Shown here in pieces: positions 1-64,000 of a stretch of 64,000 bases of DNA (its first letter is position 1; each line of letters opens with the position of its first letter). Below the pieces are notes generated by a model that saw only the letters and a program-made list of their open reading frames with translations, was not told the origin of the DNA and searched no databases. Where the stretch lies: the NCBI GenBank assembly GCA_965202665.1, contig OZ241841.1:2080001-2144000 (forward strand). Direction: 5' to 3'. The position numbers were made by a program, and so were the translations under genes. The DNA is from Candidatus Spongiisociaceae bacterium. GTDB taxonomy: Bacteria > Actinomycetota > Acidimicrobiia > Spongiisociales > Spongiisociaceae.

Positions 1-1
1 G

Positions 2-2353
2 GACCCCGAGTCGGTGGCGGCCGGGTTGGAAGGATTGCTGAAAAGGGATTTCACGGTGGTTCTGGCCATGGACGGGGTTCCGGCCGCGGAGCGCACCGCC
101 CGGGTTTTGGGCGAGAACGGCCTGTCTTTGGCGGTGCGGGAAAGGATGAAACCGGGGTCCCGGTTGGGGGTGATCGCCGCCGGGGTGCACAACGGGATGG
201 TGCTGCCCGCCGCCCGGTTGGCGGTGCTGGGGGAGCGGGAAATCGCCGGGCGGCGCCGCTCCCACCGCCGCCCCGGCCGTCGCTCCCCGGGTTCGGGCGG
301 TCCCGTCCGCCTCTACCAGGATCTGGCGGCGGGCGACTACGTGGTGCACCATCATCACGGAATCGGCCGGTTTGAGGGTTTGGCCGCCCGCTCCATGGGC
401 GGAGCGGAACGGGACTACATCGTCATCGGCTACGCCGGAACCGACAAGCTGTACGTGCCCACCGACCAGTTGGCGGCGGTGAAGAAGTACACCGGGGGCG
501 AGTCGCCGCGGGTGAGCAAAATGGGAGGCGGGGATTGGGCGGCCGCCCGCCGCCGGGTCAAAAAAGAGGCGGCCGCCCTGGCCGACCATGTCATCGATAT
601 GCACCGCCTGCGGGCCTCGGCCGCCGGTCGGGCCTTCGCCTCCGACAGCCCCTGGCAGAAGGAGATGGAGGACGCGTTTCCGTTCGAGGAAACCCCCGAT
701 CAACTGGCGGCGACGGCGGATGTCAAAGCCGACATGGAGTCGGACCGGCCCATGGACCGCCTCATCTTCGGGGATGTGGGGTTCGGCAAAACCGAGGTGG
801 CCCTGCGGGCGGTGTTCAAGGCGGTGGCCGACGGCTGCCAGGCGGCGGTGCTGTGCCCCACCACCCTGCTCGCCCAGCAGCACCATCAGACTTTCAGCGA
901 ACGGTTCGCCTCTTATCCGATGCGGGTGGAGATGCTCAGCCGCTTCCTCACTCCCGCCCAGGCCCGGCGGGTGCTGGACGGTTTGCGCACCGGGGAGGTG
1001 GATGCGGTGATCGGCACCCATCGGTTGCTGACCGACGGGGTGGTTTTCAAGAACCTGGGGTTGCTGGTGGTGGACGAAGAGCACCGGTTCGGCGTGAAAG
1101 CCAAGGAAAAAATCAAGGGGATGCGGGTGGGGGTGGATGTCCTTACCCTGACCGCCACCCCCATTCCCCGCACATTGGAAATGGCCCTCACCGGCATCCG
1201 GGAGGTGAGTCACATTCGCACCCCGCCCGAGGACCGCCATCCGATTCTCACCTATGTGGGGCCGTACGACCCGCAGGTGGCGGCGGCCGCCGTGCGGAGG
1301 GAACTGTTGCGGGAAGGCCAAGTGTTTTACGTGCACAACCGCATCCATTCCATCGAGGCGGCCGCGGCCCGCCTGCGGGAGATGGCCCCCGAGGCCCGGC
1401 TGGCGGTGGCCCACGGGCGGATGAGCGAAGGCCGCCTGGAGCAGGTGATGCTGGACTTCTGGGACGGCCGTTACGACGTGCTGGTTTCCACCACCATCAT
1501 CGAATCCGGCCTGGACCTGCCCGCGGTCAACACCCTGATCGTGGAGCGGGCCGACCTGCTGGGCCTGGCCGGTTTGCATCAGCTGCGGGGGCGTGTTGGG
1601 CGCTCCGACCGCCGGGCCTACGCCTACCTGTTCCATCCCGACGATCACGTCCTGCCGGAGACCGCCCTGCGCCGGTTGGCGGCGGTGGGCGAGCACGCCG
1701 ATTTGGGGTCGGGGCTGGCTTTGGCGCAACGCGACTTGGAAATCCGGGGGGCGGGTTCGGTGTTGGGGGAGGTGCAGTCCGGCCATATCGCGGCGGTCGG
1801 GTTCGACATGTACGTGGAACTGGTGTCGGAGGCGGTAGCGGAGCGGATGGGCGGCGGCCGGACGGCGCAACCGGGGCGGGGGGAGCGGGAGGTGCGGATC
1901 GACCTGGGGGTGGACGCCCACCTGCCGTCCGGCTACGTCGGGGAGGAGACGGTGCGGCTGGAAGCCTACCGGCGGCTGGCTTCCGCCGACTCCGCGGAAG
2001 AGGTGGAGGAGGCGGCGGCCGAATGGCGGGACCGCTACGGCCCGCTGCCGGAACCCGCCTTGCGTCTGCTGAAGATGGCCCGCTTGCGTACGGAGGCGCT
2101 GCGCATCGGCTTGGATGAAATTCTGGCCGCCCGCCGGGAGTTGCGCCTGGGGCCGGTGGAACTGTCCGATTCGGAGCAGGTGCGCCTGCAGCGCCTGGCC
2201 CCGGCCGGGTTCGTGAAACCGGGGCCGGCCAGCGGCGTCCTGATACTCCCCGCCCCGGCAACTCCGGGGGAGGGCGCCTTGGATTACCTGTTGCGCTTTT
2301 TGCCGGAAATGTGGCCCGCCCCTGTCCCCCGGAGCGGTAAACGCCCTGCGTAG
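2..2353 (+). CDS. mfd: Transcription-repair coupling factor (5'-partial; frame open to window edge)
   Basis: CarD/RID segment ([14 protein letters not shown]), [44 protein letters not shown]-terminal TRCF domain. Confidence 0.97.
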
Positions 2354-2646
2354 GCGGAGCCTTCTAAGAAAACTTTTCGCGTTCTTGAAATTTGGGGGGC
2401 CCGCCCTCCCCCCGCCCGCCCACCCATAACATACAAAGGGTTTCGGGAAAATTCAAGGGGGGCGATAGAGATATTTTTCGCGTTTCGGGATGTCCGGGTT
2501 GCCGGGGCGTTGCCCGCAACGGAATTCGGCTGGGCGTTTTCCCCAATTGGCCGGGGCGGTTGGACGACGGCGGGCTCCTCGCTCCGTAAATAGGTTAAAA
2601 CGGGGATGGATGGTACCATTGGCCGCCCGTTCGGTAGGAGGTCTAC

Positions 2647-3669
2647 TTGTCCAAACGTTTGGCGGCGGCTCTGGCTGTCCTGTTGATGGCGGTCGCGGCC
2701 TGCGGCGGAGATTCCGAATCTGAACCTACCGTCGCCGATGCGGATTCCACCACCGTTGCACCGCCGACTTCCGAATCTGAGGTGGAGCAGCCGACCACCG
2801 CCGCTCCGGAGAGCGGGGGGCCGGTTTACCTGCAGGCGGCCACGGTGAACGGTGAACCGATCGGGGTGGAGGACGTGACGCGATTGGTGTCCGTGGCCGG
2901 GGATACGATGGCCCCGGAAAGGTTCGCCGACGTGCTGGCCTCGGTGATTTTGGGCCGGTTGATAGTCGGAGAGGCCCAAAGTCAACTTGGGCTTTCCCTC
3001 TCCGACGAAGAAGTGGAGGGGCGGATTGCCGAGATTGCCGGGCCGCCGGGGGAGGCCCGGCAGCAGTTTCTGGAGGAAAACCAGTTGACCGAGGAAGGCC
3101 TCTACTATTTCTTGGGCGCCAATTTTCTGGTGGAACGCATTGCCGAAACCTTGGCCGCGTCCGCCCCCCCGCCCTCCGAAGAGGAACTGCGGGAAATGTA
3201 CGACTCCCAGCCCGCCTCCTACACCAATGTGTGTTCCTCCCATATTCTGCTGGAAACGGAAGAGGAGGGGCTGGCCGCCTTGGAACGGGCTTTGGCCGGG
3301 GAGGACTTCGCGGAACTGGCCCGGGAGTTGTCCACTGGTCCCAGCGGTCCCGCCGGAGGCTATTTGGATTGCACGGAAGCGGACTCCTACGTGTCCGAAT
3401 TCGCCGACGCCACCCTCTCCGCTCCGCTGGGGGAGCCGGTGGGTCCGGTGCAGACCCAGTTCGGCTGGCATGTGATTTTGGTGTCGGAGCGCCAAGCCCC
3501 CTCTTTTGAGGAGGTCCGGGGTGATTTGGAGGCCGAATTCCAAAGCAATCCGGACGCCCTGTTGCAGGTGTGGTGGAACGAAGTGATCGCCTCCGCGGCG
3601 GTAACGGTGGAACCGGAGTACGGCCTGTGGTCTCCCGAGCCGCCGTACGTGACACCTCCCGCCTCCTGA
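2647..3669 (+). CDS. PrsA/SurA-like peptidyl-prolyl isomerase lipoprotein
   Basis: Lipobox AAAC, parvulin motifs SHILL, FAELARELS, PVQTQFGWHVI; AGGAGG RBS before TTG; typical mfd-prsA-mazG-eno synteny. Confidence 0.9.
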   Translation: MSKRLAAALAVLLMAVAACGGDSESEPTVADADSTTVAPPTSESEVEQPTTAAPESGGPVYLQAATVNGEPIGVEDVTRLVSVAGDTMAPERFADVLASVILGRLIVGEAQSQLGLSLSDEEVEGRIAEIAGPPGEARQQFLEENQLTEEGLYYFLGANFLVERIAETLAASAPPPSEEELREMYDSQPASYTNVCSSHILLETEEEGLAALERALAGEDFAELARELSTGPSGPAGGYLDCTEADSYVSEFADATLSAPLGEPVGPVQTQFGWHVILVSERQAPSFEEVRGDLEAEFQSNPDALLQVWWNEVIASAAVTVEPEYGLWSPEPPYVTPPAS

Positions 3670-5141
3670 GCGCCCCCCGGTTGCTGATAGCCGGACTGGG
3701 GCCGGGGGATTGGGCGGGGGTTCCGGCCGAGGGCCGCAAGGCGTTGCTGGATCCGGGCCGCTCCGTCATCTTGCGCACCCTCCATCATCCGGCGGCGGAA
3801 GAGTTGGCGGAGCGGCGGACGGTGCGGAACTGCGATGACCTGTACGAGCGGGGTGAAAGTTTCCAGCAGGTTTATCGGGACATAGCCGACCGGGTGGCGG
3901 CCGCGGCGGCGGCGGGCCCCGTCGCCTACGCCGTGCCGGGCAGTCCCTGGTACGGGGAGCGGACGGTCGCCCTGTTGCGGGAACGGGAACCTTCGGCGGG
4001 CGTGTTGGACGCCCCTTCCTTTTTGGATGCGGCCTTGCGGGAGTTGGGACTGGACCCCGCCGAGCGGGGCTTGGCGGTTTTGGACGGCCGCAACTTGCCC
4101 GACCCGTTGTTGCTCCATCTGCCCACGGTCATCTTCCAGGTGGATACGGAGCGGGTGTTGGCCGATGTTTTGGAACGGCTGGGCCGCACCCTCCCCGCCG
4201 ACGCCCCGGCGACTGTCCTGTCCGATTTGGGTTCCCGGAGGGCCCGGGCGGTTTCCCATCCGTTGGCCGAGGTTCCGTTGGCCGCGGCCGGTTTGCGTAC
4301 CACCCTGTTCGTGGACCCTTCCCCGTGCGGGTTGCCGGGGGCCATCTCCGTTATGCGCCGCCTGCGCCGCGACTGCCCCTGGGACCGCCGCCAGACCCAC
4401 GCCTCCCTGGCCGCCCATTTGGTGGAGGAAACTTTCGAACTGACGGAGGCCATCAGCCGCCTGCCCGCCGGGGCCCCGCAGGCGCCGCCGGACGCTGGCC
4501 TGCCCGCCGACGGGGCCTACGCCGATTTGGAGGAGGAACTGGGCGATGTGCTGTTGCAGGTTATTTTCCACTCCAACCTGGCCGAGGAGGCGGGATGGTT
4601 CGGGGTGGAGGAGGCGGCGGAAACCCTGCGGGCCAAACTGGTGCGCCGCCATCCGCATGTGTTCGGCGAGGTCCGGGCCGACACTTCCGAGCAGGTGAAG
4701 GCCAACTGGGAGGCTTTGAAACAGGCCGACAAGCCCCGGGACTCGCTGATGGACGGGGCGCCGGAGGGAATGCCCGGCCTGAACCGGGCGGTCAAATTGC
4801 AGACCGGGGCCGCCAAGGTGGGTTTCGACTGGCCGGACGCCCGTTCCGTGGTGGGGGACGTGGAAGAGGAAATAGCCGAGTTGGTGGAAGTCCTCGACGA
4901 CCCCCGGGCGGCGCCGGAGGAGTTGGGGGATGTGCTGTTCGCCGTCGCCAACCTGGCCCGCCATTTGGGGACGGATCCGGAGTTGGCCCTGCGCCGGGCG
5001 ACGGCCCGTTTCGAGTCCCGGTTTCGCATGATGGAGGGGATGGCCGATTTGGGGGAAGCCGATGTGGACGAGCTGAACCGCCTGTGGGAAAAGGCCAAAC
5101 AGATGGAACGAGCCTCCTCCCCGCCGGGGTCGCCCGCCTAA
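3666..5141 (+). CDS. mazG: MazG nucleoside triphosphate pyrophosphohydrolase with N-terminal tetrapyrrole-methylase-like domain (YabN type)
   Basis: GLGPG...RTLHHP...YAVPGSP N-domain; [33 protein letters not shown]. Start uncertain (CTG 3666, TTG 3681 or TTG/GTG upstream). Confidence 0.92.
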
Positions 5142-5209
5142 GGTGCGCCGAAAAAGGCGTATTCTGTGATAAGTTTTACTTGAATTCGGCAAAACCGGCA
5201 GGAGGTGGG

Positions 5210-6493
5210 GTGAAAACCGCCATTCAAGAGCTCAGGGCCCGGCAGATTCTCGACTCGCGCGGCAATCCCACGGTGGAAGCGGAAGCGGTTTTGCGGTCGG
5301 GAGCGCGGGGGCGGGCCGCGGTCCCCTCCGGGGCCTCCACCGGGTCGCGGGAAGCGGTGGAAGCGCGGGACGGCGGGCCCCGGTTCGCGGGACGGGGGGT
5401 CAGCCGGGCGGTGGCCGCCGTCGTGGAAACCATCGCCCCGGTCGCGGTGGGCCGCGACGCCCTCGACCAGGGGGGGTTGGATCAGGCGATGTGCGACTTG
5501 GACGGAACCCCCGACAAGTCCCGCCTGGGGGCCAACGCCATCCTGGCCGTCTCCCTGGCGGCGGCCCGGGCGGCGGCCGTCGCAGTGGGCCTGCCCCTGT
5601 TTCGCTATTTGGGAGGCCCTTCCGCCCGGGTGCTGCCCGTCCCGATGCTGAACGTCCTCAACGGCGGGGCGCACGCCGCCAACCCGCTGGACGTCCAGGA
5701 GTTCATGCTGGTGCCGGGCGGTTTTCCCTCCTTTTCGGAAGCCTTGCGGGCCGGGGCGGAGGTGTATCAGGCCCTGAAAAAAATCCTGTCCGGGCGGGGT
5801 TTGACCGTCAACGTGGGCGATGAGGGGGGTTTCGCCCCGGATCTGGATCAAACCCGGGACGCCTTGGACGCGTTGCTGGCCGCCATCGAGTCGGCCGGAT
5901 ACCGCCCGGGGGAGGAAATCGCCCTCGCTTTGGACGTGGCCGCCACCGAACTTCACCGGGAGGGGGAATATCACATAGACGGCCAAAAGTTGGAGGCGGC
6001 CCGGCTGGTTGATTTCTATGAACGGCTGGCGGCCGACTACCCGATCGCCTCCATCGAAGACGGAATGGCTGAGGACGACTGGGCGGGCTGGACGGAAATG
6101 ACCGCCCGTTTGGGGGAGGGCGTGCAGTTGGTGGGGGACGACCTTTTCGTTACCGACGAGGCCGCCCTGCTGCGGGGGGCGGAGCAGGGGGCGGCCAACG
6201 CCATTTTGGTCAAGGTAAACCAGATAGGTTCCCTGTCCGAGGCGATGCGCGCTTTGGAGGCGGCCCGCGGGGCGGGATACGGACGGGTGGTGTCTCACCG
6301 TTCGGGGGAAACGGAGGATGTTTTCATCGCCCATTTGGCGACCGCGGTCAACGCCGGGCAGATCAAGACCGGGGCCCCGGCCCGTTCCGAACGCACCGCC
6401 AAATACAACGAGTTGCTACGCATCGAGGAACGGCTGGGGGAGCAGGCCGCATATCGGGGCTTCGACGCTTTGGCCGGACGGCGGGGGAGCTGA
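5210..6493 (+). CDS. eno: Enolase
   Basis: [51 protein letters not shown]; GGAGG RBS then GTG at 5210. Confidence 0.98.
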
Positions 6494-6495
6494 AA

Positions 6496-6909
6496 ATGGG
6501 CAAAGGCGGATCCCGCATACGCCGCTTCATCGTCAGCGGGCTGTTGGTAGTCGGTCTGGGGGTGGCGATTTTCAACGTTTTCCCCTTCCGGCAAACCATC
6601 GCCCAGAACCGGGCGGTGGAGGAAGCCCGCATCGAGTTGGAGGGCCTGCAGGCTGAGAACGAGCGGCTGGAAAGGGATGTGAAGACCCTCCAATCGCCGG
6701 GCGAGATTGAGCGGATCGCCCGCGCCGACTACGGCTATGTGCGGCCCGGCGACACCAGTTACGTGATCGTGGGCTCCGCCGGGGGAGATTCCGCTCCGGA
6801 CGGGGACGGGGCATCGCCGGAGCCGGAAGCCGAACCGGAGGTCGAATCCGGCGGGTTCTGGTCGGCGGTGTGGGGGTTCATCACCGGCCGCGATCTCACC
6901 GATGGATGA
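6496..6909 (+). CDS. Septum formation initiator (FtsB/DivIC family)
   Basis: TM helix plus coiled coil plus IERIARADYGYVRPG; directly after eno. Confidence 0.88.
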   Translation: MGKGGSRIRRFIVSGLLVVGLGVAIFNVFPFRQTIAQNRAVEEARIELEGLQAENERLERDVKTLQSPGEIERIARADYGYVRPGDTSYVIVGSAGGDSAPDGDGASPEPEAEPEVESGGFWSAVWGFITGRDLTDG

Positions 6910-7423
6910 CCAACGGGCGGTAGCGGTCCAGATCCAACGGCCTTTGCGGGCCCGGGTGGAGATCGTGTCCCGTTGCCATCTGGGGTTGCCGGTTGCGGTG
7001 CGGGTTCCCCCGCTGTTGGAGGACGGAACGCCTTTTCCCACCTTGTTCTGGCTGAGTTGCCCTTTGGCGGTGAAACGGGTGAGTCGGCTGGAGGGGTCCG
7101 GGGGGGTGCGGGCGATGGAGCGGAGGGCGGCGGCCGTCCCGGAGTTCGGGGAGTCCCTGCGACGGGCGCACGCCGATTACGCCTCCCGCCGGGAAGCCCT
7201 CACGCCCGCCGACGCCGACCCCCGGCCCGGCGGGGGCGTGGCGGGGGCGGAGCGGGGGGTTAAGTGCCTGCACGCCCACTACGCCCATTTTCTGGCCGGG
7301 GGAGGCAATCCGGTCGGGGAGATGACCGCCCCGTGGGTGGAACCGCTGGACTGCGCGCTCCCGTGCGTGATCGAACAGGACGGAGAGGAGCAACCCAACC
7401 CCCGCTGGAGCGCAGGCGGGTAG
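6902..7423 (+). CDS. DUF501 family protein
   Basis: PPLLEDGTPFPTLFWL, GGVAG, VKCLHAHYAH, NPVG; eno-divIC-DUF501 synteny of Actinomycetota. Confidence 0.9.
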   Translation: MDDQRAVAVQIQRPLRARVEIVSRCHLGLPVAVRVPPLLEDGTPFPTLFWLSCPLAVKRVSRLEGSGGVRAMERRAAAVPEFGESLRRAHADYASRREALTPADADPRPGGGVAGAERGVKCLHAHYAHFLAGGGNPVGEMTAPWVEPLDCALPCVIEQDGEEQPNPRWSAGG

Positions 7424-7438
7424 TATTGGGAAGCCGAG

Positions 7439-7523
7439 GCCCGGGTGACGGAATTGGCAGACGTGGCGGACTTAAAATCCGCTGTCCGAGTAGGGCATGT
7501 GGGTTCGAATCCCACCCCGGGCA
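7439..7523 (+). tRNA. tRNA-Leu, anticodon TAA
   Basis: Acceptor GCCCGGG/CCCGGGC-A, D-loop TTGGCAG, anticodon arm GCGGA-CT-TAA-AA-TCCGC, long variable arm, GGTTCGAATCC. Confidence 0.96.
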
Positions 7524-7640
7524 CCGGGCCGCCCTCATCCGATGTCCAAGACGGGTCCGCTAACGTCCGGAAGATGGTAAAGTTAGATTCGATGAGAGGT
7601 TCCCCGCCAGCGGTCGACCGCAGATTGGAGAAGGCGAACA

Positions 7641-7946
7641 ATGAAATCTTCAGATCCGCCTTTGTTGGATAACGATTCCGACGGGCAACCGGTGCCCGCG
7701 CCGGAGGGTTACCGCGTGGTGCGTCTTCCCTCCTGGGAGTTTAGGATCCCGGCGCCGCCCGTCCCCGAGGAGGAGAAGCCCAACGGCAGGCCTCGCGAAT
7801 ACTTTGAGCACCCCTTCCTCCGTAGCCCAACCACGTCAGCCAGTTCGCCTTGGTTCTATCTAGGAGTTATTCCCATTAAACATTTAGAGGATCCCGACTG
7901 GGATAGCGGGCCCATCCGTCGGAGGGACCTCGGGCCGCCGTATTAG
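7641..7946 (+). CDS. Hypothetical Pro-rich protein
   Basis: ATG preceded by GGAGAAGG; no recognisable motif; lies in accessory patch after the tRNA. Confidence 0.35.
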   Translation: MKSSDPPLLDNDSDGQPVPAPEGYRVVRLPSWEFRIPAPPVPEEEKPNGRPREYFEHPFLRSPTTSASSPWFYLGVIPIKHLEDPDWDSGPIRRRDLGPPY

Positions 7947-8069
7947 AGATTCTTAGACACGTCAGCCAGGGTAGTATCCCCATTAAACATTTCGGGGAAC
8001 CACGGCAGTCCAACCCGATGAGATACTGTCGCGATTCATCAAATACCGCAGGTCCATCTAGGTAGGGGA

Positions 8070-9206
8070 CTATCGGCCGATGCTGTTCGGCGCCTCTTCA
8101 CGAGATGTATTCATCCATTTTCCGCCTTTGAAGCCGAATCTTACCTGGTTTGGAGAAATCTGTTCAGTCAAAGATTGGTGAACGGCTCGCTCTATTTCAG
8201 GTTTAATTTGTTGCAGGAACTCCTGTAATGCATCCTGATTGATGTCAGGTTTCCAATCAGAGGGTAATTGAAGATGGGGTGTTATTTGAAGGTGGGATGG
8301 CATCTGTTGTATTACATTGACTACAAATTGCCCACGAAATTCGAAGGTCATTTCCTTACTCTCCACAACGGCTATTGCTATTTCCTCGACCTTGCTTTTT
8401 TCATCTATGTTGACTGATATATCTGGGGCCTCACGAATTTTGAGATCCTGTTCATATGCGCACCATAGTCTCCACATCGCTTTTTCTACATCTTCTTGAG
8501 CGGCTACAGCCCGAAGGTTCATTGCTTTAGCCTCTTGAAAACCGATGGCGTGTCCATGAGCGTAAACCTTGGTCGCAAGAGTATCCACTATTGTTTCCCG
8601 GATGCGCTCGCTCAGTGGTTCTTTCTGTGATGCCAACATGCGAAGGGCTACGTCGCGGATATGCGATCTGATGCGGTGGACCGATCCCAAAGATACCGCC
8701 CCTATGTTTTGAGACAAGTGGGCAAGGCTTTGGGCAAGAGCTACTTGGTCTGAAAGACCGACTTCTTCTTGCGTAAATCTCAGATAGGCCATTACATCTT
8801 CTACGCTTATACCTTCCCCAGCCGCGCTTCCCGGCTTTTGAAAGTATTGGGTAGGGTCTATGGGACCCAATTCACCGTGCTTGCCGAAGATTATTTCGTC
8901 AGACCCCAGGGCAAGCAGGGTGGCCGCGCTGTTAGCGCGAAAGGGTATCAGAATGTTCCATCTGTCTGAATACTGGCGCAGAGCTGACGCAATCCGCCAG
9001 GGGACTTCAGCGGCGCCGCCCCTAGAGTAGAGAAAAAGGTCAATTTTCCCCACTTTGTCCATCTGGCGTAGCACATCAAACAGCGGCCGCACCGCGTCTT
9101 CGCCGATCTGAGCGCGGCAATGATCTCTATCACCGGTGATGTAGGTGATGACTCGGGAGCCGCGCAGGCGCTCCAACTCCTCGATGTATTTTCTTCTGTC
9201 GGACAT
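8070..9206 (-). CDS. SDH_sah family Clp-fold serine protease
   Basis: LFLYSRGG, ANSAATLLALGSDEI, ELGPIDP, HGHAIGFQEA; GGAGG RBS; visibly lower GC than flanks. Confidence 0.85.
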   Translation of the reverse strand: MSDRRKYIEELERLRGSRVITYITGDRDHCRAQIGEDAVRPLFDVLRQMDKVGKIDLFLYSRGGAAEVPWRIASALRQYSDRWNILIPFRANSAATLLALGSDEIIFGKHGELGPIDPTQYFQKPGSAAGEGISVEDVMAYLRFTQEEVGLSDQVALAQSLAHLSQNIGAVSLGSVHRIRSHIRDVALRMLASQKEPLSERIRETIVDTLATKVYAHGHAIGFQEAKAMNLRAVAAQEDVEKAMWRLWCAYEQDLKIREAPDISVNIDEKSKVEEIAIAVVESKEMTFEFRGQFVVNVIQQMPSHLQITPHLQLPSDWKPDINQDALQEFLQQIKPEIERAVHQSLTEQISPNQVRFGFKGGKWMNTSREEAPNSIGR

Positions 9207-9405
9207 CAGTATCCTCCGCTCTAAGCAGGCGCCGCCTAGGCGAACAAAGCGGTTGATGCGGTTACGCGTCGTAAGGCGGTTACCTGGTTGGGGGGTGACC
9301 TTTGGGTTGTAGAGCCTATAACCGCTGGCAGGAGAATAATATTCCCAAGTTCCGCCGGTTTTCTAAATTTAGGGCGGGATAGGCCGGGGTGAGTTGGAGG
9401 AGGGT

Positions 9406-10446
9406 TTAGGAGGTGGGGCGGCGGGCGGGGCCGGGGGAGGAATCCACCGTCCAGGTGCCGTGCGATTTGAGCAGGTCCTCCAACCGGCCGGGGCCGCGGG
9501 TTGCGGTCAGCTCCCGGTCGCGATCCTCCAAGGCTTGGTCGTAGACCGGTCGGTCCACCATCCGGAACAATCCCAGGGGGGTGGGGCCGTAGGGTCCGTG
9601 GGACAGACGGGACAGGGCGAAGGCCTGCGCGGGGTTGTCGGCGTGGGCGTCGTGCACGATAATTTGGGAGGGGTCCACCGCCGCCCGGTCCACTATCACC
9701 GCTTCTCCCCGCTCCCACGCCACCGCCTGCTCCCCGCCGGGGCCGAACACGATCGGCTTGCCGTGTTCCAGCATTATCCGGTTGAAGGTGCGCTCCTGCT
9801 TGCCGGTCAGGTTGATGAACGCCTTGTCGTTGAAAACATTGCAGTTCTGATAGATCTCAATCAGGGCCGATCCCCGGTGCCGGAAGGCCGCTTCCAGCAT
9901 GGCGATGGTATGCGGGCGGTCCATGTCCAAGGTGCGGGCCACGAAAGTCGCCTCCGCCCCCAACGCCAGGCTGACCGGGTTGAAAGGATGATCCAGCAGG
10001 CCGGTAGGCGAGGATTTGGTGGTTTTCCCCCGCTCCGAAGTGGGGGAGTACTGCCCTTTGGTCAGACCGTAGATCTGGTTGTTGATCAGCAACAGTTTCA
10101 GGTTCACGTTGCGGCGCAGGGCGTGGATCAGATGGTTGCCGCCGATGGCGGTCATATCCCCATCGCCGCCCACCACCCACACCGACAGTTCGGGGTTGGC
10201 CACCGCCATTCCGGTGGCGACCGCCGGGGCCCGGCCGTGAATGGTGTGAAACCCGTAGGTGTTCATGTAGTAGGGGAAGCGGGCCGCGCATCCGATGCCG
10301 GACGTGAACACCACGTTTTCCCGGGGGATATCCAACCCGGCCATAAAGGTCTGCACCGAGGCCAGGATGGTGTAGTCGCCGCAACCGGGGCACCACCGCA
10401 CCTCCTGGTCGGTCTGAAAGTCGGCCCGGGTGTAGGCGGCGGTCAT
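9406..10446 (-). CDS. korB: 2-oxoacid:ferredoxin oxidoreductase beta subunit
   Basis: WCPGCGD, SGIGC, HGRA, GGDGD...NNQIYGLTKGQ TPP motif. Confidence 0.94.
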   Translation of the reverse strand: MTAAYTRADFQTDQEVRWCPGCGDYTILASVQTFMAGLDIPRENVVFTSGIGCAARFPYYMNTYGFHTIHGRAPAVATGMAVANPELSVWVVGGDGDMTAIGGNHLIHALRRNVNLKLLLINNQIYGLTKGQYSPTSERGKTTKSSPTGLLDHPFNPVSLALGAEATFVARTLDMDRPHTIAMLEAAFRHRGSALIEIYQNCNVFNDKAFINLTGKQERTFNRIMLEHGKPIVFGPGGEQAVAWERGEAVIVDRAAVDPSQIIVHDAHADNPAQAFALSRLSHGPYGPTPLGLFRMVDRPVYDQALEDRDRELTATRGPGRLEDLLKSHGTWTVDSSPGPARRPTS

Positions 10447-12362
10447 GCCCCCAAAACCTCCAAAATCTTCGCTTTCACCTCCGCCGCTTTGAACGGGCGG
10501 CCCTGCAGGGCGTTAAGGGAGACGATCGGTTTCAAGTATTCCGCTTTGAGGAGGCGGGCCAGTTGCCCCCGGTTCTGTTCGGGAATCAAAACCTGTTGGT
10601 AGGAGGCCAGCGCGGTGGCCATATTGGGGGGCAGGGGATGCAGATGGCGGAGTTTGGCGTAGGCGACCCGGTGTCCGTCGGCGCGGGCCCGGGCCACCCC
10701 CGCCCGCACCGCCGAGCAGGAGAATCCCCAACACAACACCAGCAGGTCCGCTCCGTCCGGGTCGTTCACTTCCATATCCGGGATGTCGTTGGCGATGTTG
10801 GCCGTTTTCCAAGCCCGCAGGTCGCTCATCAGCTGATGGTTGTCCGGGTCGTAGGAGACGGCGCCGGTCACCTCTTCTTTTTCCAAACCGCCGATTCGGT
10901 GCTCGAGTCCGGCCATGCCCGGCGTCGCCCACTGGCGGGCCATCGTGTCCACATCCCGCAAATAGGGCAGGAAATCCCCGTTCCAGTTGGGGCCCGGAGC
11001 GCGGCGGGTTTCCAAGCGGGGCAACCGGTCGGGGTCGGGCAGGAGCCACGGTTCGGACCCGTTGGCGATGTGGGCGTCGGACAGCAGAATCACCGGCGTC
11101 ATGTATTTAAGGGCGATGCGGCACGCCTCGATGGCCGCGTCGAAAGCGTCCGCCGGGGAGGAGGCGGCCACCACCGGCAGGGGGGATTCCCCGTGCCGTC
11201 CGTGGAGGGCGATCATCAAATCCGACTGCTCCGGTTTGGTGGGCAACCCGGTGGAAGGGCCGCCCCGTTGCACATCAACGATCACCATCGGCAACTCGGC
11301 GGTCACCGCCAGGCTGATGGTTTCGCTTTTCAATGCCAGGCCGGGGCCGCTGGTGCCGGTCACCGCCAGCGAACCGGCGAAGGCCGCCCCCACGGTCGCC
11401 CCCGCCGCCGCGATTTCGTCCTCCGCCTGGAAGGTTTTCACCCCGTAATGGGGGTGGCGGGACAGCTCATGCAGAATGTCGGAGGCGGGGGTGATGGGAT
11501 AGGAGCCGTAGAACAGACGCAGGCCCGACAGATGGGCGGCCGCGATCAGCCCCCAGGACAGGGCGGTGTTGCCGGTGACGTTGGTGTAGGTGCCGGGGGG
11601 CAGGGCGGCCGGACGCACTTCCAGCCGCCGGGCGAAGCCTTCAACGGTGATTCCGTAGTTGTAGCCCGCTTTGAGGGCGGCCAAGTTGGCGTCCCGCACC
11701 TGCTCCAGCCGAGCGAACTTTTTGCCGATCCAGTTTTCGGTCACCGTCAGGTCCCGTCCGAACAGTTGCAGGATCAGCCCCAAGGCCAGGAAGTTTTTGG
11801 AGCGCAGCACGCCCCGCCCGCTGATGCCGGTGTCTTTGACCGCCTCCATGGTCAGGGTTTCCATCGGCAGGGCATGCAGGTCGTAGGAGGCCAGCGTCCC
11901 ATCCTCCAACGGGTTGGCGTCGTATCCGGCCTTGTGCAGGTTTCGTTCGTCGAAAGCCTCCCGGTTGATGATCAGGATGCCGTCCGGGGCCACGTCATCC
12001 AGGTTGGTTTTGAGAGCGGCCGGGTTCATCGCCACCAGCACGTCCGGCTGGTCCCCGGCGGTGTGGGTGTCCCAGTCGGAGATCTGCACCTGGAAGGAGG
12101 AAACGCCGGCCAGGGTGCCCGCCGGGGCCCGGATTTCCGCCGGGAAGGAAGGCAAGGTGTTCAGGTCGTTGCCGAACAGGGCCGCCGACAGGGTGAACTG
12201 GTTGCCCGCCAGCTGCATCCCGTCCCCCGAGTCGCCCGCGAAGCGGATGACCGCTTTGTCCATCCGGTCCGGTTCGGACGGTTCTCCGTTGGGGGAGGGG
12301 CCGGTCGGCGCGGAAGGGTCGGCCGCGGCGGACGGCGGCGTGGTGGATGTTTCCTGAGTCAC
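10443..12362 (-). CDS. korA: 2-oxoacid:ferredoxin oxidoreductase alpha subunit
   Basis: FAGDSGDGMQ, FPAEIRAPAG, YPITPAS, QAEDEIAA, TSGPG, QRGGPSTGLPTK. Confidence 0.94.
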   Translation of the reverse strand: MTQETSTTPPSAAADPSAPTGPSPNGEPSEPDRMDKAVIRFAGDSGDGMQLAGNQFTLSAALFGNDLNTLPSFPAEIRAPAGTLAGVSSFQVQISDWDTHTAGDQPDVLVAMNPAALKTNLDDVAPDGILIINREAFDERNLHKAGYDANPLEDGTLASYDLHALPMETLTMEAVKDTGISGRGVLRSKNFLALGLILQLFGRDLTVTENWIGKKFARLEQVRDANLAALKAGYNYGITVEGFARRLEVRPAALPPGTYTNVTGNTALSWGLIAAAHLSGLRLFYGSYPITPASDILHELSRHPHYGVKTFQAEDEIAAAGATVGAAFAGSLAVTGTSGPGLALKSETISLAVTAELPMVIVDVQRGGPSTGLPTKPEQSDLMIALHGRHGESPLPVVAASSPADAFDAAIEACRIALKYMTPVILLSDAHIANGSEPWLLPDPDRLPRLETRRAPGPNWNGDFLPYLRDVDTMARQWATPGMAGLEHRIGGLEKEEVTGAVSYDPDNHQLMSDLRAWKTANIANDIPDMEVNDPDGADLLVLCWGFSCSAVRAGVARARADGHRVAYAKLRHLHPLPPNMATALASYQQVLIPEQNRGQLARLLKAEYLKPIVSLNALQGRPFKAAEVKAKILEVLGA

Positions 12363-12486
12363 GTTTTCCTATCGGGCGCGGGAGGCCGCGCCGAGTTGCC
12401 GTTTTTCCAGATTGTAGGACTGACTACCGTATCAAAGTTTAGCAACTTATGACAACGCCCAAAAATTCCCCTTTGAAAACCGGCGG

Positions 12487-13884
12487 TCAATGGGCGGCGG
12501 CCAGGGGAGGGGGGCGGTATCCGGCCAGGCCCGCCTTCTCCAGCGCGATCCCCGCATCCAGCAACATTTCCTCCCGCCGCCAGGGGGCGATCAGCTGCGC
12601 CGACGGGGGCGGGGTTCCGGGGGCGGTGAGGGGCAGGGCCAAAGCGGGGCATCCCAGATGGTTGACCAAGGCGGTGAACCCGCTCAGGACCGCCCGGTAG
12701 AAGACCGCCGTTCCGTCGATGTCCATATAGTCCAAGCCGATGGTTTTGCGGGGGTGGCCGACGGCGGGGGTGGCCAGCAGGTGGTAGTCGGCGAACAGCT
12801 CCCCGGCCCGGACCCGCAACGACTCCCGGCGCGCCCGGGCGGCCCGATGTCTTTCCTCCGTCACCGCCAGGGCGGCGCGCAACCGTTCCTCCACATCCCC
12901 TCCGTAGGGCATTCCCCGGGCGGTCAGCCATTCCCGGTGGATGCGGGAGGCTTCCGCCCCAACGATGGTGAAAATGTTGCGGTCGGGAACCAGTTCCGGA
13001 GCGGCGACCCGCCGCACCTCCGCCCCCAGGCCGGCCAGGTCATCGCAGAATTTTTCAAACCCTTCCCGGGTGCGGCGGCTTACCGGAATGGTTTCCAGCC
13101 AGGCCATGGGGACCGCCGTCCGCACTCCCTCCAACGTTCCGACCGCCGGGCCGGGCGGCGGGGGGGAGGCCGGACCGGGCGGGCGGGGGACGGCCGAGTC
13201 GGGGTCGGCCATCGCCCGGTACAGCAGCCGGGCGTCGCCGACGGTGCGGGTCAACGGCCCCACCGTGTCCAAGGAGGGGGCCAGCGGGAACACCCCGTCC
13301 AAAGGGATGCGACCGTTGCTGACTTTCAGGCCGACGATCCCGCACAGGGCGGCCGGGGCGCGCACCGACCCTCCGGTGTCGGTGCCCAGCGCGGCGGGTA
13401 CGATTCCCGCCGACACCGCCGCCGCCGACCCTCCGGAGGAGCCGCCCGCCGAAAGCGCCGGGTCCCATGGGTTGCGCACCGGCCCGAACCAGGGGTTTTC
13501 GGAGGAGAAACCGAAGGCGAACTCGTGCAGATTGGTCCGCCCGGCCATCATCGCCCCCGCCGCCTCCAGCCGTACGACCGCCGTCGCCGAATGTTGCGCG
13601 CGGCGCCGGTAGAAAGCCGACCCGGCCGTGGTCACCTGCCCCGCCTGGTCGATCAGGTCTTTGACCGCTATCGGAACCCCGCACAGGGGGCCTCCCCGTT
13701 CCGGGTCGGGGAGTACGTAGTCGTCTTCCCGAGCCGGGTCTTCCAGGGAAATAAAGCCGTTGATGCGGGGGTTGAGCCGCTCCGCCGCCGCCAGGTAACT
13801 GGTCCGAATTGACCGAGGGGAGGCCTTTCCTTCCCGCACTCGTCCGGAAATCTCCGCGGCTGATAAAGCTCGAAAATCCGTCAT
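12487..13884 (-). CDS. Amidase signature family protein
   Basis: GVPIAVKDL, GGSSGGS, LGTDTGGSVRAPA. Confidence 0.92.
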   Translation of the reverse strand: MTDFRALSAAEISGRVREGKASPRSIRTSYLAAAERLNPRINGFISLEDPAREDDYVLPDPERGGPLCGVPIAVKDLIDQAGQVTTAGSAFYRRRAQHSATAVVRLEAAGAMMAGRTNLHEFAFGFSSENPWFGPVRNPWDPALSAGGSSGGSAAAVSAGIVPAALGTDTGGSVRAPAALCGIVGLKVSNGRIPLDGVFPLAPSLDTVGPLTRTVGDARLLYRAMADPDSAVPRPPGPASPPPPGPAVGTLEGVRTAVPMAWLETIPVSRRTREGFEKFCDDLAGLGAEVRRVAAPELVPDRNIFTIVGAEASRIHREWLTARGMPYGGDVEERLRAALAVTEERHRAARARRESLRVRAGELFADYHLLATPAVGHPRKTIGLDYMDIDGTAVFYRAVLSGFTALVNHLGCPALALPLTAPGTPPPSAQLIAPWRREEMLLDAGIALEKAGLAGYRPPPLAAAH

Positions 13885-13916
13885 TTTGCCTCAGCGTAAC
13901 AGCCGGAAAAGGGCGG

Positions 13917-13995
13917 GGTGTTGGGTTTGGCGGCTGGTTTGTCGGGGTGGCTCCTCCGGGTGCGGTGGGGACGCATGGGGAGGCGGACATGGATT
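13917..13995 (+). repeat. Degenerate copy of the 5' part (14185-14267) of the downstream SLH gene
   Basis: GGTGTTGGGTTTG at 13917 and 14185; 26-bp identity CCGGGTGCGGTGGGGACGCATGGGGA at 13956 and 14225. Confidence 0.85.
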
Positions 13996-14031
13996 TCGCT
14001 CCGATGCATTCGGCGGGGTTTGCGGATTGAC

Positions 14032-14059
14032 TTGACAAAACGGGGGGGGGGGTTAGCGT
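14032..14059 (+). promoter_or_regulatory. Sigma70-type promoter with G11 tract in the spacer
   Basis: TTGACA 14032-14037, 16-nt spacer containing G11 (14042-14052), TAGCGT 14054-14059 (TANNNT). Confidence 0.65.
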
Positions 14060-14143
14060 TTTTGCCTGTTCGTGTTGCGGCTGTTGGGTTGCCCGCTATG
14101 GCCGCGTGTAATGATTTCCGGGCGTTTGGAAGGAGGCGTGGCA

Positions 14144-17100
14144 ATGGTACGCGTGTCGGGGAAGGTTTGGTTTGTGGGTTTGTTGGTGTTGGGTTTGATA
14201 GCGAGTTTGCTGGGGGCGGCTCCGCCGGGTGCGGTGGGGACGCATGGGGACGATGCGGATGTGGATTATGAGCCGTCGTATTCGGCCTGTGTGGGGGCGG
14301 CGACGGAGTCTTTCGGTTTTGAGGACACGGAAGGATCCTTTGCGGAGGGGGCGATTGATTGTTTGGCGCATTATGGGATAACGACCGGACGGTCGGCGAC
14401 CATGTTCGCTCCCAATGATTCGGTGTTGCGGTGGCAGATGGCCCTGTTTTTAGCTAGGGCGGCCGCGGCGGCGGGGATCGTGTTGGCGAACCCGGCGGCT
14501 GATCAGGGGTTTACGGATGTGGGGGCGGTGTCGGGGGAGGCTCGTAACGCTATCAATGGTTTGGCGGCGGCGGGGATTATGCCCGGTGTGTCGCAGTCCG
14601 CGTTTTCGCCGAATGCGTCGGTGACGCGTGGTTCCATGGCTGTGTTGTTGGACGCGTTTTTGGCGGCGGCGACGCCGGGGGCGGGGGCGTTTGGGGGTGA
14701 GATTGAGAAGTATTCGGATGTGATGGTGGATAGTTCCAATGTTTTCAATGATATTAGCGGGGTGTCTTTGAATACTTATAATGCGATTTATCGTATTTAT
14801 GAGGTGGGGGTGACGCAGGGGGTGGGGGATCATCAGTTCGGTCCGGGTCGTAATGTGACGCGGGCGCAGATGGCGGCGTTTATCACCCGGGCGTTTGCGC
14901 ATACGGTGGCTCGTCCGGCGGGGGTGTCTATTCAGGCGGAGCGGGATTCGGTGTTGGGGGAGTCGTCGGTGCAACTTATTGTGTCGGTGCGGGACGCGAT
15001 GTTTCAGCCGGTGGTGGACGCGTCGGTGGATGTGTTCCGTTCCACCGACCCTGACAACGCTTTGAATGATGATGGCAGGTGCGATACAGCTAGTGTTAGT
15101 CCGGTGGCTGGTATTGGCCGGGCGGCGTGTGAGGTGGATACGGGGGATGAGACTACGGACGCGGCGGGGGATGTCACCGCGTTGCAGTTGCAGGTGTCGG
15201 ATGCGGATGTGACGGTGTGGGCGTGGACCGGGGACCGGGATGACAAGTTTGATTCCGATGACACCACCGCCGCCCAGTTGACCGTCGGGTTTTCCAAGGC
15301 GGCCAGCCAGACTTTGGTGACCGATAACTTGGAGGAGGGGCAGACCCGGTTGGCGTTCGGGGAGACGGTTACGGTGACTATTCAGATCGCGGATGAAGAT
15401 GACAAGGCGGTAGCCGACAAAGGCAAGCGGGTGACCGTGGAGCAGGAGACCACGATCGGTACCAGTACTACGTCTTCTAATAACGCTATGACCACGGACG
15501 CGTCGGGGAAGATCGTTTTGGAGTTCACCCAGACCGACCCCAACACCAACACCGGGGACACGGCGGAGTTGGAGTTGACGTTGAGCGGCGCGCCGTCTGA
15601 TCTGCCGTTGCGGAACGAGGATGGGACGGCGTTTTCTTCCAAGACTTACATTTGGTCGGACGAGACGCCGGTGCCGCGCGCGTTGACTTTGTCCACTCGG
15701 TCCGATTTCGGGATGGCGTCCGATGAGGGGTCGGGGGCCGGGAACACGGTTACCGCTACTTTGACGGATCAGTTCGGCGACCCGGTGCGCGGCAAGAGGG
15801 TCAGTTTCTTCTCCGACACCTATTGCACCCCCGCGCAGGAAGGATCCACTTGCTCCCCGCCTGGGATCGGGGTTACGGAAAGCGGCGGCGCGTCGGTGAA
15901 AGAGGACGACGGGGTGCGGGTTTTGACCGGGACCGCCCGGTTCACGCGCACCACCGGCCGGGACGGAAAAGCCAACCTGGGTTACACCTACGATTCCACC
16001 GACAGCGTGATCGAAACCATTTGGGCTACATACCCGTTGGCGGGGAACGAGGGGCCAATAGTGCGGGGCTTTGCGGATACCGTCGTCGAGTGCGGCGAGG
16101 ACGGGGCGTTGCCGGCGGGGAGATGCCGTCCGGAGAACGACCCGGCTGATTTGACCGAGTTGACTGCGGAGCGCATTTATTACTACTGGGTGGAAGACCC
16201 GTCGGGGGCTCCGTTCACCGGGCGCATACTGGTCAAAGAACCCGAAAACAATCAGCTGGTAGTGGCCGCCGAGGAGAAGTTGATGCTGGTCGAATACGAC
16301 GGCAACGACCAGTTCGTAGACTTCGACGGTCCCACGGTGCTGTCCGAGTTCGAGAAGCCGTTGGCGGAAAACGCCGACCCTGGGGCCGCTCACCTGCGGG
16401 TCGACTTCTACCAGGAAGAAGCCGGCAAAGTCAGCAAATTTACTCTCAGCCCGGAATGGTCCAGCCTGGACCACCCCGACGGTCCAGAAGCCGGTGCCCG
16501 CGCCCGTTTCGGACAAGCCGTAGCCGTAGACAACGGAGTGATAGTGGTTGGAGCCGGCTGGCAGAGCGTTGTGGACGATATGGGTACCGCCAACGATCCA
16601 TCAGATGACGTGACGCGGGCCAATGCGGGGATGGCTTACATATACCCGAACGGGATGGGCACCGCCGCGGCCAACATCATCAAACTGGTCCCCCCCACTC
16701 CGACCGCTGAAAGCCGGTTCGGTTTTGATGTGGACATCGCGGGGAATGTGATAGTGGTCGGGAGCTTCAGCCATGGGACGAACGGGCTGAGAGAGGTCTA
16801 CGTTTACCAGCGCGGAAGCGACGGAGTTTGGCCTAAAACTCCCTCCACTACCCTGTCGCCCGGTCCCGGCGATGTGAACCTTCCCGGGGGAGGGAAAGTT
16901 CCCGCCGCTGGTTCGTCCACTTACGGGAGCGGGGTGGCTATTTCCAAGGATGAGTCCACTATCGCGGTGAACATGGGGTGGGTCTGGCCTTTGCCGCGCA
17001 TACCCAATGTGGCGACGGTGGTTTACGAAAGAACGGGCGCCAGCTGGGATTCGGATGACAACGACTCCGACGCCAGCGACAACGCCCTCCTCTGGAACCA

Positions 17101-17794
17101 CTGGTGGGGGGTGTGGAATGACCGGTCGGTATCAATATCGAAGGACGGTTCCGTCATCGTCATCGGTTCTCCCAACTGGAGCTCGGAGACGCCGGACGCC
17201 GGATCGGTGGGCGTGTTCGTTAAGCCGATGTCCGGTTGGGCGATAGCCCGCACCGCCACCGCCAACCTGAAAGCCCCCACTGAGTCCGCCTTTCAACGGA
17301 TGGGGAAATACGTGGCGGTATCGGAGGATGGGAATACCGTGGTCGCTTCCGGCCATTTTGACGCCGGAGCGACGTTTAACGGTCAACCGATTGACGAACC
17401 CGGTGTTATTTTAGTGTTCAGCAAACCGGCTACCGGCTGGGCGGACGGCGTCGCTCCGGCCTCGCTGAGTGCCTCCCGGGGCCGGGTCGATGATGTGTTG
17501 GGCCAGTACATAGCCATCACCTCCGACGGCTCGGAAGTGGCGGGCAGCCGTCACTACCGGCAGGAAGGCGACATGCGGGGTTCGGTGGTGGTGTATAAAC
17601 GTCCCGCTGGCGGCTGGGCCGACGACAGCACCCCCGATGACGAATTCCTGGGTCCCCGCGTAAACGTCCGGTTGGGATGGCAGACCACCTATGACAGGAC
17701 CAACAACGACCTGTACTCCGGGTTGCGCGAGAAGAACACTGTAGAAGGCTTGGACTTCCCCAGGTTGCTTACCGTTTACCAGATCACCCGATAA
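14144..17794 (+). CDS. Secreted surface protein: signal peptide, 3 SLH domains, Ig-like region, C-terminal FG-GAP beta-propeller
   Basis: AGGAGG RBS before ATG 14144; three F.D...AI..L...G...G...F.P...V.R..MA repeats; TVTATLTDQFGDPV; about 7 FG.SVA/G.V.VY blades. Confidence 0.88.
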   Translation: MVRVSGKVWFVGLLVLGLIASLLGAAPPGAVGTHGDDADVDYEPSYSACVGAATESFGFEDTEGSFAEGAIDCLAHYGITTGRSATMFAPNDSVLRWQMALFLARAAAAAGIVLANPAADQGFTDVGAVSGEARNAINGLAAAGIMPGVSQSAFSPNASVTRGSMAVLLDAFLAAATPGAGAFGGEIEKYSDVMVDSSNVFNDISGVSLNTYNAIYRIYEVGVTQGVGDHQFGPGRNVTRAQMAAFITRAFAHTVARPAGVSIQAERDSVLGESSVQLIVSVRDAMFQPVVDASVDVFRSTDPDNALNDDGRCDTASVSPVAGIGRAACEVDTGDETTDAAGDVTALQLQVSDADVTVWAWTGDRDDKFDSDDTTAAQLTVGFSKAASQTLVTDNLEEGQTRLAFGETVTVTIQIADEDDKAVADKGKRVTVEQETTIGTSTTSSNNAMTTDASGKIVLEFTQTDPNTNTGDTAELELTLSGAPSDLPLRNEDGTAFSSKTYIWSDETPVPRALTLSTRSDFGMASDEGSGAGNTVTATLTDQFGDPVRGKRVSFFSDTYCTPAQEGSTCSPPGIGVTESGGASVKEDDGVRVLTGTARFTRTTGRDGKANLGYTYDSTDSVIETIWATYPLAGNEGPIVRGFADTVVECGEDGALPAGRCRPENDPADLTELTAERIYYYWVEDPSGAPFTGRILVKEPENNQLVVAAEEKLMLVEYDGNDQFVDFDGPTVLSEFEKPLAENADPGAAHLRVDFYQEEAGKVSKFTLSPEWSSLDHPDGPEAGARARFGQAVAVDNGVIVVGAGWQSVVDDMGTANDPSDDVTRANAGMAYIYPNGMGTAAANIIKLVPPTPTAESRFGFDVDIAGNVIVVGSFSHGTNGLREVYVYQRGSDGVWPKTPSTTLSPGPGDVNLPGGGKVPAAGSSTYGSGVAISKDESTIAVNMGWVWPLPRIPNVATVVYERTGASWDSDDNDSDASDNALLWNHWWGVWNDRSVSISKDGSVIVIGSPNWSSETPDAGSVGVFVKPMSGWAIARTATANLKAPTESAFQRMGKYVAVSEDGNTVVASGHFDAGATFNGQPIDEPGVILVFSKPATGWADGVAPASLSASRGRVDDVLGQYIAITSDGSEVAGSRHYRQEGDMRGSVVVYKRPAGGWADDSTPDDEFLGPRVNVRLGWQTTYDRTNNDLYSGLREKNTVEGLDFPRLLTVYQITR

Positions 17795-17819
17795 GTAGTT
17801 TCACGCAACCCAACACGCC

Positions 17820-17855
17820 AGGAGGCCTCCCTGCCCCGAAGCGGGGAGGTTTCCT
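17820..17855 (+). terminator. Hairpin terminator after SLH gene
   Basis: AGGAGGCCTCCC...GGGAGGTTTCCT inverted repeat with G-U pairs. Confidence 0.55.
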
Positions 17856-17969
17856 GTTCGGACATAATAGGCGACGCCGGGCAGAAGCGGTGGATTTATT
17901 GGACGGACGGCGTAACAAGCTCCCCGGCCCCCGGCGGTCGCCAAGCCCGTCCCGGGCGCGGGGGCGGGG

Positions 17970-19175
17970 TCAGGGGTAGTCTATGTCGGCGTCTTGGGGG
18001 TAGATCATTATCCAGGAGCGGCCGGGGGGAACGGTCATTTCCCCGCCGGAGCCGTCCCGCAGGGTGAACCATTCGGTTTCATCGGCCCGCTCCCAGGCGC
18101 CTTCCGCATAGCGGCCTTCGGCGAACACCATGGCCGGTCCCCCGCCGGTGGTTCTCCAAGCGGGGACGCACGACCCGTTACCGGAGGGAGGGCAGGCCCG
18201 GTAACGTTCCGCTCTTAGCACCACCAAATTGTCCGCCCAGATTTGCTCTGTGACATCGCCTTCCCGGCGGTGCCAGTTGTGCGGGTCCTCCCCTACGAAA
18301 CGCAGGTACCGCCCCGCTTCCCCGTCCCAGATCCAAGTGGCGTCCATCGTGTCCGACCAGTCAAAGAAAATGTAGGTGGCGATGGAGCCCACCTCGGCGT
18401 CGAGCGGGCCCCAGTTGAAAAGGGGGGCGGCGGGCGGGGTTTGTTCCAGGTTGCGCTGTTCGGCCACCCGCCGCGCCTCGAACGTGTTCAGGTAAAGGTT
18501 GTGGGGGGCCCGGCGCCGCCCCCAGCGGTGGGTGAGCGGCGGCCCCAGGTCGCCGATGAGGGGCACGTCGTTGCGGTTGATGAGGCTGACCACCCACGGC
18601 TGGGCCCCGCTGATGGCCAAGGCCCCGTTCAGGGGGCGCACCACCGTCCAGTCGGTGGGCCGTCCGGAGCGCACCGGCCCCACCCAGTCGGTGTCGCTGT
18701 GGTGAAACAGGGCGATGAAGCGGGTGATGCCCGATTCCACCACCATCTCCACTATCGCCTCCGCTTCCAGTATTCCCGACTGGGGGCGGGCGTTCCAGTG
18801 GTTGTCGATTTTCACCGCGATCACTTTCCGTTCCAGCCGGGACGGGTCCTCCACCGGCAGGCCGGTGAAAGGCGAAACCGGCCCGGCGGGGACGGCCGCC
18901 TCTTCCGCCGGCTCTTCTTCCTCTAAGCCGGGAACGGAGGTTTCCGCAACGGCGGTGGTGGTTGTTTCCCCGGAGGCGGGGGCGGCGGTGGTGGTGGTCG
19001 GCTCCGCGGTCCGGTCGTCGGCCGCAACGGCGGTGGTGGAGGTCGGGCCGTTGTCGGTTTCGGACTCGGCGATCGTACCGCTGACATCGGTTGCGGGGTC
19101 GTCGGCGGAGCCCCCGCCGCACGCCCCGGCCAGCGTAGCCGCGAGGAGCAGGCCAACGGTCGCCTTGCGTAACAT
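17970..19175 (-). CDS. DUF3048 family lipoprotein
   Basis: Lipobox AGAC, SPFTGLP, AVKIDNH..ARPQSGI, VESGITRF, GPVRSGR, RRAPHNLY. Confidence 0.9.
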   Translation of the reverse strand: MLRKATVGLLLAATLAGACGGGSADDPATDVSGTIAESETDNGPTSTTAVAADDRTAEPTTTTAAPASGETTTTAVAETSVPGLEEEEPAEEAAVPAGPVSPFTGLPVEDPSRLERKVIAVKIDNHWNARPQSGILEAEAIVEMVVESGITRFIALFHHSDTDWVGPVRSGRPTDWTVVRPLNGALAISGAQPWVVSLINRNDVPLIGDLGPPLTHRWGRRRAPHNLYLNTFEARRVAEQRNLEQTPPAAPLFNWGPLDAEVGSIATYIFFDWSDTMDATWIWDGEAGRYLRFVGEDPHNWHRREGDVTEQIWADNLVVLRAERYRACPPSGNGSCVPAWRTTGGGPAMVFAEGRYAEGAWERADETEWFTLRDGSGGEMTVPPGRSWIMIYPQDADIDYP

Positions 19176-19207
19176 TAGTACCTGATTTTGTCATACCGGC
19201 GACCCGA

Positions 19208-19681
19208 TTACAACGACCCACCACCCATCCCGCCCCCGTTCCTCCGGAAGCGGGCCATGCGGCGCAGCGGCCAATAGCGAAACACGACCGCCCCCGCCAT
19301 ATCGGAGACGGCGACCGGCCCGGCGGCGCGGCTGTCCCCGGCGGAGCGGGGCCGGTTGTCGCCCAGCGTAAAACAGGTCCCGGGGGGGATGCGCCATTCC
19401 CCATCGGGGCGGGTGGCCGCCCCCCACCAAGGATCGTCCCAAACCCGGCCGTTGATGAAAATCACCCCCCCGGCGATGGCGACGTCCTCCCCTCCCAAGC
19501 CGACGATTCTTTTAACCAGGTAGCCGCCCTCCGCCCGATACACCGCAATCTCCCCCCGCCGGGCAGGTTCCCTCCAGGGGCGGACCAGCAACCGGTCGCC
19601 CGCCCGCAATACGGGGGCCATGGAATCCTCGGCCACGTGAAAGCGGGTGAGCCGCAAGATTCGGGAAAGCCGGGAAAACAT
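19208..19681 (-). CDS. sodX: S26 peptidase, probable NiSOD maturation protease (SodX-like)
   Basis: SMAPVL.AGD, LVKRIVGL, LGDNR..DSR; divergent from sodN. Confidence 0.75.
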   Translation of the reverse strand: MFSRLSRILRLTRFHVAEDSMAPVLRAGDRLLVRPWREPARRGEIAVYRAEGGYLVKRIVGLGGEDVAIAGGVIFINGRVWDDPWWGAATRPDGEWRIPPGTCFTLGDNRPRSAGDSRAAGPVAVSDMAGAVVFRYWPLRRMARFRRNGGGMGGGSL

Positions 19682-19813
19682 GCCCCCCAAGCTACCTGCC
19701 CCCTGCGGTTTCCGTCGGTTGCGGAACGGGCGCCCCGACAGTTGTCAAAACGGGTATTATAAAAATCAACCCCGATGGGGGTTGGAGCCCACGTTCGAGA
19801 CCAAGGAGGGTTT

Positions 19814-20230
19814 ATGGGAATCCTACGTCCCGCCCGGACCGCCCGGGCCCACTGCGACCTGTTCTGCGGAGTGTACGACCCGGCGCAGGCCAGGATTGAA
19901 GCCCAGTCGGTGTTGGCGGCCGCCCAGAAGTACCACGGCAGCGACGACCAAGTGTTCCGGGCCCGGTGCGTGTCGGTGAAGGAGGCGCAGGCCGAGCTGG
20001 TCAAGCACCACCTGTCGGTGCTGTGGACCGACTTTTTCAAGCCGCACCATCTGGAAAAATTTCCCCGGTTGCACGACATGTTCTGGGGGGCGATCAAGGC
20101 GGCCGGCGACGCCAAAAAGTCCATGGATACCGCAACGGCCCAAGATCTGATAGACAAGATTGAGGCCATCTCCGAGGTGTTCTGGCAGACCGAGGAAGCG
20201 GCCGGGGTGGGCCTTTACCCGCCCTCCTGA
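19814..20230 (+). CDS. sodN: Nickel superoxide dismutase
   Basis: Leader then AHCDLFCGVYDPAQARIEA, VKHHLSVLWTDFFKP; AGGAGG RBS before ATG 19814. Confidence 0.95.
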   Translation: MGILRPARTARAHCDLFCGVYDPAQARIEAQSVLAAAQKYHGSDDQVFRARCVSVKEAQAELVKHHLSVLWTDFFKPHHLEKFPRLHDMFWGAIKAAGDAKKSMDTATAQDLIDKIEAISEVFWQTEEAAGVGLYPPS

Positions 20231-20276
20231 ACCACTCCCGGCTTGGATTCGGCTCAGGCCGCCCGTCCGGACGGGC

Positions 20277-20771
20277 TTAGCCGTTCGGTTCGGTTTCCAG
20301 GAAATGACCGAGCCGGTCTGAAATCCAAAGTTCGGTTTCGGGGGTGGGGACCAGCCAAACACCGCAGTTGGGGCATTGAACGAATCGGCCTTCGTATCCG
20401 ATGGCAACGCCCAAAGGCCGGGCTTCGCTGCCCCAAGAAGACTCCGCTCCGCCGTAGCAGATGTCGCATTTCAAAGCGCCGGGGGGCCGTCCCTGTTCCA
20501 CCGCGCTCCGCCGGCAGGTTCCGCACCCGGCCCGGTGGGTTATCCATTCCGCCCATTCCAAATCCAGACTGGTGTCCCATCCCAGCTGAGCGGCCAGGTC
20601 GACGCCGCCGGGGAGGACGGCCAGGGCCTTCTCCAACGGTACGGCTATCGCCCGCAGCGCCTCCCGCGTTTCCCAAACATGCGACGGGGGTTCCCAACTC
20701 GCATCGCCCTCCGACCAGCCGGTCGGTCCGATGATCCGGGGTTGGACGGCCAACTCCATCAGCTCGCCCAT
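20277..20771 (-). CDS. Hypothetical protein with three CxxC motifs
   Basis: CGTC, CDIC, CPNC; protein-like composition; co-oriented with upstream ABC operon; start uncertain. Confidence 0.5.
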   Translation of the reverse strand: MGELMELAVQPRIIGPTGWSEGDASWEPPSHVWETREALRAIAVPLEKALAVLPGGVDLAAQLGWDTSLDLEWAEWITHRAGCGTCRRSAVEQGRPPGALKCDICYGGAESSWGSEARPLGVAIGYEGRFVQCPNCGVWLVPTPETELWISDRLGHFLETEPNG

Positions 20772-20871
20772 CTTGATTTCGCCGTTGACGATCGCGTCCT
20801 CCCCGCTGATTCCGCGCTTGAAGTTTCTTCCCCGGCCTGCTCCGGCGCGCGACGCCCCCCGGCGGTAGCGG

Positions 20872-21645
20872 TTATTCCTCCCCGGAGCCGGACATCAATT
20901 CCCGGCGTTGCAGTATAAACCAGGTGACGGCTATGGAGAACGACAGAAGAACGGCCACTTTGGCCAAAGCCCCCCAGCCGCCTACTTCCACCCGTCCCAA
21001 GATGAGATCCACGGCTTCTTGGTTGGCGGGGGAGAAGGTTCCCCAGTCGGCCCAGGCCGACACCGCGATCCGGAACAGGGAAGTGGAGCGGATGCCGTCC
21101 AAGATGGCCCCCAACGTGATTTCCCACAGAATCAGGTAGGCCAGCCCGATCAGCACCGCCCGGCTGAGCAACAGCCCCAGCGGCACGAACAGGGCCGCCC
21201 ACCCGACGGCCTGCACCGCGGCTACGGGCAACAGTCCCAGACCGGCCGTCCAGTCGCCGGTGCGAACCGACAACGCCAGCCAGTCGGCCGCCGCCCCGCC
21301 CCCGATTATCACCATGGAGGCCAGCAGGGCGGCCGTTGCGGCCGCGCCCGCCAGCGCCGCCCGCGGCGCCGGTTTCAGCAACAGATCGGGCAGGGTGCCC
21401 GCCCGCCGTTCCTCGCCCAGGGCGGCGGCGGAAATCACGATTGCCGCCATCGGGAAGACAAAGGGGATGATCAGGGACAGGACCAGGGTGTCGTGGATTT
21501 CCAGAACTCCCCCCGAATCGGCCCCGGCGGTCACCGCCAAAAGCAACAGGGCCGGGGCGCAGGTCAGGATCAGCATGCCGATCAGCCGTTTGCGCCCCAG
21601 CAGGCGGCGGGTAAGGGACCAGGCTACGATGAAGAAGGCTTTCAC
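20872..21645 (-). CDS. ABC-2 type transporter permease
   Basis: Multi-TM, EERRAGTL..LLLKP motif; GTG 21645 overlaps stop of upstream ATPase. Confidence 0.85.
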   Translation of the reverse strand: MKAFFIVAWSLTRRLLGRKRLIGMLILTCAPALLLLAVTAGADSGGVLEIHDTLVLSLIIPFVFPMAAIVISAAALGEERRAGTLPDLLLKPAPRAALAGAAATAALLASMVIIGGGAAADWLALSVRTGDWTAGLGLLPVAAVQAVGWAALFVPLGLLLSRAVLIGLAYLILWEITLGAILDGIRSTSLFRIAVSAWADWGTFSPANQEAVDLILGRVEVGGWGALAKVAVLLSFSIAVTWFILQRRELMSGSGEE

Positions 21646-22580
21646 CGTCGGCGCACCAGGTAGGTGAACACGCTTTCCAGGGAGTCGTCTTCGGGGGTTA
21701 CCGCGGTGACCACGCAACCTTCCTCCCGGGCGGCGGCCATGACGTCCCGTCCCAGGGCGCGGGCGTCGTCGGTGCTGACCGTGAAGGAACCGTCCCCCAT
21801 TTCCAAGGCCCTCACCCATTCCCCGGCCAGCAACCGGCGGGCCAGTTCCCGGGGCCGGTCGGTTTCGATCAGCACCCGGCGGGGGGTGTCGGACATGGCG
21901 TCCCGGATGTCGGCCACCCCTCCCGCCGCCGCCAGCCGCCCGTTGACCATGGCCACCACCCGGTCCGCCATCCGTTCCACTTCCGACAGCACATGCGAGG
22001 AGACGACCACGGTGCGCCCCTCCCGCCCCAGCCCGATCAGCAACTCGATGAGACGGGCCCGCTGGATGGGGTCGGTTCCGTTGAGCGGTTCGTCCAGGAT
22101 GAGAATCTCCGGGTCGTGGGCCAGGGCGGCCGCCACCCGCGCCCGGCGCCTCATTCCTTTGGAGAACCCGCCCAGCCGCCGGTGGGCGTCGGCGGTCAAC
22201 TCCACCGTTTCCAAAGCGCGGCGGGCCGCTTCCTCCGGGCGGGGGGCTTTGCACAGGGCGGCGCTCCAACGGACGAAGCGGGCGGCGGTCATGTTCTCGT
22301 AGATGGCGTCGTTTTCCGGCACGAACCCGATGCGCCGGTACAGGCCGGGGCGGCGGCGGGGCGATTCGCCCAGGATGAGGGCCTCCCCGGCCGAGGGTTT
22401 GAGCAGGCCGGTCAAGGTGCGGATGAGGGTGGTTTTCCCGGCCCCGTTGGGCCCCAGCAGGCCGGTGACCCCCGGCCCGAAGGAGTAGGTGAATTCGGAC
22501 ACCGCCACCTTCTGGTCGAACCATTTGGACAGGTTGCGGGCGGCGATGGCCGGTTCGGGGGCGGGGAGGGAGTCGCTCAT
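21642..22580 (-). CDS. ABC transporter ATP-binding protein
   Basis: GPNGAGKTT, FSKGMRRR, ILDEPLNG; ATG 22580. Confidence 0.92.
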   Translation of the reverse strand: MSDSLPAPEPAIAARNLSKWFDQKVAVSEFTYSFGPGVTGLLGPNGAGKTTLIRTLTGLLKPSAGEALILGESPRRRPGLYRRIGFVPENDAIYENMTAARFVRWSAALCKAPRPEEAARRALETVELTADAHRRLGGFSKGMRRRARVAAALAHDPEILILDEPLNGTDPIQRARLIELLIGLGREGRTVVVSSHVLSEVERMADRVVAMVNGRLAAAGGVADIRDAMSDTPRRVLIETDRPRELARRLLAGEWVRALEMGDGSFTVSTDDARALGRDVMAAAREEGCVVTAVTPEDDSLESVFTYLVRRR

Positions 22581-23455
22581 ACCGGTTTCCGGTAGGTGAA
22601 TTTGATCAGAAACCCGGAGATCGAGGCCAGGATGAACATCACCAGCAAGGAAACCCAGGGTTCGAATCCCAGCCGTTGCATAAGGTCGGTTCCCCCGTAT
22701 CCGAAAATCCAGTCCCGCAGGTTGAGGGCATGCTGCTCGAAGGCCAGCAGGCTCAGCCAGCGGGCGGTGGTCTCCGAGAATTCGACCACGATGTTGACCG
22801 TGATGTTGAAAACGAAGAAAACGGCGATGCACACCCCGGTGGCCGCCCCCACCCGTTTCAGAAAGGCGGTGCACAGAAGGGCCACCGTCCCGTAGGCTGC
22901 CAGATAAGCAAAGGAAACCAGCGGGATGCGCCACAGCGCCGCCAGGTTGCCCCCCAGGTAGGCGAGAAACCCTTCTTCGGACAGGAAAGCCAGTCCCAGA
23001 TGGTAGAGGAGCAACGGGGCCGTCCAGAAGCCGAGGACCACCGCCCCCAAGGCTCCGCCTTTGGCCGTCAGATACCGGTTGACGGTCAGCGGACGGGAAA
23101 AGTAGATGTTCAACGCCCCCGAGGTCCGGTCGGGGACCAGCAGTTCCGGGGCGGCGTAGGAGGTGAGGATCAGGCCGTAGAGGGCGATGGAGCCCAGGAA
23201 GGCCGTATAGGGGCGGGACAAAAATTCGAGGTTGGTTAAACCCTGCACCCAGATGATTATCAGAAACACGAACGTGGAGGCCGCCATCAGGCTGATCAGC
23301 AACCACGGCAGCACCTTGCGCCGGGCTTTGCGGCGCAACCCCAGTATCCGCCGGATCCCGTCCCAAACGACGGCCCGCATGGCCCCGGACGGGCCCAGGC
23401 GGGGGCCGAGATAGGGCTGGTAGCCCCGGTCGGCCAGCACCGTTCGCTCAGTCAT
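22577..23455 (-). CDS. ABC-2 type transporter permease
   Basis: Multi-TM, DRTSGALNIYFSRPL motif. Confidence 0.85.
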   Translation of the reverse strand: MTERTVLADRGYQPYLGPRLGPSGAMRAVVWDGIRRILGLRRKARRKVLPWLLISLMAASTFVFLIIIWVQGLTNLEFLSRPYTAFLGSIALYGLILTSYAAPELLVPDRTSGALNIYFSRPLTVNRYLTAKGGALGAVVLGFWTAPLLLYHLGLAFLSEEGFLAYLGGNLAALWRIPLVSFAYLAAYGTVALLCTAFLKRVGAATGVCIAVFFVFNITVNIVVEFSETTARWLSLLAFEQHALNLRDWIFGYGGTDLMQRLGFEPWVSLLVMFILASISGFLIKFTYRKPV

Positions 23456-24380
23456 CCCCGCCTCCGGCGGCGGAGGCGAATATTTCCTCCAGCCCGGTCA
23501 GATTGGCCCCCAGCCTGCGCACCGGGAGTTCCAAACGGGCCAGCGCGTCCCGCACTATCTCGTAAACATCGTCGCGGGCGGCCCCCGGACCGGCCGGTTG
23601 GACGGCGGTCAGCGCCCCCGCTTTCACCTCCACCTGCAATCCCCGTTCGGCCAAAGCCCGGGCCAGAGGCTGCGGGTCGCCGAACACTTCCACCACCACC
23701 GTGTTTTCCCGGGCGGGCGGCTCCACCGGGGCGGAACGCACCATCCTCCCCCCGTCCAGCATCACCACCCACGAGCAGGTGGTTTCAATGTCGCTCAGCA
23801 CATGGGAGGAGACCAGCACGTTGATTCCGAACCCTCCCAGCCGCCGGATCAGGTCCAGCATTTCCTCCCGTCCCTCCGGATCCAAACCGGAGGCCGGTTC
23901 GTCCAACAGGGCCAGTTGCGGGTCGTGCACGATGGCCTGGGCCAACTTCACCCGCTGTTTCATTCCGGTGGAGTAGTCGCCTATGAAGCGGATCCGTTCC
24001 TCCGCCAAACCCACCAGGAACAGGGTTTCCGAGGCCCGGTAGCGGGCTTCGGAGGCGGGCAGGCCCGCCAACCGGGCGGCGTACATGACGAAGTCGGCGG
24101 CCGTCTGATCCAAAGGCAGGCAGTCATTTTCCGGCATGTAGCCGATGCGGGAGCGCAGGCCCGCGGGGTCGGCGGCCACCGGGGAGCCCAGCACCGCCGC
24201 CTCCCCCCGGTCGGGGCGGCTCAAGCCGAGCAGAATGCGCATCAGGGTGGTTTTCCCGGCCCCGTTGGCCCCCACCAGCCCGGTGATTCCGCCCGGAACG
24301 GAAATGTCCACCCCGTCCAAGGCCCGCACCGGCCCGAAGGTTTTAACCAGATCCCTGGTTTGGACGATGGGGTCGGCCAT
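23448..24380 (-). CDS. ABC transporter ATP-binding protein
   Basis: GANGAGKTT, YSTGMKQR, LLDEPASG. Confidence 0.92.
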   Translation of the reverse strand: MADPIVQTRDLVKTFGPVRALDGVDISVPGGITGLVGANGAGKTTLMRILLGLSRPDRGEAAVLGSPVAADPAGLRSRIGYMPENDCLPLDQTAADFVMYAARLAGLPASEARYRASETLFLVGLAEERIRFIGDYSTGMKQRVKLAQAIVHDPQLALLDEPASGLDPEGREEMLDLIRRLGGFGINVLVSSHVLSDIETTCSWVVMLDGGRMVRSAPVEPPARENTVVVEVFGDPQPLARALAERGLQVEVKAGALTAVQPAGPGAARDDVYEIVRDALARLELPVRRLGANLTGLEEIFASAAGGGDD

Positions 24381-24384
24381 AGCG

Positions 24385-26019
24385 CTAACCATCGGAGGTT
24401 TTCCGATAAAGGGGGGCTATTTCCCCCAACGGGGCGCCGGGGCGCGGAGGGTCGGCCTCCCATCCCCGGTCGGGGGCCGTCGCCTCCCCGCCCATCATGC
24501 GGCGCAGGCGTTCGCAGGTGACCGGCAGGTAGGGGGACAGGGCCGTTTTCAGATGGTTGACCGCGGCCAGCGCCGAGTAGAGGACGGCCCCGGTGCGTTC
24601 CAGGTCGGAGCGGGCCGTTTTCCACGGCTCGGCCGCGTTCAGGTAGCCGTTGACGGCGGCCGCCCCCCGCATCGCCTCCCGCAGTCCGGCTTTCAACTCC
24701 ACCCGCTCGATGCGGTTGCCGACCTCGCGCCGGGCCTGGTCGGCGGTTTGGACTATTTCCCGGTCGGCGGCCCGCGGCTCCCCCGGGTCGGGGACGGCCC
24801 CGGCGCAGTAGGAGCGGGCCATGCTCAGCACCCGGTGCGCCAGGTTGCCCCAAGTCGCCACCAGTTCCTCGTCGATGCGGCGGTCCAGTTCCTCCTCTGA
24901 CACTTCGGTATCCCCCTGTTCGGGCAGGTTGGCGGCCAGGGCGTAGCGCAAGCCGTCCGGCTGGTAACGTTCCAGGGCCTCCCCGATGGTCAGCCCCACC
25001 CCCCGGCTGGCCGAGGCTTTCCCGCCTTTGAAAGTCACGTACTGGTTGGCGGGCACGTTGTGGGGCAGTTCCAAACCCCCGTATCCCATCAGCATGGCGG
25101 GCCAGATGATGGTGTGGAAAGGCACGTTGTCCTTGCCGATGAAGTAATAATGTTCGGCCTCCGGGTTTTCCCACCAGTCCCGCCAGGCGTCGGGCGTCCC
25201 CCGGTTTTGCGCCCATTCTTTGGCGGCCGACAGGTAGCCGATAACCGCGTCGAACCAGACGTAGATTTTTTTGCCTTCCCCCAGCCCCTCCACCGGGATG
25301 TCCACCCCCCAGTCGATGTCGCGGGTGATGGCCCGGTCGCGCAGGCCTTCTTCTATCCAGCCCATGGAAAAGTTCATCACGTGCTTGCGCCATCCCCGGC
25401 GGGAGGACAGCCATTCCCGGAGCCGCTCCCCGAAGTCGGACAGGCGCAGGTAGAAGTGGTCGGTGGGGCGCATTTCCGGGGCCGTCCCGGACAGTTTGGA
25501 ACGGGGGAGGAGCAGGTCGGAGGGGTCCAGGGTGCGCCCGCACTGGTCGCACTGGTCGCCCCGGGCGTTCTCATACCGGCAATGGGGGCAGGTTCCCTCC
25601 ACGTAGCGGTCGGGCAGGAACCGCCCGGCGTCCGGGTCGTAAAACTGGCGGGAGGTGCGTTGGTCGATGTATCCGTTTTCATGCAGGCGGCGGAACATGT
25701 CCCGGGTGACCCGGTGGTGGTTGGGAGTGCCGGTGGAGGTGTACAACTCCCATTGGATGGCCAGGTCCTCCCAGCCTTGCACGAACTCGGCGTGGAAGCG
25801 GTCTACTATTTCCTGCGGGGTTTTCCCCTCCTGGTCGGCCCGGACGGTGATGGGGGTGCCGTGCACATCGCTTCCCGAAACCATCAGCACCCGGTTTCCG
25901 GCCATCCGGTGATAACGGGCGAAAATGTCGGCGGGCAGGTAGGCCCCGGCCAGATGTCCGAGATGCCGGGAGCCGGACGCATAAGGCCAAGCCACCGCAA
26001 CCAGGATGTTACGAGTCAC
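24385..26019 (-). CDS. metG: Methionine--tRNA ligase
   Basis: AWPYASG..HLGH, SGSDVHG, Zn knuckle CPHC...CDQC, YVWFDA, GKDNVPFH, KASAS. Confidence 0.97.
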   Translation of the reverse strand: MTRNILVAVAWPYASGSRHLGHLAGAYLPADIFARYHRMAGNRVLMVSGSDVHGTPITVRADQEGKTPQEIVDRFHAEFVQGWEDLAIQWELYTSTGTPNHHRVTRDMFRRLHENGYIDQRTSRQFYDPDAGRFLPDRYVEGTCPHCRYENARGDQCDQCGRTLDPSDLLLPRSKLSGTAPEMRPTDHFYLRLSDFGERLREWLSSRRGWRKHVMNFSMGWIEEGLRDRAITRDIDWGVDIPVEGLGEGKKIYVWFDAVIGYLSAAKEWAQNRGTPDAWRDWWENPEAEHYYFIGKDNVPFHTIIWPAMLMGYGGLELPHNVPANQYVTFKGGKASASRGVGLTIGEALERYQPDGLRYALAANLPEQGDTEVSEEELDRRIDEELVATWGNLAHRVLSMARSYCAGAVPDPGEPRAADREIVQTADQARREVGNRIERVELKAGLREAMRGAAAVNGYLNAAEPWKTARSDLERTGAVLYSALAAVNHLKTALSPYLPVTCERLRRMMGGEATAPDRGWEADPPRPGAPLGEIAPLYRKTSDG

Positions 26020-26113
26020 TTCCCCCAGGCTACCACCCCGCCGGGCGCGGGCGGACCTCCCGGCTGGTTCGGAGAGGGCGGGGGCCGGCGCCGGACGGGT
26101 AATCTGGGGGTTG

Positions 26114-26845
26114 ATGCAAGCCCTGCCCGCGTTGCTGGCCGGGGCGGCGGCCGCCCTCTTTTTCGGCGACCTGCTGGTTTCTTATTACCGCCGTCCCCGC
26201 CCCCACATCGCCGCTTACGCGGCCGGGATGGGGTGCTTCGCGCTGGCCTGCTGGGCCCTGTTCGCCGGGGTTTTCTGGGGCTGGACTTCGGCTTCCTACC
26301 GCCTTTTTTTCCTGTTCGGGGGAATAGTGAACATTCCGTTGCTGGCGTTGGGGTCCATGTTTTTGGTGGTGGGGCGGCGCTCCGGCCATTTGATGCTGAT
26401 GCTCCTGCTCCCCTTTTTCGCCATTTCGGTTCCCATGACCATCGGAACTCCCTTCGACGCCGGGCCGTTGCCCGCGGCCGGGGTGCCGGCGGGCCGCGAC
26501 CTGTGGCTGGAAATGTTCGGACCCCGCCTGTGGGCGGCGATCGGGGGCGGCGCCGGGGCGACGATCCTGATTTTGCTGGCCCTGGTGTCGGCGGCGCGGT
26601 TCTGGCGCTCCAACCGGCGGGTGGTGTGGGGCAGCCTGTGCATCGCCGCCGGCACTTTGGCGGCCGCCGGAGGGGGGACCGTTTTGGCCTTGGGGGAGCA
26701 GGCCTCTTTCGGGATGTCCCTTTTGGCGACGGTGATTCTCATCTGGGCCGGCTACCGCATCGCCTCCGGCGCCCGCTCCCCGGCCGGTTCCGGAGAGGGG
26801 GGTTCCGGGGCCCTGGCCGGACGGGCCCCGGTTAGGGTGGAGTAG
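26114..26845 (+). CDS. Hypothetical multi-pass membrane protein
   Basis: About 7 hydrophobic helices; heads the deoC operon. Confidence 0.7.
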   Translation: MQALPALLAGAAAALFFGDLLVSYYRRPRPHIAAYAAGMGCFALACWALFAGVFWGWTSASYRLFFLFGGIVNIPLLALGSMFLVVGRRSGHLMLMLLLPFFAISVPMTIGTPFDAGPLPAAGVPAGRDLWLEMFGPRLWAAIGGGAGATILILLALVSAARFWRSNRRVVWGSLCIAAGTLAAAGGGTVLALGEQASFGMSLLATVILIWAGYRIASGARSPAGSGEGGSGALAGRAPVRVE

Positions 26846-26861
26846 ATGCCGGGATGTTGAG

Positions 26862-27821
26862 ATGTTGACTTTGCTCCCCCCGACGGAGGTTCCCGTCCTG
26901 GGCCCCGCCCCCGCCGCCGCGGCCATCAAGTCTTTTCTGGGAGCGGTTCCCCCGGTGGACGCGACGGGAGCGGAGGAGCGGGCGGCGGCCTTGGCGACCC
27001 GTTCCGTAAAACGGGACTCCAAACGGCGGGCGCTGCGGCTGGCGGTGCGGATGTGCGACCTGACCACCTTGGAGGGAAAGGACACCCCCGGCAAAGTGCG
27101 GCAACTGGCGGCCAAAGCGATCCGCCCCGACCCGACCGACCCCGACATTCCCTCCGTAGCCGCCCTGTGCGTCTACCCGGCCCTGGTCCCCCACGCGGCG
27201 GGGGCTTTGGCGGGCAGCGGGGTGGCGACCGCCTCGGTGGCCGCCTATTTTCCGTCCGGCCAGGCCCCGCGGTCGGCGCGGGCGGAGGAGGCGGCGTGGG
27301 CGGCGGAGCGGGGGGCGGACGAGATTGACATGGTGATCAACCGGGGGGCCTTCCTGTCCGGGGACTTTTCGGCCGTCTACCAGGAGATAACTTCCGTCAA
27401 GCAGGCGGCGGGGGAGGCCCGCCTGAAGGTAATTTTGGAAACCGGGGAGCTGGTCTCCTACGACTATGTGCGCCGGGCGGCCATGTTGGCCATGGCGGCC
27501 GGAGCGGATTTCATAAAAACCTCCACCGGCAAGGTTTCCCCGGCCGCTACCCGCCCGGTCACGCTGGTGATGTTGGAGGCCATTCGGGATTTCCACGACC
27601 TGACCGGGCGCATGGTGGGGATGAAACCGGCGGGCGGGATTCGCACCGCCAAAGACGCCATCGGATATTTGGTGTTGCTGTCGGAGACTTTGGGGGCGGC
27701 TTGGATGACCCCGGCCCGTTTCCGGTTCGGGGCTTCTTCCCTGCTGAACGACCTGCTGATGCAACTGCGCCGGTTGCGCGACGGCCGCTATCAGTCCCCC
27801 GATTACTTCACCCGGGATTAA
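26862..27821 (+). CDS. deoC: Deoxyribose-phosphate aldolase
   Basis: DLTTLEG.DT, GADEIDMVI, LKVILETGEL, FIKTSTGK, KPAGGIRT, RFGASSLL. Confidence 0.96.
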   Translation: MLTLLPPTEVPVLGPAPAAAAIKSFLGAVPPVDATGAEERAAALATRSVKRDSKRRALRLAVRMCDLTTLEGKDTPGKVRQLAAKAIRPDPTDPDIPSVAALCVYPALVPHAAGALAGSGVATASVAAYFPSGQAPRSARAEEAAWAAERGADEIDMVINRGAFLSGDFSAVYQEITSVKQAAGEARLKVILETGELVSYDYVRRAAMLAMAAGADFIKTSTGKVSPAATRPVTLVMLEAIRDFHDLTGRMVGMKPAGGIRTAKDAIGYLVLLSETLGAAWMTPARFRFGASSLLNDLLMQLRRLRDGRYQSPDYFTRD

Positions 27822-27824
27822 GCG

Positions 27825-29312
27825 GTGGACGCCCCGCCCGCGGAAGTGATTCCCCCCGGAGAACCGGCCGTTTTGGAATACGCCGATTCGCGGGAAGCGG
27901 CCCAGCTGGCGGAAATTCGGGATTCTTACGGCCTGTGGATCGACGGGGCTTGGTCCGCCCCCCGCTCCGGTCGGTTTTCCCCGACCGTCAACCCGGCCAC
28001 CGAAGAGACTTTGAGCCGGGTGGCGGCGGCCGGTGAGGAGGATGCGGAGGCGGCGGTGAAGGCGGCCCGCCGCGCCTACGACAAAACCTGGGGGAGGACG
28101 GCCCCCAAGGAACGCTCCAAGTTTTTGTTTCGCATAGCCCGCATGGTGCAGGAGCGGTCCCGGGAGTTGGCGGTGCTGGAAACTTTGGACGGGGGCAAGC
28201 CCATCAAAGAGTCCCGCGACTTTGACATTCCGGCGGCGGCCGCCCATTTTTTCCATTACGCCGGCTGGGCCGACAAACTGGAATACGCTTTTCCCGGTTT
28301 GGATCACCGCCCGCTGGGCGTGGCGGGGCAGATCATTCCCTGGAATTTTCCGTTGCTGATGCTGGCCTGGAAGGCGGCCCCGGCTTTGGCGACCGGCAAC
28401 ACGGTGGTGCTGAAACCGGCCGAGACCACCCCTTTGACCGCCCTGGCTTTCGCCGAGTTGACCGAGGAGGCCGGGTTGCCGCCGGGGGTGTTCAACGTGG
28501 TGACCGGAGGCGGGGATGCGGGGGCGGCGGTGGCGGGGCATCCGGGGGTGGACAAGGTGGCTTTCACCGGTTCCACCGCCGTCGGGAAAGAAATCGGGGC
28601 CCGGCTGGCCGGGAGCGGCAAACGGCTCACTTTGGAGTTGGGCGGCAAAGCCCCGCATGTGATATTCGACGACGCCCCGGTGGATCAGGCGGTGGAGGGG
28701 GTGGTGAACGGTATTTTCTTCAATCAGGGCCATGTGTGTTGCGCGGGCAGCCGGTTGCTGGTGCAAGAGTCGGTTTACGAGCCGTTCCTGGCCCGGTTGA
28801 AACGGCGGTTGGGGACGTTGCGGGTGGGGGACCCGCTGGATAAAAACACCGACATCGGGGCCATTAACAGCCGGGAACAGTTGGACAAGATCGGCGGGCT
28901 GGTGGAGTTGGGGGTAGCGGAGGGGGCGGAGCTTTATCAACCGGCCTGCGCCTTGCCGGAGCGGGGTTTCTGGTTTCCCCCCACTTTGTTCACCGGGGTG
29001 TCGCAGAGCCACCGCATCGCTCAGGAGGAGATTTTCGGCCCGGTGCTGTCCATAATGACCTTTCGCACCCCGGACGAGGCGGTGGAAAAAGCCAACAACA
29101 CCCCCTACGGGTTGTCGGCGGGGGTGTGGACCGACAAAGGTTCCCGGATTCTGTGGATGGCGGACCGGTTGCGGGCGGGGGTGGTGTGGGCCAACACTTT
29201 CAACAAGTTCGATCCGGCTTCCCCGTTCGGCGGCTTCCGGGAGTCCGGCTTCGGACGGGAGGGCGGCCGGCACGGGCTGCTTCCCTACGTGCGGGGCGGG
29301 GGCGGGCGATGA
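27825..29312 (+). CDS. Aldehyde dehydrogenase
   Basis: IIPWNFP, FTGSTAVG, LELGGK, NQGHVCCAGSR, EEIFGPV. Confidence 0.95.
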   Translation: MDAPPAEVIPPGEPAVLEYADSREAAQLAEIRDSYGLWIDGAWSAPRSGRFSPTVNPATEETLSRVAAAGEEDAEAAVKAARRAYDKTWGRTAPKERSKFLFRIARMVQERSRELAVLETLDGGKPIKESRDFDIPAAAAHFFHYAGWADKLEYAFPGLDHRPLGVAGQIIPWNFPLLMLAWKAAPALATGNTVVLKPAETTPLTALAFAELTEEAGLPPGVFNVVTGGGDAGAAVAGHPGVDKVAFTGSTAVGKEIGARLAGSGKRLTLELGGKAPHVIFDDAPVDQAVEGVVNGIFFNQGHVCCAGSRLLVQESVYEPFLARLKRRLGTLRVGDPLDKNTDIGAINSREQLDKIGGLVELGVAEGAELYQPACALPERGFWFPPTLFTGVSQSHRIAQEEIFGPVLSIMTFRTPDEAVEKANNTPYGLSAGVWTDKGSRILWMADRLRAGVVWANTFNKFDPASPFGGFRESGFGREGGRHGLLPYVRGGGGR

Positions 29313-30193
29313 GCAGGCTGGCGGTGCGCAAAACCCTCAAGCTGTTCGTAGGCGGAGGGTTTCCCCGTTCCGAGTCGGGCCGCTCCTACCCGGCTTTGGA
29401 TCACCGGGGCGAAATAGCGGCCCGGGCGGCGTCGGCCACCCGCAAGGACCTGCGGGAAGCGGTACGGGCGGCCCGTTGCGCCGCGCCCGGCTGGGCGGCC
29501 CGCTCCGGCTACAACCGGGGGCAGATTCTGTACCGGGCGGCGGAGATGATGGAGGACCGCCGGTCGGCGCTGGTGGAGCGGGTGCGGCTGGCGGGGATGA
29601 GCCGGGCCCGGGCCGGACGGGAAGTGGACCTTTCCATTGACCGGCTGGTGTGGTACGCGGGTTGGACGGACAAGTTCGCCCAAGTGTTCGGCAACCTCAA
29701 CCCGGTGGCCGGTCCTTTTTTCAATATTTCAACGCCGGAGCCGACCGGGGTGGTGGGGGTGATCGCCCCCGAAGAGCCGGCCCTGCTGGGTTTGATTTCG
29801 CGGGTGGCCCCGGTGGCGGCGTCCGGCAACGCGGCGGTGGTTTTGGCTTCCGAACGTTGGCCGATCCCCGCCGTCGCCTTCGCCGAAGCTTTGGCCACCG
29901 GCGACCTCCCGGCCGGGGTGATAAACATCCTGACCGGACCCAAAGCGGACACGGCTTCCCATCTGGCTTCCCACTTGGATGTGAACGCCTTAGACGCCTA
30001 CGGGGTGAACCGGGAGGCGCCGGGGATGCCGGAAATGTTGGAGGTGCTGGAGCGGGAAGCGGCGGCGGGCGTGAAACGGGTGGCGGTCCCGCCCCCCCAG
30101 CCCCCGGACTGGTACAAGGATGAAGCCCAAAGCCCCTACTTCATAGCCGCCTTCACCGAAATAAAAACGGTCTGGCACCCCAAAGGCCTCTAA
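29309..30193 (+). CDS. Short aldehyde-dehydrogenase-like protein (no catalytic domain)
   Basis: KTLKLFVGG.FPRSESGR, YAGWTDK, EPTGVVG, GDLPAGVINILTG, E.KTVWHP; no LELGGK or catalytic Cys. Confidence 0.88.
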   Translation: MSRLAVRKTLKLFVGGGFPRSESGRSYPALDHRGEIAARAASATRKDLREAVRAARCAAPGWAARSGYNRGQILYRAAEMMEDRRSALVERVRLAGMSRARAGREVDLSIDRLVWYAGWTDKFAQVFGNLNPVAGPFFNISTPEPTGVVGVIAPEEPALLGLISRVAPVAASGNAAVVLASERWPIPAVAFAEALATGDLPAGVINILTGPKADTASHLASHLDVNALDAYGVNREAPGMPEMLEVLEREAAAGVKRVAVPPPQPPDWYKDEAQSPYFIAAFTEIKTVWHPKGL

Positions 30194-30270
30194 CCCCCCT
30201 TGCTTTTGCGTGAGAGACTTCGCGGTCCGGTAGGTAGGATTGGGGGAACGGACCCGAAGCGGAAACGGAA

Positions 30271-30612
30271 ATGACCGTCCAAAGCAAGATACCCACCATT
30301 CAGGACATACGGGAGATACTGGGGCCTGCTTTGGCCGACAGCGAGGCGAGCAAGGCGGTGGTGTTCGGTTCTTACGCGCGCGGCGACGCCGACGAGCGCA
30401 GCGATCTTGATATGCTGATAGTGTCGGACACGGATAAGCGATTTCTTCAAAGAATAGAGGACTACTGGCCGGTATTCAGAGCTTGGCGGATAATGCGCAA
30501 AGGGTTCGATTTATTGGTGTACACCCCTGAGGAGATATCTAACATGCTCGCTATCGGCAACACCTTCATTCACAAAGCCCTAAGTGAGGGAGTGGTCATA
30601 TATGAACGTTGA
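30271..30612 (+). CDS. Minimal nucleotidyltransferase (MNT)
   Basis: VFGSYARGD...SDLDMLIV, DLLVYTPEE, EGVVIYE. Confidence 0.88.
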   Translation: MTVQSKIPTIQDIREILGPALADSEASKAVVFGSYARGDADERSDLDMLIVSDTDKRFLQRIEDYWPVFRAWRIMRKGFDLLVYTPEEISNMLAIGNTFIHKALSEGVVIYER

Positions 30613-30669
30613 AAATAAGAAAGGGCCAAAACTCCGGGTGGATTCCGAGATAGGCGTTTGGGGAGGGGG

Positions 30670-31719
30670 CTAGGGGAGGCGGGCGGTGCGGACGGGGCGG
30701 GGGAGTCGGCCGGGGTTTATTTCCAGGCCGATGCCGGGGGCGGCGGGGGCGGTCATTTTGCCTCCGGTCTGGCGCAGTCCCTCCGGGACGGCGTCTTCTT
30801 GTAGAAACCAGCGGGCGGGGATCAGGTCGACGGCCGCCACCGAAGGCAACATGGCCAAGGCCAGGGCGTGGGCCCGTCCCACCGAAGTTTCCAGCAGGCC
30901 CCCGATTTTCACCCCCGTCCCGGCCGCCTCCGCCGCCCCCGCCGCCCGCAAAGTCCCCGCCACGCCCAGCAGGCCCGGTTTCAGGGACACCAGATCGGCG
31001 TATCCGCCCTGCGCCGCCCGCATCGCCCCCGGCAACGTGTGGGCGGATTCGTCCAGGCAGACCGGGGTGTCCAGTCGGGCCCTCAAGCGGGCGCAACCTT
31101 TTAGGTCGGCGGCGGGCAAGGGTTGCTCCACGTAAGCCAGCCCCGCCTCGTCCGCCACCGCCCACAACGGGTCGTCCTCCCGGTAAGCCCCGTTGCCGTC
31201 GGCCGCCGCCTCCAAATTGGGGAACCGGTCCCGGATTTCCCGCAGATGGGCCATGTCCGCCCCGGGGGCGATTTTGACTTTGACCGACCCGGCCCCCGCC
31301 CGCACCGCCTCCCGCACCCGGGCGCAGGTTTCCCCGGGCGAATCTTCCAATCCGATGGCCGCGCAGGACGTAACCTCCCGAGGGGTTCCCCCCAGCATCT
31401 CCCACAACGGAACCCCCTCCAACCGGGCCCGCAAATCCCAGGCGGCCTGGTCTACCGCCGCCGCCGCGGTAGGGGGCAGCCCGTTGGGGGAACCGGCCAG
31501 GATGGTGGGCGACCGGTGGAGGAGGGCGTTCCACACCTGGCCGACATTCTCCCGGGACGCTCCCGGGTAGGGGGCCGCCTCCCCCCAGCCGACCGCCCCG
31601 TCCCGCTCCAAGCCGACCAAAACCGCATCCCGTTCGGCCACCGTCCCCAGCCCGCCCGCGAACGGCCGCCGCAGGGGGAGTCGCAGCTGCGCGAGCAACA
31701 ACGCTGAAACCTCCATCAC
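30670..31719 (-). CDS. o-succinylbenzoate synthase-like enolase-superfamily enzyme
   Basis: GWGEA, KVKI, DGNG, EQP, DES, SLKPG, GGLLETSVG. Confidence 0.8.
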   Translation of the reverse strand: MMEVSALLLAQLRLPLRRPFAGGLGTVAERDAVLVGLERDGAVGWGEAAPYPGASRENVGQVWNALLHRSPTILAGSPNGLPPTAAAAVDQAAWDLRARLEGVPLWEMLGGTPREVTSCAAIGLEDSPGETCARVREAVRAGAGSVKVKIAPGADMAHLREIRDRFPNLEAAADGNGAYREDDPLWAVADEAGLAYVEQPLPAADLKGCARLRARLDTPVCLDESAHTLPGAMRAAQGGYADLVSLKPGLLGVAGTLRAAGAAEAAGTGVKIGGLLETSVGRAHALALAMLPSVAAVDLIPARWFLQEDAVPEGLRQTGGKMTAPAAPGIGLEINPGRLPRPVRTARLP

Positions 31720-31801
31720 CGGTCAGCGTACCCGCCCGCTTCGAACTAAGGCGGCCGCCCCGCTATCCTCATAACGGTTGCGACCCCGGCGAGGAGGACA
31801 T

Positions 31802-33004
31802 ATGGCGGAACGGATAACGATGGGCGACCCGGTACTGCAGGTGCCGGATCACCCGATTATTCCGTTTATCGAAGGAGACGGCATCGGCCCCGACATCTGG
31901 GCGGCGGCGGTGCGGGTGTTCGACCATGCCGTTCACAAGGCCTACGGGGGGGCCCGCCGTATCCACTGGAAGCAGGTGCTGGCGGGGGAGGCGGCCCACA
32001 ACAACACCGGGGAGTGGCTGCCGGAGGAGACGGTGGAGGCCATCCGCTCCCATCTGGTGGCCATCAAAGGCCCGCTTACCACCCCGGTGGGAGGCGGCAT
32101 CCGCTCCCTGAACGTGGCCCTGCGCCAAATCCTGGATTTGTACGTGTGCCTGCGCCCGGTGCGGTGGTACAAAGGGGTTCCGTCCCCGGTGCGCCAACCG
32201 CATCTGGTGGACATGGTCATTTTCCGGGAAAACACCGAAGACGTGTACGCGGGGCGGGAAGCGGAGATGGGTTCCGGCAAGGCCGAGCTCCTGCTTAATT
32301 ACCTGCGCGACATCTGCAAATGGAACATCCGCCCCGACTCGGGGATCGGGATCAAACCCATTTCCGAAACCGGCTCCAAGCGCCTGGTGCGGGCGGCCCT
32401 CAAGTTCGCCGCGGACCACGGGCGGCGGTCGGTCACCCTGGTGCACAAAGGCAACATTATGAAGTTCACCGAAGGGGCCTTTCGCAATTGGGGCTACGAG
32501 GTGGCTCGGAAAGAGTTCCCCGAACAGGTGGTCGCCTGGGAGGACTGCGGGGGCGATCCGGGCGGCAAGATTCTGGTGCAGGACGTGATCGCCGACGCCA
32601 TGTTGCAGCAGGTGCTGACCCGTCCCGCCGACTACGACGTCATCGCCACCACCAACCTGAACGGGGATTACCTGTCGGATGCGGTGGCCGCCCAGGTGGG
32701 GGGGATCGGCATCGCCCCGGGGGGCAACATCAACTTCGACACCGGCCACGCCCTGTTCGAAGCCACGCACGGCACCGCCCCCAAATACGCCGGGCAGGAC
32801 AAGGTGAACCCCGGTTCGGTGATTCTGTCCGGGGCGAACATGTTCCGCTACATGCGCTGGCGGGAAGCGGCTGACCTGATAGAGCGGTCCCTGGAGGCGG
32901 CCATCGCCGACCGCATCGTCACCTACGACTTCGCCCGCCTGATGGACGGCGCCCGCGAAGTCAAAACCTCCCAGTTCGCCGACGCCATGATCGAACGGAT
33001 GTAA
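31802..33004 (+). CDS. icd: Isocitrate dehydrogenase (NADP)
   Basis: [53 protein letters not shown]; GGAGG RBS before ATG 31802. Confidence 0.97.
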
Positions 33005-33093
33005 GGCGGTTTTGAGCGGACGGCCAATCGCCGGTTCGGGGCGGCTAGATTGGGGACCATCCAAACGACAAACGACAAGGGAGTTGAACGACC

Positions 33094-34044
33094 ATGGGTG
33101 AAAACGGGATTCGCAAGATAACGGTGGTGGGGGCGGGCCACTACGGATCCACCACCACCCAGTTGCTGGCCAGTTGGGATATCGTGGACGAAGTGGTGAT
33201 GGTGGACATCGTGGAGGGCCTGCCGCAGGGACTGGCCTTGGATTTGAACCAGTCGCGGGTGGTGGAAGGGCACCGCACCCGGGTGGTGGGGGCCAACGAC
33301 TACGCCGCCACCGCCGGGAGCGAATTGGCGGTGATCACCGCCGGCCTCCCCCGCCGCCCCGGTATGACCCGCATGGATCTGCTGGGGGTGAACGCCAAAA
33401 TCGTCCGGCAGGTGACCGAGAACCTGATGGAGCATTCCCCGGCTTCGGCCATCATCGTGGTCACCAACCCGTTGGATCAGATGACTTTTTTGGCGGCCGA
33501 GGTGAGCGGGCTTCCCCAGCGCAAGGTGATGGGGCAGGCGGGCATCCTGGACACTTCCCGGTTCGTTCATTTCATCGCCGAACGGCTGGGGGCGGACATC
33601 AGGTCGGTGAAAGCCCTCACCTTGGGCAGCCATGGGGAGACGATGGTGCCCGTTCCCTCCCAGTGTTTCGTGGACGGCCGGCCCCTGACGGAGGCGCTGC
33701 CCCCGGAGGAGATCGCCGACATCGTGAATCGCACCCGGGAAGGGGGGGCGGAGATCGTGGCCCTGCTGAAAACCGGGGGGGCCTATTACGCCCCGTCTTC
33801 GGCGGCGGCGGTGATGGCCCGGGCAGTGGTGCGGGACGAGCAGGAGGTGTGGCCGGTGTGCGCCTGGGTGGAAGGGCAGTACGGGATCGACGGCGTTTAC
33901 CTGGGCGTGCCCGCCCGCCTCGGCGCCGCCGGAGTGGAGGAGGTGGTGGAGTTGCCGTTGGCCGAGGAGGAAATGGCCGAACTGCACGAGGCCGCCCAAG
34001 CCGTCCGGGACAAGGTGGCCCAGATGAAAGAACTCCTCGGCTGA
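33094..34044 (+). CDS. mdh: Malate dehydrogenase (LDH-like)
   Basis: VVGAG..G, TAGLPRRPGMTRMDL, VTNPLD, LDTSRF, GSHGETM. Confidence 0.95.
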   Translation: MGENGIRKITVVGAGHYGSTTTQLLASWDIVDEVVMVDIVEGLPQGLALDLNQSRVVEGHRTRVVGANDYAATAGSELAVITAGLPRRPGMTRMDLLGVNAKIVRQVTENLMEHSPASAIIVVTNPLDQMTFLAAEVSGLPQRKVMGQAGILDTSRFVHFIAERLGADIRSVKALTLGSHGETMVPVPSQCFVDGRPLTEALPPEEIADIVNRTREGGAEIVALLKTGGAYYAPSSAAAVMARAVVRDEQEVWPVCAWVEGQYGIDGVYLGVPARLGAAGVEEVVELPLAEEEMAELHEAAQAVRDKVAQMKELLG

Positions 34045-34164
34045 CCGCCCGCCGGGGAGCGTTCCGCGGACGGGTATTTTTTCGCAAACGGAAATACGCA
34101 CCGGATAAGCTTTCCCGCTATACTGGCGGGACTGTAAAACACTATGAAAGGGAGGTTGTCCCTC

Positions 34165-34440
34165 ATGAACAAAGGAGAGCTGGCGGAAGCGGTAGCAGCC
34201 GTCACCGAGTTTAACCGGGCGCAGGCCGGGCGGGCGGTGGACGCCGTTTTGGGCGTCATAAAGGACGAGCTGGCGCGCGGCGGCAAAGTGTCGCTGGTCG
34301 GTTTCGGCAACTTCGAGGTGCGCCACCGTCAAGCCCGCATGGGCCGCAACCCGCAAACCGGCGAGGCGGTGGCCATCGCGGCCAGCAAAGCCCCCGCCTT
34401 CAAACCGGCCAAGCCGCTTAAGGAGGCGGTCAACAACTAA
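34165..34440 (+). CDS. hup: DNA-binding protein HU
   Basis: MNKGEL...GFGNF...RMGRNPQTGE...PAFKP; GGAGG RBS. Confidence 0.95.
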   Translation: MNKGELAEAVAAVTEFNRAQAGRAVDAVLGVIKDELARGGKVSLVGFGNFEVRHRQARMGRNPQTGEAVAIAASKAPAFKPAKPLKEAVNN

Positions 34441-34457
34441 CCGTTGCTGGGTTGGGT

Positions 34458-34497
34458 GAAAGCGGGCGTTCCCGGCGGGGCGCCCGTTTTCGTTTTT
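34458..34497 (+). terminator. Intrinsic terminator after HU
   Basis: GAAAGCGGGCG...CGCCCGTTTTC hairpin followed by T run. Confidence 0.6.
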
Positions 34498-34519
34498 CGC
34501 CCCGGCTCCGGCCGGGGGG

Positions 34520-34906
34520 TCAGTATTCCACGCTGAGGGAAGACACCGCTTCGGCCAGCCGCATCACCGCGTTGCGGTCTTTGATCAGTTTGGCCAAGTT
34601 TCCCGCCACGTCGATTTTGCCCGAAAAGTAGGCTTGTTGAATGTTCAACTCCCCTTTGGAGATGGCGGCGGCGGTGTCGTAGTCGCACACCAAGGTAACA
34701 TCGGCGTCCGCCTGTTTGCCCAAAGACAACTCGGCCCGCCCCCCTTCCACCAGAATGTAGTAGGACACCGCCCCCTCCTCCGTTTCCGTGACCGAAAACT
34801 GAATGAGCAGGTCCGCCCCGGCCAGGGCCTCGCCCAGTTCGGGGTCGGACTCGAAGGCGGCGGTGGCGTTCAAAGCCCATTCTTCGCTCAGAAACCGGAC
34901 GGCCAT
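34520..34906 (-). CDS. SCP2 sterol-binding domain protein
   Basis: FLSEEW, ADVTL, GELN...AYFSGKI.V.GN. Confidence 0.85.
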   Translation of the reverse strand: MAVRFLSEEWALNATAAFESDPELGEALAGADLLIQFSVTETEEGAVSYYILVEGGRAELSLGKQADADVTLVCDYDTAAAISKGELNIQQAYFSGKIDVAGNLAKLIKDRNAVMRLAEAVSSLSVEY

Positions 34907-34929
34907 AACCGAAGACTACCCTCCCCGCC

Positions 34930-35691
34930 CTACCGCCGATCGGCCAGTTTGCGGTTGCGGATTTTGGCCGACAGGTAGTCGCGGTTCATCAGGGCGATGT
35001 TGTCCAAGGAGATTTCCTTGGGGCAGGCTTGTTCGCATTCCCCGTGGTTGGTGCACGAACCGAAAAACTCCTCCATTTTTTCCACCATCGCCTCCACCCG
35101 CTCCCACCGCTCCGGACGGCCCTGGGGGAGCAGGTTGAGATGGGCCACTTTGGCGGCGGTGAACAGCTGGGCGGCCCCGTTGGGGCAGGCGGCCACGCAG
35201 GCCGCGCACCCGATGCAGGCCGCGGCGTCCATGGCCGCGTCGGAGGAGGCTTTCGGAACGGGGATCATGTTGGCTTCCGGTGCGGAACCGGCCGCCACTG
35301 AAATGTACCCGCCCGCTTCGATTATCCGATCGAAGGCGGTGCGGTCCACCACCAGATCCCGGATGACGGGCAGGGAAGCGGCCCGCCACGGCTCCACCAC
35401 CACGACGTCCCTGTCTCGGAATTGGCGCATATGCAACTGGCAGGTGGCGGTCCCGCTCTGGGGGCCGTGCGCCCGCCCGTCGATCATCATCCCGCAGGAA
35501 CCGCAGATGCCCTCCCGGCAGTCGTGGTCGAAGGCGATCGGCTCCCGCCCGGCTTCGGTCAGCCGTTCGTTTACCACGTCCAGCATTTCCAGAAACGACA
35601 TGTCGGGGCTGACATCCGGGGCCGGATAGGTCTCAAACCGCCCTTCCGCCTCCGGTCCGGCCTGCCTCCAGATTCGCAATGTAAGTTCCAT
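34930..35691 (-). CDS. sdhB: Succinate dehydrogenase/fumarate reductase Fe-S subunit
   Basis: [33 protein letters not shown]. Confidence 0.95.
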
Positions 35692-35698
35692 GGCCTCC

Positions 35699-37633
35699 CT
35701 ACTTGTAACTGCGTTGGCTGGGCGGGACGTATTCGAAGGTCAGCGGTTCTTTGCGCAGAATCGGCTCGCCCCCGTCCGCCCACTCCCAGGCCCCCGCGTA
35801 GGCGAAGTTGTCATCGTCCCGCAGGGCTTCGCCGTCTTCGGTTTGATGCTCCACCCGGAAGTGGCCGCCGCAGGATTCCTCCCGGTGCAGGGCGTCGCGG
35901 CACATCAACTCCGCCAACTCGAAGAAGTCGTCCACCCGCCCCGCCCGCTCCAGGGACTGATTGAGGGTTTCCGCCTCCCCGGGCACCCGCAGATCGGAGT
36001 CGAATTCGGCCCGCAACGCCCCGATTTCGGAGATGGCTTTTTCCAGCCCGGCGGCGCTGCGTTCCATCCCGCAGTTGTCCCACATTATTTTCCCCAGCCG
36101 GCGGTGGAACCAGTCAGCCGAGCGGGAGCCGCCCGTTCCCAGCAGCCGTTTCACCCTGTCCTCCACCCGCCTTTTGGCTTCGGCGAACGCCGGGTCGTCC
36201 TCCGGCGTGGAATCTTCGCCCAGCAGCCCGGCCAGATAGTCGCCGATGGTGTAGGGGAGGATGAAGTAGCCGTCGGCCAAGCCCTGCATGAGGGCGGAGG
36301 CCCCCAGGCGGTTGGCCCCATGGTCGGAGAAGTTGGCTTCGCCCAGGCAGTACAGGCCGGGGATGGAAGTCATCAGGTTGTAGTCCACCCACAGTCCGCC
36401 CATCGTGTAATGCACCGCCGGGTAGATGCGCATGGGAACCGAGTAGGGGTCCTCCCCGGTGATCCGCTCGTACATTTCCAGCAGATTCCCGTACCGCTCC
36501 CGGATGGCGTCGCCCCCCAAGCGGGCGATGGCGTCGGAGAAATCCAGATACACCCCGTTGCGCAACGGCCCCACCCCTTTCATCCGGTCCACTTCCCGCT
36601 TGGCGGCCCGCGAGGCCACGTCCCGGGGCACCAGGTTGCCGAAAGCCGGATAGCGCCTTTCCAAGTAGTAGTCCCGCTCCGATTCGGGGATGCCGTCCGG
36701 GGGGCGGTCGTCGCCCGCTTTTTGGGGCACCCAGATGCGCCCGTCGTTGCGCAACGACTCCGACATCAGGGTCAGCTTGGACTGAAACTCGTCGGAGGCG
36801 GGGATGCAGGTGGGGTGGATTTGGGTGTAGGCCGGGTTGGCGAACAGGGCCCCCCGGCGGTGCGCCCGCCAGGCGGCGGTCACATTGCTTTTCATGGCGT
36901 TGGTGGACAGGTAGAAAACGTTGCCGTAGCCGCCGGTGGCCAGCGCCACCGCATGGGCGGAGTGGGCGCGGATTTCCCCGGTGAGCAGATGGCGGGCGAT
37001 GATTCCCGCCGCCCGTCCCTCCTTGGTCACCACGTCCAGCATCTCGGTGTGGTCGTGGAGATGCACCGTCCCCCGGCTCACCTGGCGCATCAGGGACTGG
37101 TAGGCGCCCAGCAGCAACTGCTGTCCGGTCTGGCCGCGGGCGTAGAAGGTGCGGGAAACCTGCGCCCCCCCGAAGGAGCGGTTGGCCAACAGCCCCCCGT
37201 ATTCCCGGGCGAACGGCACCCCCTGGGCGGCGCATTGGTCGATGATGTCCACCGACAGTTGCGCCAGCCGGTACACGTTGCTTTCCCGGGAGCGGTAGTC
37301 GCCCCCTTTCACCGTGTCGTAGAACAGGCGGTGGACGGAGTCGCCGTCGTTGGGGTAGTTTTTGGCGGCGTTGATGCCCCCCTGGGCGGCGATGGAATGG
37401 GCCCGGCGGGGGGAGTCGTGGAAGGTGAAAACCGACACCCGGTATCCCAATTCGCCCAGGGTGGCGGCCGCCGAGGCCCCGGCCAGGCCGGAGCCCACCA
37501 CGATGATGTGGAAACGGCGTTTGTTGGCCGGGTTGACCAAGCGGATGGAATGCTTGTGGCTGTCCCAACGTTCGGCGATCGGCCCGGACGGAATTTTGGC
37601 GTCCGGCGTACCGGCGCCGTTCAGCCCGCTCAC
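35699..37633 (-). CDS. sdhA: Succinate dehydrogenase/fumarate reductase flavoprotein
   Basis: [46 protein letters not shown]; GTG 37633 overlaps sdhC stop. Confidence 0.95.
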
Positions 37634-38358
37634 CTCACCACTCCGAAGGCGACGCCCAGCGGCACGGCCAGGAACCCGGCCGCCACCACCGCGGAGAACA
37701 GGTTGGCGAAGATGCGCCGGTAGCGGTTGAACCGGGGGTTGTGCACCCCCAGGCTTTGAAACAGGCTCCACGCCCCATGCCAGACATGGAAGGCCAAGGC
37801 TGCTTGAGCGGCCACGTAGAACAACCACACCGGCCAGCGGGACAGGCTGGCCACCAAATTCTCATACACCGCCCCCCGTTGGAAATCGGGGTTGACCGCC
37901 TCCACCCCGATGGTGAAATCGGCCAGGTGCCAGAGCAGGAACAGCAGGACGATTATCCCGCTCCATCGCATGGTGCGGCTGGCGTAGTTGGCGGCCAAAT
38001 AGTTGCGGGGGGACTGGTATTTGACGGGGCGGGCCGCCCGGTTGCTGCGGGTCAGGGCCCAGGCGGCGTGGATGTGCACCAGGGCGGCGGCCGCCAACGG
38101 GATGCGGATGGCCCACAGGGCCAGGGTGCGGGGCAGCAGGGGCTGGCCGATGTCCCGCAGGGCCTCCCCGTATTCGTCGATTCGGTACGTTCCGTCGTGA
38201 GCCCCTTCGAATACGTGCAGGTTGCCCACCATGTGAACGAAAACGAATATGAGCAGGATCACCCCGCTGACCGCCATGGCGTATTTCTTGCCGGTGTCGG
38301 TGCGGTAGAGGCCGATGATCCAGGGCAGGTTGCGGGTTCGTTTTTCGACGTCGGTCAT
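37630..38358 (-). CDS. sdhC: Succinate dehydrogenase cytochrome b subunit
   Basis: [35 protein letters not shown]; heme His residues in TM helices. Confidence 0.93.
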
Positions 38359-38397
38359 TTCCCTCCCATTTTAGCCCCTCAGGCCGGACGCTCCGAT

Positions 38398-38426
38398 TTG
38401 ACAAGTCCAAACGTACGCGCCAATAT
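38398..38426 (+). promoter_or_regulatory. Putative whiB promoter
   Basis: TTGACA 38398-38403, 17-nt spacer, CAATAT 38421-38426. Confidence 0.45.
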
Positions 38427-38467
38427 TACATCGCTGTAGTTACAACCCTGTCGCAAGGAGGGCCGCT

Positions 38468-38749
38468 TTGCCGCTTTCACTGATTGAAGCCTTGTCGTCG
38501 GAGGCTCTCGCTTGGCAGGATTTCGCCAACTGCCGGGGGGCGGATGTGGACATTTTCTTCCCCGACCGGGGGGCGTCCACCCGGGGGGCGAAGGAGATTT
38601 GCGCCGCCTGCCAAGTGCAGTCCGACTGCTTGGATTACGCGGTGACGCGGGGGGAAAAATTCGGCATCTGGGGAGGGCTGTCCGAGCGGGAGCGCCGCAA
38701 GATACGCAAGCAACGGGCGTTGGAGACTCAAGGAATCATCAGCCTGTGA
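38468..38749 (+). CDS. whiB: WhiB family Fe-S transcription regulator (WhiB/WhiB2-like)
   Basis: WQ..ANC...FFP..G...AKEIC..C.V...C...GIWGGLSERERRK; AAGGAGG RBS. Confidence 0.93.
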   Translation: MPLSLIEALSSEALAWQDFANCRGADVDIFFPDRGASTRGAKEICAACQVQSDCLDYAVTRGEKFGIWGGLSERERRKIRKQRALETQGIISL

Positions 38750-38849
38750 CCGGACGGGTTTCCCGGCGCGGCGACGCGGGAGGCCCCGCAGGTTGGTTAT
38801 TTCATCCGGCGGTGGTAGCATCATCCCACGCGCCTAAAGGAGATGTTGC

Positions 38850-39080
38850 ATGGGAAGAATCGGCGGCGGTGAGATCGCCATCATCCTGGTAGTGCTAGTA
38901 TTGCTGTTCGGGGCCAAAAAGCTCCCCGAGCTGGCCCGCTCGCTGGGCACCTCGGCCCGCGAGTTCCGCAAAGGCACCGAGGAGGGCCGCAAGCAGGAGG
39001 AGGCGGCGGCCAAGTCCGAGACGGCGCCCGCTCCCGCCGAAGAGGCCAAACCCTCCCCCGAAACAACCACCACCACCTAA
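38850..39080 (+). CDS. tatA: Twin-arginine translocase TatA
   Basis: GEIAIILVVLVLLFGAKKLPELARSLG...EFRKG; AAGGAG RBS. Confidence 0.95.
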   Translation: MGRIGGGEIAIILVVLVLLFGAKKLPELARSLGTSAREFRKGTEEGRKQEEAAAKSETAPAPAEEAKPSPETTTTT

Positions 39081-39177
39081 CCGTCCCGGCCTGATAGCTC
39101 CGGGCCGCCAGCGGGGTAAAGGGCCCGAGCCGGGTTCAGCCAAGAGTCACCGCCTGCCCTCAGAGCCCCCGCCAGGG

Positions 39178-39202
39178 AATAATGGGCCCTTCGGCCATTA
39201 TT
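39178..39202. terminator. Hairpin between tatA and a convergent small ORF
   Basis: AATAATGG(G)CC-CTTC-GGCCATTATT. Confidence 0.55.
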
Positions 39203-39267
39203 TGATATACGCCGCAAGGGGGCGGGACCGAACTGTTGGACGTCTGCGCTTTGGCGCCATCCAAGAT

Positions 39268-39408
39268 CTACCACCACCAACGTGCTCGGTACTGTCGCTT
39301 CAATCGGCGCATCGCCCGGTTGCGCGTGACGGGTCTCCAGCGATATTTAGCGAGGGTCCTCGCTCGTCGTTGGCGATATTGTTGGCGACGGCGGGCCTTT
39401 TTTCCCAT
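39268..39408 (-). CDS. Putative 46-aa Arg-rich basic peptide (below ORF-track cutoff)
   Basis: Hand-translated MGKKARRRQQYRQRRARTLAKYRWRPVTRNRAMRRLKRQYRARWWW; TG-C-TACCTT 8 nt before ATG; hairpin downstream. Confidence 0.5.
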   Translation of the reverse strand: MGKKARRRQQYRQRRARTLAKYRWRPVTRNRAMRRLKRQYRARWWW

Positions 39409-39491
39409 TTGTTACGAAGGTAGCAGGAACGGACGGCCAAGACCGGCGGAGCTTCTTAGGCAACCGGGTGCGCGTTCCGGGGGGCCGGGAA

Positions 39492-39944
39492 TTAGCTGAG
39501 GGCGGTTACGTAGTCTTCCAAGTTGCGGGGGGTGAGGATGTGGTCGGTGGTGAAAATATCGGTCACCGTCCCCTCCGCGTCCAGTACGTAAGTGGCCCGG
39601 TCGGCTATTCCCAGTTGCTCGTTGAAGCACCCGTAGGCGGAGGCGACCGCCCCATGCGGCCAGAAGTCGCTCAGGATGGGATACTCCAGTCCCTCCAGTT
39701 CCGCCCATTTGCCGTTGCTGAACGGCGTGTCGCAGGTGATGACCGCCACATTGGCGTCCTTCTCCCGCAACCGGGACAGGTTGTTCTGCAGGTCGCACAC
39801 CTCCCCGGTGCACACCCCGGTGAACGGAAACGGGACGAACACCAGAAGCGTCCGCCGTCCCCGCAACGACTCCAGGGTCACCGCCTCCCGGTTGGCGTCG
39901 GGAAGCGAAAAGTCGGGGGCGGGCTTGCCAATCTCAGCGGCCAT
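39492..39944 (-). CDS. Peroxiredoxin (AhpE/BCP-like)
   Basis: APDFSL, FVPFPFTGVCTGEVC, LSDFWPHG, RATYVLD; AAGGAGG RBS before ATG 39944. Confidence 0.92.
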   Translation of the reverse strand: MAAEIGKPAPDFSLPDANREAVTLESLRGRRTLLVFVPFPFTGVCTGEVCDLQNNLSRLREKDANVAVITCDTPFSNGKWAELEGLEYPILSDFWPHGAVASAYGCFNEQLGIADRATYVLDAEGTVTDIFTTDHILTPRNLEDYVTALS

Positions 39945-39963
39945 TGATTCCTCCTTGTCCATT

Positions 39964-40851
39964 TCAGCTGTTGGATGCCGGAACCATTGTAGGGAAACCG
40001 GGCTCAAAGCCGATATGCTCCGGGGCGCAGAAGGCCAGGCGCCGGGCCATCACCTGCGTCGCCTGCGGGTTGTCGTCCACCAGGGTAAACGACCGTCCGC
40101 GGCGGGCGGCCGCTTCCCCGGCGGTTCCGGAACCGGCGAAGAAATCCAGCACCCGATCCCCGGCGCGGCTGTGCACTTTAATGATCCGGTCGAGAACCCC
40201 CAGCGGTTTCTGGGTCGGATACCCGGTGCGTTCCGAGCCGTTGGTGGGGACGATGGTGTGCCACCAGACATCGGTGGGGGTTTTGCCCCGGCGGGCTTTA
40301 TCTTCGGTCACCAGGCCGGGGGCCATGTACGGGATGCGGTCCATTTCCCCGTAGTTGAAGGTGTAGTCGTCCGGGTCGGCCGCGTACCAGAAAATGGAAT
40401 CGTGTTTGGCGGGCCAGCGGTTTTTGGGCCGTCCGCCGTAGTCGTAGGCCCAAATGATCTCGTTCATAAAACATTCCCGTCCGAAAATGGAATCCAGGAG
40501 CACCTTGGCGTAGTGCGCCTCCCGATAGTCGATGTGCAGGAAAAAGGAGCCGTCCCCCCGCAACACCCTCCGCCCTTCCCGCAGGCGCGGTTCGAGAAAC
40601 CCCAGGTAATCGTCGTACCGGTCATCGTAGGAACGCCGCCGGCCCGCCTCCGTGCGGTAAGTGCGGCCCCCGAATCCGGTACGGTCGCCTTCCGCATCGG
40701 CGACGGTTCGCAACCGGGCGTGGCTTTGCGGGCGGCCGGTGTTGAACGGGGGATCGATGTAAACCAGATGGTAGGCGCCGTCCGGGACCCCGGCCAGGAA
40801 CTCCAGGTTGTCGCGGAGGACAATTTGCGAACGGGGCGGCTGGGACGGCAT
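39964..40851 (-). CDS. N4/N6 site-specific DNA methyltransferase (beta class), no adjacent endonuclease
   Basis: YIDPPFNTG (motif IV) before YPTQKP and LDFFAGSGT (motif I). Confidence 0.92.
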   Translation of the reverse strand: MPSQPPRSQIVLRDNLEFLAGVPDGAYHLVYIDPPFNTGRPQSHARLRTVADAEGDRTGFGGRTYRTEAGRRRSYDDRYDDYLGFLEPRLREGRRVLRGDGSFFLHIDYREAHYAKVLLDSIFGRECFMNEIIWAYDYGGRPKNRWPAKHDSIFWYAADPDDYTFNYGEMDRIPYMAPGLVTEDKARRGKTPTDVWWHTIVPTNGSERTGYPTQKPLGVLDRIIKVHSRAGDRVLDFFAGSGTAGEAAARRGRSFTLVDDNPQATQVMARRLAFCAPEHIGFEPGFPTMVPASNS

Positions 40852-40860
40852 CCCCGCCCT

Positions 40861-41967
40861 TTAGGCGAGAAACGGGTCGTGGAGCAGAACGCGGGCCGCC
40901 CAGCCGGTGGCGTCGGCGATCTCTCCGGGGAGGGGCAGGCGGTCGGGGCCTTCCCATATTTTGGCCACCGCCTCCCTTCCCCACCGTTGCTCCACTTCGG
41001 CGCAGAAATCCGCCCCCGGCCCCCACTGGCCGGCCCCGGTTTCCTTTTCGGGGCCTGCGATAAGCCGCCCCGCCGGCTGGTCGCCGTCTCTTGAATCCGC
41101 CGACCGCTCCCGCATCGCCCGCTGTATGGCCTCCCGGTCCGGGATCATGCTCCCCGCCAGTTCCGCCAGCGCGTAGTCGGCGTACCCCTCCAGCACGGCC
41201 ATGAAACCGTTCACCGCGTCCAAGCCGGGCCCTTCCACGGTGACCGGCATGCCGCCCGGCGGCAAATTGCCTCCCCCGGCTAAAGCGGCCCGCAACTGCT
41301 CCGGGTCGTTTATCTCCTCCGGGCCGAAACCCAGCATGCTCGAATCCAAACGCAGATCCTCCTGCATCTCGCTGATCAGCCGCAGGAAATGGGGACGCAC
41401 CCATTCCCGGCACAGCACCCCCTCCCGGATGGTTTCCTGAAAGGCCGTCCACAGCCGGACTTGGCGGCCGTCCAAGCCGCGCTCTTCGGCGAAAGATTCG
41501 ATGTTGGACACCACGAACCCCATCGGGCCGGGGGAGGCGGTGGGCAGGCCGGCGTCGAACTGGCCCAAGACGGCGCGTCCCAGCAACCCCACCGCCGTGC
41601 CCATTTGCATGCCCAACAGGGCCGGGGCCAAAGGACGGAGAAGCGCTTCCATTCCGCCGCCCGCGGAGTCGGCGAACCGTTCCGCGATCGGCTCCACCAT
41701 GTAGCGAAATGAACGTATGTTGAGGGAGGCCCATCCGGCCGGGTCCAGCGGGATCGGTTCGTTGACCGGGCTGAGGTGGAAATCCGTTTCCTCCTCCATC
41801 CGATAGGCGGCCAGGCGGAACATTTCCATGTACTCGTCGGCCAGCCAAGGGTCCACCGGCCCCCGGGGGCCGGTCAGATGCCCGGCCGTCTGCTCGGCCA
41901 AGGCCCAGTTCACCGGCCCCGGCTCTTTGAGCAGATTCATTAAATCGTCGAGGATGTTGCGGTCCAT
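40861..41967 (-). CDS. Zincin-like protein (DUF2342 type)
   Basis: GPVNW.LA, VLGQFD, FVVSNI, MAVLEGYADY, W..P..LP...EI.....W..RV. Confidence 0.8.
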   Translation of the reverse strand: MDRNILDDLMNLLKEPGPVNWALAEQTAGHLTGPRGPVDPWLADEYMEMFRLAAYRMEEETDFHLSPVNEPIPLDPAGWASLNIRSFRYMVEPIAERFADSAGGGMEALLRPLAPALLGMQMGTAVGLLGRAVLGQFDAGLPTASPGPMGFVVSNIESFAEERGLDGRQVRLWTAFQETIREGVLCREWVRPHFLRLISEMQEDLRLDSSMLGFGPEEINDPEQLRAALAGGGNLPPGGMPVTVEGPGLDAVNGFMAVLEGYADYALAELAGSMIPDREAIQRAMRERSADSRDGDQPAGRLIAGPEKETGAGQWGPGADFCAEVEQRWGREAVAKIWEGPDRLPLPGEIADATGWAARVLLHDPFLA

Positions 41968-42011
41968 AATCCGCTCCTCCGTATCGGCCGTCCGCCGGCC
42001 GAACGACCCGT

Positions 42012-43547
42012 TTAGGAGTCGTCCGACTGCGGATACAGTCCGAGCGTAACCGATAATTCCATGGCGGCGCCCTCGCGGAGGACGCTGACCCGCACCGGGC
42101 TGTCCGCCCGGTAGCCGCGCAACCGGGCCACCAACAACGTCATGGAGACCACCGACTGGTCGTCCAAAGCGGTTATCACATCCCCGGCCTGTCCCCCGGC
42201 CGCCCCGAAACCGGAGCCGTCCAGCAAGCGGTTGACCTCCACCCCGATCGGGGTTTTCACGCCGAAATCGTCTTCTTCGAAGGCCGGGCTGCCCTCTATC
42301 CCCAGGTAGGCGTGCCGCACCTCGCCGTCGGCCAGCAGGTCGTCGATGATGCCGGTAACCAGGTCTATCGGAACCGCGAATCCGATGCCTTCCGCCCCCA
42401 CGTCGCTCAGGCCGATGGCGGAGGTGATGCCCAGCAACTGGCCTTGCCGGTTGAGCAGGGCCCCTCCGCTGGAGCCGCGGGTGATGGGCGTGTCGGTTTG
42501 CAACAGTCCGTACAGTTGGGCCCCGGAGTAGGGGTCGACCAGCAACGTCCGGTCGAAGGCGGAAATCACCCCCGAGGTCACCGAGGGCCCCCCGTCCAGA
42601 CCCAGCGGGTTGCCGATGGCCACCGTCGGATCTCCGATGCGGGCGGTTTTAATGTCGGCGAACTCCACCGGACGCAAGTCGGGCCATTCCACTTTCAGAA
42701 CGGCGATGTCCATCAGCGGGTCGGAACCGACTTCTTTGGCGGGCAGGCTGCGCCCGTTGTGCAGGAGCACCCGCAAGGCGGCCGCCCCGTCGATCACATG
42801 ATGGTTGGTGAGCAGATGGCCGTCGGTGTTGAAAATCACCCCGCTCCCGGAGGACGACGGATCGACATCGCCCTCGTCGGCGTAGTTGTAGACGGCCACG
42901 ATGGTCGGAATAACCTGCTCGGCCACCTCGGCCACCGTATTAATTGGGGTAGTGGTGGTAGTGGTGGCAACGGGGGGGATGGGGACGGCGGGGGGGCCGT
43001 CCGTTTCATATTGGTCCTCGTCGCCCAAGGAGAGGTCCGCCAACTCTCCGGCGACGGCCGCCGCGTCCCCGATCGCCGGCGCGGCGGGGGATTGGACGAG
43101 GGTGTAGTTGGGGGAGGCCGTCTCGGGTGTGACCGGCGGCGGCTGGTCGAACGCCCCGGCCCGCCACAACAGAAGACCTCCGGAGACGGCGGTCAGCAAG
43201 GCGGTCAGCAGGGCGACGGCGGTTATCATCCGCCACGGCGGCCGGGACGGTTCCGGCTTCGGTTCGGGGTCGTCGTCTAGTTGTTCCAAAATCCCCCAGT
43301 CAAAACGGGCCCCCGGGGCGAACACCGGTTCCGAGTGCGGATAGGGGCCGGCGTCGTCCCCCGCGCCGTCGTAAGCCGGACTTTCACCGGGAGGTTGCGG
43401 CGGGCGGTCGGCGGGGGGTTGGTCCCGCAGGCCGGTTTCCGCCGCGGGCGGGTCCGGTCGGGGTTTGGTTCCGTCCGGCGCGCGTTCCATCCCGAAGGGC
43501 TCCGGCGGGTTTTCCGGTTCGGTCGGCTGATAAGGTTTATGTTCCAT
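42012..43547 (-). CDS. HtrA/DegP-like serine protease with TM anchor and PDZ
   Basis: GSGVI, LLTNHHV, DIAVLK, AIGNPLG, QTDTPITRGSSGGAL, C-terminal PDZ. Confidence 0.92.
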   Translation of the reverse strand: MEHKPYQPTEPENPPEPFGMERAPDGTKPRPDPPAAETGLRDQPPADRPPQPPGESPAYDGAGDDAGPYPHSEPVFAPGARFDWGILEQLDDDPEPKPEPSRPPWRMITAVALLTALLTAVSGGLLLWRAGAFDQPPPVTPETASPNYTLVQSPAAPAIGDAAAVAGELADLSLGDEDQYETDGPPAVPIPPVATTTTTTPINTVAEVAEQVIPTIVAVYNYADEGDVDPSSSGSGVIFNTDGHLLTNHHVIDGAAALRVLLHNGRSLPAKEVGSDPLMDIAVLKVEWPDLRPVEFADIKTARIGDPTVAIGNPLGLDGGPSVTSGVISAFDRTLLVDPYSGAQLYGLLQTDTPITRGSSGGALLNRQGQLLGITSAIGLSDVGAEGIGFAVPIDLVTGIIDDLLADGEVRHAYLGIEGSPAFEEDDFGVKTPIGVEVNRLLDGSGFGAAGGQAGDVITALDDQSVVSMTLLVARLRGYRADSPVRVSVLREGAAMELSVTLGLYPQSDDS

Positions 43548-43579
43548 CGCGCCCCCTAGTTTAAAGGAAAATAAAACTT

Positions 43580-44026
43580 ATGTCGTCCGTTCCGTTCCCG
43601 CCGCCCGCCGTTCGCCGGGTGCGGGTGTCCGAAGCCCCCATCGAGGCCGGGATTCTGGCCGAGCGGGTAACCCATCCGGCCAGCGGCGCCATCGCCCTCT
43701 TTTTGGGGACGGCCCGCGATCATTCACCGGGCCGCGCTGGCATAACCCACTTGGAATACGAGGCTTACGAAGGGGCGGCGCAGGACAAGATCAACCAGGT
43801 GATCGACGAGGCGGCCGCCCGCTGGCCCCTGCGGGCGGTGGCGGTGGAGCACCGCACCGGGCGGGTGGAGGTGACTGAAGCCTCGGTGGCGGTGGCCGTG
43901 TCCAGCGCCCACCGGGACGACGCCTTCGCCGCCGCCCGCCACATCATCGACCGGCTAAAAGAACGGGTCCCCATCTGGAAGAAGGAAGTCTGGCCGGGGG
44001 GCGGGCAATGGTCGCCGGGTTCTTAG
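43580..44026 (+). CDS. moaE: Molybdopterin synthase catalytic subunit
   Basis: GAIALFLGTARD, LEYEAY, HRTG, SSAHR, LKERVPIWKKE. Confidence 0.94.
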   Translation: MSSVPFPPPAVRRVRVSEAPIEAGILAERVTHPASGAIALFLGTARDHSPGRAGITHLEYEAYEGAAQDKINQVIDEAAARWPLRAVAVEHRTGRVEVTEASVAVAVSSAHRDDAFAAARHIIDRLKERVPIWKKEVWPGGGQWSPGS

Positions 44027-44170
44027 ATAAGGACGGGGCCGCCTCCCCGTCCGCCAAAGGCGCCGAAATTTCAAGACGGGACGGCGATAATCGTATAGGC
44101 TTCCATCGGGGCGCGGCGCCGTCTTAACATATAGCGTGGCAACAACCGGCGGGAGGCGGGAGAAAATCTG

Positions 44171-46048
44171 ATGACAGCCGTACTGGAACGTCCGCAAGAA
44201 GAGTCGACCGAACCGGGGGCCGACTATCCCACAGTGGCCGCCCGGGTGCGCAACTGGGCGGAGAAACACCCGGAGCGGGTGGCCTTGCGGGAGAAGGATT
44301 TCGGCATCTGGGTGGAAATCACCTGGGCCGACCTGTGGGAGGAGGCGCTGACCGCCGCCCACGGCCTGCTCGCCTTGGGGGTGGGCAAAGGGGAAGTGGT
44401 TTCCATCCACTCCGAGGACCGCCCCGAGTGGGTGATAATGGATTTGGCGGCGGTGGCCATACGGGGCATTAGCACCGGGCTTTACCCCACCAATCCCACC
44501 GCCGAAGTGGAATACCTGGTCAACGACTCGCAGGCCGCCGTCCACCTGGCCGAAGACCAAGAGCAGGTGGACAAGGTGCTGGAACTGCCCCGGGATCGGT
44601 TCCCGCTGGTCACCACCATTATTTACGTGGAGCCGCGCGGGGTGCGCCGATACCAGGACGACCGCTTGCTGTACTGGGACGATTTCATGGAAATGGGTCG
44701 CCGCCACCGGGCCGAACATCCGGGGGCGGTGGAGGAGCTGATGGGCGAAGCCGAAGCCGGAGATGTGATGACCCTGGTTTACACCTCGGGCACCACCGGC
44801 CCCCCCAAAGGGGCCATGCTCACCAACGGCAACGCCTCTTACTGCATCGACAAGGTGGTCAATGTGGACGGGCGCCTGCCCGGGGACAAAAAGCCGGTGC
44901 CGGACGATGAAATTCTCACCTACCTCCCGCTCTGCCATGTCGCCGAGCGGATTTTTTCCACTTGGACGATGGCGGGCAACGGGGTAACGCTCAACTTCGC
45001 CGAATCCATTGAAACCGTCCAGCAGAACCTGCGGGAAATACAGCCCACGTTGTTCTTCGCCGTCCCCCGCATCTGGGAGAGGATTCACGCCACCGTCCAG
45101 ATCAAACTGAGCGACGCCACCCTGTTCAAGCGGATAATGAACAAACTGGGAACCGCCCTGGCCGTCTATGTGGGGCGCAGCCGGGTTGGAAACAACGGCG
45201 ACTTCACGTTCTTGTCCCGGCTGGCCTACGTGATCGGCAACCCGCTTTTCTTCCGGGCCCTTAAAGAACGGGTCGGCCTGCGCCGTTGCCGCTGGGCCGG
45301 GTCGGGGGCGGCCCCCATCGCCCCCGAGGTGCTGGAGTTTTTCATGGGGCTGGGAGTCCCGGTGTTCGAGTTGTACGGGATGACCGAAAATTCGGCCATC
45401 GCCACCGTCAACTTCGCCGGGCGGGTCAAACTGGGCACGGTGGGCGAACCCTATCCGGGCATCGGCCTGCGCATCGACGAGGAGACGGGGGAGATTCAGA
45501 CCAAGCACCCGGGGGTGTTCGACGGCTACTGGAACAAGCCGGAAAAAACCGCCGAAACTTTCACCGAGGACGGCTGGTTGAAAACCGGGGACGTGGGGGA
45601 GTGGGTGGACGGAACCCACGTCAAGATAGTGGACCGCATCAAGCACATCATCATCACCTCCGGCGGGAAAAACATTTCCCCTTCCGAAATCGAGAATTCG
45701 CTCAAAACTTCCCCTTTCGTCAAAGAGGCGATGGTGATCGGCGACCGCCGCAAGTACGTGACCTGCCTGATCGGCATCGAGTTCGACACGGTGGGGGACT
45801 GGGCCACCCGCCGGGGCGTTCCCTACACCACCTACCGCGACCTGTCGGAGAAGCCGGAGGTGCTGGAAATGATGCAGGGGGTGGTGGACGAGACCAACCG
45901 CAAATTCGCCCGGGTGGAGCAGATCAAAAAGTTCCGTATGATTCCCAAAGAACTGGACCACGAGGACGGCGAGTTGACCGCCACCCAGAAACTGAAGAGG
46001 GAGGCGATGGAGGACATGTTCACCGAGTTGGTGGAGTCGATGTACTGA
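44171..46048 (+). CDS. Long-chain acyl-CoA synthetase (AMP-binding)
   Basis: YTSGTTGPPKG, YLPLCH, YGMTE, GWLKTGD, DRIK..IITSGGKNI. Confidence 0.93.
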   Translation: MTAVLERPQEESTEPGADYPTVAARVRNWAEKHPERVALREKDFGIWVEITWADLWEEALTAAHGLLALGVGKGEVVSIHSEDRPEWVIMDLAAVAIRGISTGLYPTNPTAEVEYLVNDSQAAVHLAEDQEQVDKVLELPRDRFPLVTTIIYVEPRGVRRYQDDRLLYWDDFMEMGRRHRAEHPGAVEELMGEAEAGDVMTLVYTSGTTGPPKGAMLTNGNASYCIDKVVNVDGRLPGDKKPVPDDEILTYLPLCHVAERIFSTWTMAGNGVTLNFAESIETVQQNLREIQPTLFFAVPRIWERIHATVQIKLSDATLFKRIMNKLGTALAVYVGRSRVGNNGDFTFLSRLAYVIGNPLFFRALKERVGLRRCRWAGSGAAPIAPEVLEFFMGLGVPVFELYGMTENSAIATVNFAGRVKLGTVGEPYPGIGLRIDEETGEIQTKHPGVFDGYWNKPEKTAETFTEDGWLKTGDVGEWVDGTHVKIVDRIKHIIITSGGKNISPSEIENSLKTSPFVKEAMVIGDRRKYVTCLIGIEFDTVGDWATRRGVPYTTYRDLSEKPEVLEMMQGVVDETNRKFARVEQIKKFRMIPKELDHEDGELTATQKLKREAMEDMFTELVESMY

Positions 46049-46049
46049 A

Positions 46050-47126
46050 ATGTCGGCTCGGTCGGAGGGCGGCGGGGGCCGGTCGTTGTTGCCCCGGATT
46101 GCGGGATGGGTCAGGGCGCATCGCAGCCTGGCTTGGGCGGCCGGGGCGGCCACGGCCGCTTTGGCGATATGGCGGGCGTCGGCGGCCCACGACCCGGCCG
46201 CCACCGCCGGGGGGGTGCTGGCCGGCGGGCTCTCCCTAGGGGCCATTTACGCCCTGCTGGCTTTGGGGTTCGTGATCATCTTCAAAGCCACGCAGGTCAT
46301 CAACTTCGCCCATGGGGCCATCGCCGCCCTGGGGGCCTACGTGGTGGCCTACCTGATCACCCGCTTGGAGATTCCCAGCCGCTGGTGGCCGGGGGTTCCC
46401 GGCTGGATGGACTGGATCGCCGGGCTGATCCTGGCCATGTTGATCACGGCCGCGGTCGGGCTGGTGCTGGAGCGGCTGGCCATCCGCCCCATGGTGGGGG
46501 AGCCCCTGTTCGCCATCGCCATGGTGACCATCGGGCTGGACATCGTGATCCGCACCATCACCAACGACCTGATCCTGCCCGACCCGGACCCGCTGGGCGA
46601 TCCGTGGGGGGCGAGCGTGGTGAGGGCGGGGCCGACCAACATCGCCGCCACCGAGATCGTCACCATCGGTGCGGCGGTGGTTTTGGTGGTGGCGGTGGCC
46701 CTCTTTTTCCGCTCCCGCACCGGGGTGGCCATGCGGGCCACCGCCTTCGATCAGGAGGCGGCCATGGCGCAGGGCATTTCGGTGGGGAAGATCTTCGCTT
46801 TGGCGTGGGCCATCGGGGCGGGGCTGGCCGCCATCGCCGGGGTGTTCGCCTCGGTCTTCCCCCGTTCGGTGGGAGTGGACACCGCCACCGCCTTCGTGGC
46901 CTTCAGGGCTTTCCCGGCCATCATCCTGGGCGGGCTTGATTCGGTGACCGGGGCGGTGATCGGCGGGTTCATCATCGGCTTGGCGGAAAGCTACGCCGGG
47001 GCCTATTTCACTTGGAGCGGTTTCGGCACCGGGTTCCCCGGCATCGTCCCCTACCTGGTGATGATGCTGGTGCTGCTCATCCGCCCCTACGGGCTTCTGG
47101 GGACCGAGGAGATCCGCCGGGTATGA
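46050..47126 (+). CDS. LIV-type ABC permease (LivH-like)
   Basis: GAIYALLALG..IFKAT.VINFAHG, G.AMRATA, IILGGL, RPYGL.G. Confidence 0.92.
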   Translation: MSARSEGGGGRSLLPRIAGWVRAHRSLAWAAGAATAALAIWRASAAHDPAATAGGVLAGGLSLGAIYALLALGFVIIFKATQVINFAHGAIAALGAYVVAYLITRLEIPSRWWPGVPGWMDWIAGLILAMLITAAVGLVLERLAIRPMVGEPLFAIAMVTIGLDIVIRTITNDLILPDPDPLGDPWGASVVRAGPTNIAATEIVTIGAAVVLVVAVALFFRSRTGVAMRATAFDQEAAMAQGISVGKIFALAWAIGAGLAAIAGVFASVFPRSVGVDTATAFVAFRAFPAIILGGLDSVTGAVIGGFIIGLAESYAGAYFTWSGFGTGFPGIVPYLVMMLVLLIRPYGLLGTEEIRRV

Positions 47127-48448
47127 GGGGCCGCCCGCACCTGTTCGTCTCCTACGAGGCGGAGCAGTCGCTGTTCCCCACTTGGACGCAACGGGTGTTG
47201 CTGGCGGCGGCGGCCCTGGTGTTGCTCCTGCTGACGATGGGAACCACGCTGGACTTCGGGGAGGCCTCTTTGCGTCCGCTGGGTTTTCTAGCCGACCCCG
47301 ACTGGCAGAAAATTCTTTCCCGGGTGGCCATCTTCGCCATAGGGGCGCTGGGCATCAACATTCTCACCGGGCTGGCGGGCCAGATTTCGGTGGGTCATTC
47401 TTTCTTCGTGGGGATCGGGGCTTACACGGCCACCGTGCTGGGGTCCGCCCCCGGCTCGGAAGGCGTTTTCGGCCCCCGCTGGGGAATGGGGCTCCCCATC
47501 TGGATCTGGTTGCCCGCGGCCGGGGCGGTGGCCGCCTTGGTGGGGGTGTTGGTGGCCCCCACCGCGGTGCGGGTGCGGGGCTTGTATCTGGGGTTCGTGA
47601 CTTTGGGGCTGGTGTTTATCGGGCAGTGGGCCTTTCGCAATTTTTCATCCGTCACCGGCGGTTCGCAGACCGGGCGGACTTGGCCCGGTTTCGAGGTGCG
47701 GTTGTGGCGGGAGGAGCAACCGTTGCTGGACATGACCGCCGACGGGCCGGCTTGGTTCTGGTTGGACTGGCTGGACTGGCTGCTGGGGCCGTGGATCAAC
47801 CTGGCCGACGAAATGTCGGAGGAGGCCAAGGTTTTGCTGTTCGTGGCCGCGTTGGCGGCGGTGTTCGTGTGGACCGCCAAAAACCTGCAGCGCACCCGCA
47901 TCGGCCGTTCTTTCATGGCCCTGCGGGACCGGGACATCGCGGCCGAGGTGATGGGCGTGCCGGACGCCCGCACCAAACTGATCGCCTTCGCCATCTCCTC
48001 CTTCTACGCCGGGGTGGCCGGGGCCCTGTTCGGGGCTTTCGTGGGCCGCCTCATCCCGGAGGGATTCGACTTGGCCATGGCGGTGCAGTTCCTGGCCATC
48101 ATCCTCATCGGCGGGGCGGGCACCGTGGCCGGGGCGTTGATGGGCACCGCCTTCGTAGTGATGCTGCCCCGCCTGGTGCAGGACTTCTCCGAGTGGCTGA
48201 GCGGAATCGCCGAGAGCGGTTCGGGGGTGTTGGCCGCCGTTTCCGACCTGGTGGTTTCCACCGGTTCCGACAACGCCGGATTGGTGTCCGTAAAGTCCGG
48301 CTTCACCCCCGGTCTGAGCGTGGACCAGCTCAACCTGTTAATTTACGGACTGTTGATCGTACTGTTCCTGATTTTTGAACCCCTCGGCTTGTACGGGATC
48401 TGGATAAGAATTCGCAACTATTGGAAAGGATGGCCCTTTACTTATTAG
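47123..48448 (+). CDS. LIV-type ABC permease (LivM-like)
   Basis: GINILTGLAGQISVGH, RVRGLYL, GRSFMALRDRD, EPLGL. Confidence 0.92.
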   Translation: MRGRPHLFVSYEAEQSLFPTWTQRVLLAAAALVLLLLTMGTTLDFGEASLRPLGFLADPDWQKILSRVAIFAIGALGINILTGLAGQISVGHSFFVGIGAYTATVLGSAPGSEGVFGPRWGMGLPIWIWLPAAGAVAALVGVLVAPTAVRVRGLYLGFVTLGLVFIGQWAFRNFSSVTGGSQTGRTWPGFEVRLWREEQPLLDMTADGPAWFWLDWLDWLLGPWINLADEMSEEAKVLLFVAALAAVFVWTAKNLQRTRIGRSFMALRDRDIAAEVMGVPDARTKLIAFAISSFYAGVAGALFGAFVGRLIPEGFDLAMAVQFLAIILIGGAGTVAGALMGTAFVVMLPRLVQDFSEWLSGIAESGSGVLAAVSDLVVSTGSDNAGLVSVKSGFTPGLSVDQLNLLIYGLLIVLFLIFEPLGLYGIWIRIRNYWKGWPFTY

Positions 48449-48502
48449 AGTATCGGGAAAGGTTTCCGGCCGGCGCGGTCGCCGGCCTCGACTAGAGAGA
48501 GG

Positions 48503-49927
48503 ATGAAGACAATGCTCAAGTACAAAACCCTAGCGGCGGTGATGCTGGCCATGGCCTTGGCGGCGGCCGCTTGCGGAGGCGGCGACGACGAACCCGCGCC
48601 CGCTACCACTCAGCCCGCCACGACTACCACCCAGGCCCCGACCACCACCATGGCCGAGGAGGAGATGGAGGAGACGACCACCACCACGGCCGCTCCGGTT
48701 ACCACCATGGCGGAAGAAGACGACATGATGGACCTCGCCACCGACGTGGGAGTGGATCTGGACGCCGGAGTGATCAAAGTCGGGTTGCTGTCCGATCTGA
48801 CCGGTCCGTTCGGCGCTCTGGTCACGCCCATCGTCACCGGCCACGAAGCCTATTGGGACAACGTCAACAAGAGCGGCGGGATCAACGGGATGACCGTGGA
48901 GCTGGTGGTGCGCGACACCCAGTACGTGATCGACAACCACGTTCAGATGTACGCGGAGCTGAAAGACGAGGTGGTGGCCTTCGGGCATTCCACCGGTTCC
49001 CCCCACACCGTGGCCATCAACGACCAATTGCAGGAAGACGGCATTTTGGCCGTTCCCCTCACTTGGTATTCCGGATGGAGCGACCCGGCTTTGAACGACA
49101 ACCTGGTGCCGCACGGGGTTCCCTACTGCATCGAGGCGATGAACTCCATCGACTACATCGTCAACAACCGGGACGTTTCCACCATCGCCATCGTGTCCTT
49201 GCCCGGCGACTACGGGCTGGATTCGGCCACCGGCGCCATGTTGGCCGCCGAAGCCCTCGGTTTGGAGGTGGTGTACGACGGCAGCGGCAAGATAATTCCC
49301 GGCGAGGACATGAAGCCGATCGCCGATGAGATCGTGGCCAGCGGGGCTGATCTGGCTTTCGTCACCACCACCCCGGGGACTTTCTCCCAGATCTACGGGC
49401 AGGCCATCGCCCAAGGTTACGTGGCCGCTTGGTCGGGGGCCCTGCCTTCTTGGAACCCGGCCTACGTGGACCCGGATTCGGCCATCAAAGAAGCCATTGA
49501 GCGGGACTTTATCGCTTCCGGTTACATTTCCCTGTGGTCTTCCCCCCGGGCCGCCGACGTGCGGGATCTGATCACGGGGTATCAGTCGGACGCCGCCCCC
49601 AACGACTATTACGGGGAGGGGATCGTGGAGGCCACCATCCTCCATCAGGCCTTGTTGAAAGCGGTGGAAAACGGCGATTTGACGCAGGGCGGGGTTTTGG
49701 CCGCCGCCAAGAGTTTGGAGAACGTGGACTTCGGCGAGTTCGCCCCGTCGGAGAACTACACGGCCTCCAACCCCAACGACGGGGTGCAGAAGACTTCGGC
49801 GGTAATTTTCAAGCCGTCGGCGGCCGACCGGGCCGCGGGGGGCACCGGCACCGAAGTCTTGGCCGAGGACTGGGTTTCGGAAACCGCCCGCAACTACGAC
49901 TTCCAGTCCGCCTGCTACTCGCTCTAA
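48503..49927 (+). CDS. LIV-type ABC substrate-binding lipoprotein
   Basis: Lipobox AAAC, Thr-rich linker, IKVGLLSDLTGP, N..GGING. Confidence 0.9.
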   Translation: MKTMLKYKTLAAVMLAMALAAAACGGGDDEPAPATTQPATTTTQAPTTTMAEEEMEETTTTTAAPVTTMAEEDDMMDLATDVGVDLDAGVIKVGLLSDLTGPFGALVTPIVTGHEAYWDNVNKSGGINGMTVELVVRDTQYVIDNHVQMYAELKDEVVAFGHSTGSPHTVAINDQLQEDGILAVPLTWYSGWSDPALNDNLVPHGVPYCIEAMNSIDYIVNNRDVSTIAIVSLPGDYGLDSATGAMLAAEALGLEVVYDGSGKIIPGEDMKPIADEIVASGADLAFVTTTPGTFSQIYGQAIAQGYVAAWSGALPSWNPAYVDPDSAIKEAIERDFIASGYISLWSSPRAADVRDLITGYQSDAAPNDYYGEGIVEATILHQALLKAVENGDLTQGGVLAAAKSLENVDFGEFAPSENYTASNPNDGVQKTSAVIFKPSAADRAAGGTGTEVLAEDWVSETARNYDFQSACYSL

Positions 49928-50000
49928 GGACGACCGGTCGGGGGAGCGGAGCCGCCGGTTCCGCCCCCCCGGCCCCTCCTCACCCGGATTTTGTCCCATC

Positions 50001-50810
50001 GTGTCGGAGCAAGCCAACCGCTTGGAAGTCGCCAACCTGGAAGTGGTGTACAACGACGTGGTGTTGGTGTTGCGCGGCATTTCCCTGGAGGTGCCGGCCG
50101 GCCAAGTGGTGGCCCTGCTGGGGGCCAACGGAGCGGGCAAAACCACCACCCTGCGGGCGGTGGGCGGCCTGCTGGACATCCACGAGGGTGAGATCACCAA
50201 AGGTTCCGTCACCTGGAACGGGGAGGTGATCAACCACAAGGATCCCTCCTACATCGTGCGCTCCGGCATCACCCAGGTAATGGAAGGCCGGCGGGTGTTC
50301 GTGGAGTTGAGCGTGGAGGAAAACTTGCGCACCGGGGCTTACACCAACCGCCGCCGCGATTCGGTGCGGGACTCTTTTGACCGGGTGATGACCCTGTTCC
50401 CGGTGCTGGCCGAACGGCGGAGGGCCACCGCCGGTTACCTTTCCGGCGGGGAGCAGCAGATGCTGGCCATCGGGCGGGCGTTGATGGCCGACCCGAAACT
50501 TTTGGTGTTGGACGAGCCGTCGCTGGGGCTGGCCCCGCAACTGGTGCAGCAGATGCGGGACATCATCGTGGAGATCAACCGGCAGGGGGTGGGGGTGTTG
50601 CTCATCGAGCAGAACGCGGTGATGGCCCTGTCCATCGCCTCCCACGGCTACATAATGGAAACCGGCAAAATGGTGATGGATGGCAAGCCGGACAAACTGC
50701 TCAAAGACGAGGATGTGCGGGAGTTCTACCTGGGTTTGCACGGGGAAGGGGAACGCAAATCCTTTCGGGAGGTGAAACATTACAAGCGCCGCAAACGGTG
50801 GCTGAGCTGA
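50001..50810 (+). CDS. LIV-type ABC ATPase (LivF-like)
   Basis: GANGAGKTT, LSGGEQQMLAIGRALM, LDEPSLGLAP, EQNA. Confidence 0.93.
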   Translation: MSEQANRLEVANLEVVYNDVVLVLRGISLEVPAGQVVALLGANGAGKTTTLRAVGGLLDIHEGEITKGSVTWNGEVINHKDPSYIVRSGITQVMEGRRVFVELSVEENLRTGAYTNRRRDSVRDSFDRVMTLFPVLAERRRATAGYLSGGEQQMLAIGRALMADPKLLVLDEPSLGLAPQLVQQMRDIIVEINRQGVGVLLIEQNAVMALSIASHGYIMETGKMVMDGKPDKLLKDEDVREFYLGLHGEGERKSFREVKHYKRRKRWLS

Positions 50811-51652
50811 TGTCCTCCGCCGGCCGCCGCCAGGCCATCCGCACCCTGGAATCCTGGGCCCATCGGGAGGAGGCGGAGGCTTCCTACGATCACCTGTTGG
50901 AAGTGGAGGACATCGACCTGTCCTTTAAGGGACTGCAGGCCTTAAGCGGGGTCGGTTTCCATGTGGACCAGGGGGAGCTGTTCGCCATCATCGGACCCAA
51001 CGGAGCGGGCAAAACCTCCATTTTCAACTGCCTGAACGGGGTGTACCGTCCGCAACGGGGGGAAATCCGGTGGGCGGGGAAGTCCATCTTGGGGGTCCGC
51101 CCCGATCGCATCGCCCGGCTGGGCATCTCCCGCACCTTCCAAAACATCGAACTGTTCGCCCATATGACGGTGTTGGAGAACCTGAGCCTGGGCAGGCACG
51201 TGCGCACCAACGTGGGCTGGCTGGCGGGCAGCGTGTGGTGGGGGAAGGCGAAGCGGGAGGAAATGGCCAACCGGGAGTTGGCGGAGGCCATCATCGACCT
51301 GCTGGAGATCAAGCAGTGGCGCAAATATCCGGTGGCGTTGCTTCCCTACGGAGTGCAGAAAAGGGTGGAGTTGGGCCGGGCGTTGGCCATGGAGCCCCGC
51401 TTGCTCCTGTTGGACGAACCGGTGGCGGGCATGAATCTGGAGGAAACCGAGGATATGGCCCGCTTCATTTTGGACGTCCGGGAGGAGCTGGGGATCAGCA
51501 TCATCTTGGTGGAGCACGACATGGGCCTGGTGATGGACATCGCCGACCGGGTGATGGTGCTGGACTTCGGCCGCAAAATAGCCGAAGGCCCGCCCTCCGA
51601 GGTGCAAACCAACCCGGACGTAATCAAAGCCTACCTGGGCGAAGCCTCCTAA
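50810..51652 (+). CDS. LIV-type ABC ATPase (LivG-like)
   Basis: GPNGAGKT, RTFQNI, LPYG, LDEPVAGM, EHDM, VIKAYLG. Confidence 0.93.
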   Translation: MSSAGRRQAIRTLESWAHREEAEASYDHLLEVEDIDLSFKGLQALSGVGFHVDQGELFAIIGPNGAGKTSIFNCLNGVYRPQRGEIRWAGKSILGVRPDRIARLGISRTFQNIELFAHMTVLENLSLGRHVRTNVGWLAGSVWWGKAKREEMANRELAEAIIDLLEIKQWRKYPVALLPYGVQKRVELGRALAMEPRLLLLDEPVAGMNLEETEDMARFILDVREELGISIILVEHDMGLVMDIADRVMVLDFGRKIAEGPPSEVQTNPDVIKAYLGEAS

Positions 51653-51683
51653 CCGGGCTCCCCCATCCGGCGACGTCCGGCGT

Positions 51684-52310
51684 TTACGGGGAGCGGCCGC
51701 CCACCAGCTTCCAGGCGGTGGGGAGCAAGCCGGCCGCCAACAGCAGTTTTATGGCGTCGCCGGCTAGGAACGGGGCCACCCCCCGTTCGATGGCTTCCGT
51801 GAAAGCCCAGTCCGGGAAGGCCCGCATCAGGCCCGCTACGCCCAGCACGTAGATGATGAAAGTTCCGGTCAGGAAAGCCCCTATGGAAGTGGAGAAACGG
51901 CGGTCTTGGCGTTGTTCGGCCAGGTAGCCCACCGCGTAACCGGCAACTATGAAACCGAGCAGGTAACCGGCGGTGGCTCCGGTGGCGGACGTCCAGCCGC
52001 CCGACCCTCCGGCGTAGAAGGGCAGCCCCGCCGCCCCCATCGCCCAGTACAGCAGCTGCGATCCCGCCCCGGCCCGCGCCCCTAAGACGGCCCCGCTCAG
52101 CAACACGGCGAAGGTCTGGCCGGTGATGGGCACCGGCGTGAACCAGAGCGGAATGGAAATCTGGGCGAACAGCGCGGTCAGCAGGGCGAACCCCGCGGTC
52201 AGGGCCAGGGTGTAGACCGTCCGGGCGGCGCGATCGTCCGCCCACCGGCGGGGCATGACCGCGGCGGCGATGGTGGCGGCGTGCATAGCGGACTCCTCCT
52301 TGTTCGACAT
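51684..52310 (-). CDS. bioY: Biotin transporter BioY
   Basis: AQISIPL.FTPVPITGQT, GLPFYAGG, TAGYLLGF, GVAPFLAGD. Confidence 0.93.
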   Translation of the reverse strand: MSNKEESAMHAATIAAAVMPRRWADDRAARTVYTLALTAGFALLTALFAQISIPLWFTPVPITGQTFAVLLSGAVLGARAGAGSQLLYWAMGAAGLPFYAGGSGGWTSATGATAGYLLGFIVAGYAVGYLAEQRQDRRFSTSIGAFLTGTFIIYVLGVAGLMRAFPDWAFTEAIERGVAPFLAGDAIKLLLAAGLLPTAWKLVGGRSP

Positions 52311-52402
52311 AGTTTGTTACCGGATCTTTTTGACCGGACGGGACGGCCGTCCGTTACCCCGGCCGGGCGCGGCGTCCGTTTAGTTTCGCGCCGCCGTTAT
52401 CC

Positions 52403-53560
52403 TTGGCCAAACCGGATATGGAAACTTTACCCCCGCCCCCCGCCCCGGACGAACCGGCCCGGACCGCCCCCCCGGAGGAGCCCGTCCCCCAAGAGGGGGC
52501 CGGAGCCGCCGAGCCGCCGCCTTCCGCCGATTCCCCTCCCGAGCGGAACCGTCCGCCCCGTTGGCTGTGGCCGGTCCTGGGCGGGATGGCGGTCCTGCTG
52601 GCCTTGGTTTTAACGGCGGGCCAGATGCGCGTTCCTTTCTACGCCCTGTCCCCCGGCGCGGTGCAGGAAGTGGACGACCTCACCGAAATCACCGGGACTC
52701 CCACCTACAATTTGAACGGCGATCTTTACATGCTCACCGTCACCGTGCAAGAGGTGAACCCCTTCGAGTTGGCGCACGGCTGGTTTTCCCCGGCGGTGGA
52801 CTTGTACCGCCGGGAGGTCATCCGCCCCCGGGACGTGACCCCCGAAGAGCACCGCGAGCGGAACCGTCAGATGATGCGCGACTCGCGTGATATCGCCATC
52901 ACGGTCGCCCTGCGCCATCTCGGTTACGACGTAGGGCAAACGGGGGAGGGGATGCTGGTGGTGGAAGTAGCGGAAGGGTCGCCCGCCGCCGGGGTTTTGC
53001 AACCGGGGGATGTGATCACGGCGGTGGACGGGGAGCCGGTGACGGGGTGGGCGGAGGGGGTGGAGGCCATCCGCTCCAAACAGCCCGGCCAAGCGGCGGA
53101 GTTCACCATCTACCGGGATTCGGAGAAACGCACCGTCCGCCTCACTTTGGCGGAACACACCTCCGAGCCCGGTCAGCCGATGGCCGGCTTCACCCCCGAC
53201 ACCGCCAACCCTTCCCTGCAACTGCCGTTTCCGGTGACCATCGACACCGCCAACTCCGGCGGTCCGTCGGCGGGAATAATGTACGTGCTCGCCATCCTGG
53301 ATCTGCTGACCGAAGAGGATCTGATCAAAGGCAACATTGTGGCCGGGACCGGCGCCATCGACTTGGACGGGACGGTGGGGCCCATCGGCGGCGTCCGCCA
53401 GAAAGTAGTAGCCGCCCAGGAGGCGGGGGCCCGTTTCATCCTGGTGCCGAGGAGAAACTACGCCGACGCCCTGACCGCCAAAAACGACGGAGTGCGGATT
53501 TTTCCCATCGCTTCTTTGGAGGAGGCGTTGGCCGTTTTGGAGGGCCTTCCCCCCGCCTGA
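52403..53560 (+). CDS. YlbL-like PDZ plus Lon-C protease
   Basis: TM, PFYALSPG, PDZ (GSPA..VL.PGDVI), GGPSAG, AGTG.I..DGTVGPIGGV.QK. Confidence 0.92.
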   Translation: MAKPDMETLPPPPAPDEPARTAPPEEPVPQEGAGAAEPPPSADSPPERNRPPRWLWPVLGGMAVLLALVLTAGQMRVPFYALSPGAVQEVDDLTEITGTPTYNLNGDLYMLTVTVQEVNPFELAHGWFSPAVDLYRREVIRPRDVTPEEHRERNRQMMRDSRDIAITVALRHLGYDVGQTGEGMLVVEVAEGSPAAGVLQPGDVITAVDGEPVTGWAEGVEAIRSKQPGQAAEFTIYRDSEKRTVRLTLAEHTSEPGQPMAGFTPDTANPSLQLPFPVTIDTANSGGPSAGIMYVLAILDLLTEEDLIKGNIVAGTGAIDLDGTVGPIGGVRQKVVAAQEAGARFILVPRRNYADALTAKNDGVRIFPIASLEEALAVLEGLPPA

Positions 53561-53596
53561 CCGCGGCCCGCGGTACGGCCGGAGCCAAAAAACCGG

Positions 53597-53685
53597 TTGA
53601 CATTTGGGGAGGTTATCCACAGAATAGGGCGGGAAAAGGCTCCGCCATTGGAGTTATCCACAACAAAGGTGTAGAGTTATCCACA
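53597..53685 (+). promoter_or_regulatory. Promoter overlapped by three perfect DnaA boxes
   Basis: TTATCCACA at 53613, 53654 and 53677, same orientation; TTGACA 53597-53602 plus 17 nt plus CAGAAT 53620-53625. Confidence 0.8.
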
Positions 53686-53686
53686 A

Positions 53687-55681
53687 ATGAACGAAAACCC
53701 GACGCCCAACGCCCCGGACGGCGACCGCCCGGTTCCGCCCGAGGCGACTCCCGCGTTCGCCAAAGTGTTCCGCGGTTACGATCCGGCGGAAGTGGACGAC
53801 TACATTTCCAGCCTGGTAACCCGTCTCAAGTTGCATCGGGCCCACCTGCCCGACTCCGAGTTGAGCGGAGAGCAGGGGGCGGAGATGATCGACACCGCGG
53901 CCGCCGACATCGCCGAACTGTTGCAATCCGCCCGGCTGGCCGCCGGGAAAATAAGAAGCCGCGCCGACCATCAAATAGCGGCCGACCTGACCGTCGCCGA
54001 AGCCCAAGCGCGGCAGGTGCGGGAGGACGCCGAAGCCGACGCCTACGCCATGCGCAAGTCGGCCTGGGATATGGCGGCGGAAGCCTTAGAGTCGCTGGAG
54101 GGGCAGGCGGCGGAGATGGAGGCGGAAGCCGACCGCAAGGCTTTGGCCATCATCGGCGAATCGGAGCGCACCGCCCACCGCAACCTGGCCTCCGCCCGCC
54201 GGGAAGGGGAGCGTCTGATGCAGGAGGCGGGGGCCCAAGCGGAGCGGATGCTGATGCAGTCCCGGGAGCAAAGCGAGGAGATGATCGCGGAAAGCGAACG
54301 CCGGGTGGATGTGATCAAAAAGCAAATCAGGTTGGAGTCCAAACGACGGGACGCGTTGGCCGCCGAAGTGAACGAGTTGCGTTCCAAACTGGACGGCCCC
54401 GCCCCGTTGGAGGAGCACGGCGGCTCCGCTATCCGCCTGGTTCCCCCCATGGAGCGGGACAACGGCGACCGCGTCCGGTCCGAACCGGAGGAGCGGGCCC
54501 GCGATGACCGCGCCCCAACCGAGGAGGTCCGCCCGGCCGCTGAGTCGCCCGCGGTGGACGGCCAAGACGTGGCCGAGGAGGTGGCCCTTTTGCGGGAAGC
54601 GGCCGAGGCCAACGGCGAATCGCCCGCCCCCGTCCGCCCGCCCGCCGGGGCGGAAAAGCCGCCTCCCCGACCCCGACCCGACCCGCCCCCGGAGCCGGCC
54701 CGCGTCCGCTCCGAGCCGGAAGACGCCGGCCGGGCGGATCCCGAGCCGGTCCGGGAAGAGTCCCGGTCCAGGTCCCGTTCGGAACCGGAACCGGCCGCCG
54801 GGGAACGCGCCGCGGTTCTGTCCGCGCCGCCGGTGTCGGAGCGGGAGCTGGCCAAGATGTGGTCCACCGGCCAGCCGTTGCGCCGCGCCTACGACGAGGC
54901 GGCCGCCGACAGTTTCGGTTCCCTGTTCGAAGACCTGCGCCGACTGCAGGAAACCGAGGCGGGAGGGGCCGACGGCCCGGCGGCGCCGGCCAAGCCCCCC
55001 GCCCCGCCTCCCCCCCGGCCGGCTGGGGACAAGCCCGTCTCCGCCCGCCCCGCGGAACGGCTGTCGGCGGCGGAGCGTTATCACATGGCGGTGTTCCCCA
55101 TCGCCAACCGCACCTTGCGCAACATCAAACGGCGCCTGATCGACATTCAAAACCAGCAGTTGGAAGCCCTCAAAAACGATCCGGCCAACTGGCAACCGGA
55201 GCGGGCCCGGCTGGAGGAAAGCCTGGCGCGCGATTTGACGATCATGCACCGGGAGGCCTTCGCGGCCGGACGCGCCGCGGCCGGTGAAATCCTGGAGGGG
55301 GCCGGGGCCGCTCCCCATCCCGAAATCCCGGAGGGCGAATCGGAGGTGTTCGTATCGGCCCTGTTCGACGAGTTGGTGCTGACCGTGCAGGCGGGCCGGG
55401 AGAACGGCCATGGGGCCCGCCAGCTGGGGGCCGCCCTTTCCCAGGCCTACCGGGTGTGGCGCACCGACGAAGCCGAACGCCGGGTGCGTTTTTTGGCGGG
55501 CCGCTCCTACCATCGGGGATTGCTGGCCGGGTTCCGGCAGGCGGGAGTGGAGCGGTTGCGGCTGGACTCGGCGGATCCGTGCCGGGAATGCGCCTATGAT
55601 GTAGGGGATTCCCGGCCCGCGGCGGAAGCCGAGCCGTTTCCCGACCATCACGACTGCCGTTGCACCCTGGTTCCGGCTTGA
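53687..55681 (+). CDS. DivIVA-domain coiled-coil protein with C-terminal MuF/gp7-like domain
   Basis: FAKVFRGYDPAEVDDYI (DivIVA), long Ala/Glu/Arg coiled coil, Pro-rich linker, C-terminal AERRVR...YHRG...RQAGV...CREC...PDHHDCRCTLVP. Confidence 0.82.
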   Translation: MNENPTPNAPDGDRPVPPEATPAFAKVFRGYDPAEVDDYISSLVTRLKLHRAHLPDSELSGEQGAEMIDTAAADIAELLQSARLAAGKIRSRADHQIAADLTVAEAQARQVREDAEADAYAMRKSAWDMAAEALESLEGQAAEMEAEADRKALAIIGESERTAHRNLASARREGERLMQEAGAQAERMLMQSREQSEEMIAESERRVDVIKKQIRLESKRRDALAAEVNELRSKLDGPAPLEEHGGSAIRLVPPMERDNGDRVRSEPEERARDDRAPTEEVRPAAESPAVDGQDVAEEVALLREAAEANGESPAPVRPPAGAEKPPPRPRPDPPPEPARVRSEPEDAGRADPEPVREESRSRSRSEPEPAAGERAAVLSAPPVSERELAKMWSTGQPLRRAYDEAAADSFGSLFEDLRRLQETEAGGADGPAAPAKPPAPPPPRPAGDKPVSARPAERLSAAERYHMAVFPIANRTLRNIKRRLIDIQNQQLEALKNDPANWQPERARLEESLARDLTIMHREAFAAGRAAAGEILEGAGAAPHPEIPEGESEVFVSALFDELVLTVQAGRENGHGARQLGAALSQAYRVWRTDEAERRVRFLAGRSYHRGLLAGFRQAGVERLRLDSADPCRECAYDVGDSRPAAEAEPFPDHHDCRCTLVPA

Positions 55682-55763
55682 ACCCGGTCCCCCGTTTCGC
55701 CGACGGCGGTTTTGGGCGTAGGATGGGAGGCCGGGCCGCATCCGAAAGGGAGTTAGCCGCTCT

Positions 55764-58673
55764 ATGATCAGACGAGACAACCAACGTTCCCGCTCCGGGC
55801 GCCGTTCGCCCCGCCGGTGGATGATCCTGGCCGCCGTCGGGGTGTTGGCCGCCTTTTTGCTCCTCCGGTTTCTAGCCGTTTTCTGGACCGATTTCCTGTG
55901 GTTCGCTTCGGTGGACGCCACTTCGGTGTGGAGCACCCGTTTGCTGTCCCAACTTTGGCTGGGGGCGGCGGGGACGGTCGCCGCCGCCGTTTTGGTGTGG
56001 GTGAACCTGTGGGTCGCCTACCGGATTTCCAGCCGGTTTTCCCTGTACGACGCCAGCCCGGGCGAGGAGCTGATCGTCCGCTTCCGGGAGTGGGTGGAGC
56101 CCCGGGTGCGCTGGTTGCATATCGGGGCGGCGGGGGTGCTGGGATTGTTGCTGGGGGCGGGGGTGTCCGGCTGGTGGCGGGACGTTCTGCTGTTTATGAA
56201 CCAGACCTCTTTCGGCAAAGCCGATCCCATTTTCAGCCGGGACGCCTCCTTCTACGTGTTCCAGTTGCCGGTGTACCGCAACATCGTCGCGTGGTTTTTG
56301 CAGATCGTCATCCTGTGCACCGTGCTGAGCCTGGTGCTGCATTACCTGTACGGGGGCATCCGCATGCGGCAGTCCCGCATCCCCCAGTTCGGGGCGGGGG
56401 TGAAAGCCCACCTGTCGGTTTTGCTGGCCGGTTTGGCCCTTATCAAGGCGGTCGCCTACCAGTTCGACGTGGCCGAGCTGGTGTATTCGTCCCGGGGGGC
56501 GGTGTTCGGGGCTTCCTACACGGATGTGACGGCCCATCGTCCGGCGCTGATCCTGCTCAGCCTGATTTCGGTGTTCGCGGCCGGATTGTTGTTGTGGAAC
56601 ATCCGCGCCCGGGGATGGACTTTGCCGGCGGTGGCGGCCGGGTTGTGGCTGGTGGTGTCGCTGGTGGTGGGGGGGTTGGTGCCGCTGGCCATCGAACGTT
56701 TCCGGGTGCAGCCCAACCAGTTCAACCTGGAAAAAGAATACATCGAGTACCACATCGATTTCACCCGGGAGGCCTACGGGATGGGGGAGGGACGGGTGGA
56801 GGTGCGGGACTTCGCCGCTTCTCCGGATCTGACCGCAACCGACATCGCCGCCAACCAGGCCACGATCGACAATGTGCGGCTGTGGGATCCGGGGGTGCTG
56901 GCCCCCGCCTACCGGCAGTTGCAGGCCATCCGCCCCTACTATCAGATTTCCAACGTGGACACCGACCGCTATGTGATCGACGGCCAGTTGACGCAGGTGA
57001 TGGTGGCCGCCCGCGAGTTGGATTCGGAGGGCCTGCCCGCCACCGGATGGGTGAACGAACGGCTGGTGTACACCCACGGTTTCGGGGAGGTAATTTCCCG
57101 GGCCAACGACGTGAATCCGACCACCGGCGAGCCGGCTTTTCTGGTAAGGGACGTTCCGCCCGCCACCGGCGTTCCCGAACTGGAGACCAAACAGCCCCGC
57201 ATCTATTTCGGGGAGTCGTTCGACACCGGCAGTTACGTGATTGTGGGCACCAACCAGCAGGAGGTGGATTTCCCGTCCGGCCAGGACGACGACGTGGTGC
57301 GCAACACCTATGAGGGGGAGGGCGGGGTGCGGCTGTCCAACTTTGCGGTGGAGGCGGCGATGGCCATGCGGTTCGGCGATTTGAACATCCTGATTTCGCC
57401 GGAGTTGAATTCCCGTTCCAAAATTCTGATGGTGCGGGACGTGACCGACCGGCTGGCCATGGTGGCCCCTTTCCTGTACGCCGACTACGACCCCTATTTG
57501 GCGCTGATCGACGGGCGGCTGGTGTGGATAGCGGACCTGTATTCGGTGACCGACCGGTATCCGTATTCCCAACCGTCGGTGGACGACCGTTTGGGCCGTA
57601 CCGCGCCGTTGCCCCGCAACTTCAATTACATCCGCAATTCGGTGAAAGCGGTGGTGGACGCCGAGGACGGGACGATGGACTTGTACGTGTTGGAGGGGGC
57701 GGACGCCCTGACCCGCACCTACCGCAAAGTGTTCCCGGAAGTGTTCCGGGACGCTTCGGAGATGAGCGACGAGTTGCGCAGCCACCTGCGTTATCCGGAG
57801 GACCTGTTCCGGGTGCAGTCCGACATGTACGCTGTCTACCACCAGTCCGACCCGGAAGTGTTTTTCCAAGAGGAGGACAAATGGGAAATTCCGGGGGAGT
57901 CGGCCACTTCCGCCCGGGAGGTGGTGCGGGGGGACATCATTTCGCTGGCGGGGACGGTGGACGGTTCCTCCCGGCAGAGCCTGCCCTATTACCTGTTGAT
58001 GCGGTTGCCCGGCGAGGAGGACTTGTCGTTTCTGGTGTTGCAAAGTTTCAACCCGGCGGGCCGGGCCAATATGACGGCCTTCATGGTGGCGAAAAGCGAT
58101 CCCGGCTCCTACGGGGAGATCATCGATTACCGACTGCCGAGAGGGGAGTTGATCAACGGGTTGGAGCAGATCAGCGCCCGCATCGACCAGGACCCGGAGA
58201 TTTCCCAGCAGTTTACGCTGTTGGGCCAGCAGGGTTCCGTAATCATCCGGGGGAACCTGCTGGTGGTGCCCATTGAGGAGTCGCTCCTGTTCATCCAGCC
58301 CATCTACCTGCGGGGGGAGGGGTTGGAGTTGCCGGAGTTCAAGCGGGTGGTGGTGGTGTTCGGGGAGGAGACCCCCCCGATTATGCGCGGCACGCTGGAG
58401 GAGGCCTTAGCGGTGATCTTCGGGGAGGGCGCCGTTCCGGATCCGGATGCCGAAGTTGCGGAGCCGGACCAGCCCGCTCAGCCCGACCCGCCGGACGAGC
58501 CGTCCGCCCCCGCCCCCGACGTCCCCGACGACCTGAACGCTTTGGTGGCCGAGATCGACCGCCTGCTTTCCGAGGCCGACCAGGCCCTCCGCTCCGGCGA
58601 CCTGGGGGCCTACCAGTCCAAAGTGGACGAAGCCCGCGCCCTGGCAACCCGCCTAACCGCCCTGATCGGCTGA
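55764..58673 (+). CDS. UPF0182 family membrane protein
   Basis: WTDFLWF, DPIF..D.SFYVF.LP, GASYTDV, NVRLWDP, YTHGFG, NYIRNSVK, H.RYPEDLF. Confidence 0.95.
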   Translation: MIRRDNQRSRSGRRSPRRWMILAAVGVLAAFLLLRFLAVFWTDFLWFASVDATSVWSTRLLSQLWLGAAGTVAAAVLVWVNLWVAYRISSRFSLYDASPGEELIVRFREWVEPRVRWLHIGAAGVLGLLLGAGVSGWWRDVLLFMNQTSFGKADPIFSRDASFYVFQLPVYRNIVAWFLQIVILCTVLSLVLHYLYGGIRMRQSRIPQFGAGVKAHLSVLLAGLALIKAVAYQFDVAELVYSSRGAVFGASYTDVTAHRPALILLSLISVFAAGLLLWNIRARGWTLPAVAAGLWLVVSLVVGGLVPLAIERFRVQPNQFNLEKEYIEYHIDFTREAYGMGEGRVEVRDFAASPDLTATDIAANQATIDNVRLWDPGVLAPAYRQLQAIRPYYQISNVDTDRYVIDGQLTQVMVAARELDSEGLPATGWVNERLVYTHGFGEVISRANDVNPTTGEPAFLVRDVPPATGVPELETKQPRIYFGESFDTGSYVIVGTNQQEVDFPSGQDDDVVRNTYEGEGGVRLSNFAVEAAMAMRFGDLNILISPELNSRSKILMVRDVTDRLAMVAPFLYADYDPYLALIDGRLVWIADLYSVTDRYPYSQPSVDDRLGRTAPLPRNFNYIRNSVKAVVDAEDGTMDLYVLEGADALTRTYRKVFPEVFRDASEMSDELRSHLRYPEDLFRVQSDMYAVYHQSDPEVFFQEEDKWEIPGESATSAREVVRGDIISLAGTVDGSSRQSLPYYLLMRLPGEEDLSFLVLQSFNPAGRANMTAFMVAKSDPGSYGEIIDYRLPRGELINGLEQISARIDQDPEISQQFTLLGQQGSVIIRGNLLVVPIEESLLFIQPIYLRGEGLELPEFKRVVVVFGEETPPIMRGTLEEALAVIFGEGAVPDPDAEVAEPDQPAQPDPPDEPSAPAPDVPDDLNALVAEIDRLLSEADQALRSGDLGAYQSKVDEARALATRLTALIG

Positions 58674-58693
58674 ACTCGCCCCCCCCCCCCAAT

Positions 58694-58721
58694 TTGCGCC
58701 CCTGCCCGACGGCGTTATAAT
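58694..58721 (+). promoter_or_regulatory. tRNA promoter
   Basis: TTGCGC 58694-58699, 16-nt spacer, TATAAT 58716-58721. Confidence 0.65.
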
Positions 58722-58733
58722 GGCCGAACGCGA

Positions 58734-58811
58734 CGCGGGGTGGAGCAGTCTGGTCAGCTCGTCGGGCTCATAACCCGAAGGTCGCAGGTTCAAATCCTGC
58801 CCCCGCTACCA
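58734..58811 (+). tRNA. Initiator tRNA-fMet, anticodon CAT
   Basis: CGCGGGG...CCCCGCT-A-CCA with unpaired first position, anticodon stem TCGGG-CT-CAT-AA-CCCGA (3 G-C pairs), GGTTCAAATCC. Confidence 0.97.
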
Positions 58812-58940
58812 ACCAGCCGCAAACTTCCCGATCCTCCCGATCCGGCCAAAAACCGCCCCCACGCTGGGCTTTCGCAAATGCGTTAGTTTGTCACAGGATG
58901 TTGTTATAGTATTGTTACCACTATTTAAAAGGGGATATCA

Positions 58941-60266
58941 ATGGTTAAACAATACGAAATCCGCGACCCGGTGCTTTCTTTCATCGGGGTTGATTCGGGT
59001 GAGCGGCGGGTGATAGATTCCCGGCCGGTGCAACGGCTCCGCTACATTCGCCAGCTGGCCACATCGTATCTGATATACCCGGGGGCGACGCACACCCGGT
59101 TCGAACATTCGCTGGGCACGATGGAGCTGGCGGGCCGGATTTACGACGCGGTGACCGTTCCGTCGCGCTCCAACGGTTTCGTCTTCCAAGCCTTGCCCGA
59201 GCTGCGGGAAGGGGAGGAACGCTCTTATTGGAGGCGGGTGGTTCGGATGGCGGGACTATGCCACGACCTCGGCCATCTGCCGTTTTCCCACGCCGCCGAG
59301 CACGAACTGCTCCCCGAAGAATGGAGCCACGAGCGTCTCACTTACGAGATTATCCGCTCCAAAGAGATGACCGAAGTTTTGTCAAGCGGCAGGCCGCCGG
59401 TGGATTCCGAGGATGTGGCGCGGATCGCAGTGGGGCAGAAGCACTGGATCGAGAAAGCTCTGACCCCTATGGAAACTATCCTGTCCGAGATTATCGGCGG
59501 AGACGCGCTGGGGGCGGACCGGATGGATTACCTGCTACGGGATTCGTTGCACGCCGGCGTGGCCTATGGTCGCTTCGATTACCATCGCCTGATCGGAACC
59601 CTCCGGATTCTGCCCTCCTTCTCGCTGGATGAGGAAGACAAGGGACGGCCGATGTTGGGAGTGGAGTGGGGCGGGATTCAGTCGGCGGAGGCCCTGCTGA
59701 TGGCCAGGTATTTTATGTTCTCTCAAGTATATTTTCATAAGATAAGAATGATTTACGACCTTCATCTTATCGATTTCCTGAAAGATTGGCTTCCTGGTGG
59801 ACGATTTAAGACCGATATCGAATCCCATCTGAAGTTCACGGACAGCGAAATCATCGCCGCCATCCGCGAGGCCGGTTACGATGAGGGCATGGACGGGCAT
59901 AAATGGGCGCATCGCTTGGCGAATCGCAAGCACTTTCGGGTGCTCGATCCGGGCCGCCCGCAACATGCGGCTCAGAATTCGAGGATGGCGAAAGCCATCT
60001 GCCGGGCCGCGCAAGCCAAATTCGGGGCGGATTTCGCGCGGGCGGCCCATCCTCCGCCTAAAGAGAGCAAGTTGGAGTTTCCGGTTCTGATGGAGGACGA
60101 AAAAGTTCAATCGTCGCTTACCGTGTCGCAGGTGTTTGCTTCTCTTCCCGTTCCAACACCCGGTTATGTTTACGTCGATGAGAGAATATTGGATGAAGCC
60201 CGAAAATGGTTGGCGAAGCATCGCGATCACATTATTAAGGAAGCATCTCAAGGAGGAGGTGAATAA
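58941..60266 (+). CDS. HD-domain phosphohydrolase (SAMHD1/YwfO-like dNTPase family)
   Basis: IRDPV, QRLRYIRQL, YPGATHTRFEHSLG, CHDLGHLPFSH, DRMDYLLRDS, R..MFSQVYFHK. Confidence 0.92.
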   Translation: MVKQYEIRDPVLSFIGVDSGERRVIDSRPVQRLRYIRQLATSYLIYPGATHTRFEHSLGTMELAGRIYDAVTVPSRSNGFVFQALPELREGEERSYWRRVVRMAGLCHDLGHLPFSHAAEHELLPEEWSHERLTYEIIRSKEMTEVLSSGRPPVDSEDVARIAVGQKHWIEKALTPMETILSEIIGGDALGADRMDYLLRDSLHAGVAYGRFDYHRLIGTLRILPSFSLDEEDKGRPMLGVEWGGIQSAEALLMARYFMFSQVYFHKIRMIYDLHLIDFLKDWLPGGRFKTDIESHLKFTDSEIIAAIREAGYDEGMDGHKWAHRLANRKHFRVLDPGRPQHAAQNSRMAKAICRAAQAKFGADFARAAHPPPKESKLEFPVLMEDEKVQSSLTVSQVFASLPVPTPGYVYVDERILDEARKWLAKHRDHIIKEASQGGGE

Positions 60267-61906
60267 TGGACCTTTTGCGGAAGATAGCGTTGGTTTCCGA
60301 ACTGTTGGACCGGATACGGGCCAACAACGTTTGGGCGGGCCCGGTTCACCTGCAGAAGAGCATGTTCTTCTTGCAGGAGATGCGGGGAGTCCCGCTGGAC
60401 TTCGAGTTCGTTCTGTACCGATACGGGCCGTACTCTTTTGAGTTGCAGGACGAGATCGAATATATCCGAGGGTCGGGGTTTCTGAAGTGGTTTTTTCACG
60501 ACTCCCCCGGCTATGCCACCGGCCTAGAAACTACCGAGGCCAGTCGCAATATCCGCGACAAACTTCCCAAGCTTATGGATAAGTACGAGGATGATTTGGC
60601 CTTTGTGTCCGAAAATATCGGTCCTATGAGGTCCATGCAACTAGAGCGGGTATCGACTTCCTTTTATTACATGGTGAAGGGCTTGGAAGGCGACGAGGAT
60701 ATCGCCCGCGAGGTTTGCAAGGTAAAACCGCATATTGATTACTCGGACGCGGCAGAGGCTGTGCAACAGGTCCGCCAGTTCGCCGAGCAGTCAGGTTGGC
60801 GCCGTATGGACAGCGTAACTTGGCCAATCGAACCTCATACTTTAGCTAAGCACGACCTCCTTCGTAGGTATCTCGGAGATTGGTTTCCTATTATGTACAA
60901 GCGCAACAAGAGAATTATATATCTCGATGCTTTTGCTGGTCCTGGTGTTTACGCGGGCGGTGAGCCAGGGTCGCCTTTGATTGCACTGGAAACACTTATT
61001 ACGCATAAGTCATTTCCAAAGATGAGTGAAACAGAATTTGGGTTTGTATTTATAGAAAAGGATAAATCGAAGTGTCAAAGGCTGGAGCAAGAAATAGAAA
61101 CCTTTTGGCTAAAGCAGGGAATAGATAAGCCCTCGAATATAGAAATCGATGTGATAAACGATGAATTTATGAATATTGCTCAGGATGTTCTTAATAAAAT
61201 TGAACCTAAAGGTGCAACACTAGCACCTGCTTTTGCTTTTATTGATCCTTTTGGTTGGTCCGATATTAGATTCGATCTAATGATGCAAATTGTTTCCTTT
61301 GATAAGTGGGAAATTTTATTTACCTTTATGGTTGAGCATATTTCTCGCTTCTTAAATAAACCAAATACACAAAAATCTTTACAAGGTTTTTTTGGCACAG
61401 ATAAATATAGAGATTTTGTTTCTCTATCTGGTGATAAAAGGATAGAATCTTTAAGAGATCTATTTGTTGATCAGTTAAGAGAAAAAGGTTCTTTCTCGCA
61501 TGTAACACCATTTGAAATGGTTAGCAATAGAGGTAAGACCGAGTGTTTTTTGATTCACGGCACACGTCATATAAAAGGGCTTCAAGTAATGAAGGATGCA
61601 ATGTGGAAGTTGGATCCGACCGGTAACTATCAATTCGAGGCAAGGTGGAAGGGACAGGAAGTTCTTTTTGGCCCTAATTATATCAAAGATCTCAAAAAAG
61701 AGTTTATTGAAGAATTCAAAGGAAGAGAGGTATCAATTTCAGAAATAGAGAATTACGTATTAACAGATACTCTCTATACTAAAAACCATGTAGTACCAAC
61801 TTTGAAAGAAATGGAAAAAGAGATAGAAAATAAAGGAATAATATTAGCAACAAACCGTCAAAGAAAGAGAACATATCCGTCTGGCACTAAAATTACATTC
61901 TTCTGA
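60266..61906 (+). CDS. Fusion of YwgA-like domain (aa 1-180) and three-Cys-motif partner protein TcmP (from Met181, nt 60806)
   Basis: LQKSMFF...F....YGPYSFEL...GFL; then WPIEPHTLAKH.LL.RYL..W, YLDAFAGPG, FAFIDPFG, LIHGT.H..G...MKDAMW; GC drops sharply near 60806. Confidence 0.85.
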   Translation: MDLLRKIALVSELLDRIRANNVWAGPVHLQKSMFFLQEMRGVPLDFEFVLYRYGPYSFELQDEIEYIRGSGFLKWFFHDSPGYATGLETTEASRNIRDKLPKLMDKYEDDLAFVSENIGPMRSMQLERVSTSFYYMVKGLEGDEDIAREVCKVKPHIDYSDAAEAVQQVRQFAEQSGWRRMDSVTWPIEPHTLAKHDLLRRYLGDWFPIMYKRNKRIIYLDAFAGPGVYAGGEPGSPLIALETLITHKSFPKMSETEFGFVFIEKDKSKCQRLEQEIETFWLKQGIDKPSNIEIDVINDEFMNIAQDVLNKIEPKGATLAPAFAFIDPFGWSDIRFDLMMQIVSFDKWEILFTFMVEHISRFLNKPNTQKSLQGFFGTDKYRDFVSLSGDKRIESLRDLFVDQLREKGSFSHVTPFEMVSNRGKTECFLIHGTRHIKGLQVMKDAMWKLDPTGNYQFEARWKGQEVLFGPNYIKDLKKEFIEEFKGREVSISEIENYVLTDTLYTKNHVVPTLKEMEKEIENKGIILATNRQRKRTYPSGTKITFF

Positions 61907-61961
61907 ATAGGTGGTTATAATGTGGGAAGCCATTCCAAGTAATGCCATCTAAGGTTCGGCT
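61893..61961 (-). pseudogene. 3' remnant of a DUF5131 (Gp37/Gp68-like three-Cys-motif) gene
   Basis: Minus strand reads SRTLDGITWNGFP...*, resembling the GRxLDGRTWD.(F/M)P C-terminus of DUF5131; convergent with tcmP; low GC. Confidence 0.55.
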
Positions 61962-62339
61962 TTGGTCAGCGAGGGGGAGCGGCCGGTTGGGATCATCCAG
62001 AGTTACCGCATCGGGGACGACCCTGAATATTTGGATGACCGGTGGATGGTGGGGGCGCCGCCCGACGAGGTCAGCTTGGACTATCTGATCGGGGTACCGG
62101 ACGCGGTGGGGCGGGGGCTGGGTTCGGAGATGATACGGCGGTTCGCAGCCAGCCTGTGGGAGCGCTACCCGCGGGCACCGTCGGCGATCGTGGCGGTGCT
62201 GGCCGACAACCCGGCTTCCTGGCGCGCTTTGGAGAAAGCCGGGTTCGCCCGGATCTGGTCGGGCCCGGCCCGCTCCGACTACGGAGCCGACGAACTCACC
62301 CACATCTACCGTCTTTCCCGCCCGTCGCCGGTTGCCTGA
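61962..62339 (+). pseudogene. 5'-truncated GNAT acetyltransferase (AAC(6')-like)
   Basis: PVGIIQSY, LDYLIG....GRGLG, NPASWRALEKAGF; N-terminal part and RBS missing; high GC. Confidence 0.7.
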
Positions 62340-63053
62340 CTCGGCTCACCGCCGACCCGCCCTTTGCTTACGACAAAAGGTCGGAAAACAACCGACAAAT
62401 TGTCGGTTTATTTTGAAAGGTAGTATAGTGGAATATAGGGAAGGCTGGGGGCGGTGTTTTACGGGTTGCCGCCCCCAGCCCGGTTGTTGCCTTTTGCCTG
62501 CCTGGAATCAGGCTAGGGCAACATCTAGCGGACGCCGGAGATCAGAAACCTGACCGACTCCAGATCGACATCGTTCAAGTTTGCCTTGAAGGTGGCGGTC
62601 ATAATCTTATCCCTTTCCCTATTATATATAAGTAATACATTTGAGGCAAATCGCCTGTGGCAACCCTACTCGGCCGGGTGCGACAAAACGGGGACAACAA
62701 GATGTTTGATGGCGGTGGTGTCCGAGATGGTTCCTGGCCGGGAGTTTGGGGCAGCGTTATATGGTCGTCCGTTATCGGCAGGAAGGGCGGGCTGGGGTTT
62801 CTCGCAGGGGGCTGGGGTTGGTGTCCACTTCCAGCAGACCTCCGCCCGCCGCGGCCGCTAGCCAATCGGTCATCGTTCCGAACGAGGTGAGCACCGGCCC
62901 GCGCAATCGGTGCTCGGAACGCCTGCGTCGTCACTTTTGCACACCGCCAGGCTCCAGCCGCCCGCCGGGAGTAAATTCCCCTCCTCGGCCAAATCCCCCT
63001 TGGGATGGAATCAGGTAGGAAGCAGGCGAGCCGCCCAGATGGCTAGCCAGGAT

Positions 63054-63081
63054 TTGCCTTTACCATTTAGTGTGGTATAAT
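63054..63081 (+). promoter_or_regulatory. Promoter of second tcmP (probably leaderless)
   Basis: TTGCCT 63054-63059, 16-nt spacer, TG-G-TATAAT 63076-63081; ATG 6 nt downstream, no SD. Confidence 0.65.
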
Positions 63082-63087
63082 GAGCGT

Positions 63088-64000
63088 ATGGACAGTGTAA
63101 CTTGGCCAATTAAACCTCATACCAAAGCTAAGCATGAGCTCCTTCGTAGGTATCTCGGAGCTTGGTTTCCTATTATGTACGAGGGCAACGAGAGAATTAT
63201 ATATCTTGATGCTTTTGCTGGTCCTGGTGTTTACACGGGCGATGAGCCAGGGTCGCCTTTGATTGCACTGGAAACACTTGTTAATCATAGTTCATTTTCA
63301 AAGATGGGTGGAACAGAATTCTTATTTGCATTTATAGAAAAGGATAAATTAAAGTGTCAAAGGCTAGAGCAAGAAATAGAAACCTTTTGGCAAAAACAAG
63401 GAAAAAATAAGACCTCGAACATCAAAATTGCGGTGCTGAACGACGAATTTGAGAATATTGCTCAGGATGTTCTTAATATCCTTGAATCTGACAATGCAAT
63501 TTTAGCACCTACCTTTGCTTTTGTTGATCCTTTTGGCTGGTCCGGTATGACTTTAGAATTGATGACGAAATTCCTTTCTTTCAGAAAATGTGAAATTCTA
63601 GTTAACTTTATGGTTGAAGATATTTCCCGGTTCCTAGATAAAGAAAATACACAAAAATCTTTGCTAGACTGTTTTGGTACAGATAGATATAGAGATTTTG
63701 TTTCTCTATCTGGCGATGAAAGGATAGAATCTTTAAGAGATTTATTTGTTGATCAGTTAAGAGAAAAAGGTTCCTTCAAATACGTAACGCCATTTAAAAT
63801 GGTTAATAATAGAGGTAAGACCAAGTATTTTTTGATTCACGGCACTCGTAGTATAACAGGGCTTCGAGCAATGAAGGATGCAATGTGGAAGTTGGATCCG
63901 ACCGGTAACTATCAATTCGAGGCAAAGTGGAGGGGAAGGCAAGTGCTTTTTGGTTCTGATATTATTCAAGATCTCAAAAAAGCGATTTTTGAAAAATTTA
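63088..64000 (+). CDS. tcmP: Three-Cys-motif partner protein TcmP, stand-alone copy (3'-partial; absent from ORF track)
   Basis: Hand-translated, open to the window end: MDSVTWPIKPHTKAKHELLRRYLGAWF, YLDAFAGPG, FAFVDPFG, LIHGTRS..G...MKDAMW. Confidence 0.88.
   Translation, partial: MDSVTWPIKPHTKAKHELLRRYLGAWFPIMYEGNERIIYLDAFAGPGVYTGDEPGSPLIALETLVNHSSFSKMGGTEFLFAFIEKDKLKCQRLEQEIETFWQKQGKNKTSNIKIAVLNDEFENIAQDVLNILESDNAILAPTFAFVDPFGWSGMTLELMTKFLSFRKCEILVNFMVEDISRFLDKENTQKSLLDCFGTDRYRDFVSLSGDERIESLRDLFVDQLREKGSFKYVTPFKMVNNRGKTKYFLIHGTRSITGLRAMKDAMWKLDPTGNYQFEAKWRGRQVLFGSDIIQDLKKAIFEKF

Follow-up and report, generated by a model that had tools for sequence, protein, structure and literature searches.

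Proteins of the DivIVA-like superfamily (PF05103), to which DivIVA/Wag31, GpsB, FilP, Scy and PolyDIV belong, dimerise by an N-terminal domain and are localised to curved membranes (PMC9858780). The members of this superfamily are characterised by an RGYDxxEVD motif that leads into a coiled-coil helix, which forms a rod in Wag31 and contains hendecad repeats in FilP and Scy (PMC9858780; structures 2WUJ, 6LFA and 4UG3). In a survey of DivIVA-like proteins from 2023, the PolyDIV kinase is reported as the sole cluster with an extra folded domain (PMC9858780). In actinobacteria, DivIVA systems anchor the chromosomes at the cell poles (PMC7022226). The MuF superfamily consists of Mu gpF, SPP1 gp7, the phrog_2662 family and the MuF polymorphic toxins, with a four-helix body and a CxxC...PxHxxCxC tail; MuF is present in about a third of the tailed phages (PMC5576092), and its function is poorly known. 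SPP1 gp7 binds to the portal and can be missed in assembly, and non-specific binding to DNA was proposed for it (PMC6316719, PMC4493119).

In the window, by which the whole analysed stretch of 64,000 nucleotides is meant, a single gene combines the features of both superfamilies. In the searched full-text literature, which holds little subscription content, a combination of DivIVA with MuF or Phage_Mu_F was not found described, and neither was a DivIVA protein of Acidimicrobiia; the muf table of PMC5576092 may list such genes. The fusion is apparently undescribed in print, in agreement with the sequence-only reading, in which the architecture was not recognised from earlier reports. The gene, its modules and its neighbours are as follows.

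52403..53560, + strand: YlbL/SepM-type PDZ-Lon protease, upstream neighbour (profiles)
53687..55681, + strand: gene of the DivIVA, coiled-coil, linker and MuF-like fusion, 664 aa (open reading frame, profiles, model)
53753..53842, + strand: DivIVA-like N-domain, aa 23-52, RGYDxxEVD loop and first helix (profiles, conservation, model)
53873..54388, + strand: helix of 172 residues, aa 63-234, hendecad, matching the Wag31 rod (profile, periodicity, model)
54389..55066, + strand: disordered linker rich in Pro, Glu and Asp, aa 235-460, with short predicted helices at 292-308, 385-393 and 409-425
54911..54961, + strand: linker motif, aa 409-425, with the core [LIVAM]-F-x-x-L-[RK] after acidic residues (orthologue count)
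55067..55678, + strand: domain of MuF/gp7 fold, aa 461-664, four long helices and then a Cys/His tail (profiles, fold)
55580..55663, + strand: Cys/His tail C632-x2-C635 ... P652-x-H654-x2-C657-x-C659, predicted metal site (sequence, conservation)
55764..58673, + strand: UPF0182 membrane protein, downstream neighbour (profile)
58734-58811: tRNA-Met(CAT)

The 664-residue open reading frame carries a true DivIVA domain, as had been read from its N-terminal motif. RGYDPAEVD is located at aa 29-37, the match to PF05103 reached 29.3 bits (cut-off 28) and the match to TIGR03544 was above the curated cut-off. The residues F24, G30 and V36 are 97-99% conserved, and a profile of the fusion family matched the solved N-domains 2WUJ (E 1.2e-10), 6LFA (6.9e-7) and GpsB. 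In the full-length model, built on an alignment of 140 sequences, a loop and helix of DivIVA type span aa 24-52 (helix 33-52), and the C-terminal domain at aa 461-664 is confident. A coiled coil of about 200 residues had been read from the sequence; the long helix was found at aa 63-234, its length being 172 residues, with a periodicity of 2.56 at 11/3 vs 0.01 at 7/2. The Pro-rich linker was identified as described there (aa 236-457, 18% Pro, also rich in acidic residues), with low pLDDT in the full-length model and predicted disorder, and the C-terminal Cys/His motifs were found at C632, C635, H654, C657 and C659. The motif and helix, the rod and the hendecad repeats are shared with the superfamily, Wag31 and FilP/Scy, respectively; unlike the DivIVA-like superfamily, the fusion bears a folded C-terminal domain on a linker of 220 residues.

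The fusion protein is a second, chromosomal member of the DivIVA family, paralogous to the product of canonical divIVA. The canonical gene, which codes for 152 residues, is located in a separate ylmE-sepF-yggT-divIVA-ileS block (G000:C1:2560791), the genes of which were recognised by eye. In contrast to canonical divIVA, the fusion gene lies between ylbL and UPF0182. The possibility that the fusion is itself the canonical DivIVA/Wag31 orthologue was considered and rejected, since the sepF-yggT-ileS block holds another gene and the match to the Wag31 profile NF050102, over aa 23-232, reached 26.4 bits, far below the cut-off of 260. In four other genomes, and in one outside the class, a second, canonical DivIVA frame of 316-470 residues is kept in addition to the fusion.

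The genomic context is that of a host gene. The host-like GC content, the core block and the absence of phage genes nearby, as described in the sequence-only reading, were all confirmed: the GC content around the gene is 0.67-0.70 (0.64 for the genome), the PDZ-Lon protease, UPF0182 and tRNA-Met(CAT) are at their places, and no phage gene was identified among the classified open reading frames of 44-64 kb. Further, the genome contains no match to PF04233, and no phrog_2662 portal match at E<=1e-8. Unlike phage MuF genes, the fusion gene adjoins neither a portal nor a terminase gene.

For the C-domain, the assignment to MuF depends on more than the window protein, which by itself matched none of the MuF profiles scanned, including PF04233 and TIGR01641. 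The profile and fold comparison bore out the assignment on other levels, namely the orthologues, profile-profile alignment, a language-model search and predicted structure. Among 36 aligned orthologue domains, 19 matched phrog_2662, the portal-MuF family (best 2.5e-14), and the best alignment paired aa 17-209 of the domain with positions 537-706 of the profile, which is its C-terminal MuF part. Weak matches were obtained to TIGR01641 (11/36, best 7e-4) and PF04233 (5/36, best 0.0025). In hhalign, comparison with 59 PF04233 proteins gave 97.7% and E 1.9e-12 over the C-terminal 113 columns, and in a language-model search of the Atlas the Phage_Mu_F clusters were ranked first (0.95, 177 shared features). 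The model of the C-domain (pLDDT 92) gave 27 matches in BFVD by Foldseek at E<=0.001 with TM up to 0.72, and those with names are minor-capsid, head-morphogenesis or portal-type proteins. In the PDB, neither the sequence nor the fold searches had a MuF chain among their matches, the best being a designed bundle (Z 8.3). With single proteins as queries, metagenome and viral contigs yielded no relatives, and one tblastn search of phages gave no match; the tblastn matches that were obtained in phages are located directly after portal genes (Salgado, Lalka27a, ValentiniPuff) or make up the terminal part of portal fusions (Strzyga, Polewnik).

The domain might have been merely MuF-like, with the Cys/His motif and the helical content in common, or it might be an old cellular domain that was taken up by phages. 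For the former, one can point to the lack of a profile match for the window protein, to the weakness of the PF04233 and TIGR01641 matches of the orthologues and to the RIARTE signature of gp7, which in the profile-profile alignment is not retained in the cellular C-domains. However, the profile and fold matches span the whole domain, and a profile made from cellular domains only recovered 92 of 98 PF04233 proteins at E<1e-3, these 98 being one clade because the profile of the search that retrieved them included one phage MuF (L115). One cellular fragment outside PF04233 was dropped from the set; among the reversed sequences used as control, the best scored 8.7e-5 and the next 0.32. As for borrowing by phages, which the lack of a root in the domain tree would allow, MuF is found in tailed viruses of both bacteria and archaea, whereas the cellular form was identified in part of one phylum by a search within that phylum; in addition, 96% of MuF is in prophage context (PMC5576092). 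Both versions taken together are quite improbable. The C-domain is MuF by descent; it falls outside PF04233 and TIGR01641 by cut-off and outside MuF by gene context. That a MuF-derived domain sits here on a DivIVA paralogue is highly probable.

With the portal-MuF fusions of phages, the protein shares the arrangement in which MuF is C-terminal and follows an oligomeric scaffold that positions it. It differs from them in that the scaffold is DivIVA and not a portal, and in that the tail is dispensable in some lineages. From the MuF superfamily as a whole it is set apart as a chromosomal core gene without portal or terminase nearby, below the curated cut-offs and without a toxin extension.

A survey of architecture and synteny across the class revealed a widespread gene. 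By profile search, the fusion family was identified in 144 of 201 Acidimicrobiia genomes, nearly always in single copy. The misses are concentrated in family f12, with streamlined genomes of 0.7-1.1 Mb (0/47), and in family f11 (2/7 carry the gene); outside these two families, 142 of 147 genomes have it. In a sample of the phylum, all 22 class genomes matched, and 12 of 279 others. These 12 comprise eight full fusions, one tandem pair of DivIVA-less copies and one fragment at a contig end, all before UPF0182, as well as one lone copy and one MuF of phage type; the carriers outside the class include early-branching actinobacteria, and one of their lineages is Egibacteraceae/Nitriliruptorales (L128-L130). 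Among 77 loci, which were chosen for spread and odd forms before their synteny was known, UPF0182 directly follows the fusion gene in 75 and ylbL is close upstream in 61; of 40 loci, 12 include tRNA-Met. Both loci that are detached from UPF0182 belong to family f11 and have the most decayed domains, which are tail-less. One of the 83 class matches obtained with a single sequence (L070) was checked and proved spurious, being a glycosidase; the true orthologue in that genome (L122) was found by profile.

In a quick, unrooted tree of 102 domains, the 78 of cellular origin group together (support 92, unstarred) and are separated from 23 viral domains; the order to which the window belongs makes up a single clade with support 100. 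As judged from these sequences, the fusion is a core gene of nearly all non-streamlined Acidimicrobiia, vertically inherited from one origin, and the domestication claimed in the sequence-only reading was thereby borne out. We infer from the distribution that the MuF domain was acquired from a phage in a single event when actinobacteria were still young; with the tree being quick and unrooted, the direction from phage to cell is read from the wide range of the viral domain and the narrow range of the cellular one. With the fusion, the DivIVA-like superfamily gains an apparently undescribed branch that is spread over a whole class, and a domain of phage heads has clearly been retained here in a core gene of cells over a very long time.

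Conservation was determined on 291 orthologues with both ends. In the MuF domain, K481 (99%), R478 (97%), N489 (96%), R589 (95%), R482 (93%) and W591 (92%) stand out, and Q488 is also among the conserved helix residues. The basic residues, with 87-99%, are above or level with the Cys/His residues (79-94%), and they are retained in orthologues that lost the tail. The first helix of prophage portal-MuF fusions, which matches the cellular one, is likewise Arg-rich. The Cys/His residues had been expected to be conserved in orthologues, and this holds for the 264 of 291 with the CxC end, in a set biased towards tail-bearing matches; it does not hold for about seven places, counted by eye on the quick tree, at which the tail was lost. 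Because it was lost in about seven separate lineages, the tail is not the functional core. The DivIVA motif was found in its loose form in 269 and in its strict form in 44 of the 291 proteins.

Whole modules were also lost. Family f15 and G203 are without the DivIVA motif and retain the last part of the rod. In G182, the sister genus, DivIVA, rod and linker are present and the protein ends right after the linker motif, without a MuF domain; this gene is still adjacent to UPF0182. The separate loss of modules, and of the whole gene in f12, implies that the gene is not essential everywhere and that its two ends need not act together. A coupling analysis of the 291 sequences (Neff 226) gave no coherent signal between modules. 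The linker motif, which is absent from the sequence-only reading and present in 237 of 291 orthologues (shuffled mean 0.6, max 3), was also identified in the MuF-less form of G182 and in 8 of 10 DivIVA-less f15 proteins, and the sequences make it likely that this LFxxLR element is a binding motif. It may resemble the N-terminal helix of PopZ, a likeness on which nothing was found in the searched literature. With natural deletions of the tail, of the DivIVA end and of the whole domain, this soluble cellular MuF makes its ligand directly testable.

The region before the start codon contains the following elements.

53597..53625, + strand: sigma-70-like promoter match, 10/12, the spacer and -10 of which overlap DnaA box 1
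53613-21, 53654-62 and 53677-85, + strand: three perfect DnaA boxes, within the 73 bp before the ATG, overlapping promoter-like elements
53672-53677, + strand: second -10-like hexamer, 9 nt before the ATG (sequence)

The three DnaA boxes compare with 0.12 expected, three being reached in 0 of 100 shuffles, and nowhere else in the genome do three boxes lie within 150 bp. A leaderless transcript would likely start inside box 3. G182, the sister genus, has retained boxes 2 and 3, one with a mismatch, in the same promoter arrangement. Control by DnaA, as proposed from the sequence, is not general, because a box was found in only one of 53 other upstream regions of orthologues. Repression of the fusion gene by DnaA is likely for the window's family only, and the overlap of the boxes with the promoter suggests a link to the cell cycle there. 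A leaderless-type -10 is more widespread, preceding 24 of 53 orthologues (shuffled mean 1.6, max 5). The cluster was also considered as oriC, which was rejected: the skew minimum is near 1.32 Mb and dnaA is at 1.347 Mb, 787 kb away.

The fusion is very probably a housekeeping adaptor of the cell pole rather than a defence protein. What it would hold there can be named only tentatively, the leading candidate being a pole-anchored tether that grips DNA and holds the chromosome near the pole. This reading is favoured by the conservation of the basic face and by two precedents, gp7 and chromosome anchoring by DivIVA. From DivIVA biology, the N-domain would dimerise and target the curved membrane at poles and septa, and the hendecad rod would oligomerise, perhaps with canonical DivIVA. 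The long flexible linker would present the MuF domain, as the positioned oligomer does in a portal-MuF fusion. The least secure steps concern the ends: the basic face (R478, K481, R482, R496, R589) may grip the DNA backbone in the manner of gp7 at the portal, stabilisation of the fold may be all that the metal tail provides, and the LFxxLR motif may recruit a protein partner. That DNA is the ligand of the MuF domain is a possible assignment, at somewhat less than even chance. With a net charge of -3 in the window protein and a median of -5 among cellular domains, the C-domain is acidic, whereas gp7 has a pI of about 9 (PMC6316719, PMC4493119); portal-fused MuF of prophages is more acidic still (-13 to -20). 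The separate loss of the MuF domain (G182), of the DivIVA motif (f15, G203) and of the whole gene (f12) also speaks against a DNA tether, which in addition leaves the tight linkage to UPF0182 without explanation.

The described polar anchors Wag31-ParA, Scy-ParA, DivIVA-ParB and PopZ-ParB (PMC7022226) resemble the fusion in having a pole scaffold, short motifs in disordered regions and the expected role of holding the chromosome or segregation proteins. They act by ParA or ParB, whereas the putative grip of the fusion is a phage-type domain in the same chain. If true, the DNA tether would be a new way of anchoring the chromosome at the pole. A more far-reaching and rather doubtful proposal is that an ancestor of Acidimicrobiia and early-branching actinobacteria swapped the portal of a phage portal-MuF fusion for a copy of DivIVA, by which the element that keeps DNA at the capsid vertex would have become a direct anchor of the chromosome at the cell pole, independent of ParAB and repressed by DnaA in some lineages; a virion structural protein would then have been domesticated as a component of the cell cycle.

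Closest behind the DNA tether, and itself somewhat unlikely, comes a reading in which the MuF domain docks to a UPF0182 oligomer or to FtsH/YccA and brings membrane-protein quality control and YlbL to poles and septa, so that polarity would be linked to this quality control. It would account for the position of UPF0182 as next gene in 75 of 77 loci, kept even where ylbL moved away, and for the decay of the domain in the two detached f11 loci. UPF0182 was tied to the regulation of FtsH and predicted to be a tetramer, and most of it is outside the cytoplasm, which is a difficulty for docking (bioRxiv 10.1101/2025.11.14.688347); gp7, for its part, binds an oligomeric ring, the portal (PMC6316719, PMC4493119). 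However, 42 of 47 f12 genomes keep UPF0182 without the fusion gene, with ylbL directly adjacent to it in 3/3 loci, and the MuF-less gene of G182 has stayed beside it. For the slot between ylbL and UPF0182 we assumed PPA1309 as a candidate. This unrelated gene fills it in 4/4 examined loci from the 13 sampled genomes that bear PPA1309, none of which has a match to the fusion family. Many orthologues (24/53) have a leaderless-type promoter of their own, and the adjacency may be the inertia of an old gene block.

A third reading, which is less probable again, dispenses with an outside ligand: the protein would be a FilP/Scy-like hendecad scaffold, in which MuF and LFxxLR act as self-association stickers and cross-link a polar lattice or condensate. 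The strong 11/3 periodicity is as in FilP and Scy (PMC9858780), the protein is laid out in a multivalent way, with a rod, short helices within a disordered linker and a folded C-terminus, and it is the rod end and the linker motif that survive most of the module losses. Since the canonical DivIVA of this genome has only 152 residues, the fusion paralogue may supply the rod; this is countered by the canonical frames of 316-470 residues kept in addition to the fusion in the five genomes mentioned above. The near-invariant exposed basic residues also suggest an outside ligand. Finally, the sequence-only reading had offered the interception of phage DNA or procapsids at the pole, by which an anchored MuF domain would act as an anti-phage decoy for portals, procapsids or incoming DNA. 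SPP1 MuF is reported to bind both portal and DNA (PMC6316719, PMC4493119), and the closest profile, phrog_2662, is that of portal-fused MuF. This part of the reading was not supported, and interception is unlikely, the decoy being given very little weight: the gene is in single copy at a fixed position and descends vertically throughout the class, unlike the patchy genes of defence, it contains no effector domain and has no PADLOC match, and the defence-like genes of the window are located in a separate low-GC island past the tRNA.

Orthologues of the fusion in which the DivIVA motif is absent are located between ylbL and UPF0182 in members of family f15, where they consist of a short coil, the linker motif and an intact MuF domain. 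The DivIVA motif is also absent from both genes of a tandem pair in genome G203. In an orthologue from the sister genus, the entire MuF domain is missing, and DnaA boxes 2 and 3 are retained at this gene.

L035:6753-8435, L043:6996-8423 and L146-L153, f15 orthologues without the DivIVA motif
L113:7732-10426 (G203:C4), tandem coil-plus-MuF genes upstream of UPF0182
L202:4482-5708 (G182:C5), MuF-less orthologue, C-terminus just past the LFxxLR motif
L114:1250-1984 (G224:C130), solitary MuF-like ORF, 244 aa
L211-L214, PPA1309-family gene between ylbL and UPF0182, in genomes without the fusion

The solitary MuF-like ORF was placed as sister of the cellular MuF group in a quick, unrooted tree, and no phage, ylbL or UPF0182 genes were seen around it in 9 kb; it is possibly a relic or a second domestication. 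Co-occurrence of the PPA1309-family gene and the fusion in one genome was not found in the sample of 301 genomes. In G033 and in G099, the whole ylbL-fusion-UPF0182 block is present twice, which may reflect a duplication or a mixture of bins.

The window genome also codes for a canonical DivIVA, which lacks the long rod. Since the adjoining ileS-like frame comprises only 371 aa, this region may contain a frameshift or an assembly error. Among the 22 perfect DnaA boxes of this genome, four have identical flanks, a pattern that suggests a box-bearing repeated element.

L001:1489-1947 (G000:C1:2560779), canonical DivIVA gene, 152 aa
G000:C1:388664, 606756, 1688086 and 1786972, DnaA boxes with common flanks

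Immediately 3' of tRNA-Met in the window, a region of low GC content was observed, which is likely a defence island.

58941-61906, low-GC island
within it, HD-domain dGTPase-like gene, 441 aa
within it, fusion gene, 546 aa

The N-terminal portion of this 546-aa protein resembles DarG, and its C-terminal part matches the PADLOC candidate PDC-M30A (E 1e-62).
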